From Mobula hypostoma (Eukaryota): a DNA stretch of 64,000 nt. The DNA lies in the NCBI RefSeq assembly GCF_963921235.1, contig NC_086108.1, forward strand, positions 61,258,001 to 61,322,000, read 5' to 3'. A program made the position numbers and the translations under genes. The notes beneath the pieces were generated by a model. It made no database searches. It was not told where the DNA came from and saw only the letters and a program-made list of their open reading frames with translations. Within the stretch, counting starts at the first letter, position 1. Every line of letters starts with the position of its first letter. Shown one piece after another: positions 1 through 64,000 of this stretch.

Positions 1-1090
1 GCTACAGAAGGACAGACAGATTAAGAGAATGGCCAAGAAATAGCAGATAGAATATAGTGTCAGGAAGTGTATGATCATGCACTTTGGTAGAAGAAATGAA
101 AGGGTTGACTGTTTTCTAAATGAAGAGAAAATACGAAAAAGATTGAGGTGCAAAGGGACTTGGGAGAGTTTGTGCAGGATTCCCTAAAGGTTAATTTTCA
201 GGTTGAGTCTGTGGTAAGGAAGGCAAATACGATGTTAGCATTAATTTTAAAAGGACTAGAATATAAAAGCAAGGATGTAATGTTGAGACTTTATAAAGCA
301 TTGGTGAGGGCTCACTTGGAGTATTGTGAGCAGGTTTAGTCCCCTTATCTTAGAACGGAGTGCTGAAACTGGACAGGGTTCAAAGGAGATTCACGAAAAT
401 GATTCCAGGATTGAATGGTTTGTCATATGAAGAGTGTTTGATGGCTCTGGGCCTGTATTCACTAGAATTCAGTAAATTGAGGAGTGACCTCATTAAAAAA
501 CCTATCAAACAGTGAAAGGCCCTGATGAAGTGGACATGGAGAAGACGTTTCCTGTGATGGGAGAGTCTAGGACCAGAGGACACAGCCTCAGAATAGAATG
601 GAGATGAGGAAGGATTTCTTTAACCAGAGAGTGGTGAATCAGAGGAATTCTTTGCCACAGTCAGCTGTGGAGGATGTGTCTTTATGTATATTTAAGGCAG
701 AGGTTGATAGATCCTTGATTGGTCAGGACATGAAGAGATATGGGGAGAAGGCAGGAGATTGGGGCTGAGAGGGAAAATGGATCAGCCATGATGAAATGGC
801 GGAGCAGACTCAGTGGGCCAAATGGCCTAATTCTACTCCAATATCTTATGGTCATACAGTCTTTAGTTAAATACCTGGTGTTTTTAGTTAAGTAGCTGGT
901 GTTTTTATACCTGGTGTTTTTATATTTAAGGCAGAGGTTGATAGATTCTTGATTGGTCAGGACACGAAGGGATATGGGGAGAAGGCAGGAGATTGGGGAA
1001 GAGAGGGAAAATGGATCAGCCATGATGAAATGGTGGAACATTCTCAAAGGGCCAAATGGCCTAATTCTGCTCCTATATCTTTGGTCTTAT
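1..1090 (+). mobile_element. CR1 LINE 3' fragment (RT C-terminus and 3' UTR), with duplicated 3' UTR
   Basis: ORF 148-339 QRDLGEFVQDSLKV...MLRLYKALVRAHLEYCEQV is the typical CR1 ORF2 C-terminus. The 3' UTR ending 'aatggcctaattct...tcttatgg' occurs twice (~687-856 and ~921-1090). Confidence 0.9.
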
Positions 1091-1876
1091 TGCAGATCTG
1101 TTGCTTTGGTAGGCGAATTGGAGCGGATTCAAGTTGCCATTCAGACAGGAGCTGATATACTTCTCTCCAACCTCTCAAAACAATTCATCACTCTTGATGT
1201 AAGTGCCACTGGGTGATAGTCATTTAGACAGGTTACCACAGTCTTCTTGGGCACTGGTCTAATTGGAGCCTGTTTGAAGCAGGTGAGTACCACACACTGC
1301 CAGAGCGAGAAGTTGAAGATGTCCGTGAATATACCACACAGTTGGTCAGCACAGGTCTTCACTACTCGGCCAGGTACTCTGTAGGTCCGGATACTCTCCT
1401 TGGATTTACTCTCTTGAAGGCAGCCCACTTCATCTTCAGATACTGAGACCAAAGGACCTTTGGAATAGATGGGGGTACATGATGGTTCCTCCCTCTTCTG
1501 GTGATCCAAGCGAGCATAGAAGTCATTGAGCTCATCAGGAAGCAAAGCTCTGCTGTCCCCCATGTCGCAAGATTTAACTTTGTAGGAGGTTATGGCACTC
1601 AAACTCTGCTACAGCTGTCGAGCATCCCTCATTGATTCCAGTCTAGCCTGGAGTCTCCACGTCGCCTGAGAGATGGCTTTCTGGAAGTCATTCTTGGACC
1701 TCTTGTAGTTTTCTTGATCTCTAGACTTGAATGCCTCCGATCTGGCTCTCAGTGGGTTCCAGATTTCATTGTTCATCCAGGGCTTCTGACCGGGGAAACC
1801 CTGAATGATTTCGTGGAGACACACTCATTCGCAGCTGTTTTAATAAAGTCTGTAACAACCCTGGTGTAGTCCACCT
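1091..1876 (-). mobile_element. Rex1/Babar non-LTR retrotransposon fragment
   Basis: Minus-strand peptides FPGQKPWMN, LPDELNDFYARL, VPGRVVKTCADQL, PVPKK..CLNDYHPVALTS..MNCFERL; frameshifted. Confidence 0.85.
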
Positions 1877-2435
1877 GTCCAATGCCAAGTCCTACTGATG
1901 TTCCGTATTTAAAGAAAGATTGCTCGGGTTTAATAAATGTATTATTTTGTATGTAGAAATACTTCTGGGAGCTTAATACAACATTATCCATTTTGATCCA
2001 AAAAACACTTTAGCTCTAATTCCCTCATTTTCTAATGCTCGAAGACAGTGTTGCACCCTGTACCTCCCGAGCCAGAAACTGCTTCAGTGGTGCGCAGCTC
2101 ACTCTGAACTAAAGGTGCCCAGTTAAATATCTGATGGAGTGTTTTCAACAGTTATCAATACATATCATTTTGTAAAATTGATTTACAACTACATGCCATC
2201 GTTTTTTCAATGCTATGCAATTGAGAATTGAGAAGTACAAACGTTTGTAGGTTATCTAGCAGACTCTGAGCATAACAGCCAGCAAAACTTGCAAGCAACA
2301 GGCCAATGTAATTGTATTCAAGTCTTCTTGCGATTCTGAAATATTGGTGGTTGGTATTCCAAATTATAAAGTGAATTTAGTTTGGGGCATGTGGCAGGTA
2401 CTTGTTTTACAGTCCACTACTATGTGCCTCTAGAC

Positions 2436-3716
2436 ATTGTACCAAAAGAGACCAGGGTAACAGGCCAGAACGACTGGCGTCCTGTCGCACTCACCTCAAT
2501 AATAAGCGAATGTTTTGAGAGGCTGCAGCTTGCAAAACAAACTGACCCCCTCAGACTGGACAAACTGACCCCCTCAGACTGGACCCCCTACCATTCACCT
2601 ACTGACACAACCGATCGACAGACGATGCAGTAGCCACTGCTCTACACACCGTCCTTACACATCTGGAGAAGAAGAATGCTTATGTGAGAATGCTGTTCTT
2701 GGACTACAGTTCAGCATTCAACACCACAATTCCCTTCAGGCTTGACAAGAAGCTCAGAGACCTCGGCCTTAACCCTGACTTGTGCAGCGAGATCCTGAAC
2801 TTCCTGTCAGATCGTCGGCAGCTGGTAAGAGTGGGCTCCCTCACCTCCACGCCCCTCAGGGCTGTGTACTAAGTCCCCTCCTTTACTGCCTGTATACCCA
2901 TGACTGTGTTGCCACTGAAGCACCTTCAATAACTCCAAAAGACTGAAGGTGGGTAAAATACTGAAAAGCTTTTATTCGCTGTACAATATGACCTCCATGG
3001 TGAGTGTCTGCCCCCGGACTGAGGGGGAGGGTCAAGGCGAAACACCTTTATTCAGGATCTGTGGGAGGAGCCACAGGGGCAGTCCGCGGAGGGTCGTGTC
3101 CAGACAGTTAACCCAGTTACAACATATATATGGTTTACCACATACACCCACAGCTCTAATCTGCTAATTAACTTTGCTGATGACGCTACATTGATTGGCC
3201 TAATCCCAAATAATAGTGAGGTGACCTACAGGGAAGAAGTCATTTCTCTGAGACAATGGTGTCAAGAAAACAAGCTCTCCCTCAATGTCGTAAAAACAAA
3301 GGAACTGGTTGTGGATTACAGGAGGAATGGAGATGGGATAACCTCTATTGACATCAATGAATCTGGGGTTGAGAAGGTAAACCGATTTAAGTTCCTCGAC
3401 ATCCACATCACTGAGGGCCCATATGATCATTGAACACCTGAGTCACCCCAACCACTATCTATTCCAGCTCCTACCATCCGGGAAACAGCACTGTAACATA
3501 AAAGCCAGGACCAGCAGGCTCTGGGACAGCTTCTTCCATCAGGCCATCAGACTGATTAACTCACGCTGATTTGAGTGTATTTCTATGTTACATTGACTGT
3601 TCTATTTATTAGAGATTACTTTAATTGCATGTTGCACATTTAGACAAAGGCATAACGTAAAAATTTTTACTCCTCATGTATGTGAAGGATGTAAGAAATA
3701 AAGTCAATTCAATTCA
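2436..3716 (+). mobile_element. Rex1-type LINE, degenerate RT and 3' end, interrupted by a solo LTR
   Basis: Peptides [63 protein letters not shown]; tail aataaagtcaattcaattca. Confidence 0.85.
2916..3142 (-). mobile_element. Probable solo LTR (227 bp) inserted in Rex1
   Basis: TG...CA termini, minus-strand AATAAA near 2971-2976, and Rex1 coding sequence resumes on both sides. TSD is not clean (gccac/tacac). Confidence 0.6.
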
Positions 3717-4929
3717 TTTCAATCAAGGCCATTTGCCTGGTTCAAAGGAACTCCAGATGGCGTAACAGAAACCAGCAGTCTGTAGATTGTGACTGCATCC
3801 AAATTCTCTGAGACTGACAAACACAGACAAAGAAACCTAATGTCCAAATGTTTTCCCAAATCTCTATCAGTCCTCAATGGGAAATTCTGGTAGAGAGTTC
3901 TGAAATAACACTGACAGATTTTCCTCTAATCTCTATATGAGTTGTGGATGATGTTTATAATTACAGAATTCAAAACTATATTGTGTAATTACATTGAATT
4001 TCAACAACCCCTTTTCCTCCACAGATGCTGCCTGTCATGCTCAGTTCTTCCAGAAGGCTGTCTGCTGCTTTTGTAATTGCGTAATTGTTTAGAACACAGA
4101 GCCAGTGATGTAATGCTATTATTAATATGGTAATCTCTTGGCCAAAATCATTTGATGAATGAAATAGGAATTAACTGTGATAGTAAAGGAAGCACACACA
4201 GATAGCAATAAAACCATGGAAATTTGCACTACTGAGAGTTGTCGTTTGGCCTTTTTGATCAGTTCATTCCAAAGATAATCCCACTGTTTGCTTTTTGCAA
4301 TAGTCTTTTGCCTAAGGAAACAACTTCTATGTTTTAGCCATTTGTTGTGATTAAACACCTTATACTTCAACACTCATTGCTTGAAGAAACTCCTCAATCT
4401 TATTTATACACTTGCTAAGGTGACAATTTAAAATTGATGGTGATTGTCCAACCAGAGAAAATAGTTTTGCCTCATCTACTCTATCAAAGTCTTCAGAATT
4501 TTAAAGGACTATTATATCTTCTAACCTCCTTTATTCCACAGGAAGCTGTCTTAGTGAGTAATCTTTTCTCAGAAGCATAATTAAAAGTGTTGATTTGAAT
4601 TATTACTTTACGTTGACAGTTGTCACTCTATATTGAGGCATCCAAACATTCTTTAACAGTGACCTGCGGAATTGTTCCTGTTTCCTGGTACAAATTCTCT
4701 TTAGTTTTCTACCTGATGATTTCATAAGCGGAATTTTTACCAGTGGGATCATTGCCCATCCTTCCTGGAGGCTCAAGGTTCCAGCCACCATGCCAAAGAT
4801 CCCAAATGTCACAATTTGCAGAGCTTAGACAAGCTGGTAGTCCCTGCAAGAACTCTTTATTGTCTATCTACACTTGAACTTGCAATATAATTTTATAATG
4901 TAATATAATTATATGGAATTAATGAAAAA

Positions 4930-5280
4930 CAAGAGATAATCTCATTGAGATATGCAATATGCTTATAGGGCTTAATGGGGCAATGCATGGATAAGACTTC
5001 CCCTGGCTGAAATGTGTAGCACCAGAAGCCACAGCCTCAAATTATGGGACTAGTCATTCAGGACTGAGATGAGACAACATTTCTTCACCTGCTAGAAGTG
5101 AGTCTTTGGAATTCTTTACCATTGAGGATCATGGAGGCGTAGTTGGTGAGTATATTCCTGACAGATATCGGTCGGGTTTTGGATATTCCAGGGCATGAAC
5201 AGATATGGAAAGTGGAAGCAGTAGTGGAGCCATAAGTGGCTAAACAGTCTACTCCTGCTTCTATTTCTTATGCTCTTATA
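4930..5280 (+). mobile_element. Degenerate CR1 3' fragment
   Basis: Similar to the CR1 3' ends elsewhere in the window (ctcattga..., gagatgag...ttcttcac, actcctgcttctatttcttatg). Confidence 0.7.
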
Positions 5281-8200
5281 TTCAAAGAGAAAAATACAAT
5301 TTAGATACTTAAATTACACAGAAAATCTACACAGTTTGTCCACAGCTGACATTTAACCAACTGGGCTTTAAATAACTGGTCTTTTTAAAAAAATCTTGAA
5401 TTAAGATGTAATATTGGCTACTTTCCAGTTCCCTACATAAAGGTGTGAAAATATGTAGCACTAGTCTTTACTCTCTCAGTTCTGACTTTCTTCCAGCAGA
5501 TTAGCATGCATGTTTTTCGTCCTGAGCTCTGCTAATTACTTTTCAGAATCAGCTTCCATCCTATAGTTACATTTAAGAATTGTTTCACATTATTATCCAG
5601 TGCACTTAAGCTTACTTCTACATTCACTTTAACAGCTGACTCAAAATATTCATTTACTCTCTTCTGCATACCTTCATTCTCATCCAGATTTACCCTTTCA
5701 ACTTTAAGCTGTCATAACATCATTTTAATTATTTTTTCAGTATGCCTGCAAGAGCCCTTAATGTTTACTTTTACAAAATCTGTAACCTAGCTGCCAACAA
5801 AGAATCATGCATCCAGACAAACTCTGTTGAACATATTATAGCAATGTTGCTCAGTATAATAGATTGTTTAAACAAGGTCATGTTACAGAATTTCAGAAAG
5901 ACTACCTCATTAATTAAAGTCTTCAAAGCAAAGCTATTTATTGTAGCTTATCTCTGATGAGAAAAGGTTATTGTAACAATGGGGGTTGGGAGAGAAATAT
6001 GGGTTAAAACACCGTCTATTTCAATCTCAAGAACTTGCATTTCATTTCATCTGCAGCTATCATAAATCTCTGCTAAAAAGTTGCAAGCAGGAAATTTGAA
6101 AAGAGACTCAGGCAATCTGAACACATACTCATCTAGAAATATGTCCCTAACACAAAGTGTCATTATTTAACAGCTCTGCTCCAACAGGCAAAACAATAGC
6201 TAGTGATGTGGAAAGTATCAGGGATTCTTTCCGAATTTTTTTTTCAAAATTTTATATATATACTATATATTATATCCTTTAAAGGCACATAGGCTTCAGG
6301 GGCTGAGCTAGCATTTAATTGCCCATGTTATAACTCCCCAAGATTTAATGAGATACTTGATAACGGTTAGACACCCAAAGAGGACACTCAAAATACCTCC
6401 TTACTTTTTTGAACGGAGAGAACAAATGAAATGAAAGACCAATGTTACAGTTCATAATGTTTTTCTGAAATAAAGTATGTTTTTGTTTTGTACAGTACAT
6501 AGCTCCATAGAGAATGTATGATTCAATTTTACTTCAATTGAAGAACAACAGATGCTTTCACCTTTAGGCCTGGAATTTATGTTGCCAAAACCAATATTCC
6601 AATGCCAAGTATCAGATTTGTTGAAGTCTGTTCAGATCCCATTCCTTACACAGTCTCTGTCTAGAATGAGCACAACTTAAAAGTGATGCTACCATTTAAA
6701 GAAAAGTAGCCACAAGGGAAACGACTTCTTACAGTCTGAATACATAGGCTATTAATCATTTTAAGCTACTCTCAGCCACCCTAAATCTAAAAAGAGTAGA
6801 TAACAGAGAAAAAATGTTGGGTTGCAAAATAATTAGAGCAGTGCCGTGAAATGGAGTTTCTTGGCGAGTGAAGGAGAGGTGCAACTTGGAACTCCCAGCT
6901 GATAATCGGAAAAATGGAAACACTGTTGCAAGTTTGGCACTGCAGGATGTCCTCATTAAATGATGGCAGTGCAGCCTGCCAGGCAGCAGGTGGCAGTAGA
7001 GTCAATACTGTGTGCAGGAACTGGGATCGGAAGCTGCAAAGGTATAATCATCTGCGGCAGGGTCACTGGCACAAGGACAGATTCCTGTCCATCAGTTCAC
7101 ATGATCATCTAAAGTAATCTCACACACACTTTTCCAATTCCTTTAATGTTTTTCTTTAAATAAATATGAAAACTCTAGCAAAGCATATATTCAAGCACAC
7201 AAAATGGACCAGGATCAACATCGTGCCACTTAATTTCACAGATACAACTGTTCAATGAACGCAAGCAAACTATACTCTCTCTGTGAAGATGAGGCCACTG
7301 GCACTGGAGATCAGCTTGCCTCTTCCCATCTGATATATGTGCAAGCATTACATTGGGTACATCTGTAGACGATCCTAATGTCAAAGGAGGCAGGTGCAAA
7401 TCCACGAAGAATTTGCTGAATAGGCAGTATTTTACCATAGTTTAATTAAAGGAGATGGTACAGAGCCCCCAGCTGACTCCATCATGACTTAGTGTTACCA
7501 GTTCTCTGGAATTACTGCAAGATAAAGTTGTCTGCCAGATGACAGCAAGGTCATTCTGGTTACTTCTTAATACACAGCACTTTGCATTCCCCCCTCATTA
7601 AAATAGTGATTGAAAAACTTCTATGCCAGACCCCAGCATTAATTTTAATCCGAAATTCCAACATTACTAAACTGCCACTTCCAATTTCCTATAAAAAATT
7701 TTTTTTTAATTGAGAAAGCTCTTTCTTAATCAGCTCTCACTGTTTTCAAAAGGATTGAATTTTTAATTACCTGATAAGTTTGTGAAGAGTCTTCGATATT
7801 TTTTAGATCCTATGCATTGTTAGGAGAAAATAAAATGATCAACTGCGCAAAGAAGAAATTTAAACAAAAAAGTACTAACAGAATCCAGCGATTAAAAGAT
7901 GTGAACATTTGTGAATATGAAATTTCTTAACCCATGCTCATTCCAAGCAGATGGAAAATTTCAGTGCAATCTGAAAAGTTTGCCCCTGACATTAATTTAA
8001 TGTGTGATTTTGAGACACGTTTGCCACTTCCTCTAATTCTTGTGCTGCTGACCGCAGTGACAAGAAAATCTTCACCAATACACATACCATAGTTATCACC
8101 TATTTGGTACAAACTCTTGTGTTGAAGGTTCAGACACTAGAATCACTTGCCACACCTAATGTAGTGTAAATTTAATACTGGCAGCTTTTGAACATGTGGT

Positions 8201-8770
8201 GAGATGTTCAAAATTAAAAAAAAATCAGCAGGGAATATGGGGCAATTAATAGTATTGTAAATGACAGCCACTCATTGATAACTTGTCCACTGAGAGCTTG
8301 GGTATTGTTAAAAGCAGCTGGCCTGAGAAGCTGAAACATGGATACAATTGTCAAGTGCAAGAAGAGAAGTTATATATTATCACAATTAAAAGTGCATTTA
8401 AATAAACATGCCACCAAAGACTCCCATTGCATCTAAGATCATGGAGTGGAGAGAAGAAAACCCTGAATACCTCAAGATTTACCTGACACAGCAAGACAAT
8501 CATGATTGTTTGAAAGCACTGTCTCCATATGGAGATATCTTCTGTCCAACTATTTTCACTTCTTTATTGTCGATTATCTTACTATTCCAAAGCCAAGAGT
8601 GGTAGTGTTCACTCTTAATTCCACATCATACAGCACCATTCATCATTTTCTAGATAATTCATTTGAACAGAAACAGAAACAAATGGAATTCAGTGCAGAC
8701 AATAATTGCATTTGTAGATTGCAAGCAAGATGAGGAAAACACCGTACATGGCTGGTCAAGAAATTCAGTG

Positions 8771-9655
8771 AAGATGGCGGCAGCAAACAATGATTCCTTG
8801 TGAGAAATCTTCCAGATAGCCAATCTCTTCAATTACTTCACTTTTTCTACGCCTTCTGATTGTTCTTTTCACTGTTGGCGCATGTGACATGCAGTTTGGA
8901 AGCTGACCGAATTATCTCATGCTCTACTGTGTCCGAAGAGCTGCCTTGTGGAGAAGATCAGAGACGGGGACCTGGAAAGGACTGACAACATGATCTGACC
9001 TGTGGGAAAGACTAGAGACAGGGTGCAGGGTCATGAACGACTATCTCAAAGTGGTGAAGAAAATTGAAGCATCAACGTGAATGTGATTACTCCTGATGGA
9101 GGCCACTGGGAGCTAGGTCGCCGACATTCGTACCCGGGTTGGCAGTGTTCAGACCCTGCATGGTGCTCGCTGTTCATGGAAGGGCTGAGTTCATGTGGCT
9201 GCTCTCCATGGACGCTGATGGAAAGATGTTTTTGATATTCTGTGATTTATGTGATTATTGGACTCTACTTTATATTGGTCTCCTTCAGCTTTTTTGGTGT
9301 TTTTGTTTTTCTGGCCAAATGGTGGGTGGGTGATTGGTTAATTTTTTGTGTGTTGGGTTTCTGGTATTTAATGCTATTGTAATTTTCTGCAAGTGAGAGG
9401 GTCACTTTTTTTCTGCGGGGGAGGTGGGGTATTAATGCTATTGTTGGAGTTTTTTCTGCAGGAATAGTGTGGGGAATTTTGTGGTTTGCAGGTTCTGTCC
9501 TTTTTTTCGTTTTCATGGGAGTGGGGTGGGGGAGTTGCTGTCCTTCTTTCAACAGCTCCCATGGTCATTCTGTACTTCATGGCTACCTTGGGAAGGATGA
9601 ATATCAGAGTTGTATTGTACATGCATATTTTACCAATAAAATGGACCTTTTGATA
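8771..9655 (+). mobile_element. Probable non-autonomous retroelement, family uncertain
   Basis: Starts AAGATGGCGG, has a T/G-rich 3' half and ends aataaaatggacctttt; splits degenerate CR1-like sequence. Confidence 0.4.
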
Positions 9656-10340
9656 CTAAAGGGATAGAAGGAGATTGTGGAGTGCTTATGCGTTGATCTC
9701 TGAAGGTAGACAGACAGTTGAAAGTGATTAAGATGACCTTTAGGATTCTTGCCTTTACAGGCTCGGGCACAGAATGTACAAGCAGGGAAGTTATACAGAA
9801 GTGGCTAATATAGCTATTCCAGTTAGAGCACTGTATACAGATCTTGCCGCAATACTACAGGGTGGAAGTGCCAACACTAGAAAATCTCCAGAGGAAACTT
9901 TCAAGGAAGTTACCAGGTCTGGTAAGACTGAACTATAAGGAAATATTTGTGAGGTTGGTGTTGGTTTTTTGTTTGGAACAGACAGAAGGGTAATCTAAAT
10001 GAGATGTTTAAATTATGAAAGGCTAAAATGGGTTAAACAGGAAGAACTAATTTCCCCTGAAAGGGAAGTAACCAGGTAGAAGAGATAACTTTAAATAGCT
10101 TAATGAAAGGACCAGAGGAGAGCTACAAATTTTTGTTCATCCATCATTCAAATGGGGCTTATTCTATGAAAGGTCAGTGCCGGCAGAAACCCTTATCACA
10201 TTTACAAGGTGCATGAATAAGCACTTGAAGTTCCATAATCTCAAGCCAATAGACCAAAAGCTAGATAGTGGGTAGCTATAAGTAGCTCAGTAGGTGACCA
10301 GCACAGATATGATGGGCAGAGTAACCTCCTTCAGGCCAAA
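9656..10340 (+). mobile_element. Old degenerate CR1 3' fragment
   Basis: Residual CR1 C-terminal and 3' UTR motifs (agagcactgtatacag, gatgggcagagtaacctcct). Confidence 0.55.
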
Positions 10341-10904
10341 ACTATATATATATCAATAGAGGAGCTCCTCACAGACAAAGCACAGAATTAAATAATATGT
10401 TCACTCGGCTGACAGTTGGCAAATAAAATTTGTTACATAATAATTCTGCGCATTGAAACCCCAACCAGAAAAGAGACAACTAGATCTCATTACCTTCAAC
10501 AATTGTATCATATTGTTGATCTTTTCACTGGCAATACCTTCTCAGTACTTGTGCACAAGAGAAACATTTTGAACTAAATGTAACATTATTTTTCCCCAAT
10601 GTAATATGTATTATTTTGCATGAACATTTTTTGAAGAGAGTCAGGTGCTGCTGACTACTGATATAATTTTTTTTATTAACTTAAACTATACTGCTTAACT
10701 GGCAAAAAGGTTGGGCAATCCTGTGACATGTAATTAGTCCACACTAAAAATCCCTAATTGTCATCATCTTATCTTTTTAGCTGTGAGGTCCTTCTTTAAT
10801 TCAGCATTCTTTTTTACTAGCTGCTGCATATAATTATAAATACTTCAAAAAAACTATTCATTTCTTTATTTGATTTCAACACCTTTTGAATTCATTGAGA
10901 TTAC

Positions 10905-11044
10905 CTTCAGTTTCATCATTGAATCTTGACAGAGCTTATCTCCCCTTGCAGCAGAAACCTCATCCACACCAATTAGCTTTGCCCTATACCGGAATCCATC
11001 TCCTTTAAAACGTTTTATCAGACCAGCTTCACTCCGATCCTGAC
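10905..11044 (-). CDS. DAB1: Internal coding exon of Disabled homolog 1 (start of PTB/PID domain)
   Basis: Acceptor ctttttctttgaacttgcag|GT and donor AAG|gtaatc; 140 nt, entering in phase 1 and ending in phase 0. Translates (G)[46 protein letters not shown], matching recalled human DAB1 residues 23-69 at 42/47 and clearly closer to DAB1 than DAB2. Missed by the ORF track. Confidence 0.93.
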
Positions 11045-11978
11045 CTGCAAGTTCAAAGAAAAAGAAGGGCTATGGTTAAAAGTTACTTACTTAGTGTGCT
11101 TATTATATGATGTAGTGAATATGTATGCAAGACTTGTGAATGCAACTAATGACTAGAATATAACAAAAATTTCCAATTATCTAGCAACTTTACACTAGAG
11201 AAGCACACTGAAGGAAAGTGAAAATCCACACAGAGCATTTCAAAAAGTTAGGAGGGCTGACCAAAGATAAAATAACACAGATACGCAGTATTTTAAACAA
11301 TGTTTAAAGATAGGGGAATTAAATTGCACTAAATTCCATTTAAATTCCAAAGATAAATGGAATTGCAGACAGCAGAATTAAGACAAGTGCAATTGATAAT
11401 TGTTGTAAATGAGGCATTATTATACATCCCAGAGGTGATAGACATGATAGGTTAGGGCAGGAATTTGGGGATGGAGATGGGTATGATAGGGATTTGTGGA
11501 TGAAGAAGAGGATCAGGTAATTAATGCTTTAAAGTGGTGACTAATGCAGGTCAGTGGCCATTAGGGACAAATAGGTACACTGACTTGGGTTAGCAGCACA
11601 GTATGAGGCAGAGGTTTGCTGCTGTATGCAAGCAAGCTGAAGATGATGGAAGGAGCAACTTGCAGGACTATGTAAGTGATTCTTGGAAAGATCAGGAATG
11701 GGAATAAATAGATTCAGAATTTTACCATGAGTGAAGTCGGGAGAAGTGACTAATAGCAGCAAATATGGTGTTCAAAATTCAGAGATTTGAAAATGAAGGT
11801 GGGCATTTTGACTATCTGATGCAGCCAGAGTGATTAAATGAGGTCACTGCATCACAGTGCCCAGAAACATTAATTTCAAACTGCCACAATAAATCACCGA
11901 GGGAATTGTAACTCATATCCTATTGGCATTGCCATTAGTGCAAAAGTAACTGTGGTGCCAAAAATGGGACAGGACCAG

Positions 11979-12184
11979 CACACACAAAATGCTGGAGGAA
12001 CTGAGCAGGTCAGGCAGCATCTATGGAGGGAAATAAACAGTTGATGTTTTGGGCCTGATCAGGAGTCCTGATGAAGGGCCTTAGTCTGAAATGTCAACTG
12101 TTTACTTCCCTCCGTAGATGCTGATTTCCTCCAGCATCTTGTGCGTCCTGCTCAAGATTTCAGCACTTGCATTCTTTCTTGTGT
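11979..12184. mobile_element. Penelope-derived fold-back (inverted repeat) mini-element
   Basis: Arms 11981-12050 and 12088-12145 are imperfect reverse complements and match the Penelope terminal sequence at 24166-24300 and 33430-33530. Degenerate CTGATGA...GAAA at 12068-12091. Confidence 0.8.
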
Positions 12185-13519
12185 TAATGTAAAGTAACCC
12201 CAACTCTGTAGATGGCATCACCAATGGATAGATTGCAAATCAGCCAAAGGAAGCAGCAAGGATAAATCTTTATTATCCTCAGAAATAGTGCAAACATGTG
12301 TGAAAGCGGTGTAAATATTGAAGATATGGGCTGCTTTTGGATAATTATGGGAAGAAGTAACTTATGTAACAAGTTAACAAATTTCACAATTCTGGTTCTG
12401 ATCGGATTCTGCATTTAAGTACAGAGGTGTATTATGATGAAGGGGAGAAAAATAGCATAATTGATCATATTAAATGTTGCAGAGAAGTCAAAAAGGATAT
12501 ACAAGGATGATGCAGCGAGGGCATACATGCAGCAATTGTTTGCTTTTGTGAATATCAGAAGTGGTTGAGATCAAAAAATCAGGATTGGCAATTGAAGTGG
12601 AATAGGAGACTCGTCACAGTCATGAAAATAAAACCTGTAACTTGTTAACTTAATGTTAAGCAATATTTCAAAGAGATTTAAGTTAAAGCATGGAAATGCC
12701 TTTGCATGCAATATATAACCTAGCATTAAAGAAACACTGACTCTGCACAAAAAAAAAGTCAAGTGCATTGAATCCACTCATCTGGATTATTTATTTGTAT
12801 CTCTCATTCTCTTACTATACTCTGGAATGATGAAACAACATGAAGGTACTTCAATTAAAATGCATAACCATTATTCACCAAACCACGCATTTCTAATTTC
12901 ATCACTATATGTGGTGTCTGTGGGCTCGTTATTGTTACGGCTTACCAAGGAAAATAATAGAGGTATTGCGATCAATAAAATATCTTTTATTGAAGACAAT
13001 AAATTCCCAACTACAGCAGCCAGTACAAAAAAACAAAAGTCATACTACAGAGTACATTAGGTTCTTAAAAGTACACAAATCCCCATTTATATCCTATGCT
13101 TTCCTGTAAAGAAAAAGCTTACAGCTATCTACAGTGCTAGTGACCTCAAGTTAATCACTCTGACTACAACAGGTAATCTAAATGCCAATTTAATTTTCAA
13201 ATCTCTGAGTTTCAAAATCTGCATCTTCATTATTTAAGTTCCAACTTTGTAGTATTACATATTGCTGTTCTACTTCTCTCAGGGTATAATCCTGACTTTA
13301 TTATTGTTGACTTTTCCAACACCCTTCTTGTTACACTGTGCCCACAATGTATCCAGCTAACATCAGCGAGTGCTAGTTGACTCATTTTTGACTCATTGCC
13401 ACTTTCAATCTTTCAAACTACCTCCACCGCACATTGCAGCTGTTTCTTCAGGCTTCCCAGCTAAGCTGCACTTGTTTCAGTATATTCTGCAATGTCATAA
13501 GAAAGTAAATCCTTCTGAA

Positions 13520-13665
13520 GCAACAAACAATCTGCTGGAGGAACTCAGTGGGATGAACAGTTTATGAGGCAGTCGTGATACAGTGCTTCATACTGGCACA
13601 TCTAGTTGCTCCAGAAGATAGTTTGATGCTCCAGATTCCAGAATCTGCAATCTGCTATGCCTATA
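13520..13665. repeat. Highly degenerate Penelope-derived fold-back element
   Basis: aaacaatctgctggaggaactcag ... ttgctccagaagatagtttg..ctccagattccagaatctgca. Confidence 0.5.
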
Positions 13666-14974
13666 AGATCCTTGTGGACTTTGAGTTCTGTAAAACTTCC
13701 AACACTTCATCTTCTGCGGCATTTACAATACATAATGCTGAACATCATGCTGCATGTTCTTTTCTTTTGAAGAAATTGCTCTTAATATGTGCTTTATGTC
13801 AGAGTATATTCCTTGTTGTTCCTGTCAATCTGTGTTGTCAATGCTCTTCAAAGAAATCACATTCCAGTTCCCCATCATATGTTTTTGTCACAGCCTCTCT
13901 TCATCTCCACAGCATGTCTTTCTCTGGTGCCTCTCTTTCCAGGAAGGCCTACAGTATATTTTAGCTGTTTAGCTTGTTTCTCAGCCCTTCATATTCCTCA
14001 TCAGATCAGTTTCCACCCACAACTGTGATGGTGTCACTATATTTACCTTGATCACTCTATGTGCTATTGTGGAGACAGATACCTATCCTTCATGATTTTC
14101 ATTTCAGACCATAATATCCCAGGCAGTGTTAGCGATTGATATTTCATAGTCCACAACTTCTTATAAATCCTCCCAAGGGTTAAATACTCACCTACACATT
14201 TTAAAGTGCAGTCAGTATTTACATACTGATTCTTATGCTGTACACCCCATTGAATGCTAAACTCAGAGTGTTAAGTAATTTCATCTGAATTCTATCATCA
14301 GCAGTTCTGCACTCTAAGCAACCCCTCAGTATCCGATCTAAAAAAGCAACTTTTGCCAGCATCATCATGCACTCATTAACCTTTCCTCTGGTTCACGGTG
14401 CTACATCTGAAATTGTAGCTCTTGTAAATCTCTGAAAGTGCTGAAGTAAAATTCCCCTTCAACGTCTTGACAAAAGCTGTGTAAGAAATCTTGTCCACTG
14501 TCCATTGTTCATAGTGTTATGGGCTCACCAAGGTCCTGTACTCCTTCAACAATGACCACACTACGAGCAACAATATCGCCTTCCTCTTTTCATGCGTAGT
14601 CATGTTTTTCAGCCATCGTCCTCACTGAGACCTCAACCATATTGTTGGTCCACATAAGCATTGCCACCTAGTTCATATACCAGAGAAATGGCAGAGAGGA
14701 GACTTGTTTCTTATACTTACCTGATACCTACTTTACATTGAGAAACCCATTCTCTATTAACTTCTTCCTCTATCACCGCTTCAAGCATTGCCATTGTACA
14801 GGAGCGGTTTGCTGACACTTACTAAGGCAAATAGTGAAGTACAGTTATCAATAAACCATACTTTGCTGAAGGCAGTAAACATCTGACAATAGTAATTGTG
14901 ACACTAACTGACTGAAAGTCACGCTGCATGGAACACTTTATTCTTAAAGGTAGACTAATCCTTATTGATATTAC

Positions 14975-15367
14975 ATTACATCATGTGCCATGTCATATGA
15001 TGTGGACGATCATGGTCTAGTCATGACCATCATTGGTCTTGGCAAAGTTTTCTGCAAGAGTGGTTTGCCATTGCCTTCTTCTGGGCAGTATCTTTACTGG
15101 ACAGGTGATCCCAGCCATTATCAATACTCTTCAGAGACTGCCTGCTTGGCATCAGTGGTCGCATAACCAGGATTAGTGACATGTACCATCTGCTCATATG
15201 GCGTCCAACACCTGCTCCAATGTCTTCATGTGACCCTGATGGTGAGTGCGGGGGGGGGGGGGGCTAAACAGGTGCTACACCTTTCTCAAGGGTAAGCTGC
15301 AGGCTAGCCGAGGGAAGGAGCACCTTCCACCTCCTTTGGTAGAGACATATCTCCACCCCACCACCCG
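14975..15367 (-). mobile_element. RTE/BovB-related short retroelement (SINE-like)
   Basis: Minus strand carries agaagaaggcaatggcaaaccact, the recalled Bov-A/RTE 3' motif. Confidence 0.6.
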
Positions 15368-15774
15368 ACGTCGACATTACATGCTGCTATTTCCACAAAA
15401 TATAGGATATTCCAATGTAGTTATGCACCAGCTTATCAGTATTTATTTTTTCATCAATAATGTGATGGAAAAGTTAGCTAATAATAATATCAGGCAGCAC
15501 ATTCTCAACAATAACTTGCTCACAGATACTCAGATAGAGTTGCTTTGGGCTTGCTCAGACCTCATTACAATTAGGCCAACATGAACAAACGAACTAAATC
15601 CTGGAGGTGGTGTAAAACTGACTGTCCTAGACATCAAGCAACATCTGATAGTCTCTCATCAAGGAAATGGATCAATGGGAATCAACAATAAACTCCATAT
15701 TGACTGGATTCATATTTAATATGAAGAGAGATGACTATTGGAGGTCAATCAGTGCAGCCCCAGGATATTGCTGC

Positions 15775-16835
15775 TCCGCCAATGACATACACACCTTCGG
15801 CTGCCCCAATTAGCCGAAGTTGAAAAGGTATAAAAAAAAGCCAAACTGAGTACCAAATAATGTATTTAAAACAAGTACAGAATAAATTAGCAATACTACT
15901 GCAATACTATAAAACTGTGTACTAAGGTGTATTAGTTCCTAATACTCATCCACGGAGGCATTCATCCGAGTTGGGTTCTTTTGACTGTAAAATGAACAAA
16001 ATCAATGCAGACACCATGAGTAGACTATGGACTGTCTTCATACAAAAAGGCATTGAACGTGTGGATAGTCAGAGGCTTTTTGCCAGGGCTGACATGGCTA
16101 GCACGAGAGGGCACAGTTTTAAGGTGCTTGGAAGTAGGTACAGAGGAGATATCAGGGCAAGTTTTTTTTACACAGAGAGTGATGAGTGTGTGGAATGGGC
16201 TGCCGGCAACGGTGGTGGAGGTGGATACGATCGGGTCTTTTAAGAGGCTCCTGGACAGGTACATGGAGCTTAGAAGAATAGAGGGCTATGGGTAACCCTA
16301 GGTAATTTCTAAGTAAATACATGTTCAGCACAGCATTGTGGGCTGAAGGGCCTGTATTGTGTTGTAGGTTTTCTATATTTCCATGTTTCTAATGTTGTCG
16401 ATGATTGCATCTACCATTATCTTCATTGTAATATTCAAAATGATTGTCAATAACTTCAAATTCTTTGTTGTTTCTAACTTGTTAAAGTAGTGAAATCATT
16501 TAATTTTCACTCCCGGCCGTTTCTGGCATCTGGAAGTCGGAATGCTTGAAACAGCAGTGAGCAAAACAGTTCTGAACTGTTTCCTGCTTATTTCTCGCTG
16601 ACTGTCATTGACAAAATTCACTACCTTTTGAACACAAACACCATACAATTATGCTATTTAAAAACTGTTTGCTTGAAGCATGTTGTTGCATCTAATGGCC
16701 ACTGTCCCAATTAAGTGGTGTAATGTTCCAAGCTATGGAAAGGAATTCCAGTTATTTTATCAATTAATTCTTGCTCTTTAAGAGTTGTCCCAAGTACACA
16801 ATGCCTTGATTAACCGATGGTCCAATTAACATAAA
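15775..16835. mobile_element. Non-autonomous DNA-transposon-like remnant, interrupted by CR1
   Basis: Repeated subterminal motifs (tgccccaatta, tgtcccaatta, gtccaattaac) on both sides of the CR1 insert. Confidence 0.45.
16038..16390 (+). mobile_element. CR1 3' end
   Basis: Peptides TRGHSFKV and FFTQRVMSVWNGLP...FKRLLDRYM; tail gggctgaagggcctgtattgtgttgtaggttttctat. Confidence 0.85.
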
Positions 16836-17373
16836 TATATATTTTTATTGGCCATTTAATTTATTTAGGAGGTTCAGAAGAAACTGAAACTGTGCAAGTA
16901 CCCATTTTTGACATTTATATTACAAGGAACACTATTACTGAAAGACAATGTCCTGGAAATTATATGATTGACCTCCAGCAATCACAATCACCACTCTTTA
17001 TACTGAGTTTGAATCCAGTCAGTGGAGAGTTTTTCTCATTTCCCATTGACTTCAGTGTTATTAAGGCTCCTTGATGCAGACTATTAGATGTTATTTTGAT
17101 GTCAAAGGCAGCTAGTTTCACATCACTTCAGGAGGTTTGAACGTTGCTAATGAAAATGGCATGGGACATCTCAGATCTCTTCAGGATGTAGGGCATAACT
17201 ACATGAAAGTGGTCCTTCTTCCTCTCATTATGCACCTTAAAATAGATACAATGTACATTCATTTCTGCATTAAAATATAAACAATACAGTCTGATATTAT
17301 TAAGATGGTTCCCTAGTCTTTAGACATTTATTGTAATTTCCTAGTTAAAAGATTTATCTAATAAAAGTGACAC

Positions 17374-17568
17374 TGTAGCGATGTGCTACACACAGCGCTA
17401 GAATAACCACACGGAGTCGGTGAGTTGGAGTTGCGATGAAAGAGATTTATTCAAACTTCGCGGCCCGCTTTAAAGCTTTCCCGTTCCCGCCCTTTTTGCT
17501 GCCGGCCCTCTGCCTGCGCGCGCTGTTTCGTGAGCCGGTTCGTGGGTGTCAGAAAGTGGGTCGCCACA
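17374..17568 (-). mobile_element. Solo LTR (195 bp), probably Gypsy
   Basis: Termini TGTAGCGA...TCGCCACA, perfect 4-bp TSD ACAC (17370-17373 and 17569-17572), minus-strand AATAAA, CpG-rich. Confidence 0.8.
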
Positions 17569-18479
17569 ACACTTCATAAACCAATTTTAAGTGCGGAAAT
17601 CACAACAGGTATTTCCAAGCATTGTAAAGGAACATTCAGACGAAAGTGAATCTATAAGTGTGTGCAGTAATGCAATGTTTAAGTGCACTGTTTGATGAGA
17701 TACTTAACGCATTTATAAGATGTCAGATTCTATTCAGGAATAACTGATGTCTGTCAAGGTAGTAGTGGGAATTTAGAAACAAACAGGTTTCTTTAATCAA
17801 TTATTTTGGTGAGCAAGTCAAGAAAGTTCCAAAATTTTGGACAGAGATTTATGGCAGGGTTTGACTCAGAAGTGGAACAGTTGCCCCAGCAAGAGGCTAG
17901 AACCTGCATCCAGAACGATAATGAGGATCTCGGTGCTGATGGCTGCTTTGCTGAGATATGGCAATAAACAGAGAAATCCAGAACTGGTGAATCATGATAA
18001 GGGGCACTTTAACATAACCTGCAGAAGTTAGTGAAATAACTACAGTTTAAAATATTACTGAATTAACCTTGGAAAACAAAACTTGGAAGATGGAGTGCTT
18101 TATTGCACAAAACATAATTGAGTTTGTAAGCAGCTAATGAATCATAATTGCTATTTAACAACCTCCCTAGCCCCATAAAACCAACTTTACATTTATGGAT
18201 CGTCATTGTCTCAGTTAAATATTTTAAAATTCCATTGCCTACAAAGTTTGAATAAATCAGATGCAATAATGGGTCAGCAATGATTGCTTTGTTCTTGATA
18301 AAATTGGCCTTTTAGGTTGGTGCTGAGTTTTCAGAAGGGATTGGTGATTGCAGAGAAAGGGTAGGGTGTGGTCCTCAGCTGTAGAATGATTTTACCTACT
18401 TGCAGTAGTCCATGTATGACACTACACCGGTGACACTATATTTCCCCAGAAATACCCAATGATAGGCATCCCTTAGAAG

Positions 18480-19320
18480 TTTGTGAAGACTTAGCACATC
18501 ATCTAAAACTGACAAACTTCTATAGATGCACAGTAGCATAAATAGTTGCATCACAGCCTGGTATAAAAACATCAATGCCTTTGGACGAAAAAGCCTGCAA
18601 AAAGTACTGTATACAGCCCAGTCGATCATAGTTAAAGCTCTCCCCGCCATTGAGAGCATCTGCAAGGAGCATCATCTATCATCAAGGACCCCCACCATCT
18701 AGGCCATGCACTCTTCTCACTGCTGCCATTTGGAAGGAGGTACAAGAGTCCCAGGACACACACCACCAGGTTCAGGAACTGTTATTAGCATTCATCCTTC
18801 AGGCTTCTGAATCAAAGTGGATAACTTCACTTACTCCTATTGATTCCACGATAAAAGGACTCACTTTTAAGGACTCTTCATCTCATGTCATTTCTCCATC
18901 TCTGTTTTGTGTGCAGTTTTTTCATTGATTCTATTGTCTTAATTTGGCGGGGCCCAGGGCAAAGCACTGCTCCATGACTTGGTTCTGCATTGAACTATGC
19001 TGAACTATGGGACTCTCTTTGTGGACTTCAGTTCAGAATGCTATTTGGTTGTGATTATTGTTTGCATGATGTAGTTTTTTTTCTCTCTGAACATTGGGTA
19101 GTTGACAGACTTCTTTTTTTATATATGGATTCTTTTGCGTTTCTTTGTTTTGTGGCTGCCTGAATATCAAGGTTGTATAATGTAAACATACTTTGATAAT
19201 AAATGTACTTTGAACTTTGAGCCTTGAATGCCTGCAAGAAAACAAATCTCATAGTATATGGTGACATATATATACTTTGATAATGCAACTATTTTAAACT
19301 ATGAACTTACTTTGAATCTC
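18480..19320 (+). mobile_element. Rex1-type 3' fragment(s) with actttga-repeat tails
   Basis: Remnant NFYRCT...HALFSLLPFGRRYKS...RFRNC; tail aataaatgtactttgaactttga. Confidence 0.7.
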
Positions 19321-20334
19321 CAGACAATATGACTCAAGTTTCCCAGCAAAAAATCCAAAAAGAGCATTGCGTAGGAAAAAGCATCATCCCATTCACCCCA
19401 GAAACAGAAATTTAGCTGGGCTGTAAGGCCAAATTACTCCAGGAATCTCCCAGTCACATCTCTGCAGTGATTTGCAGGAAGTTCTTGCTATTTTGTTTTA
19501 CTGTAAAATGCATTATAAAAATATAGTTCCACACAAAAATCTATTGAAAGTAATCATTTTCAAATGTTTCTGATGCTTCAGTACTCACATCGACATATAT
19601 ATATTCCAAGCTTCAGGTTGATTGCTGTAAAATATTTAAAACTATCGTTCAAAGTGGTGCTTTTTATTTGTGGGTTCCTATCTATCACATTTTAAAAAAA
19701 TGTGATTGGCTGCTTATCCTACTCAACAACAGATGAATGTAGTGGTGCCTATTAAAAGGCAAAACCAAGGCTAAAATAGGGGTGATCTGCAGTTGTAGCA
19801 ATATGCGTTCCCTGAATGGAGTTAAGGTGGAAAACTGCAGAGGAACAAGTGATGAAGAGGTGGCTTTATTGGTGACACAGAAAATAATAGTTAAAATGTC
19901 TATGAAAACATATAGCAGTATTAAAATGGGTGGCAGAAAATTAAGAGAAAAGGAGGAAAGAGACTTGGGAAGGAAGTTGAAATTACCAAGTTGAATAATC
20001 ACCTATGGTAGTAACTGAGGAAGGAAAGTAGAAAGAGTACCTCAGGGAGACAATGGGTGAGGTTAGTCAAAATTAATCATTCCAAATAAGCCAGATGATT
20101 TGTAGAGACCAGGTCCTCGGGAGAAAAATAAACCAAAGGAGCAAGAGGGAGGAAAAACTGTGTCTTCATAACAGGCAATGGCAACAATAGCTTTACTTGG
20201 GATAAGTAGTCGATATTATCAGACTGGGGGGAAGATATTGGCAAGGGACAAAGAGTTTCCATGCATGAACTATATTTCAGTCAGAACCAAAATTACTAGC
20301 CTTTCATTTTTCACGTGAGGGGTATTTGGAGGGA

Positions 20335-21962
20335 AATTCGAAAATGACAGGGGGAAGAAGTGAGTGTGGTTTCTAATACTAAGGAAAAGGTGTTTGGGAA
20401 GTTGAAAGGTCTGAAGGTAAATAAGTCACCTGGGCCAGATAGACGACACCACAGAATTCTGAAAGAAATAAATGAAGAGATTGTCAAGGAATAAGAAATG
20501 ATCTTTCAAGTATCACTAGATTCTGGAGTGGTTCTTGAGGACTGGGAAATTGCAAGTATCACTCCACTATATAAGAAGAGAGGGAGGCAAAAGAAAGGCA
20601 ATTGCAGGCCAGTTAGGCTGACTTCTATGGAGTTCATTATTAAGGATGAGAATTTGGGGTACTTGGAGGCGCATGATAAAATTGGCCAAAGTCAGCATGG
20701 ACTCCTTAAAGGAAAATCTTGCCTGACAAATCTATTGGAATTCTTTGAGGAAATATCAGACAGGATAGACAAAGGAGAGTCAGTGGATGGTGTTTACTTC
20801 GACTTTCAGAAGGTCCTTGACAAGGTGCTGCTCATGAAGCTGCTTAATAAGTAAGAGATCATGGTATAAAAAGAAAGATACTATCATGGATAGAAGATTA
20901 GCTGACTGGCAGGAAGCAAAGAGTGGGAATAAATGTGGCTGTTTTGGTTGGTGGCTAGTGATTAGTGGTGTTCTGCAGGGATCAGTGTTGGGACTGCTTC
21001 TTTTCACATTATATGTCAATGTTTGGATGAAGAAATTGATGGCTTTGTCGCCAAGTTTGCAGATGATACAAAGATAGATGGAAGGTCAGGTAGTGTTGAG
21101 GAAGCAGGGTGTTTGCAGAAGGACTTAGACAGAATAAGAGAATGGGCAAAGAAGTAGAAGATGGTTATAGTGTAGGGAAGTGTAGAAGGTAGAAGAAATT
21201 AAGGCACAGACTATTTTTTAAATGGGGAGAATTTTTTTTTAAATCAGAGGTGCAAAAGGACTTCAAAGTCCTCATACAGGATTACCTAAAGGTTTACTTG
21301 CAGGTTGAGTCAGTTGTAAGGAAGGCAAATGCAATGTTTGCATTCATTTTGAGAGGACTAGAATATAAGACTATGAATATTATGCTGAGGCTTATAAGGC
21401 ATTGGTCAGACTTGCAGTATTGTGAACAGTTCTGGGCTCTTTATCTAAGAGAAGATGTACAAGCACTGCAGAGGGTCCCGAGGAGGTTCACAAAAATGAT
21501 TCTAAGAATGAAAGGGTTAACATATGACGAGTGTTTCATGGCCCTGGGCCTGTACTCACTGGACTGTAGAAGAATGAGAGAGAATTTCATTGAAACCTAT
21601 TGAATATTGAAAGGCCTAGATAGAGCGGATGTGGGGAGGATGTTTCCTATAGTGAGTGAGTCTAGGACCAGAGAGCACACCTTTAGAATAGAAGGATGTC
21701 CATTTAGAACAGAGATGAGGAGGAGTTTCTTAGCCAGAGGGTGTGAATCTGTAGAATTCATTTCCATGGATAGCTGTGGAGGCCAATTCACTGGGTATAT
21801 TTAAAGCGGAGGTTGATAGGTTGTTGATTATTCAGGGCGTCAAAGGTTATGGGGAGAAGGCAGGAGGATGGGACGGAGAGGGATAATGTATCAGCCATGT
21901 TGGAATGGTGGGGCAGTTGCAAGGGGCCAACTAGACTAATTCTGCTCTTATGTCATATGGAC
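20335..21962 (+). mobile_element. CR1 LINE, 5'-truncated, degenerate RT
   Basis: Peptides EDWEIASITPLYKK, SQHGLLKGKSCLTNLLEFFEE, GVLQGSVLG, KFADDTK; CR1 3' UTR; multiple stops and frameshifts. Confidence 0.92.
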
Positions 21963-24900
21963 TTAAGGAAATTTAAAAGGTACAATAGCCAACCATCTGA
22001 TTGGATAGAAATGACAGGTGCATTATTGAGTCTTTCAGAGAGTGCTAATGTAGTAGATTGTCAGTTATGGGCAGGCATGCTCCTGGAAGTTTCATCAGGT
22101 TATGTAATGTTGTTCACAACTAAGTTACTCAAAAACAAATTCACTCTGGGACAATGTAAAATGCATCCATTGGAAAGCCTTCCATGTTCATTTCGGCTTG
22201 GAAGGATTTTGAATATGGCTTCAAAAAGGCGCATTTGCTTCCAGTTCCCAGATGACTTGATTGTGCAACATTTGTAACCTTTCGAAAAAGGCACAGAATT
22301 GCGCCTTTACACATCACAGATTTGATTTTATCCTTGATAAATTAAAGAACATTTATAGAGAATCTGCCCTACTCACTTTCCCACAATATATTCAGTACCT
22401 TACCCTCATCCATATTAAAATCCATATGCCATTGTTCCACCCCTTTATACATTTCATCTAATTCTCTTTGTCATTCCCTCAGGTTCAACTGCACTTTCTG
22501 GTTTGGTAAAATATGGAAATATGGCAACATTTTGTTGTATTTCATATCCATGCCGTAAATGTAAATTAGAAACAGTTGGGGTCCAAATGCCAATCCTCAT
22601 ATGTGACTCAATCTCCGAATAATTAAGTTTTTATTTGGTCCAGAAGTAGAAGATATTACATTCTGAAAGATAAGGAGAGACTGTTGTCTTGGGCACTAGT
22701 CAGACCTCATGTCCGTCAGTAGTACATGCTCAGATTTGATCCTAGCCCAAAGGTAGAAGATAAAGGTCTGGTCTTAATCCCTGTAATGCTGGATGCTCTC
22801 AATAGTTATAAAAATCTTAGATTTTTTTTTCATATAGGTTTAACAATTGTATATATCTTAATAGCTAATTGTGCAACTTAAAATGATTAAAAATTTGTAG
22901 TCACGCGGTATTTGCAAGCTCATCAAATAGTTAGAATTAGGTAAAATTGTTTAGTGCAATTTCAAAGTATTTTAACAGGACCAGATAAATTATTTTCAAA
23001 TCCACAATGGAGAATTGCCCCTGGCTGGATTATTGAATTCCATCTGTGATCACTTTTGCAAAACCACATTTAAACATTCTCTGTATTAAGAGAATCAATT
23101 GGTTAGAAAATAAAGTTCAAAAATTCTTCCATTTATTAAACTGTGCATGCTATTTATATAGTTCTAAAAGTCAGGTATGAATTGTTGTAAGAATACCTAA
23201 TAAAACTAATCAGTGATAACAATGATAGGCATTTTGGTTACTATTTGTTGGGATCTGCTTTCAAATCTATTTGTGCTATCTCTTTTCTGATTGCATTGGA
23301 GGAGTACTTTATTGCTGTCTCTCTCACTTCAGTGACTACTAAACACTCCCAGCTATGGCTGAGTAATACAAACGTGATTCCTTGGGTGAATGATCACAAT
23401 TAGAACGAACAATGAAAGAGTGCCAGTTCAACTGTGATACTGAATTTGCTTAGATGGGTAATTAAATAAGGCTCTGGTTTTGTTTGGGGAACCAAGTATT
23501 CTGTGCTGGGAATAATGAATTTATTTATTAGAAGATGGCCAATCTAGGCTGGAGTCTGAGCCAGCAGGGTATGTACAATAAAATTCTCAGGCTTACTTAT
23601 TTATACTTTTTAATTGCTTCAAGCTGATAAACAACACTAAAGCAAAATAAGATGAAATAGCAGTTGTCTGTAGTATTTTGGGCTTATAAAATTCAAACAG
23701 AAGAATGTAGTTTCAGGATGAGGTCAAGCTGGGTAACATGAATCCTCATCAATTTGAACTAAGCCAATTCACATACATTTGCCTAAATCAAGTTCACTTT
23801 CATGCCCCTTGTGTTAAATTAGCACAAACCACTAATTACAGGAGCTACACTTACTCTTTCCGAAAAAGGAAGTGCAGGGCTTTTGAGAAAGAAATTAGAG
23901 CAAAAACATTCTTAATGGGAGAGAGGGATATTGCCTCTTTGTATTTGTTACAATAAAATGGGGCAATAATGTGTTTCAATATGATCTGAATTACCACATT
24001 ATACACAGGATTTCAGCAAAATATTGTTCAAACCCAGGTAGTCCCTTGGGATCAGGAATTATTTCCAGACCTTCGGGGATGTCTGATATGGCAAATGTGT
24101 TCCATTTGTTTTCATTAGAATGGAAACTGGGAAGTGTTAGGGTTATCATGCTTGTATGAATCATAAACACAAGTAAGTCTGAAGATGCTGGAAATCCAAT
24201 GTAACATACACAAAATGCTGGAGAAACCCAGCAGGCCAGTTAGCATCCATGGAAATGAATTAGCTTTCAATGTTCCAGCCGAGACCTTTCATCAGGACTG
24301 GAAAGGAAAGGGGAAGACAACAGAATAAAAAGGTGGTGGGATGGGAAGGAGGATAGCTAGAAGGTGATATGTGAAGCCAAGTGGGTAGGGAAGGTCAAGG
24401 GCTGGAGAAGAAGGAATCTGATAGGAGTGGAGAGTGGACCATAGGAGAAAGGGAAGGGGGAGGGGACCCGGGGGAGGTGAAAGGCTGGTGAGAAGATACA
24501 AGAGGCCAGAGTGGGGAATAGAAGAAGAGAGTAGGGGTGGGGAATTTTTTTTTCACTGGAATGAGAAATTGATATTCATGCCATCAGGTTGAAGACAATC
24601 CAGACAGAATATAAGGTATTGTAACTACTCCCTGAGAGTGGCCTCATCTTGGCACAAGAGGAGGCCGTGGACTGACATGTCAGAATGGGAATTGGAATTA
24701 AAATGTTTGGCCACTGCTTTTGTTCTGCTTTTGACAGATGGAGCAGAGGGTGAGGACCGGTTCTGCCAGACAGAGGAGGGTTGTGGTGGAGGGAACTGTC
24801 TGGTTCTGTTATTGAGATAGAAGAATAGAGCTTTAACACCTTCTTTATGGGGGATAGAAGTGTATAGGGACTAGACATCTATGGTGAACATGAGGTGGTC

Positions 24901-24998
24901 AGGGCCTGGGAATTGAACAGAACAAGAGCATGAGAGGTGTCACAGGTATAGGTGGAAAGGAACTGAACCAAAAGGATAGAATGGAGTTGAGGTATGAG

Positions 24999-25422
24999 TG
25001 TCACAACCACAGATTTGGCAGTGCAGTGGATACGGCAATTGCGCTTCTGAATTTGCACGTTTCAGCTAATTATTATTTAATCATGATGGTATTTAACTCC
25101 ATACTTGTTGTCGTAGTACTGTAGAGACTTGGACAGAGCACAGCAATGCTTCGTTGCCTGTTTGTTTTTGGCCTTCCCTGAGAAACCGGTCTTTCGAGTT
25201 AACTGACTCTGAAGACTCACGGTATTCGTTTAATGTTTAGATTTTCTTTTCAGCAGCAGTGCAGGCTTTGTTTCCCTTCTGAGATTTTTAGTTTATGGCC
25301 CTATCTGGCCTAGCATTTATTGTTTATTTTCCCTTTAACACTGTTCACATTAAAGTTTGTGAACTATCGAACTGCTTCAGTGTCTCTCATCCGCACTTGG
25401 GCCATATCCAAACCTGGTAACA
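24999..25422 (+). repeat. 5' LTR
   Basis: tgtcacaacc...ctggtaaca; TATTTAA at 25090-25096; ATTAAA near the 3' end. Confidence 0.95.
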
Positions 25423-25473
25423 GCAAGTCTCGACCACACAAAGGTGGACCCAGCAGAGTGAGAGCAGCTGACC

Positions 25474-26010
25474 TTGGCCATGAGATTCATTGGTCAGGTA
25501 GGAGACAAGCTACAGGCAATGGAATCTGTTCTCAGTGAAGTTACGGAGGCAATGACGCAGATAACCTCATGCCGACAAACCCAGTCTCACTTGAAGGAAC
25601 AGGTATCGTCCCTAGCCGTAACTGTTCAACAGCTCACCACAGACAATTGGACTCAGGTGCCTGCGATTTCCACACTCACGACCGTTGCCCACGAACTTGC
25701 TGAGAACAGCCAGCATCAGCTGACAGCCATTAACGTTCTCGCCAGCTCAATTCAGCATCTCACAGGTCCTCCTTTTCTGCTGCCCCGACAATCTCTGCTA
25801 CTAATGCTCCCGCTCCCCCGCCTGGACCAGAGCGATTCCCACAACCATACAGGAACCGAGTATTCCACCACCAGGCAGATATTCTGGTGATCCCGATGGT
25901 TGCAGGAATTTTATTACCCAATGCGAGCTGACATTCCAAGTCCAGCCTGATCATTTTGGTGATGATGCGCGAAAATTGGCGTACATGGTCAATCTTCTTG
26001 ACGGATCTCC
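25474..26010 (+). pseudogene. Gypsy gag N-terminal remnant
   Basis: Coiled-coil-like ORF followed in another frame by EPSIPPPGRYSGDPDGCRNFITQCELTFQVQPDHFGDDARKLAYMVNLLDGS. Confidence 0.8.
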
Positions 26011-27958
26011 ACTCACCAAGAAGATATCAGAAGGATTCCATCGGATGGATGATGCCAACCAAGCATTTTCAGAGCTAAAGTGATGTTTCACCACTACCCA
26101 CTGCTGCAGCACCCAGGCCCATCTCAGCCATTCATTGTTGAGGTAGATGCATCCGATGTAGGCATTGGAGCTGTCCTCTCTCAGCGCTCGTCTGTGGATA
26201 GATGGCTGCACCCCTGTGCCCTTCTTTCCTGTCGCTTCTCTCCAGCCGAGAGGAATTACGATGTTGGGAACCGGGAGCTTCTGGCTGTCAAGGAGACCCT
26301 GGAGGAATGGTGACACTGGCTGGACGGGGCAGAGCATCCATTCTTGGTCTGGACAGATCACAAAAACCTCTCCTATATTCAGGATGCTAAGAGACTCAAC
26401 TCTCGTCAAGCCCGGTGGGCTCTCTTCACATGATACAATTTCATCGTCGCTTATCGGCCCGGCAGCAAGAATACAAAGGTTGGTGTTCTCTCCCGGCAGT
26501 TCAACGGATCTGAGGACAATGCCAATCCAGAGCCCATTCTTCCTCACTCGTGTATCGCTGCTCTGGTGATCTGCAGAATAGAGGAAGAGGTGAGGGCTGC
26601 CCAAAAATCGGATCCAGGCCCGGATGGGGAACCTCCCAATCAGCTGTTTGTCCCTGCTGTGGTGTGTTCCAAAGTGTTGGAGTCACTCCTCCTGTCCGGC
26701 TGGACATTTGGAAATTCAATGGACTCAAGAGTTTATAAAGAGACAATTTTGGTGGCCATCTATGTCCTAGGATGTCCACGACTTTGTATCTGCCTGTCCC
26801 ACCTGCACTTGGAACAAGACATCATGCCAGCGTCCTGCAGATCTGTTATGTCAACTGCCAGTGCCCCCCCGACCCCTGGTCCCACCTCTCAGTAGACATC
26901 ATCACAGGTCTGCCCCTGTCTAATGGAAACACCACCAGTTTGGTCATTGTAGATTGATTTTTCAAGGCTGCCCACTTCATTGCCCTCCCCAAGCTCCCAT
27001 TGGCTCATGAGACTGCCACACTCATGGTTCAACAAGTGTTCGGGCTCCATGGGTTTCCCCAAGACATAATGTCTGATCGTGGACCACAGTTCACTTCCCG
27101 CTTTTGGAAGGCTTTCTGCTCACTTGTAGGAGCCACAACCAGCCTTTTGTCTGGCTTCCACTCCCAATCTAATGGCCAGCCTGAGAGAGTGAACCAGGAA
27201 TTGGAGACAACCCTGCACTGCCTTGCCTCTTCCAACCCCACGTCCTGGAGCTCCCAAATGGTTTGGGCAGAGGTTGTCCACAATAACCTCCAGTCATCCT
27301 CCACAAGTATGTCTCCCTTTGAATGCCAGAAGGGATTCCAGCCCCCGCTCTTCCCTGATCAGGAGATCGACATAGGAGTTCCTGCGGCAGAGCAGCTGAT
27401 CCAGCGCTACAAGCGCACCTGGAGACGAGCCAGGGCTTCTCTGCTGCACACCCAGACACAGCATTCCCGGCAGGCTGATCAGCTCCATCAACAGGTAAGG
27501 CCATTCAAGCCAGGAGAGGAGGTCTGGTTGGCATCAAGGGATCTTCCCCTGAAAGTCTAGAACTGGAAATTGGCACCTCACTATGTGGGATCGTTTGTAG
27601 TGGAAAAGGCCGTCAACAAGGTGTCCTATAGATTGCATCTACCAGTATCACTGAAGATCCACTCAGTATTCCATGTTTCCCAGCTCAAGCCAGTTACTAC
27701 CTCTCCCCCGGCCCCAGTCACCCCACCTCCCCCTCCTCCCCACCTGGTAGATGGTTCCCTTGTCTATACTGTGCAGTGCCTCCAGGCGTCTCGCCGGGTA
27801 CGTGGTAAGGTCCAGTACCTTATGGTCTGGGAAGGGTTTGGCCCAGAAGAACGTACTTGGATCCCAGCGAAGTACATCTTGGACAAGTCGCTGATCCGGG
27901 ACTTCCAGCGGGCACAGGTCTGTGGCGCCTCAGAGGCTGCGCCTAGAGAGGGGGCCCT
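26011..27958 (+). pseudogene. Gypsy pol remnant: RT connection/RNase H, integrase, chromodomain
   Basis: [110 protein letters not shown]; in-frame stops. Confidence 0.92.
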
Positions 27959-28383
27959 TGTCACAACCACGGATTCGGCTGCGCAGTAGATACGGCAATT
28001 GCGCTTGTGAATTTGCACATGTCAGCTAATTATTATTTAACCATGATAGTATTTAACTCCATACTTGTCATCGTAGTACTTATTGAGACTTGGACAGAGC
28101 ACAGCAATGCTTCGCTGCCTGTTTGCTCTCAGCCTTCCCTGAGAAATTGGACTTCGAGTCAACTGACTCTGAAGACTAGTGGTATTCATTTAATAATTAG
28201 ATTTTCTTTCCAGCCGCAGTGTAGGCTTTGTTTCCCTTTTGAGAATTTTAGTTAACAGCCCTATTTGGCCGAGGGTTTATTGTTGATTTTCCCTTTAACA
28301 CTGTTCACATTAAAGTTTGTGAACTATCGACCTGCTTTAGTGTCTCTCACTCCACACTTGGGCCATATCCAAACCTGGTAACA
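27959..28383 (+). repeat. 3' LTR
   Basis: Direct repeat of 24999-25422, roughly 85-90% identical by eye. Confidence 0.95.
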
Positions 28384-31300
28384 ATGAGGACACAAGTTTG
28401 GTGTGGCGGGGCAGGCAGAGACCATAAGCCTGCCCGGACAGGCAATTTTGTGGATCTTGGAGAGGAAGTAGAAGCGAACAGTCCAGGGTACGGAAACTGA
28501 GTTTGGAGGTAGTGGAGTTCTCCAGAGTTGATGAGGTCAGTGTTGATGTCTGTTGGTCTGGAGTGGAGAGTGAGCGTCTGTAGTTTAAATTTACCACATA
28601 ATACATTGGGCTTAATAAACAAAGGAGTAATTTATCTTAAAGTTTAAATGGACAAAAATTGCTTCCTTTACATGGGAAAAACAAAAACCAAAGGAGCAGA
28701 ATTAGTTCAGTTAGTGTGGACGCTGGGACTGTGTTGATAAATTTTTATTTTTGTTGAGCAATGGTGTCTAGATATTAGTCATCTAGAGATGACACGAACA
28801 GAAAATTCTTCACTCAGAAGGCTATAAAAACTTGGAACTTTCAATCTAAGGTACTTGATTATTAAGTGCACAGTCTCAGACAGAAAGAAAACAAATGAAG
28901 TAGAGGATAGAGCTTTCAGGTGAGAGAGAGGACTTGAAACACAGTGAAAGCCGCAAGGTTCAATTGAGTGCCACAACAGTTTAGGAAGACAAGTGGCCTA
29001 GTCCTCTTCTGATATTTTATTTTCTTACAGGATTTGTGCCTGGAGTCTTAGAGTAATCGAATGGGTGCAGGAGATGGGCTCGGCTATGAGGCAGTAAGGA
29101 TCACTTGGGCCACTGGCTCTCCTGTAAGTTTCAAGATACTTGAAGTCAAAAGCAATGCAACTTATATTACCCTTAATGCAATGAAAAATCCCTCCATAGC
29201 CCCCTCCTATAGGATCTACTTCAAGTGTTCAGGCTATGCTCTTTAGTTTTTGTGCAGTTTAGAGGAGAAGTTTGAATTATACGTTGAGGCAAGCCTGGTC
29301 AGCTGGAGGGGAAATTGGGATTTTGAATGGTGGATGTAAACCAGCAGACTGAATGTTTAGATGCTTGTCGAGGAGACTGTGAGGAGGGGAAACAAGAGCT
29401 GGAGAGAAAGAAAATTTGAGAATGAAGTGGAAGTTGGGCCAGTTGTGCTAAGATGGCAAATGGTGGTTAAATGGAAAGGGAGAGTGGTGGTGGGGGTGGC
29501 TTGGGATGAAAATCACAGTACAGCAGAACAGAGGTGGGATTATAAATGGAAGTCAGTTGATTAGGTTGGAGACTGTGCAATGGGCCAAACATGTAAGCAT
29601 GTTATGGCCTGGCAGGTAGCTCCCAGCACAACATGAGTCCAAATTCCCTGCAATACGAAAGAAGGAAACTTTCACAGGCCACATGGTTGCACTGTGGATC
29701 CTGACACAGAAATACATTAGTGAGGCAAAGGTAAATCACGTGGTTGGTTGTATTTTTGGAGTGATGCGAAAATAGACCCTGAAATAATTGTCATCATGTT
29801 TCACTCCAGAGAAGAAATCAAGAGGTACGTTATTAGACAGCTGAGATGGTTAAAGAGAGGTGAGATGCACTCAGTAATGATATAAGCCGAGAGAGTTGGA
29901 TGCACACTCCAGCAACTACTCCATGACACTTGACTGCACATGAGACAGTTAATGGAAGCAGAAGAGCAGTGTGAAATGTTCTTATCATAATGGCATTATC
30001 AAATATTGTACTGTCAGGTGCATTACACAGTAATGTCAATGCACAGAACTGAAATTTCCAAAATCTTGCAGTAACGTAAAATTCCCAGTATAAACAGTAA
30101 TTGTAAATGAATGTGCAACATTTCATTACTTCTCCCAGAACAAATCAAAGCTAGTTCCAAAATAAACAAGCACACAGACAATTATGGTGGCACAGAAATC
30201 CAAAGTTAAAATGCAAGTAAATTGTAGCGCTACTGACAAAAAATCAGGTCACCTTGCACAAAGCTAGAAACTACAAGTTGTTTCACTGGTTCCCTGTAGA
30301 TCTTAATTTACATAGCCTTTGGAGTATACCTACCCTACAAAAAGAAATGCCTTAATGGCTCCCATCTCACTCGACAAATGAGGAGTTGGGCTGATGATTA
30401 GTCTTCAAACCCCTTAACAGTGCCAGAAGGAATGGTGCTGAGAGACTTGTTGAAATCGCCAGAGGGGGATCATAGATCCGAACCACTGCTCTGCTGTTCT
30501 CTGACACCAATTCTCCCCGAGAATATTTATGATATATGTTACCTCATTGAACAATAGCTCTTACTGTACTTTAAGTAGAACATAAAAGCTTCTCACTTCA
30601 ACATTACAGCCATGCTACAAGAACTATATGTACATTTTCAAAAATGAACAATGAAAAACTTTAAAGGGTAGTTCTGGCGTATACAGTAGTTTTTAACAGA
30701 AGTCATACAGTACAAATAAAGCAATCAGAATATGTATATATATCCTCAGGATTTCATGGATTAATTTTGTAACAATTAAACATAAATGGATGCAATGGAA
30801 TCTGTTGTTCAAAAAGACTAAGAGCAAATTGCAAACTTCTTACATAATGTTTCTACACATCAACTGGATTTCATTTTCCCTATATATTTGTATAATCCTG
30901 AATTGACCACTTTTACACAGGATCAAATCCGACCATGTCAAAGCAATTTGCTGCTTTTAAGGGGAATCACATCGGCTGGCAAAAATCTCTCAGGAGGCCA
31001 GACAAACATAGGATTCATAGAAACGATATTTCAACTGTTTAATGGCCAGAATATGACTGATTAATCACAACATCAGTGCACAATAATTGCACTTGCTATA
31101 CCTGTGATCTCCTGAGAGCCTGCTTGGGCAGCAATCTATTGCAAGTAATTCATGGGAGGAAACAGCCGAGAACGCCAAGGAAGTGGGTCAACCAAAGGAT
31201 GGACTGGGATAGATGGTTCAAAACCTTATCAGATGGGCTGAGGCTGGAAAGCTGCAGAGGTGATTAATGAGATGCCGGAGTGGTGACCTGCCAGAAAACG

Positions 31301-32447
31301 CTGGGAAAGAGAGATTTATTGTACATCATTTCAAACTGTGTAATGTCAAGGCTTCTGGTAGAAAAGGGCGAAGAATTTTGTGCTCAAAGAAATGTCTGAA
31401 TTTTCCTTAAATGCTACAAGTAAAATGATAAGAAAAGATGCAGGGTTATAAATAGTACAACAGAATGATAAACAAGTGCAAGGTCTATTAATCAAATAGC
31501 CACCCCCTTAGACCGAATCACATAACAGGCCAATATTTAGAAAATCCCAAACAAAAGAGTCCTATAATCAGACAGTGGTTCCTTTTGTTGGATTCATTCT
31601 ATTCACTGCTATGTTTTGGTGCAAAGCTTCAATGCACAAACAGAACAAAGATGAAAGGAGTCACTGATAATAGGAATTGATGAGTCTCTCACTCTGTTGG
31701 TAGAATTGTGTTATTATAATAAATAAGTATATTAATTTTACAATAGGAAAGCCTAATGAAACCAGGCTTTAATAAATTGCTATCATTAACCCTTTGAATT
31801 CTAATCATTAGGTTTAAAATCTATAATCAACATTCACATACTAATCCCACAAATCCTTTTGGATTATTTAATTCAATTACTAGTATAATAAGCAGTTCAT
31901 TTTTCATTCTTGTGTATGATTGATAATTCCAAGGTAGTTTAGAAAGAATGCAGCTCTATGAATATTAAATACTTCAGCCTAACATGCTTTGAAAGTAAAA
32001 CTAACTCCTTTGTACATCCATTAATAGAATTGCACTACTCCTGTTGAGTCATTCTTCTGGTTTTGTTCAAGAGCCTACTTGCACAGCAAAAGTTATCATA
32101 CTTGCGCTCATTTGCACAAAGATATCATGAAATGCTACATAAGTTGACCTTGTGTTTATTTGTTCTTTATTGGTTATATCTGAACTACTCATCTGATCGC
32201 CCTTTTAAAACTGAGTCTGAGTCCCATGTGTTCAAGTGCTACTTATGAAGCAAGTGCAAAACCTAAATTAAAATTTTAGTGAGAGATATGATGCCGCAGG
32301 CGGAGTCTGTTAGATGACTTGTTAAAGAAGTTCTTCCCTCTTCTCTTATTATGACCTCTTTGGTGATTAGTGATAAGTTTATTTTTCCCAGATCATTTAT
32401 TTGACTCCATGGACAAATAGATCATCCTCATCATTAAACAAATAGTA

Positions 32448-32624
32448 ACACACACAAAAAATGCTGGTGAACGCAGCAGGCCAGACAGCATCTATAGGAA
32501 GTGGTACAGTCGACGTTTCAGGCCGAGACCCTTCGTCAGGACTCCAGTCTGGTCTGCTGCGTTCACTAGCATTTTTTGTGTCTGTTGCTTGAATTTCCAC
32601 CATCTGCAGATTTCCTCGTGTATG
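32448..32624. mobile_element. Penelope-derived fold-back mini-element with 16-bp TSD
   Basis: TSD cattaaacaaatagta at 32432-32447 and 32625-32640; inverted arms ~32454-32486 and ~32548-32580. Confidence 0.88.
32508..32543 (-). ncRNA. Minimal type I hammerhead ribozyme motif
   Basis: Minus strand reads AGTC-CTGACGA-AGG gtctcgg CCT-GAAA-C-GTC-GACT: stem I AGTC/GACT, both conserved core boxes, 3-bp stem II, palindromic ACGT stem III and a GUC cleavage triplet. Confidence 0.75.
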
Positions 32625-33427
32625 CATTAAACAAATAGTACCATTTACCTCAATAAATATCTCTTGCATCACAGAGCACATGCTGAATTTGAGAGGTCAA
32701 ATCAATGACCTCTACTCTGGCTTCTGCTGATACCATGCATTGAGCTGCCGTCAATAATCCATCAGTCTTCTCATTTTTATAAACGTTACTATAATGATTA
32801 AAAGCTTGATTTTTGGTACTTCTACAAAATACACAGCAAGAAAGAAAAAGGTTAAGGGTGTTTTCCACGAGCGAATATTCAAAACAATGACAAAATCATG
32901 GTAAGATTCAGCCTTTTCAGCACTAATAAAGCACCAAAAATAGATACTAGGCATTTTCCAAATGAATTCTCTATTACAAACTCATACACCAAAGGCAAAG
33001 CAAATTCATCACTGCATTATCTTGCAAATGTCAATACTACAACTCCTCATTACACTCATGGCTCTTTCCTGATTCATTCTTTTCATCAAAACATTCTACA
33101 CTACACCATCTTGGATGATGCTGTAGATTCAGAAGAGATGCTGTGCACTCTCTTTTTTACGTAAAATTGTTTCCTATATAAAGATTCATAATGTTTTAAA
33201 TACAGTTGAAGTATAACCACTGACTTCAAGAAAGTTATCACTATTTCTTTGTTCATTTGCTTTCCTGCTATACTTCATTCCTTTATTCACATGGATGTAT
33301 ATCTGCAGATTTTTAAGGAAACGTTTCCCCTGAGACAATTTGTTTTATACTGAGGTAGAACAGTTGAAAGTTGCTCCCGTTCACATTGTCATCAAAGTTT
33401 TTTTTGCAACGGAAGTAAGAATCCATT

Positions 33428-34400
33428 GCAACCCACACAAAATGCTGGAGGAACTCAGCAGGCCAGGCGACATCTGTGAAAATGAACAGATAGTTGATGT
33501 TTCGGGCTGAAACCCTTCTTCAGGACTGAGACGGAAGGAGGAAGGTGTCAGAATAGAGATGTGCAAGCGGGGGCAGGAGAGAGGCTAACCAGAAGGTGGT
33601 AGGTGAAACCAGGTGGGTGGGAAAGGTCAAAGGTAGGAGAAAGAATCAGATAGGAGAGGAAACTGGACAATAGGAGGAAGGGACCCAGGAAGTAATAGGC
33701 AGGTGAGAAGAAGTAAAAGGTAAGAGTGGGGAATAGAAGAATGAAGGGTGGGGGGAATTTGTTTACCGGAAGGAGAAATTGATATTCATGCCATCAGGTT
33801 GGAGGGTACCCAGATGGACGATAAAATGTTGCTCCTCCACCCTCATCTTGGCACAAGAGAAGGCCGTGGACTGACATGTCGGAATGGGAATGGTAACAGG
33901 AATTAAAATGTTTGGCCACCAGGACGTTCTGCTAGTGGCGGATGGTGCAGAGGTGCTCAACAAAGCGGTCCCCCAATTTACAATGGGTCTCACCAATGTA
34001 GAGGAAACCACATCAGCAGCACCAGATACAACAGATAACCTCAACAGATTCACAGGTGAAGCGTTGCCTCACCTGGAAGGACTGTCTGGGGCCCTGAATG
34101 GAGGTGTAGCACACAGGCCGCTTGTAAGGATAAATACCTGGAAGGAGATTAGTGGGGAGGGATGAATGGGCAAGAGAATTGCAGAGGGAGTGATCCCTGC
34201 GGATAACCTAGGTAAGCATATGTTTAGTGGTAGGATCCCTTTGGAGATGGAAGAAATTACAGAGGCAGTGGGAAGACGGGGTGAGTGTGGATGAATGGGA
34301 AATGGAGGAGATGTGAGTGGGGCAGCATCAATAGCAGGAGGGAAACCCTGTTCTTTAAAGAAGGAGGGTCCATTGCCTTTGCTGAAGTCCATCCCACATA
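33428..34400 (-). mobile_element. Penelope-like element 3' part (GIY-YIG endonuclease and terminal repeat)
   Basis: Minus strand FTCESVEVICCIWCC*CGFLYIGETHCKLGDRFVEHL ... EEQHFIVHLGTLQPDGMNINFS; hammerhead-like motif at 33492-33527. Confidence 0.88.
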
Positions 34401-34826
34401 TCTGCCATTTCTTTCTGATTTCTTGTCTCATCCTAGGTTGTTAAGGCCTAATTTGAGATTTAGACCATAAGACCATAACACACAGGAGCAGAATTAGGCT
34501 ATTCAGCCCCACTGAGTCTACTCTGCCATTTTATCATGGCTAAACCCAAATTCCATTCACCCCCATGTACCTGCCCTCTCACCATTTCTTTAGCCAAAGG
34601 GTGGTGAATTTGTGGAATTTGTTGCCACATGCAGCTGTGGAGGCCAGGTCCTTGGGTGTATTTAAGGCAAAGATTGATAGGTTCTTGATTGGACATGGCA
34701 TCAAAGGTTACGGGGAGAAGGCCGGGAACTGGGGTTGAGGAAGATAGAAAAAAGGATCAGCCATGATTGAATGGCGGAGCAAACTCGATGGGCCAGATGG
34801 TCTAATTCTGCTCCTGTGTCTTATGG

Positions 34827-35586
34827 CAGGGGTCTCCAACCTTTTTTGCACCGCAGACCGGTTTAATATTGACAATATTCTTGCGGACCGGCTGACCGGG
34901 GTGGGGGCGGGGGGGCTTGTTCAAGTAGGGTTAAACTCACCTCAACATGTCTTTTACAGTTAGGGTTGCCAACTTTCTCACTCCCAAATAAGGGACAAAA
35001 GTAGCAGTCAAATCCCAGGACACTTTACCCCAGGGAAAGACCACCATGACCATGAAGCCTTGCGCGGGCACCTGTGTGCGCATGTGCGTACTGCCGATTT
35101 CCCCCCGCCCCCCACAAATCGGTTTTGCTTTCATCTTCCTAACTATACTGTACATACATTATTTCTACTTTATATAGGCTGTGTATTTATCATATCATTC
35201 CTGCTTTTACTATATGTTAGTGTTATTTTAGGTTTTATGTGTTATTTGGTATGACTTGGTAGGTTATTTTTTGGGTCTGGGAATGCTCAAAAATTTTTCC
35301 CATATAAATTAATAGTAATTGCTTCTTCGCTTTATGCCATTTCGGCACGAAAGGTTTCATAGGAACACTCTACCTTAGCAGGGGAAATACGGGACAAACC
35401 CAATTTAGCCCAATATACGGGACATCCCGGCAAACATGGGACAGTTGGCAACCCTATGTTCAAGTTCAACAGTGCATGACAGGGATTGAGGAAAGATGCA
35501 GCTGACTCATATCGTTTCCTCGTGGCCCCGTACCACGTGCTTTGCGACTCGGTACTGGTCCATGGCCCGGTGGTTGGCAATCGCTG
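34827..35586 (-). mobile_element. Non-autonomous hAT (Charlie/Buster-type) composite element
   Basis: Imperfect TIRs CAGGGGTCTCCAACC / GGTTGGCAATCGCTG; 8-bp flanks TCTTATGG; both ends shared with 49185-50145 in the opposite orientation. Confidence 0.85.
34926..35456. mobile_element. Second hAT-type element nested in the Charlie-like element
   Basis: Termini TAGGGTT...AACCCTA, perfect 8-bp TSD TGTTCAAG (34918-34925 and 35457-35464), subterminal GGGACA repeats. Confidence 0.8.
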
Positions 35587-38174
35587 TCTTATGGTCTTAT
35601 GGTCATATCCCTTGATGCCCTGACCAATCAGAAATCTATCAACTTCCACTTTAAATATACTCACGGACTTGTCCTCCACCACATTCTGTGGCAGAGCATT
35701 CCACAGATTCACCACTCTTTGGCTAAAAAAAAAATTCCTCCTTACTTCTGTTCTACAAGATCGCCCCTCAATTTTGAGGCTGTACCCTCTGGTTCTGGAT
35801 ACCCCACCATAGGAAACATCCTCTCCATATCCTTCTTATCTAGTCCTTTCAACATTTGGTAGATTTTAGTGAGATCCCCAAGCATTCTTCTAAATTCCAT
35901 TGAGTACAGGCCCAAAGCTGCCAAACATTCCTCATGTGATAATCCCTTTATTCTTGGAATCATCCTCATAATCTTCCTCTGGACTCTCTCTAATGACAGT
36001 ACATCCTTTTTGAGATAAGGGGCCCAAATCTGTTGACAATACTCCAAGAGCAGTCTGACTAGTGTCTTAATAAGCCTCAGCATTATCTCCTTGCTTTTAT
36101 ATTCCATCCCCCTTGAAATAAATGCCAACATTGCACTTGCCTTCTTTACCACAGACTCAGCCTGTAAACTAACCTTCAGGGAGTCTTGCACGAGAATTCC
36201 TAAGTCCCTTGCAACCATGATTTTTGAATTTTCTCCCCATTTAGATACTAGTCTGCACTATTGTTCCTTTTATCAAAATTCATTATCATACATTTTCCAA
36301 CACTGTATTCCATCTGCCACTTTTTTGTCCACTCTTCCAATTTGTCCAAGTCCTGCTGCAATCGCATTGCTTCCTCAGCACTACCTACTGCTCCACCTCT
36401 GTTCACATCATCCACAAACTTTGTCACAAAACCATTAATGCCACTATCTAAATCATTGACAAACAATGTGAAAAGTAACGGTACCAATATTGACCCCTGA
36501 GGAAAACCATTAGTCACTGGCAGCCAACCAGAAAAGTCACCCTTTATTCCCACTCACTGCCTCCTGGCTGTCAGCTATTCCTCGATCCATGCTAGTATAT
36601 TTTTTGTAACACCATAAGATCTTATCTTGTTAAGCAGCCTCATGTGAGGCACCTTAGCAAATGCCTTCTGAAAATCCAACTAAGTGACATCCACCACCTT
36701 TCCTTTGTCCACCCTGCTTGTTGCATCTTCAAAGAATTCTAACAGTTTTGTCAGGCAAGATTTCCTTTCACAGATACCATATTGACTGTGACTTATTTTA
36801 TCATTCGTCTCCAAGTACCCTGAAACCTCGTCCTTAATAATGGACTCCAACACGTTCCCAACAACAGAGGTTAGGCTAACTGCCTATAATTTCCTCTTTT
36901 GTTTTCCTCCCTTCTTAAAGAGTGGAGTGACATTTGCAATTTTCCAGTCCTCCAGGACCATGCCAGAATAAAATGATTCTTGAAAGATCATGACCAATGC
37001 ATCCATTATCTCTCCTGCAACCTCTTTCAGGACTCTGGGATATAGTCCAACTGGTCCAGGTGACTTATCCACCTTAAGACCCCTGACTTTGCCTCGCACT
37101 TTTTCCTTTGTGCTAGCAATGGCACTCACTCCTGCTCTCTGACACTCATGGACCTCTGGCACACAGCTCATGTCTTCCACAGTAAAGACTGAAGGAAAGT
37201 ACTTATTAAGTTTATCTGCCATTTCTTTGATTCCTATTATTACCTCACCAACATAACTTTCCAGTGGTCTATTATCAACTCTTGCTTCCCTTTTATTCAT
37301 TATATAACTGAAAAAACTTTTCATATCCTGCTTTATATTATTGGCTAGTTTGCCCTCATATTTCATCTTTTCCTTTCTTATGCTTTTAGTTCCCTTTTGT
37401 TGGGTTTTAAAAGCTTCCCAATCATCCAACTTCCCACTTATTTATGCTACCTTATATGCCCTTTCCTTGGCTTCTATGCAGTCTATAACTTCTCTTGTCA
37501 GCCACAGTTGCCTATCCCTGCCACTTGAGAACTTCTTCTGTGGGTCATATCTATCCTGCACCTTGTGAACTATTCCCAGAAACTTCAGCCACCTCTGCTC
37601 TGCCGTCATCCCTGCCAGTATCCCACTCCAATCCACTTGGACAAGCTCCTCTCTCATGCCTCTGTAATTCCCTTTATTCCTACCAGTGGATTGCTATTAC
37701 TTTGATCACAGCTCCACCAACCTGCTGAAATGGAGGAAGGATTATCTTCTCATAGAGTGACTGAGTTACAGAATAGAATTTTAGAAAAGACTATTACAAT
37801 TGACACAGTGCATTCCCAAACAGCAATGGGTGGTTTTCGAGATAACAAATGATCACGGCATCTAGAAGGAAAGTACAATTCATTTTTCAAAATAATAAAT
37901 TTAAAGGTCTCAAGATCTCTTTTGATGGACAGATTGGTTACTATAATGCTCAGTAGGTGCCTTTAGCTACATTGCATCCAACCTTATTGAGGTATGGTCA
38001 CAGGTTTCGACTTAGAATCAGGAGGGAATGTGTACAGTTAACAGTCACAGCAAATTTGACTTCAGCTTAATTTCACTGTACATTTTTGTAGCCAAGAAAA
38101 TAAATGGCAGCTCCATTGCCCTAGTTATGGACTATAAATACCGAGCTAGAAATTGTGCAGTACTTGAAGGGTAT

Positions 38175-38580
38175 ATATTTTTTTTTCAAAATATACTTTA
38201 TTCAAAAATAAATATATACAATAAAGCATTCAATAACTTTTCATCCTTTACATATGTTTCCATTATAGTCAGTACATATCCGTATTTATAGCCACCCACG
38301 TGGCACTCCAGTAGTTCAGCTTACCATATCATTGTTGAGGAGTATACTCCCTGCCCACCGACCCCTCCCACTCCCACGGGTGGAGAAACCTATACTGTGG
38401 TCCTTCCCCACCGGGCCCTTGCGGTGGCTGCACCGAGTTTCAGTGCGTCCCTCAGCATGTACTCCTGCAGCCGAGAATGTGCCAGTCGGCAGCATTCTCC
38501 CACGGACATCTCCATGTGCTGGTAGATCATCAAGTTTCGGGCCGACCAAAGAGCGTCTTTCACTGAGTTGATGATCTGCC
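38175..38580 (-). mobile_element. Tx1 (L1 clade) LINE 3' end, copy 1
   Basis: ORF2 C-terminus QIINSVKDALWSARNLMIYQHMEMSVGECCRLAHSRLQEYMLRDALKLGAATARARWGRTTV; AATAAA and poly(A); TSD cttgaagggtat. Confidence 0.82.
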
Positions 38581-38592
38581 CTTGAAGGGTAT

Positions 38593-38826
38593 TTTTTTTT
38601 TCCAAAATACACTTTATTCAACAATAAATATACACAATGAACCATTTCAATAACTTCCCATCTTTTACATACATTTGCATTAAGTCAGTACATTATCCAT
38701 ATTTATGGCCACCCACGTGGCACTCCAGTATCTCATTTTTCCACATCATTGTTGAGGGGGAATACTCTCCACCACCTGACCCCTCACACTCCCGCGGATG
38801 AAGAAACACGATACCGTGGTCCTTCC
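38593..38826 (-). mobile_element. Tx1 LINE 3' UTR, copy 2
   Basis: Diverged repeat of 38175-38406 (gccacccacgtggcactccagta) with its own poly(A). Confidence 0.8.
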
Positions 38827-38841
38827 AGGTAAGAACAGTTT

Positions 38842-39686
38842 TTTTTTCCAAATAAAGTTATTTACATATAAACAAAACATTCGTTGACTCTGAGTCCTTA
38901 TTCAATAAAGTTATTTACAATAAAATTATGCGTTGACTCTCTGTTCATATACAAATGAAAGATGTTTGCAATAAACCATTGATTTACTCTCAACCCTTGG
39001 TCAAGAGTTAAGACTTACTAAAAATGAAATTATCAACAATAATAAAGCCAGGTGTTGGCTCTAATGCTTTCCCAAATTAACCATTCCCCACTTAACAATT
39101 TCACCCATTCACCCACTCCTGGGGCACCATGTTGATTATCTGTCTACACCACTGATGGGGGTTAGTCTCCTCCCCACCCTACCCCTCACACTCCCACGGG
39201 TGATGAACCTTAAACTGTGGCCCCTCCCCACCCGCAACACCTGGAACTCTTCACACTGAGAACGTTTAAGGACGCCAGCTCAAGGCCCACCACCCTTTAT
39301 AAATCCTCGTCCTCTTTGCCATCCAGAGGCCTCATACCCATAGTCCTGGTGAAGTCATCCACCAGCTGAGGGTTCAGGTACTGCTGGTACTCCCCGCCCG
39401 GGGGGAGGGGGAACCACCGGTTCGGCACCAAAAGGAACTTCCGGGGCCGCCCCTCCATCTGGCTGCAGACCACCAGAAGTATTACTGCTCCCGGATTCCC
39501 AGAGCTGAGAGACTCTGCTGCTCCCCCCATCCTGCGACTGGGGGGAGGCTAGCAGACCTTCACTCTTCCCCTGACTCTCGTCCGCCCGCTTAACCCACCT
39601 CTTCCTCTGTCGGGGTTTCTGGCCACCCCCACCACCCTCTTCCTCCGAGGAAGACAAGTGCAGCAGTGCTATGGGGGGGGTGGCAG
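38842..39686 (-). mobile_element. Tx1-related element, copy 3 (ORF1-like fragment joined to 3' end)
   Basis: Poly(A) and AATAAA; shares ccctcacactccc.cgg..ga..aac.....tgtgg with copies 1 and 2; ORF1-like low-complexity peptide at 39355-39680; flanked by acagttt on both sides. Confidence 0.65.
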
Positions 39687-40179
39687 ACAGTTTCATACAA
39701 GGAGCAACCAAAAGAAAATCTATACTAAGCACATCTAATGCACATTTTTGTTAAAACAGGCCTCATACACTTGTATGAATATTTATCTGCAGGCTCTTCC
39801 GTCAATCTGTATATCATGGTAAGGGATGTATCAGGCTGACGGTGGATCAATCAAGAGAGATTCAAACCAGACTTATGTTGGTGTCTGGAAATCAGAGGTT
39901 ACCTGTTCAATATGCCACCAATCACTGATCAGCTGTTTGCCCAAGGTCGGATCAGTGATTGGTGATGAGTTGAACAGGTAATCAGGGGGCAGTAGGAGGA
40001 ACAAGGTGGTTAGGAGAGTGTATATTATATTTCCTCTTGCACTGGTCTTCACACTCCATCTCAACGATGTTTTTATCACTCTGTGGCGCCATTTCTGTAG
40101 CTCGTTAGACATTGGTTAAAAAGGAGTTTCCCAATATATTTTTAAGAATTCTATACCTTTTGCACTGATCTTTTCCTTA

Positions 40180-40476
40180 TTAAGATTAAGATAAGATTAG
40201 ATTCCTTTGTCACATGTACATTAAAATATTGAAACATATAGTGAAATCCATTGTTTTGCATCAACGACCAACAGAGTCCGAGACTTGTGTTGGGGGCAGC
40301 CCACAAGTGTTGGAACACATCTGGTGCCAAAACAACTCACTAACCCTAATCATACATCTTGGAATATGGGAGGAAACCAGAGCACCTGAGGAAACCCATA
40401 CAGTGATGGAGAGAATGTGCAAACTCCTACAGACGGCGGCGGGAATTGAATCTGATTGGTGATCACTGGTGATGTA
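40180..40476 (-). mobile_element. HE1-like V-SINE
   Basis: V-domain-like ttggaatatgggaggaaaccagagcacctgaggaaaccca...aaactcctacagac and B-box-like gggaattgaa; (aagat)n tail. Confidence 0.7.
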
Positions 40477-40857
40477 GATTCATAGAAGAGTACAGCACGG
40501 ACACAGGCCTTTCAGCCCATCTAGTCTTTGCTGAACCAATTAAACTGCCTACTCCCATTGACCTCTCCCAGGAACATAACCCTCTACACCCCTCCTAGCC
40601 ATGTACTTATCCAAACTTTTCTTAAACATTGAAATCGAGCTTGCATGCACCACTTATGCTGGCAGCTCATTCCACACTCTCACAACCCTCTGAGTGAAGA
40701 AGTTTCCCCTCATGTTTCTATTAAACTTTTCACTTTTCACCCTTAACTCATGATGTCAAGTTGTGGTCCCACCCAATGTCAGTAGAAAAAGCCTGAATGC
40801 ATTTAACCTATGCATAACCCTCAATTTTGTATACCTCTCTCAAATCTCCACTCAATC

Positions 40858-41292
40858 TAATAATAATATTAAGTACTTTATTGATCCTGAGTGGGAAATT
40901 ATTTCGTTACAGCAGCGACATTTAAAAACACACTTAGCAGTGTTCAGGCTTAACTAATAATGAAGTACAGAATAATAATATACACAATAATAATGTACCA
41001 ATGAGCAATAATAATGTATGAAACAATAAACAGAGGCTATTGTACTTGATGTATGTTCTCCTGTCGCACAGAGATGAACTGTTGTATATGCATTTGGTAG
41101 CAAAGATTTTTTGTAACAATTCTTGTACAGCAGAGCTGAATGAGTCGGTTTGAAAGGATGCTCCACTGCTTATTCAGTAAGTCATGGAGAGGATGAGCCA
41201 GATTGTCCATAATGGATAACAGTTTGCTTAGTGACCTCCTCTCCACCACTAACTCAAAAGAGTCTGGGTTGTAGCCAACGATGTATCCAGCC
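40858..41292 (-). mobile_element. Rex1/Babar 3' end inserted in CR1
   Basis: VERRSLSKLLSIMDNLAHPLHDLL...SNRLIQLCC and YKKSLLPNA; AATAAA and att-rich tail. Confidence 0.7.
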
Positions 41293-41959
41293 TTTTTGAT
41301 GTTTTATGTTCCAAGGAATAAAGTCCTAATTTATTCAGTTCTTCCTTATAACTCATGTCTTCCAGAACTGGCAACATCCTTCTAAATGTTCTCTGTACTC
41401 CTTCAACCTTATTTACATCTTTCCTGTAGATAGATGACCAAAACTGAACACAATACTGCAAATTAGACCTCACCAATGTCTTATACAACTTCAACATACA
41501 TCCCATCTTCTGTACTCAATACTTTGTTTTATGAAGGCAAAGGTGCCAAAAGCTTTCCTTACGACTCAGTCTACCTGCGCCGCCACTTTCAATGAATTAT
41601 GGACCTGTATTTCCAGATCCTTTTGTTCTACCGCACTCTTTAGTGCCCTACTCTTCGCTGTGTAAGACCTACCCTGGTTGGCCCTACTGAAGTGAAATAG
41701 CACACACTGTCTGCATTATTAGTTCTGCCAATTTTCAGCCTATTTTTCTTGCAAGCTCTGATAGTCTTCCTTGCTGTCCAGTATACCTCCAACCTTGGTG
41801 TCATCCAGAAATTTGCTGATTCAGTTAACCACATTATCATCCAAATTATTCATATAGATATCAAACAACAATGGACCCAGCCCTGATCCCTGTTGCACTC
41901 CACTAGTCGCAGGCCTCTGGTCAGAGTGGAAATAATCTACTACCACTCTCTCACATCTC

Positions 41960-42557
41960 CCACAAAGACAATGTAAAGTGCCTTGCTAAAGGGAAAATGA
42001 TATCGTATCTGTTAAATAGGGGCTGTGGACAATTCTGATTTGATGGAGAATGGACATGAAAGCACAGAGGAACATCTGGAAAAATTTCTGAAACGCCCGT
42101 TCGCTGCTGTCGTGTTACTGTGTGGTCGGGAATCTTTCGGAGGGTAGGCCTCAATATCCTCAGCCTTGCCTGCTGTTAGCGACCAAGAAGGAGGTCGAAT
42201 CGTACGGACAGAGATGGCGCTCAGTGCTTGGTGTTGGAGAGCTGATCAGAGCTCGAAGTTTTCGGACGACTCAAGAGTTGGATCGTGGTTGGCATGGCAG
42301 GGAGAGTTTTTCTTCCTTCTCCCGTCTGCGTGAGATGTGGGACATTTGAGAAACTTTGAACTTTACTGTGCTCATGGACTTCTTCATCAAGTTGCACTGT
42401 GTAACTATACGTTATAATTATGTGGTTTTGTCAGTTTTTTCAGTCTTGGTCTGTCCTGTGTTTTGTGATATCACACTGGAGGAAATAATGTATCATTTCT
42501 TAATGCATGCATTACTAAATGACAATAAAAGAGGACTACGTGTCTTCATAATATAAA
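41960..42557 (+). mobile_element. Short non-coding retroelement-like insert in CR1, family uncertain
   Basis: CpG-rich block interrupting the CR1 RT region; ends aataaaagaggactacgtgtcttcataat. Confidence 0.5.
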
Positions 42558-45068
42558 AAGTCCATGCTGACAACTTCCACTCCCTTGCCTTCATCAACTT
42601 TCCTGTAATTTCCTCAAAAACTCAATAAGGCTGGTTAGACTGGTCCTACTACACACAAAGCCATGCTGACTATCCCTGTCTAACCAAATACTCATATATC
42701 CGGTTCCTTAGAATACCTCCCAATAATTTTCCTGCTAGTGATGTCAGGCTCAGCAGTCCATAACTTCTTTGTTTATTTATAGAGCCTTTCTTAAATAGTG
42801 GAAGAAGAATGGCTATCCTTCAGTCCTCTGCTACCTCATCTGTCACTAAGGATGATTTCAATATCTCTGCTAGGCCCCCTGCAATTTCTGCACTTGCCTC
42901 CCGCAGGGTCCCTCTGTAATCGTATAGGGGCCATGATCTTGCTGCCACTTTGTCTCACTTCTATGGACTCTGTGTCCATCTCTTAAGTAGATACAGATGC
43001 AAAAAATCGATTTAAGATCTCCCCATCTCTTTTGGCTCCACGTATAGATTACCATTTTGATCTTCAGGAGGACCACTTTTGCCCCTCACGGTCTTTTTGC
43101 TGTTAACATATCTGTAGAATCCCTTAGGATTCTCCTTCATCCTGACTGCTAGGGCAATCTCGGGCCTTCTTTTAGCCCTCCTGATTTCTTTATTAAGTGT
43201 TCTCTTGCATTTCTTATGCTCCATAAGTACCTCATTTGTTCCTAGCTGTCTATACCTGCTATTCACCTTGTTTTTCCCGAACCAGGGCCTCAATATATCT
43301 TGAAATCAAGGTTCGCTAAACCTGTTAGTTTACCTTTTATTTTGACAGTCACATACAAATGTTGTACTCTCAAAATTTCACTTTGGAATGCTTTCCTTTT
43401 GCCGGGTAGGTCTTTGCCAGAAAACAGCATCTCCCAATCCACACTTGTCAGATCCCTTCTGACACCTTCAAAATTGGACTTTCTCCAATTTAGAATCTCA
43501 ATCTGCGGACCAGACCTATCTTGTTTTCATATCTATTTTGGAACTAATGGCATTACGATCACTGGATGCAAAGTGTTCCCCAACATAAACATCTGCCATC
43601 TTGCTCTGTCTCATTCCTAACAGCAGATCAAGTATCGCACGCTCTCTCTTTGCGACTTCACTATACTGATTAAGAAATTTTCCTGAACACATTTGAAAAA
43701 CTGTATCCCATCTAGTCCTTTTACAGTATGGGAGTACCAGTCAATACATAAAAAGATTAAATCACCTACTATAACAATCTTATATTTTGTGCAATGGTCT
43801 GTGATCTATTCACAAATTTGTTCCTCTAAATCCCGCAGACTATTGGGTGGTCTATAATATAGCCCCCATTAACATAGTCATGCTTTTCTTATTCCTCAGT
43901 TCCCCCATAAGGCCTCAGTAGATGAGTTCTCCAGTCTGTTCCAACTGAGCACAACTGTGACATTTTCCCTGACTAGAAACTCCACCACTCCCCCACTTCA
44001 ATCCTTCCCGCCCTATTGCATCTAAAATAATGGAACCCAGGGATATTCAGCTACCAATCATGCTCCTCCTGCAAGAAAGTCTTACTAATGGCTACAAAAT
44101 CATAATTCTATGCCCTGGGCTCATCTCCCTTTCCTATGATACTTCTTGCATTGATATATACTCAGCTCAGGACACTAGTCGCACCATGCTCATCCTTTGA
44201 TTCTTGACATTGTCTGAGGTCTTACCAATATCTGTCTCCAGAACCTCTCCACTATCTATTGGGCACTCTGGTTCCCACCCTCTTGCAACATTAGTTTAAC
44301 CCCCTCTCCCCATGCAGCTGTAGCAAATCTTCCCACTAGGATATTAGTTCCCCTCCAGTTTAGGTGCAAATTGTCTCTTCTGTACAGGTCTCACCTTCCC
44401 TGGAAGAGAACCCAATGATCCAAAACTCTAAAGCCTTCCCTTCTACACCACCTCCTCAGTCATGTGCTAAACTGTATGATATTTTTATTTCTGGCCTCAT
44501 TAGCAAGTGGCACAGGTAGCAACCTGAGATCACAACATTGGAGCTCCTGCTCTTTACCTTAGCACCTCCCTGAACTCACTTTGCAGAACCTTGTCACCCT
44601 TCTTACCTATGTATGTCATTGGTACCTATGTGTACCATGACCTCTGGCTGCTCACCCATCCACTTAATAACACTGAGGACTTGATCCGAGATTTCCCAGA
44701 CCCTGGCACCCAGAGGCAACACACCATCCAGGAATCTCGTTCTCATTCATAGAACCTCCTTTCTGTTCCCCTAAGTAACAAATCCCCTATCACCTTAGCT
44801 TGTCTCTTCTTCTCTCTACTCTTTTGAGACACAGAGCTAGACTCGGTGCCAGAGATCTGACCGCTGTGACTTTCCTCTGCTAGCTCATCTCCCCTAACAG
44901 TATCCAACCTGTTGTTGAGGGGGATGGCCACACGGGTACTTTGCTGTACCTGTTCAATCCCTTTTCCCTTCCAGACTGTCAGACAGTTTTCTGTGTCTTG
45001 CACCTTGGATGTAACTGCCTTTCTATATGTCCCGACTATCATCCCACAGCCTTTCAAATGATCCAGAG

Positions 45069-46480
45069 TGTCATACGGTGGGGCACTGGGAGCGGACCCA
45101 AATGCAAGACACAGACACTGAAGTACTAGGAACAGGACTTGACTAGAGAGCTGGGACAGGAACACAGACTTGGGCTAGGACTTGGCTCGGAAAGCGGGAC
45201 CAGGACAAGGAACTGGGAACTAGGAGCCTGGGCTTGGACTCCGAGCCAGAATCTGGACAAGGACCCAGAACTTGGGTCTTGACTCGGGCTTGGACCCCGG
45301 AACTAGGCGAGGCCATGACGTGGCTACAGGACTGGATGTGGCTTGGGTTCTTCGAGGCAAGGACATGACGAGGCTTAGGTTCTTCGAGGCGAGGGCATGA
45401 TGAGGCTTGGGTTCTTTGAGGCGAGGGCGTGACGAGGCTTGGGTTCGGACTCTGAGCCAGAGACTGGACAAGGACCCAGAACCTGGGTCTTGACTCAGGC
45501 TCGGACTCTGGAACCAGGCAAAGACATGATGTGGTCTTGGGAGACAGGACTAGGCGAGGCTACAGGACAGAATGAGAGACTCCTGGGCAGGATGAGGGAA
45601 CTCCAGCACAGGATGAAGCACATGGACAGGACGGGAACACAAGGCCTTGACTTGGTACTCAGGAACAGCCGAGCCTCAGACTTAAGTCGACAGGAGCCTT
45701 GGAACCGTGGACTTGGGACGACAGGAACTTGGAACACAGAGCCTTGGTCTAGAGCACGGGAACACGGAGCCTTGAGCTTGAGAGACAGGAACACAGGGAC
45801 ATGGAACACAGAGCTGGGACCCCTCCTTGGGAACAGGACTTAGGGCCAGGACTCGTACACCGAACACAGAGGCAGGTCCCCTCCTTGGGAACAGGACTTG
45901 GGGCCGGGGCTCTACACAGAGTGCTGATCGCGGCGAGATGGTTCTCAACACTAGGTAGCGGCAAATGGCCAGACCTACCTAGCGAAGGCTTGGACACAGA
46001 GACAGTTCTCAACGCTAAGTAGCGGCAAACAGCCGGACGTACCTAACAAAGGCGTGGACACAGAGACAGTACCAACTCAATGATAGACAGTTCCTTATCT
46101 TGACACAGCAAGGCTCCAGTCTTGCTCCAGCAGCAGAACTTGACGGCGAGCATAGGCGAGGACGCAGGCGAGGCTTCAAGCGAAAGGTAGCAGGTGAGGT
46201 TTCAGGCAGAATGGGAAGGGAGGGGAAGGGAACAGTTCAGACTCAGGGTAACGGCAAAGACAGCCTGGCTTACCCCACAGAGGTGAGGACAGGATACTGA
46301 CAAGACGAACCAGCAACCACACTTGATCCCAGGGTCACTTATATTTCCAGCCCCAAGACAAGCATCAGGTGCCTATGATTAAGCCCAACTGAAACAAGGG
46401 ACAGCCGGAAGACCTGGAGTCCAGAGTCCACGGACCAGACCATGAACCGGAACGCGGACTTCACGGACCAGACCATGACA
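45069..46480 (-). mobile_element. Large solo LTR (1412 bp) with internal tandem repeats, inserted in CR1 ORF1
   Basis: TGTCAT...ATGACA termini, perfect 5-bp TSD CAGAG (45064-45068 and 46481-46485), minus-strand ATATAA near 46340. The minus-strand 3' end resembles the 25-kb LTR end. Confidence 0.85.
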
Positions 46481-49184
46481 CAGAGTTCATCCATTTCCAA
46501 CTCCAACTCTTGAACATGGATTGTTAGAAGCTGTATTTGGGCATACTTCATGCAGGTGTAGTCACCAGGGACACTGGAGGTTTCCCTGCCTGCCCACATC
46601 CTGCAAGAGGAGCATTTAACTATCCTGCCTGGCATCCCCACAGTTCTATGTGTGCAAGTATAAAGAAGGAAAGTGATAAAGAAAAAGTGGGAAGAATACC
46701 TACAGCTTTTTCACCTTCTCTCACTCAAGCCCATCCTTGCTGAAGCACCTAAGAGTTAAAGCCTCAAAATCTCCACTCTAACACTGTCCACTCTAGCAAT
46801 GACCACTCCACTTTCACTGGTCAGACAACTAAACTGCTGCCAATAGATGCCTTATGCACTTAATCCATGGACCTGAGTGAACTGTGTCATCTCATGCTTC
46901 AGACCTCTGATTGGCTGCTGCTGACAAATAATTGCACTGCTATTCTATTGTGCCACCCATGTTTTGTTGTTAATATTAGAACGATTGAAACATTCAGCTA
47001 CCACCATCCTCTTGTGTCTGTAATCTCAGACATTTGCTTGCATAATTACTTTCTATCTTCTTTTGACTTTCTAGGTTGTGGGGGGGGGGTTGGGGGTGGA
47101 AGTCTACCCGACACTTTCTGGATGGGGCAGGGTTGAGAGTGTGATACTACACTTTCTGATGTAATGTTCCTTCTTTGCTGTTTAGCTTAATAAACGTGCC
47201 GTGACTGACAACCCTTCTAGCTCATTATATCTCGCACCACCTGAAACTGAGTCATTTTGCACCTCTCCCTTCTTTTTACTTACTCTTTCCTCTAGTTTGT
47301 CCTGAGCTGAGCTTCTTTAAGCTTTCTTTCAGTGATAACTTTGCCCATGCTTCTACATGCTCATTTGTGCCTTTAGTTATCTGCCTTCTTCACTAATGTC
47401 TTTCCTCTGTAGTCCCTAACACAACCACCTTAATTCACAAATATCTATCTTCTATTTCTCTGCCTTTCAAACTTGCTTAGCGATTCTCTGCTTTCTATTT
47501 CCCACCCCCTCCGAATCTACACTTAGGTCCCTATCAACAGGTGAAACTTGTTCACAATTTCAAACAAACCTGTTGTTCTGCAGTCTGTCCAGTTAATATA
47601 AGCCTGGCTTTCTCAGATTCCTCCTCCCAAGAAAATAGGCCCAGAAAATGCATGGTATAATGGGATTCATTTTGTTTGAGCCTTTTGATTTTAAGAGTGG
47701 TACTTCAAGAAACATAGTTCTGATCAGATACCAGGCTGACTAAAATACCACATGTCCACGAAGCATTCAGATTAATTCTGGGACAGGGCAGTACCAGGTC
47801 TGCATGGAATTTTGCCAAGTCTGCCACCATGGTAGATTGGCCATGGGAGAGAAACAGCAGCAGCAACAATTCAGTTGATGTTTATAAAACGAAATGAATG
47901 CTGATGGCACAGTTGGTAATGAATTGCATAATATAAAGCTGGACAACAGAGGCCAGGAAACCTCATTAGGTCCATTTGTGGTCTATGCCAAGGTGTTTGT
48001 GTCAATTGGGTCAGTGGTAGGAATACTGTCACTGACCTTGGGAAAAGAAATATAAAAATCATAGTTACTACAAAATGACTCCAACCAATCCCCACCGTCA
48101 GGATGGTAAATTCATAAACATCAACGAAGAATAGTGTGAGGCTTGATAACGATATCCTTTTAAAGTATAGATTTTTGTTTTGTCTATCTTATTAATAAAC
48201 ACTGATTATAAAGGAAGCTGATAGCAGATGGTGAGCAGATGGAAATTTTAAACCCTCAGGATAATGAGCATCCAATACACAATTTTCTGCATAGCCAGAC
48301 CAAACCATGCATTTATTGGCTCAGAGAAAAACTTGGAGCAGCCATGAACAGGTGGGAATTTCCATCCCTTCAGCTGTTCTATTCTGTGTTATTATTTAGA
48401 TTAAAACTAAAAATATTTATAAATGGACCAAAACTAAATCAAATGAAAGAGAAGGAAATTTGTGCAATGCACTACAACTGAGTCGATGGGCAGTCATTTT
48501 GTCTACGAGACCTGGATGCACATTCAATCAAGACATATAAAATTAAGTGTTCGCCCTCTGACAAACATATAAATAAATTTTCAATCCCTGATGCAGTTTC
48601 TATGTTATTTATTGTTCAAGCTACAATTACTGAGGGAGTCATGCGATCAACTGAGCATGCTAAAAATAGCAACTTATAAAGGATCATGAATATTTTAGAA
48701 CATTTTCCAGGAACTGAAAAGTTCTGATGGAATTCAGCACACTGGCTCCTCAATTGCCATTTTAAGATTCAGATTTGTGCTTCTTGTATATTATAATCTT
48801 CTATTATCCTTTCTGTCCTTTAGAGTCATGTCCCAGATTCCATCAGTCAGACTTCAATTAAATTAGCTGTGTTTGGAAAAGGACCTTGGCATGGAGTTGG
48901 CAGGCCTTCTGAATTGATTTCATCTATTAATGTTCTGTGATTGTGGCATAATCGTATTCCCAAGCTGCAAGCAATGGTGCAGATCTTATCGCAAAAGCAA
49001 GCGTGTTAATAACACAACAAAATTAATATGCAAATTCAGGAGCTGAGAAGATATAATGCAAGGTTGAATAAATACACTTCCACAGAAATCTGGATTAGCT
49101 CATTAAATTCATCGTAGAAAGTTAAACATGACCATTAAGAATACAAGTACTTTTTTCAAGTTATGTGAATGTAGTCCTTTAAGA

Positions 49185-50145
49185 CAGCAGTCCCCAACCA
49201 CCGGGCCGCAAAGCACGTGCTACCGGGCCGCGAGGAAACGATATGATTTGGCGATATGAGTCAGCTGCATCTTTCCTCATTCCCTGTCACGCCCATTGTT
49301 GAGCATGAATGCACGCGAGGTCGTTACCCGAGCATCATCCATGTCAGCGCGGGAAGAACATCAACTCCTCGAGCTTGCAAATGACAGCGGGCTGAAAAGT
49401 ATGTTTAACATAACATCTCTGCCGGCATTCTGGATCAAAATCAAGGCTAAATATCCTGTGATAGCCACGAAAGCACTGTAAACGTTGCTTCCATTTCCAA
49501 CATATCTCTGCAAAGCAGGGTTTTCTGCAATGAATGCAACTTAAACTAAATTGCGGAATTGACTGGACATAAGGACCCCCATTCGAGTATCGCTGTCTCC
49601 CATCACCCCTCGATAGGACCGTCTTGTTGCAGGAAAACAAGCCCAGGTCTCCCACTGTTTCAGCGATATTGGTGTGTTGCAATGATTTTATATGTTCATG
49701 CGGGGAAAATATGTGCTGTGTGTTTAATATCCAAACGTTACTTAAAATGTTATAATGCTATTGACTTATAAGTGACTTATAATTAACTTATCACTATATT
49801 CATGTGAGGAAAATATGCGCTGTGTGTTTAATATTAAATTCATTAGATAAACTATAGAAACAAAATTGAGTGTATAAGCCACTTATCACCTATATTCTGG
49901 TCGTGATTAACGCCCCCCCCCGGAACAGAATTGCCAAAAAAAATCGGCACGTACACGCATGCGCACAGGTGCCCACGCAAGGCTTCATGGTCATGGTAGT
50001 CTTTCTCAGGGTAAGCTCAATGTATTTGACTGCTACTTTTGTCCGTTGGCAACCCTACCCGCCCCCCAACCCCCGGTCGGCCAGTCCGCAAGAATATTGT
50101 CAATATTAAACCTGTCCTCAGTGCAAAAAATGTTGGGGACCCCTG
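49185..50145 (+). mobile_element. hAT (Charlie/Buster) deletion derivative with transposase C-terminal remnant
   Basis: TIRs CAGCAGTCCCCAAC / GTTGGGGACCCCTG, perfect 8-bp TSD CTTTAAGA; peptide EHQLLELANDSGLKSMF..SLPAFWIKIKAKYPVIATKAL*TLLPFP. Confidence 0.9.
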
Positions 50146-51861
50146 CTTTAAGAGTTGTGCAAAGGGGTAATTTGATTGCTGACACATTGATTCATTATTT
50201 TACTAGCCACAGCTGTGAGCTGACCATTGACTACATGGAAAAATGGATGTTCGGTTGACAGCTCCATTTGCTTTTCTCACCATAGTGTAAAAAAAATCCC
50301 TGGACACCATTATGGCCCAGACCTGAGATAACTTTACATTTTTAAAGCTCCATTTTCTTTTCTGATCCAAACTCTCTTTTTCCCTTCATTTAGTTAGTTT
50401 TCTGTACTGGACTTGACTCCATTAATTTCTCTATTACTCCGTAAAACACAAAGATGTGAAACAGAGAAAACCGCAAGATCTTCCATTCTACCATTCAAAC
50501 AGAACATGGCTTCAGGTTTTCCTGATGAAGGAATGTTGGCACTAATTCTTGGGACTTCTTCCCCAGTACACAATTTGGCACCTTCACCAAAGAAACACTG
50601 AAAGTTACAGAAGTTGACTCACCATTATGTTCCTATTGGCATTTTGGGATGGGCAATAAATACTGGCTAAAGATGTCTGCACGCTGAAAAAATTAATAAA
50701 TAGCAATACACCATAGACTATAAGGAGAACCCAGTAATGTTTGGGTCACTACGCTGATGTGATTATTTTGCATTTTCTCATGCTTTTTTTTTCAAGATGG
50801 ACATCGGATATTCATACTTTTCTGTGACATTTGAAGCTGAATGTGCACTGAAGAAAATGGAATTTAATTTCTCCATAGTCATTCTTTTCACATTATCTTA
50901 TTGTTTTTATTGAAGATTACTCTCAATAATTGTAGTTACATTGGAATCATTGTCATTTACATTATCAGATAGATTTCTGACAGACAAAAAGAGGTAAATT
51001 ACAGCATGTATGGGTAATTATGCTTTTACACCTGTTGAGTAATCATAACTGAAAATATTAATTAACATGCGATGGCAATGCAAAAACTTCAGTAATCTAA
51101 AGCTGACAAACAGGGATGTGAGTTGGGAATGGGGCATCAATTATGCACGGCAATTGGATTTCCTGTATAGTGCTTTCAATATACCAACATTTTACCACCT
51201 GACAGAGAAGTTAAAATCCATCTCGTATTGCTCAGTAGTGTTGTTGGGTTGATTTACTTTTCAGGTGTTGGTAAATGAAAAGCAACCCTTGAAATAACAT
51301 TTTTTTTTGCTGTCAGAGGCACTAACATTGTTACATTTCTTTTACAACCCTGGCCCAAAGCTTTGACAGCTTTCAGTGATAATGCTGAATCAGTTACTAT
51401 ATCTACTACAACCAAGATGATATGCGGTGATGCACAAATTAATACCGGAGAGATGGTCGTCTATCTGTAATAGAAGCACATAATACCACAAATCCCAAGT
51501 TAGATTGTTTATATTTCTTCAGGGGTTCTGTCTATTCGTGGTAACCATGGTTATCTTATATCACTGTTCCCAATGTATGTGAACAATGAAAACCTAGTGA
51601 AATATATCAGCCCTAAATCCAGATGAATGCTGCTCATACATTATCACTTCTATTTTAAAAATGTTATTATTGCCAATTTCACCGTTCATCCCAGAACAAT
51701 TGGGCAATGGGCATATCCACTAATAATATTAACTCTATTTTAAGTTTAAGTTATAACATTGCTGTGGAGGGCAACAATTCAGTTCAGAAAATATAGAACG
51801 TGTTCGATGTGCATAGGCAGAACAAGAACAGAAAAACTTAATGCAAACAAATGCAAAATAC

Positions 51862-54810
51862 AGTGCATAGAAGCAGGATGATTTGGCAGGTTTATGCATG
51901 GCTGAGAAGCTGGTGCAGCAGGCAAAACTTCAGGTTCTTGGATTATTGGGATCTTTTCTGGGGGAGGTATGACCTGTTCAAAAGAAACGGGTCGCACCTG
52001 AACCTGGGGGGAACTAATATTCTTGCGGGCAGGTTTTTTAGAGCTGTTTGGGAGGGTTTAATCTAATTTGGCAGGGGGATGAGGACCAGAGTGAAGGGAC
52101 TCAGGATAGGACAGATGGTTAAAGCAAAGATAGCATGCAGTCAGACTGTCAGGAAGGGCAGGCAGATGATAGGACATAACTGCAGCCAGCAGGGTGAGTA
52201 CCAATGCATTTGAGATTAAGAAACTGTGAGGGTAAAAGGACCCTGATGACAGTTATATACAGGCCTCAAACAGTAATTGAGATGTGGACTGCAGTTTACA
52301 ACAGGAAATAGAAAAAGTGTGTCAGAAGAGCAATGTTACGATATTCATGTGAGATTTCAACAAACAGGTCGATTGGGAAAATCAGGTTAGAAATGAATCT
52401 CAAGAGAGTGAGTTTGTTGAGTGCCTATGAGATGACTTTTTAGAGTAGTTTGTCATTGAGCCTACTAGGGAACAGCTATACTGGATTGTGTGTTATGTAA
52501 TGAATCAAAGGTGACTAGGGAGCTTAAAGTAAAAGAACCCTTAGGAGGCAGTGATCACAATATGATTGAGTTCAACTTGAAATTTGATAGGGAGAAAGTA
52601 AAGTCTGACATAGTAGTATTTCAGTGGAGTAAAGGAAATTACAGTGGTATGAGAGAGGAGTTGGCCAAAGTACACTGGAAGAGATGCTGGTAGGGATGAC
52701 AGCAGACCAGCAATGATGTGAGTTTCTGGGAAAAAATGAGGAAGGTGCAGGGTAGATGTATTCCAAAAGTGAAGAAATATCAAAATGCCAAAAATAGTAC
52801 AACTACGGCTAACAAGAGAAGTCAAAGCTAACGTAACAGCAAAAGAGAGGCTACACAACAACACAAAAATTCATGGGAAGACAGAGGATTGAGAAGCTTT
52901 TAAAACCCTACAGAGAGCAACTAAAAGAATCATTAGGAGGGAAAAGATGAAATATGAAAGCAAGCTAGCAAACAATATTAAAGTGTAGAAAAAGCTTTTT
53001 CAAGTATATAAAAATTAAAAGAGAGATAAGAGTAGATAAAGGACCTCTAGAAAACAAGGCTGGAGGAATAATAACAGGGGACAATGTGATGGCAGATGAA
53101 CTAAATGACTACTTTGCATCAGTCTTCACTGTGGAAGATATTAGCAAAGTGTCAGATGTTGAAGGGTGTGAGGGAAGAGAAGTGGGTGCAGTTACTATTA
53201 CAAGGGAGAAGGTGCTCAAAAAGCTGAAAGACCTTAGGGTACGTAAGTCACCCAGACCAGAAGGAACTGCACCCTAGGATTTGAAAGAGGTAGTGGTATG
53301 GATTGTGGAGGCATCAGTAATGATCTTACAAAAATCATTGGACTCTGGCATGGTGCCAGAGGACTGGAAAATTGCAAATGTCACTCTACTCTTTAAGAAA
53401 GGAGGAAGGCAGCAAAAAGGAAATTATAGACCAGTTAGCCTGACCTTAGTGATCCCTTGGGAAGATGTTGGAATTAATTGTTAAGGATGAGGTTACGGAG
53501 TACTTGGTGTCACAGGACAAGATAGGACAAAGTCAGCATGGTTTTCTTAAGAGGAAGTCTTGCTTGACAAAGCTGGTGGAGTTCATGAAGGAGATTACAA
53601 GTAGGATAGATAAAGGGGATGCAGTGGATGTTGTACATTTGGACTTCCAGAAACCTTTGAAAAGGTGCCACATATGAGGCTGCTTACCAAGTTAAGAGCC
53701 CATGGTATTACAGAAATGTTACTGGCATGGTTAGAACATCGGCTGATTAGTAGGAGGCAGTGAGTGGGAATAATGGGATCCTTTCCTCGTTGGCTGCCAG
53801 TGACTAGTGGTGTTCCACAGGGGTCGGTATTGGGACAACTATTTTCTATGCTGAATATCAGTGACTTAGATGATGGAATAGATGGCTTTGCTGCCAAGTT
53901 TGCAGACGATACGAAGTTTGGTGGAGGGGCATGGAATGTTGAGGAAACAGGTAGGCTGCAGCGTGACTTAGATACATTAGGAGAATGGGCAAGAAAGTGA
54001 CAAATGAAATACAATGTTGGAAAATGTATGGTCCTGCACGCACTATGGCAGTAGAAATAAATATGCAGACTATTTTATAAATGGGGAGAAAATCCAAAAA
54101 TATGAGATGCAAAGGGACTTGGGAGTCCTTGTGCAGAACACCCTAAAAGTTAACTGGCAGGTAGAGATGGTAGTGAGGAAGGCAAATGCAATGTTAGTAT
54201 TCATTTCAAGAGGTCTAGAATCCAAGAGCAGGGATGTGATGCTGAGGCTTTATAAGGCACTGGTGAGGCCTCACCTTGAGTATTGTGAATAGCTTTGGGC
54301 TCCTCATCTAAGAAAAGATGTGCTGGCATTGGAGAGGATTCAGAGGAAGTTCACAAAGATGATTCCGGGAATGAAAGGGTTATCATACAAGGAACTTTTG
54401 ATAGCTTGGGTTCTGGGATCGCTGAAACTTAGACTGTTGAGGGGGGAACCCATTGAAACCTTGCAAATGTTGAAACGTCTGGACAGAGTGGATGTGGAAA
54501 GAATTTTTCCTGTGGTTGGGGATTTTAGGATAAGAGGGCCCATCCTCAGGATAGAGGGGTGTCCAATTAAAACAAATATGTGGAGAAATTTCTTTTGTCA
54601 GAAGGAGGTGTATTTGTGAAATTCATTACTACAGTCAGCTGTGGATGCCAGGTCATTGGGTGTATTTAAGGCAGAGCTTGATAAGTTCTTGATTGGACCT
54701 GGCAATAAAGGTTACAGGGAGAAGGCTGGGTAATGGGGCTGAGGAGGCAAATAAAGGATCAGCCCTGATTAAATGGCCTAATTCTGCCCCTATGTCTTAT
54801 GCTCTTATGG
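51862..54810 (+). mobile_element. CR1 LINE (ORF1 esterase C-terminus, partly deleted APE, RT, 3' UTR)
   Basis: WLRSWCSRQNFRFLDYWDLFWGRYDLFKRNGSHLN, EPLGGSDHNMIEF, GVPQGSVLG..KFADDTK, PHLEYCE; disrupted. Confidence 0.93.
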
Positions 54811-57800
54811 AAGTTAAATTGTGTTACACTTTATGAATGGTGTTGTAATAAGGCAGGGCAAAAGGGAAGAGAGTTTAATTGTAATATTACAGGACTACCA
54901 AGCATGCAATCATGATCTCATAATGAGGGAAGCTAATAGAAAATATAAGAGAATGATTCTTCCAAACAATTAAATACATTGAAGTATTTTATAAGAACAT
55001 CATTAAAAAGAAGTGAACTAAGAGATAGGAAACCAATGAGAGAAGAAAGCTTAAGGAATATAAGGAATCTTATAAAAGACTGTTTCATTCAGAATATAAT
55101 CAAGCAAGAGTACAAATCCCTAACATAAATGTAGTGAAAGGATTTGAGAGGGAGGGATAATTTTGGTCAGCAACAATCAATTCCTTTATCTTTCCCCCAG
55201 TAAGAGTTGTCCCACTACAGATGACAGTTTTCATTTTTATATATTTGGGAACCACTATTCTTAAGTCCTAAACTCTTTGAACAACACAGTCAATTTAATA
55301 GCAAGAAGCTTAGATTAATTTAATTAACCTAATCTTAATAATTGTTGAAGATAACTTCATCTCATTCATCTGGGGTAGAAGCCAAATTCCAGAAAACAAT
55401 ATGAAAAAGGCAAGAAACCAATGGTCCTTCACTGTATCCCAACTGCTCCCTATTAGAGTGATGTTTATTCCAACAGTTCTGTAGAAATGTGCTGATGCTC
55501 ATTTTATATAATATGTTGCTGTAACTAATCATAATTAACCCAAATAGGGCTTTTGGTGTATTTGAAGCAAGAAATTCAGACACATTCTTCATACCACTAA
55601 GCATGGGAGTGAAGATTAATGGCAATTTTTTTTAAAGGTAATTGCTTACAATTTTTATTAGTGGAATAGGTTCATGGAAGTGAAGAGTTAGTTGGCTTTC
55701 AGTTGATAAAAATATGGGGAAAATGCTCACATGGGAGTTATTTCTGAAGATATTAAAGCAGAATATATTGTGATTTTTGTCATAATTATTTTGGGACACG
55801 TGTTTGTAATTCAATAGTGTATGGACTTAGCTTTTGAAGAGTATTTTACTTGTAAAACAAATGAGATATACTTAGTCCTTGAAGCAGAACAATTAAGTAA
55901 TGATCATTAATGCGCTCATTTAACATTGATAATGAGTCTAACATGTATTTGTCAGTTTGAAAAGACAGGAGATCCAAAATTTATCAACAGAATGGATATT
56001 TGGGTTGGGGGAGGTCTAAATTATGTTATATAGAGACAGAGCATTTCAGAGGTGAGGGAATTTCCTGCATTAAGTAGTTCTCATAACCTTTCTAAGAAAA
56101 CATAACCTTATTGGAAAGATGTTCAGCAACTCTCTTTTCTGTCTTTGCTTAATCAGGCCTGTGATGATTTAGTAAGCATTGAAGCATGACAATGCGTTTG
56201 AAGATAAAAATACCAGCCTTGAATGTTTGAAAATTAACATAAAGCAAAACATTGGAAATATAGGCAATAGAGCTTTGATTTTTTTTTACAGAGTCATCAA
56301 TAATTTTACTGAATCATTTCAGAACTGCCTGATAGCTTGGGAGGATATGAAAGATTCTGTGCAATATTCAAAAACATTGAAGGGATTATGTCTCAGACAA
56401 TAATTTCAAAGTACTTTAAATGGGCATTTATATCATATACTGATTTTGAAACTTTACGTCCAATGTTGCTACTGCATTTGCTTAAACACTAAAATAAGTC
56501 AATGTCTATGGTGTCGTAAGATGCTCTGAGAATATAAAACAACATTTTTCCTTTTCTTCACAATACCTTCTTCAGTAGCACAAAACCACCACTGCCTGAT
56601 TCAGCTTGTCTCCTTTCTTATTTATTTAGATGTTGATGGCATTGTCCTTACGTTCACCAATACAGCAAAACATTCGTACTACATATCATTTGATTAATAA
56701 TTCTGAAGTTGCAGCATTTCAGTAAAAATAATGCTGCACAGAATTTCAGGGATGGCTTGTATTAAAATTGGTCCAAAGCCCCGTGGTAATGAGAGGTCTT
56801 TGGAAATATTTGATTTTAACGTTGCTGGTTCATAATCAAACCTTTGATGAATTGGATCTTTAGTGAGTCTGTGAAGAATAAAAGTTTTTTCATGGCTTAT
56901 CAGTACTTCAAGGTTTGTCAATAAGTCTTGGTGCCATAAGGCACTCAAACAGATGATTTATCACTTGCAAACTGCCAGGTTTTACGATTTTGGGTTTGTT
57001 GTTAGACCTGAGCTAGTTAAAAATAAGCTGATGCTTTTGACTACATTTTACAACAATAAAAAGGAACCAACATATATCAAAATTATTCTTTCCCATTCAT
57101 AATTCCATAGTGCAATTTAGTGAAGATATTTGAAGTAAATGCATTTTTTAACTAATATTGCTAACCCAGATGATATCAAACTAATCAGAATGCAGTTGGA
57201 GTTAATTTTACACATTCACTAAATTTCCTCCCCATCTCAAAGAAACTGAGAATCCACACACAGAATATTTATCACATGATAATCAGATCTGTAACGGGCA
57301 CACAAAAAAACAGTAGGGGAAGGCTCCTCATTATTCCAGCTCTCACATTAATTCAATGCATTTCAAGATGGCAATGTTACTGCCTGAATGCAATCGATGT
57401 GGAAAGTATTTTCAATTGGCTCAACATGATATGATCATAGCAACTTTAAGGTAAATGAATCCCTCACATTTACGAGACTCTAACAGGGCATATAGAACTG
57501 CAAAAAAATACAATCTAGAGATAATTGTCTAGTATTTTATAAGAAAGCATCTGGCTGAGGAAATGCACTCGAATTACTGGCAGCCTATGCTGTGTATATC
57601 TAATGAGGGTGATAGCTAGATCGTGGCAGGTTGGCTCACTGACCTCATTAGGATAGTGGTAGTGAACCAAAATCACAGTTCTGTTCCCATGAGGCATCTT
57701 ACCACTCATAGAATGGAAATAGATTGAAAAAGGTTTGGACACTGGCAGACAGACTTATTGGAAACGAGGCAGTGTAGACACTCTCAGTTTCAACTGGAGT

Positions 57801-58289
57801 GGAGTTTGAAGGATGGATATGGGTTAGGGGTGGGGAGCACTTCTGTTTTCATGATGAGACAAGCCAAAGACTCAGAGCAACATTAAGTTGATAGTGGCCA
57901 GCAGACTGATTTAGTTTGACCGCATGTGTCTGAGAAATCCTGCTGAAGTACGGTGAGCTCGCTCTCAATCCATAATGCAGCTCTTGAGAAATCAGCCCAG
58001 GTGAAGCGGTCAACACCATGTGTTCTATCAACAGTGGTTGTTGGTTTGCAAAGCTGTCCTTTTAACTTCAGGCTGATTATTGCCCGCCAGTTACATTGAG
58101 AACTGAAGACTGGCTTCTGTTTACGGCAAGAAACCGAACAAAGAGTATTGATTGGAAGTAGATCTTACTTTAAAGACTACACTTTGAGCTCTGTAAGTTT
58201 CAGCTGCTATGTCTGAAAGATGAGTTTGGTTAAAAAAAGAAAAGACCCCCCCCCCCCCACCCCGGACACTGAGTATCCATCACAGGACT

Positions 58290-58845
58290 GGACAGAGATC
58301 TTACTCTTCCTTAGCCACAGGAAAGGTCCCAGAGAACTGGAGAACAGTCAGTGTTGCTCCTGTATTTATAAAGAACAATTGAAACAAACCAGGGAAGTAT
58401 ATGCTAATGAGCCTTATGTCAATGGTTGGGAAATTAGTGGAAAAAAAATTCCTAGGTATATAATCTACTTGCATTTGGAAAAGACAGCCTTTTTAGGGAG
58501 TAGTCAGCATGACTTTGTGCAGGAGACATCATCCCTAACAAACCTGGTTGAGGTGTTTGAGATGATGAAGATGACTAATGAGGGTAGGACAGTGAATATT
58601 GTCTATATGGACTTTAGTAATGCTTTTGCTAAGGCTGATTCAGAATATTATGTCATATGGGATCCATGGAGACTTGATAGATTGGATTTAATAGTACTTG
58701 GCTATAGAAAGCAGTGATGGCGGAGCACTTTCTGGTGGAATATTTGTAACCAGTGGTTCTCTGCAGGAATCAATGCTGGGTGCACTGTTATTTGGAGTTT
58801 AATCCAAACAAGTATGAGGTGTTGCATTTTAAGAAGTCAAATGTA
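58290..58845 (+). mobile_element. Old degenerate CR1 RT fragment
   Basis: SQHDFVQETSSLTNLVEVF...VYMDFSNAFAK. Confidence 0.65.
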
Positions 58846-59303
58846 AGACCATAAGATATAGGAGCAGAAGTAGGCCATTTGGCCCATCGAGTCTGCTCCA
58901 CCATTCAATCATGGGCTCATCCAATTCTTCCAGTCATCCCCACTCCCCTGACTTCTCCCCATACCCTTTGATGCCCTGGATAATCAAGAACCTATCTATC
59001 TCTGCCTTAAATGAACCCAATGACTTGGCCTCCACAGCTGCTTGTGGCAACAAATTCTACAGATTTACCACCCTCTGACTAAAGTAATTTCTCCACATCT
59101 CTGTTCTAAATAGACGTCCTTCAATCCTGAAGTTGTGCCCTCTTGTCCTAGACTCCCCTACCATGGGAAATAACTTTCCCATATCTAATCTTTTCAGACC
59201 TTTTAACATTGGGAATGTTTCTATGAGATCCCTCCTCATTCTCCTGAACTCCAGGGAATACAGCCCAAGAATTGCCAGACGTTCCTCATATGGAATCATT
59301 CTC
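58846..59303 (-). mobile_element. CR1 3' end
   Basis: YEERLAILGLYSLEFRRMRRDLIETF...TRGHNFRI; tail tcttatggtctt. Confidence 0.9.
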
Positions 59304-59314
59304 ATTCATAAGGG

Positions 59315-59990
59315 AATCGGTGAAGTCTGGTGAGTAGCAAAGGCCAAGGGCTGGAGAAGAAAGAATCTGATAGGAGAGGAGAGTGCATAACAGAAGAAAG
59401 AGAAGGAGGAGGGGATTCAGGGGAAGAAATGAAAGGTCAGAGTGGGGAATAGAGGAAGGGGAGGGAGAAATTGTCCATAGGAAGGAGAAATCGATATTTA
59501 TGCCATTAGGTTGGAGGGTGCCCAGATCCAGGTGTTAATCTTCCACCCTGAGGGTGGCCTCTTCTTAGCAGAAAAGGAGGCCATGGATCAAAATGTTGGA
59601 TCGGGAATGGAATGGGAATTAAAATGTTTGGCCACCGGGAAGTCCTTCTTGTGGCAAGTGATGGGGTGGTGATCGACGAAACCATCTTCCGATTTATGAC
59701 AGGTCTCACCAAAGTAGAGGAGGCCACATCGGGAACATCAGACACAATCAATGATGCCAGTTGATTCGCAAGTTGCTGCTCGCAATTGTTGCTTCACCTG
59801 GAAGGTCTGTTTATGCCCTGAACGGAGGTGAGGGAGGAGATGTATGGGCAGGTGTAGCACTTAGGCAGCTTGCTGGGAGGGAGATTAGTGGAGAGGGACT
59901 ATTCTCCACTAATTACAGAGGGAAAAATCCCTGCAGGGAGCGGAGGGAGGTGGGTGTACGGATATGTTTAGTGGCAGGATTTCTCTACTG
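59315..59990 (-). mobile_element. Penelope-like GIY-YIG fragment
   Basis: Homologous to 33600-34250 (LYFGETC, VAKHFNSH). Confidence 0.8.
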
Positions 59991-60694
59991 CTTACCTCTA
60001 CAGGTTATCTCAAGGACATATTCACACCTCTCATTCATTCTAAACTCAATCATCTCTTGTGCCTAGACCATCACAAAATCCCATTATATTTTAAAATCCT
60101 GGACAGTTCGCCATCACCAACCCCTTGCACTCTTTTGATGTTTCATATCCAATACATCTCTTTCTTTATTTAACCTCAAAATATCACTCTCTCTTTCTTC
60201 AGTTTGGAGGGCAGAGTTAAGTTGAGGAGTATCTAATGTCACCACTTCTCCCAAGCAGGTGAAGAAGTCCTCGAATTTACTATGGTCACTCAAGTATAAA
60301 GACTAGTCAAGGCGAGGCTAGAAGTTTACTCAAGCAAAAACTGGGGATACTTAGTAGGTCAGGCAACGTTGGGAAAAGAACAAAGTTTATATTTTGTGTC
60401 ATAATCCTTTTCGTCAGAACCTGAAATGAACCTGACCCTTTCACTTCCTACAGATAATGATTGAAGTGCTGAATATCTGCATTTTCTGTATTTGTTTCTT
60501 ATTTCCAGCAATTTCAGATTTTTTTGCTTTTTGTTTATGTTTATGAAATACCCATGTAATCAATCATTCCCATTAGCAAGTAAAAGTTTTATAACTTCAT
60601 AACTATCACGCATTTATGTGAAGCTTCAGTGCACCATCATAATTCTTATCCTCTTTCTATCCCCTTTAGGTACTTATCTGCTACATTACAGGCA

Positions 60695-60925
60695 AGAGGA
60701 GGAAGTTCTTCAGCCAGAGAGCTATGAATCTATGGAATTCATTGCCACAGATGGTTGTGGAGGCCAGGTCACTGAGTTTAGTTAAAGCAGAGGCTGATAA
60801 GTTCCTGATTAGTAAAGGTGTCAATGGTTACGGGAGAAGCCAGGAGAATGGGGTTGAAAGGGAAAATGGTGGAGCAGACTCGACAGCCACATGGCCTAAT
60901 TCTTCTTCTATGTCTTATGGTCTTT
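60695..60925 (+). mobile_element. CR1 3' end
   Basis: FFSQRAMNLWNSLPQ..., tail tatgtcttatggtctt. Confidence 0.85.
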
Positions 60926-61561
60926 TAACATAAAAGGATTCATGTGCAACATCAAACTCATGTCGAGAGACAATTGAAAAAATACAGGCCTATACAACAG
61001 TGTGAGTAGAGGTAGCATCAGGAGTGGGATAATGAATTTTACACAGATACTGATGATACTCCTAAATATTGGTTAGGAGATAGCACTTGCAACTGAATGA
61101 CAAAAAAGATCCCTCCCTCCCAATTCCCTTTCTGGCAAACAACCAATATTTTGCTGCAGGCTTCCAGTACCTGTTCTGAGTGTACATCAGTTCTTTGTGG
61201 CAAGGGAGATTCACTCCTTTCTTTCCCCTATTACAGATAAACTGGCTGAGATTGATGAGACTTTTCCTCAGGGGAAAACACAGGATCAAAGATAATGATT
61301 GCGAAGCTTGCTTCTTTCTAGAGAGAACAGCTTTTTCTTATATTGTAACCAGTTTGTGTTCACCTAAATACAGTGGGAATCAAATGTAATCTAACATGAG
61401 TCAGGATTTGTAACCTACACAAAATCTCAGTTGTGTGAACCCATTCTCAAGAACACGAACAAAGGCCAGAATCAGATTAACTAAAACTTAAAGGCCAAAA
61501 AAAAGTAAGAGCTTTTATTACAAGCTGAACATAAAAGACAAAAGTGATACAAATTCCCAAT

Positions 61562-63835
61562 CAAGTGATCATAATATGATTGAATTCAGTTTCAAATTTG
61601 AAAAGGAGAAGCTGGTATCAAATGTATCGATATTTCAGTGGAACAGGGGAAATTACAGTGGTATGAGAGAGGAACTGGCCCAAGTCGATTGGAAAAGTAA
61701 GCTAAATGGACGAACGGCAGAGCAGAATTGGATGAAATTCCTACAAGAAATAAGGAAAATGCAGGAAAAATATATTCCAAGAAAAAAGAAAATCATGAAT
61801 GGAAAAATGGCACAAATGTGGCTAACGAGAGAGGTTAAGGCAAAAATAAAAGCAAAAGAAACGGCGTACAAGGAAGCAAAAATTAATGGGAAAAATGAGG
61901 ACTGGAAGACTTTTAAAAACTTACAGAAAGAAACTAAGAAAGTCATTAGGAAAGAAAAGATGAATTATGAAAGGAAGTTGGCGATTAACATAAAAAAGGA
62001 TACTAAGAGTTTTTTTAAATATATGAGAGTGAGAGAGTGACAAGGGTAGATACGGGACCGATTGAAAATGATGCTGGAGAAATTATAATTATTAACAAAG
62101 AGATGGCGGAGGTTCTGAATGAGTATTTTGCATCAGTCTTCACAGTGGAAGACATGAGCAATATACCTGATAGCCAGAGGTATCAGGGAATAGAATTAGG
62201 TACAGTCAAGATTACTAGAGAGAAAGTGCTTGGGAAGCTAAGTGGACTAAGAATAGATAAGTCTCCCGGTCCGGATGAGGTTCACCCAAGGGTTCTGAAG
62301 GAGGTGGCTTTGGAGATTGTGGAAGCATTGGAAATGATCTTCCAGGAATCAATAGACTTTGGCATGGTTCCGGAGGACTGGAAGGTCGCAAATGTAGTTC
62401 CGCTATTTAAGAAAGGAAGGAGGCAGCAAAAAGAAAATTACAGACCTATTAGTCTGACATCGGTAGTTGGAAAGATATTGGAGTCAATCCTCAAGGACGA
62501 GGTTATGAAATACTTCGAGGTGCATGACAAGATAGGCCGAAGCCAGCATGGTTTCATGAAGGGAAGATCCTGCCTCATCAACCTATTGGAATTTTTTGAG
62601 GTAACCTCGAATAAGATTGACGAGGGAGAGGCTGTGGATGTTCTGTATTTGGATTTTCAAAAGGCCTTCGATAAGGTGCCGCATATGAGGCTGCTTAATA
62701 AGATAAGAGCCCATGGAATTATAGGAAAGATTTTGAAATGGGTGGAGCATTGGCTGATAGGCAGAAAGCAAAGGGTAGGAATAAAGGGATCCTATTCTGA
62801 TTGGTTGCCAGTTACTAGTGGTATTCCGCAGGTGTCGGTGTTGGGGCCGCTTCTTTTTGCAATGTATATCGATGATTTGGATTATGGATTAAATGGTTTT
62901 GTGGCTAAGTTTGCGGATGACACCAAGATAGGTGGAAGAGCAGGAAACGTTGAAGAAATGGAAAGGTTGCAGAGAGACTTAGTCAGTTTGGGAGAGTGGG
63001 CAACGAAATGGCAGATGAGATACAACGTTAACAAATGTACGGTTGTACATTTTGGAAGAAGAAATAATCAGGCAGATTATTATTTAGATGGGGAGAAAAT
63101 TCAAAAATCGGAAGTGCAAAGGGACTTGGGGGTCCTCGTGCAGGATACCCTAAAGGTTAACCACCAAGTTGGATCGGTGGTAAGGAAAGCTAATGCTATG
63201 TTGGCATTCATTTCAAGAGGAATAGTGTATAAGAGTAAGGAGGTGTTGACGAGGCTGTATGGGGCATTAGTGAGACGTCATTTGGAATACTGTGTGCAGT
63301 TTTGGGCGCCCTATCTTAGAAAGGATGTACTGATATTGGAGAGAGTTCAGAGAAGATTTACGAGGATGACTCCTGGAATGCAGGGGCTAACATATGAGGA
63401 GCGTTTGTCGGCTCTTGGATTGTATTCATTAGAGTATAGAAGAATGAGAGGGGATCTCATAGAAACATTTCGAATGTTGAAAGGGTTGGACAGAGTAGAT
63501 GTGGAAAGGTTGTTTCCCTTGGTGGGTGAGTCCAGGACAAGAGGCCATAGTCTTAGAATTAGAGGGTTAAAACAGAGATGAGGAGAAATTTTTTTAGCCA
63601 GGGGGTTGTGGATTTGTGGAATTCGTTGCCACATACAGCTGTGGAGGCCCGATCATTGAGGGTGTTTAAGGAGGAGATTGACAGGTATCTAATTAGTCAG
63701 GGTATCAAGGGATATGGGGAAAAAGCCGAAAATTGGAACTAGATGGGTGAATAGTTTAGCTCATGGGGGAGCTGCGGAGCAGACTCGATGGGCTGAATGG
63801 CCTACTTCTGCTCCTTTGTTTTGTGATCTTGTGAA
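61562..63835 (+). mobile_element. Relatively young 5'-truncated CR1 with a long open RT frame
   Basis: ORFs 61576-62040 and 62037-63581 (514 aa; GIPQVSVLGP, YIDDLD, KFADDTK) joined by one frameshift; starts at SDHNMIEF, the end of the APE domain; intact 3' UTR. Confidence 0.96.
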
Positions 63836-63845
63836 TTTCATAATA

Positions 63846-64000
63846 CAGGTTTCCCCCGCCATTCGAAGGTAGAGCGTTCCTATGAAACAGTTCGTAAGCC
63901 GAAATATCGTAAAGCGAAGAAGCAATTACCATTTATTTATATAGGAAAATTTTGTGAGTGTTCGCAGACCCAAAAATAACCTACCAAATCATGCCAAATA
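63846..64000 (+). mobile_element. Terminus of a pogo/Tigger-like DNA transposon (runs off the window)
   Basis: TA|CAGGTTTCCCCCGC start after a TA dinucleotide; related sequence occurs inverted at ~35240-35390. Confidence 0.6.

Follow-up and report, generated by a model that had tools for sequence, protein, structure and literature searches.

Endonuclease-bearing Penelope-like elements of the Neptune or Nematis type encode a reverse transcriptase (RT) followed by a GIY-YIG endonuclease and hold a hammerhead ribozyme in their pseudo-LTR. Their insertions have a recognizable form that combines an inverted copy joined head to head, a tail of 30-40 bp on one end and a short target duplication. Two earlier studies describe the inverted, 5'-truncated copy and the tail of this length at one end as typical of Penelope-like elements (PMC8557442; PMC3846280). 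The hammerheads of metazoan Penelope-like elements are minimal type I motifs with CUGANGA and GAAA boxes, an extra base between positions 9 and 10.1, a short stem I, a consensus G10.1-C11.1 pair and a palindromic 15.2-16.2 (Cervera and de la Pena 2014, PMC4209133). They occur mostly as single dispersed copies, with some close pairs on opposite strands. Single minimal motifs gave no cleavage and dimers gave little (PMC4209133; PMC6765202). Purified protein of the Penelope-like element Poseidon from the green anole cuts and extends both target strands, and it begins reverse transcription at two sites, one at each boundary of the tail (Frangieh et al. 2024, PMC11167929). In the anole, ribozyme cleavage required the protein, and RNA-seq showed no ends at the site. 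Animal non-LTR retrozymes, which PMC7229834 and bioRxiv 10.64898/2026.07.22.740005 define as tandem repeats, are Penelope-related and non-coding, with head-to-tail units of 150-450 bp, canonical type I hammerheads and circular RNA.

We analyzed a hammerhead-bearing insert in a 64,000-nt stretch of the Mobula hypostoma genome (the window; contig NC_086108.1). With a probability of roughly 0.88, its 177 bp are two 5'-truncated 3' ends of a Penelope-like element joined head to head, likely in one insertion, and carry the standard hammerhead of their family, which is predicted not to cut the surrounding intron RNA alone. The insert shares its inverted copy, single tail and short duplication with Neptune/Nematis-type insertions, and its boxes, extra base, short stem I and palindrome with the minimal hammerheads, as well as the occurrence of its family mostly in single dispersed copies with some close opposite-strand pairs. 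It resembles Poseidon in the two apparent start sites bounding the tail and in the probable cutting and extension of both target strands. With retrozymes it has in common a non-coding sequence, a type I hammerhead and a Penelope relationship, but it holds a single minimal hammerhead in an inverted pair.

Structure, age and parent family of the insert

The insert and its surroundings are composed of the following parts.

32432..32447, plus strand: left copy of the target-site duplication, 16 bp; the empty site has a single copy and skips 193 bases
32448..32543, minus strand: tail-less arm, 96 nt of Penelope-like pseudo-LTR that begin with hammerhead stem I and stop at the inner 3' end, which lacks the tail
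32508..32543, minus strand: minimal type I hammerhead, predicted cut 32512/32511
32543-32540 with 32511-32508, minus strand: hammerhead stem I, followed by CUGACGA at 32539-32533 and a bulged A at 32532
32531-32528 with 32523-32520, minus strand: hammerhead stem II, followed by GAAA at 32519-32516 and then the palindromic ACGU and GUC
32544..32546: three bases at the head-to-head joint, assigned to neither arm and particular to the DAB1-intron insertion
32547..32585, plus strand: second arm, the 39 terminal nt of the pseudo-LTR, which adjoin the tail; opposite in orientation to the first arm and mismatched to it at 3 positions
32586..32624, plus strand: Penelope "tail", 39 nt, on the second arm only
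32625..32640, plus strand: right copy of the target-site duplication, 16 bp, exact repeat of the left copy
10905..11044, minus strand: DAB1 second coding exon, 140 nt; the insert sits in the 85.7-kb intron that precedes this exon

The minus strand at 32543-32508 reads AGTC CTGACGA A GGGT CTCG GCCT GAAA CGTC GACT. All parts of a minimal type I hammerhead are present, comprising the core boxes, stems I and II, the NUH triplet and a palindromic stem III. The initial annotation had identified both boxes, a 4-bp stem I, the GUC triplet, the ACGU palindrome and the cut at 32512/32511, all of which can be read here. Its 3-bp stem II (AGG/CCU) has to be redrawn; the folding model gives that helix a pair probability of 0.02 and favors GGGU/GCCU after the bulged A (0.87-0.97). 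The G10.1-C11.1 closing pair of stem II is absent from the locus, with G-U in the favored register and A-U in the other. An Rfam scan of 31500-33500 returned no hammerhead match up to E 10 and two unrelated weak matches.

The 177 bp lie between the duplicates at 32432-32447 and 32625-32640, which are exact over 16 bp, as the initial annotation had stated. It had also placed the ribozyme within an inverted repeat of about 33 bp; the repeat exists but is longer, covering 43 nt at 91% (32444-32486 with 32547-32589); within the insert it amounts to 39 nt with 3 mismatches. Both arms are under 100 nt, so no coding sequence is left, unlike in typical Neptune/Nematis-type insertions.

We compared the site in contigs from eight sequencing runs. 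In six of them (X10, X11, X12, X14, X16 and X19, from organisms C, D, E, F, H and I), contigs join 32431 to 32625 and contain the 16-mer once. The seventh, from organism B, has contigs that reach into the insert from the left and from the right and differ by about 1.7% in the flanks. The eighth, X9, has the same species label and was uninformative. Because six related organisms hold the empty site, the insert represents one insertion event, in agreement with the original suggestion that it arrived as a unit. Its absence from these six and its presence in B date it to after the split from the six but before the split from B.

The hammerhead belongs to a large family. A 35-nt core pattern matched the genome 43,010 times, a 25-nt pattern following the cut site 106,772 times and a 26-nt pattern spanning the ribozyme's 5' half 13,040 times; the reversed control of each gave 0 matches, so the core is not a chance occurrence. 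In longer copies the core lies at the 3' end, preceded by as much as 1.8 kb of element sequence. Broken frames in this upstream part contain DKG and YIDD motifs, a C-X4-C-X2-C linker (seen in the translations of L061 and L063) and a GIY-YIG-like domain. The parent ORF matched Pfam RVT_1 at E 2.7e-6 and 4.8e-5, both under Pfam's cut-off, and the Pfam search gave no GIY-YIG endonuclease match. Its Atlas matches were to RT/HTH_animal (0.97) and GIY-YIG (0.96). The sequence of the tail-less arm also terminates the RT/GIY-YIG-coding copies L061-L064, which bears out the proposed Penelope origin of the minimal type I hammerhead with its palindromic stem III. These results show that the parent is an abundant endonuclease-bearing Penelope-like element, with RT and then GIY-YIG upstream of a hammerhead-bearing pseudo-LTR. 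The C-X4-C-X2-C linker fits the CX2-5CxxC motif that precedes GIY-YIG in the Neptune clade; it suggests the Neptune or Nematis type, as PMC8557442 credits an added linker motif to both, and places this family and Poseidon in different clades. Copy number, above 100,000, is a difference from Neptune/Nematis-type elements, and duplications in the family measure 9-17 bp versus 8-10 bp in Adineta examples.

Most of the 225 cores that we collected represent one young haplotype, and about three quarters of the 100 cores listed are identical to the letter. By hand count, these 100 contain CCTG 79 times, CCCG 16 times, CCCA 3 times and CCTA 2 times. We rejected CpG decay as the source of U11.1 on this distribution, which instead makes U11.1 a subfamily variant. 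G-C at 10.1-11.1 occurs in 16 of the 100. The commonest variant thus closes a 4-bp stem II with G-U, unlike the PMC4209133 consensus, and this dominant young subfamily with U in place of the conserved pair has nevertheless reached tens of thousands of copies. Our literature search, mainly of open-access main text, found no description of the family; the PMC4209133 hammerhead tables or the species table of the 2026 preprint may list it.

Formation of head-to-head insertions

We examined 42 head-to-head pairs among loci L001-L106, of which L002-L030 were chosen by their likeness to the query. We dropped eight pairs because their duplication was weak, an end was eroded or the structure was compound; the 34 kept have duplications of 9-17 bp. 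We also took a positional sample, the first 100 exact cores of contig C1, which covers the first 6 Mb of that contig and counts twice those cores present on both arms. In this sample, 45 cores lie in head-to-head inversions, 2 follow a direct copy and 53 are apparently solo within 1.5-2.5 kb. The tail follows 49 cores (about 38 nt) and is missing from 51. In 44 of the 45 inversions exactly one arm carries it, the tail-less partner being a shorter fragment in a few cases. Arms can be as short as tens of nucleotides or exceed 1,000 nt. Of the 100 cores, 24 belong to fold-backs in which neither arm reaches 140 nt; scaled to 43,010 cores, this gives a rough estimate of ten thousand short fold-backs genome-wide.

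Primer-template microhomology at the two outer ends averaged 1.29 and 1.38 nt in the 34 pairs, versus 0.71 and 0.69 nt at random sites, and 2 and 0 of 2000 null draws reached the observed means. This slight excess at both ends differs from Poseidon, for which the start was reported not to be homologous to the cut DNA. We infer that the insert was made by priming on both target strands (twin priming). The element endonuclease would have made a staggered cut about 16 bp apart, as the duplication suggests. One strand, primed at the outer start site, would have copied the tail and 39 nt, 78 nt in total, and the other, primed at the inner start site, would have copied 96 nt through the hammerhead. 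End-to-end joining of these two short cDNAs with three extra bases would then have given the insert a junction of its own.

A different route to the same neutral insert from the same element begins with one priming at the tail, after which the cDNA copies itself into a palindrome (snap-back) and one arm later loses its centre. Self-priming of this kind is proposed for Penelope head-to-head repeats in PMC3846280. At least five sampled inversions (L077, L101, L112, L144 and L153) have near-perfect palindromic joints, which fit snap-back synthesis better than twin priming, and the arms of our insert differ at only 3 of 39 places. However, its tail-less arm extends 57 nt further 5' than the tailed arm, so that an extra one-sided deletion would be needed, and either arm may be the longer in other copies. 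The microhomology excess at both outer ends is also expected from two primed ends. We consider snap-back a possible but less probable origin of this insert and favor twin priming.

The initial annotation had instead described a retrozyme-like derivative moving as a unit, and it proposed a search for fold-back copies with other target duplications. Such look-alikes with their own duplications do exist. A DNA search gave 2,857 candidates, and all 40 that were scored span most of the 177 bp. These copies share their outer ends but not their inner joints. Inner junctions are distinct in 40 of the 42 pairs, and none of the other 41 pairs has the junction of the DAB1-intron insert. The wide range of arm lengths also argues against a unit, and the sequence itself is the 3' end of RT/GIY-YIG-coding copies. 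A few junctions recur. Three inversions with different flanks (L165, L166 and L167) have one identical junction, which reflects either recurrent joining or limited re-mobilisation of a fold-back, and 16 of the 92 classified loci that start at the predicted cut site share a join with stem I microhomology. Unlike the tandem-repeat retrozymes of PMC7229834 and the 2026 preprint, the locus has no tandem array and one hammerhead, in an inverted arrangement; 2 of the 100 sampled cores have a direct upstream partner, and the copies have no fixed structure. It is therefore very unlikely that the 177 bp are a non-autonomous fold-back unit propagated by transcription and re-insertion.

The insert is a real but ordinary product of Penelope-like insertion. 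The locus has little importance of its own, as some ten thousand short fold-backs are estimated for the genome and six related organisms lack this one. More can be learned from the family, whose more than 100,000 young copies with sharp ends form a large natural data set on Penelope transposition. These copies could address twin priming versus snap-back, primer microhomology and minimal hammerhead cleavage in vivo.

Ribozyme folding and the DAB1 transcript

We located the DAB1 exon by a motif scan and a PDB match. The exon at 11044-10905 on the minus strand matches solved DAB1 (Disabled homolog 1) at E 1.7e-17 and DAB2 at E 2.8e-11; the DAB1 locus is not among the 21 matches of a PF00640 genome search. 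The DAB1 start-codon exon, in matching phase, is located 32.8 kb outside the window, past its final position, and the next exon lies on the other side. The exon match and this phase place the insert on the transcribed strand of the 85.7-kb intron and uphold the sense orientation that had been assigned to it.

The window also holds remains of other mobile elements. Older, decayed copies of related pseudo-LTRs are present in the window at 33431-33527, at 24167-24299 (minus strand) and at about 11979-12101, and the copy near 12 kb also resembles a head-to-head pair. Much of the intron is taken up by fragments that by eye resemble LINE reverse transcriptases, of the CR1 type and others (for example 124-336, 20495-21600, 52969-53997 and 61492-62037). 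Broken frames at about 25460-26900 on the plus strand look, by eye, like gag, RNase H and integrase of an LTR retrotransposon.

We modeled the ribozyme with a folding model that omits Mg2+, tertiary contacts, proteins and co-transcriptional order. The 177-nt RNA folds far better than its shuffles (z -8.1) because of the inverted repeat, and the 51-nt ribozyme region alone does not (z 0.2). Stem I has a probability of 0.91-0.98 when the ribozyme is folded alone; its own arm lowers this to 0.65-0.70, and the complete fold-back to 0.005, also in a 371-nt context. The latter model contains a small host-derived hairpin just outside the insert (32668-32718 region), which is not element sequence. The outer hairpin had been proposed to clamp stem I; in the model it displaces stem I instead, from 0.65-0.98 down to 0.005. 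Because the two molecules of a double hammerhead build stem I between them, an intramolecular clamp would oppose the active form.

A second molecule is needed in any case, since stem III, an ACGU palindrome with C15.2-G16.2 and no loop, cannot close within one. In the modeled monomer, a GACG/CGUC helix hides the core. The constrained active dimer lies above the best cofold by 27 kcal/mol for the 177-mer and by 19 kcal/mol for the single arm. We scanned the intron for the ribozyme pattern and found 11 sense-strand and 4 antisense matches, with an intact core only in the insert itself. The earlier suggestion that the intron RNA could be cut here therefore finds no support, as no intact sense partner exists among the 11 sense-strand matches in the intron and lone minimal motifs were inactive when tested (PMC4209133). 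We predict that the insert copy does not cut DAB1 intron RNA on its own. Its inverted arms would form a long hairpin in that RNA and misfold the ribozyme, and with stem III lacking a partner the insert would be a neutral passenger.

These results also bear on whether the insert acts on its host, with DAB1 intron RNA being cut, as a hairpin-held monomer or as a dimer with another family transcript, and DAB1 processing being affected. The core boxes are intact and sense to DAB1, and they form the only intact sense core in that intron. Partners in trans may exist in so abundant a family, and a related ribozyme cleaved after its protein was added (PMC11167929). However, an intact core is expected of any young copy where most cores are letter-identical, and the site is empty in six related organisms. 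Together with the open stem III, the hidden core and the energetic cost of the dimer, this makes an effect on DAB1 highly improbable.

Copies that start at or near the hammerhead

If cleaved RNA served as a template, the 5' ends of copies should pile up at the scissile bond. We counted starts with patterns that require three non-element bases before a given start. This gave 177 starts two bases after the cut, 199 one base after, 536 at the cut, 85 one base before and 89 two bases before, so exact cut-site starts are 2.7-6 times commoner than those at neighboring bases. They amount to about 0.5% of copies as counted. We classified 92 of the 536 loci at the cut, as well as 40 of the 177, 30 of the 199 and 30 of the 85. 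The excess is mostly in inversion joins, where it is 3.9-fold (2.7-5.7) without microhomology, versus 0.9-2.1 in simulation. For joins straight to host DNA it is 2.1-fold (1.04-4.0).

A non-catalytic G-start 20 nt downstream has 294 starts versus 113 at its neighbor, about 2-fold after allowing for one fewer constrained place. For this reason we do not count the cut-site peak as proof of cleavage. The cut-site starts may be cDNAs that ran off a self-cleaved template, a fossil record of germ-line ribozyme cutting in the family's 100,000 copies, but we regard this explanation as doubtful. In vivo cleavage by the family is thus only hinted at. If true, this would be the first genomic sign of a minimal Penelope hammerhead cleaving in vivo during retrotransposition, of which RNA-seq in the anole showed none. 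Our search of mainly open-access main text found no report of junction pile-ups at a hammerhead cut site.

The 5' truncation points of the family also cluster just upstream of stem I. Among the 100 sampled cores, 24 end at most 10 nt from stem I (L077-L160), and the DAB1-intron copy likewise ends just upstream of it (window 32543-32546). Upstream of stem I, the parent element has a pyrimidine tract and CAG that resemble a 3' splice site, and in Drosophila Penelope an intron end has been reported at helix I (PMC4209133). Inspection of the short copies by eye revealed no common short first exon joined by splicing to the AG that precedes stem I. Candidate causes of the cluster are an RNA 5' end, a splice site or an RT stall.
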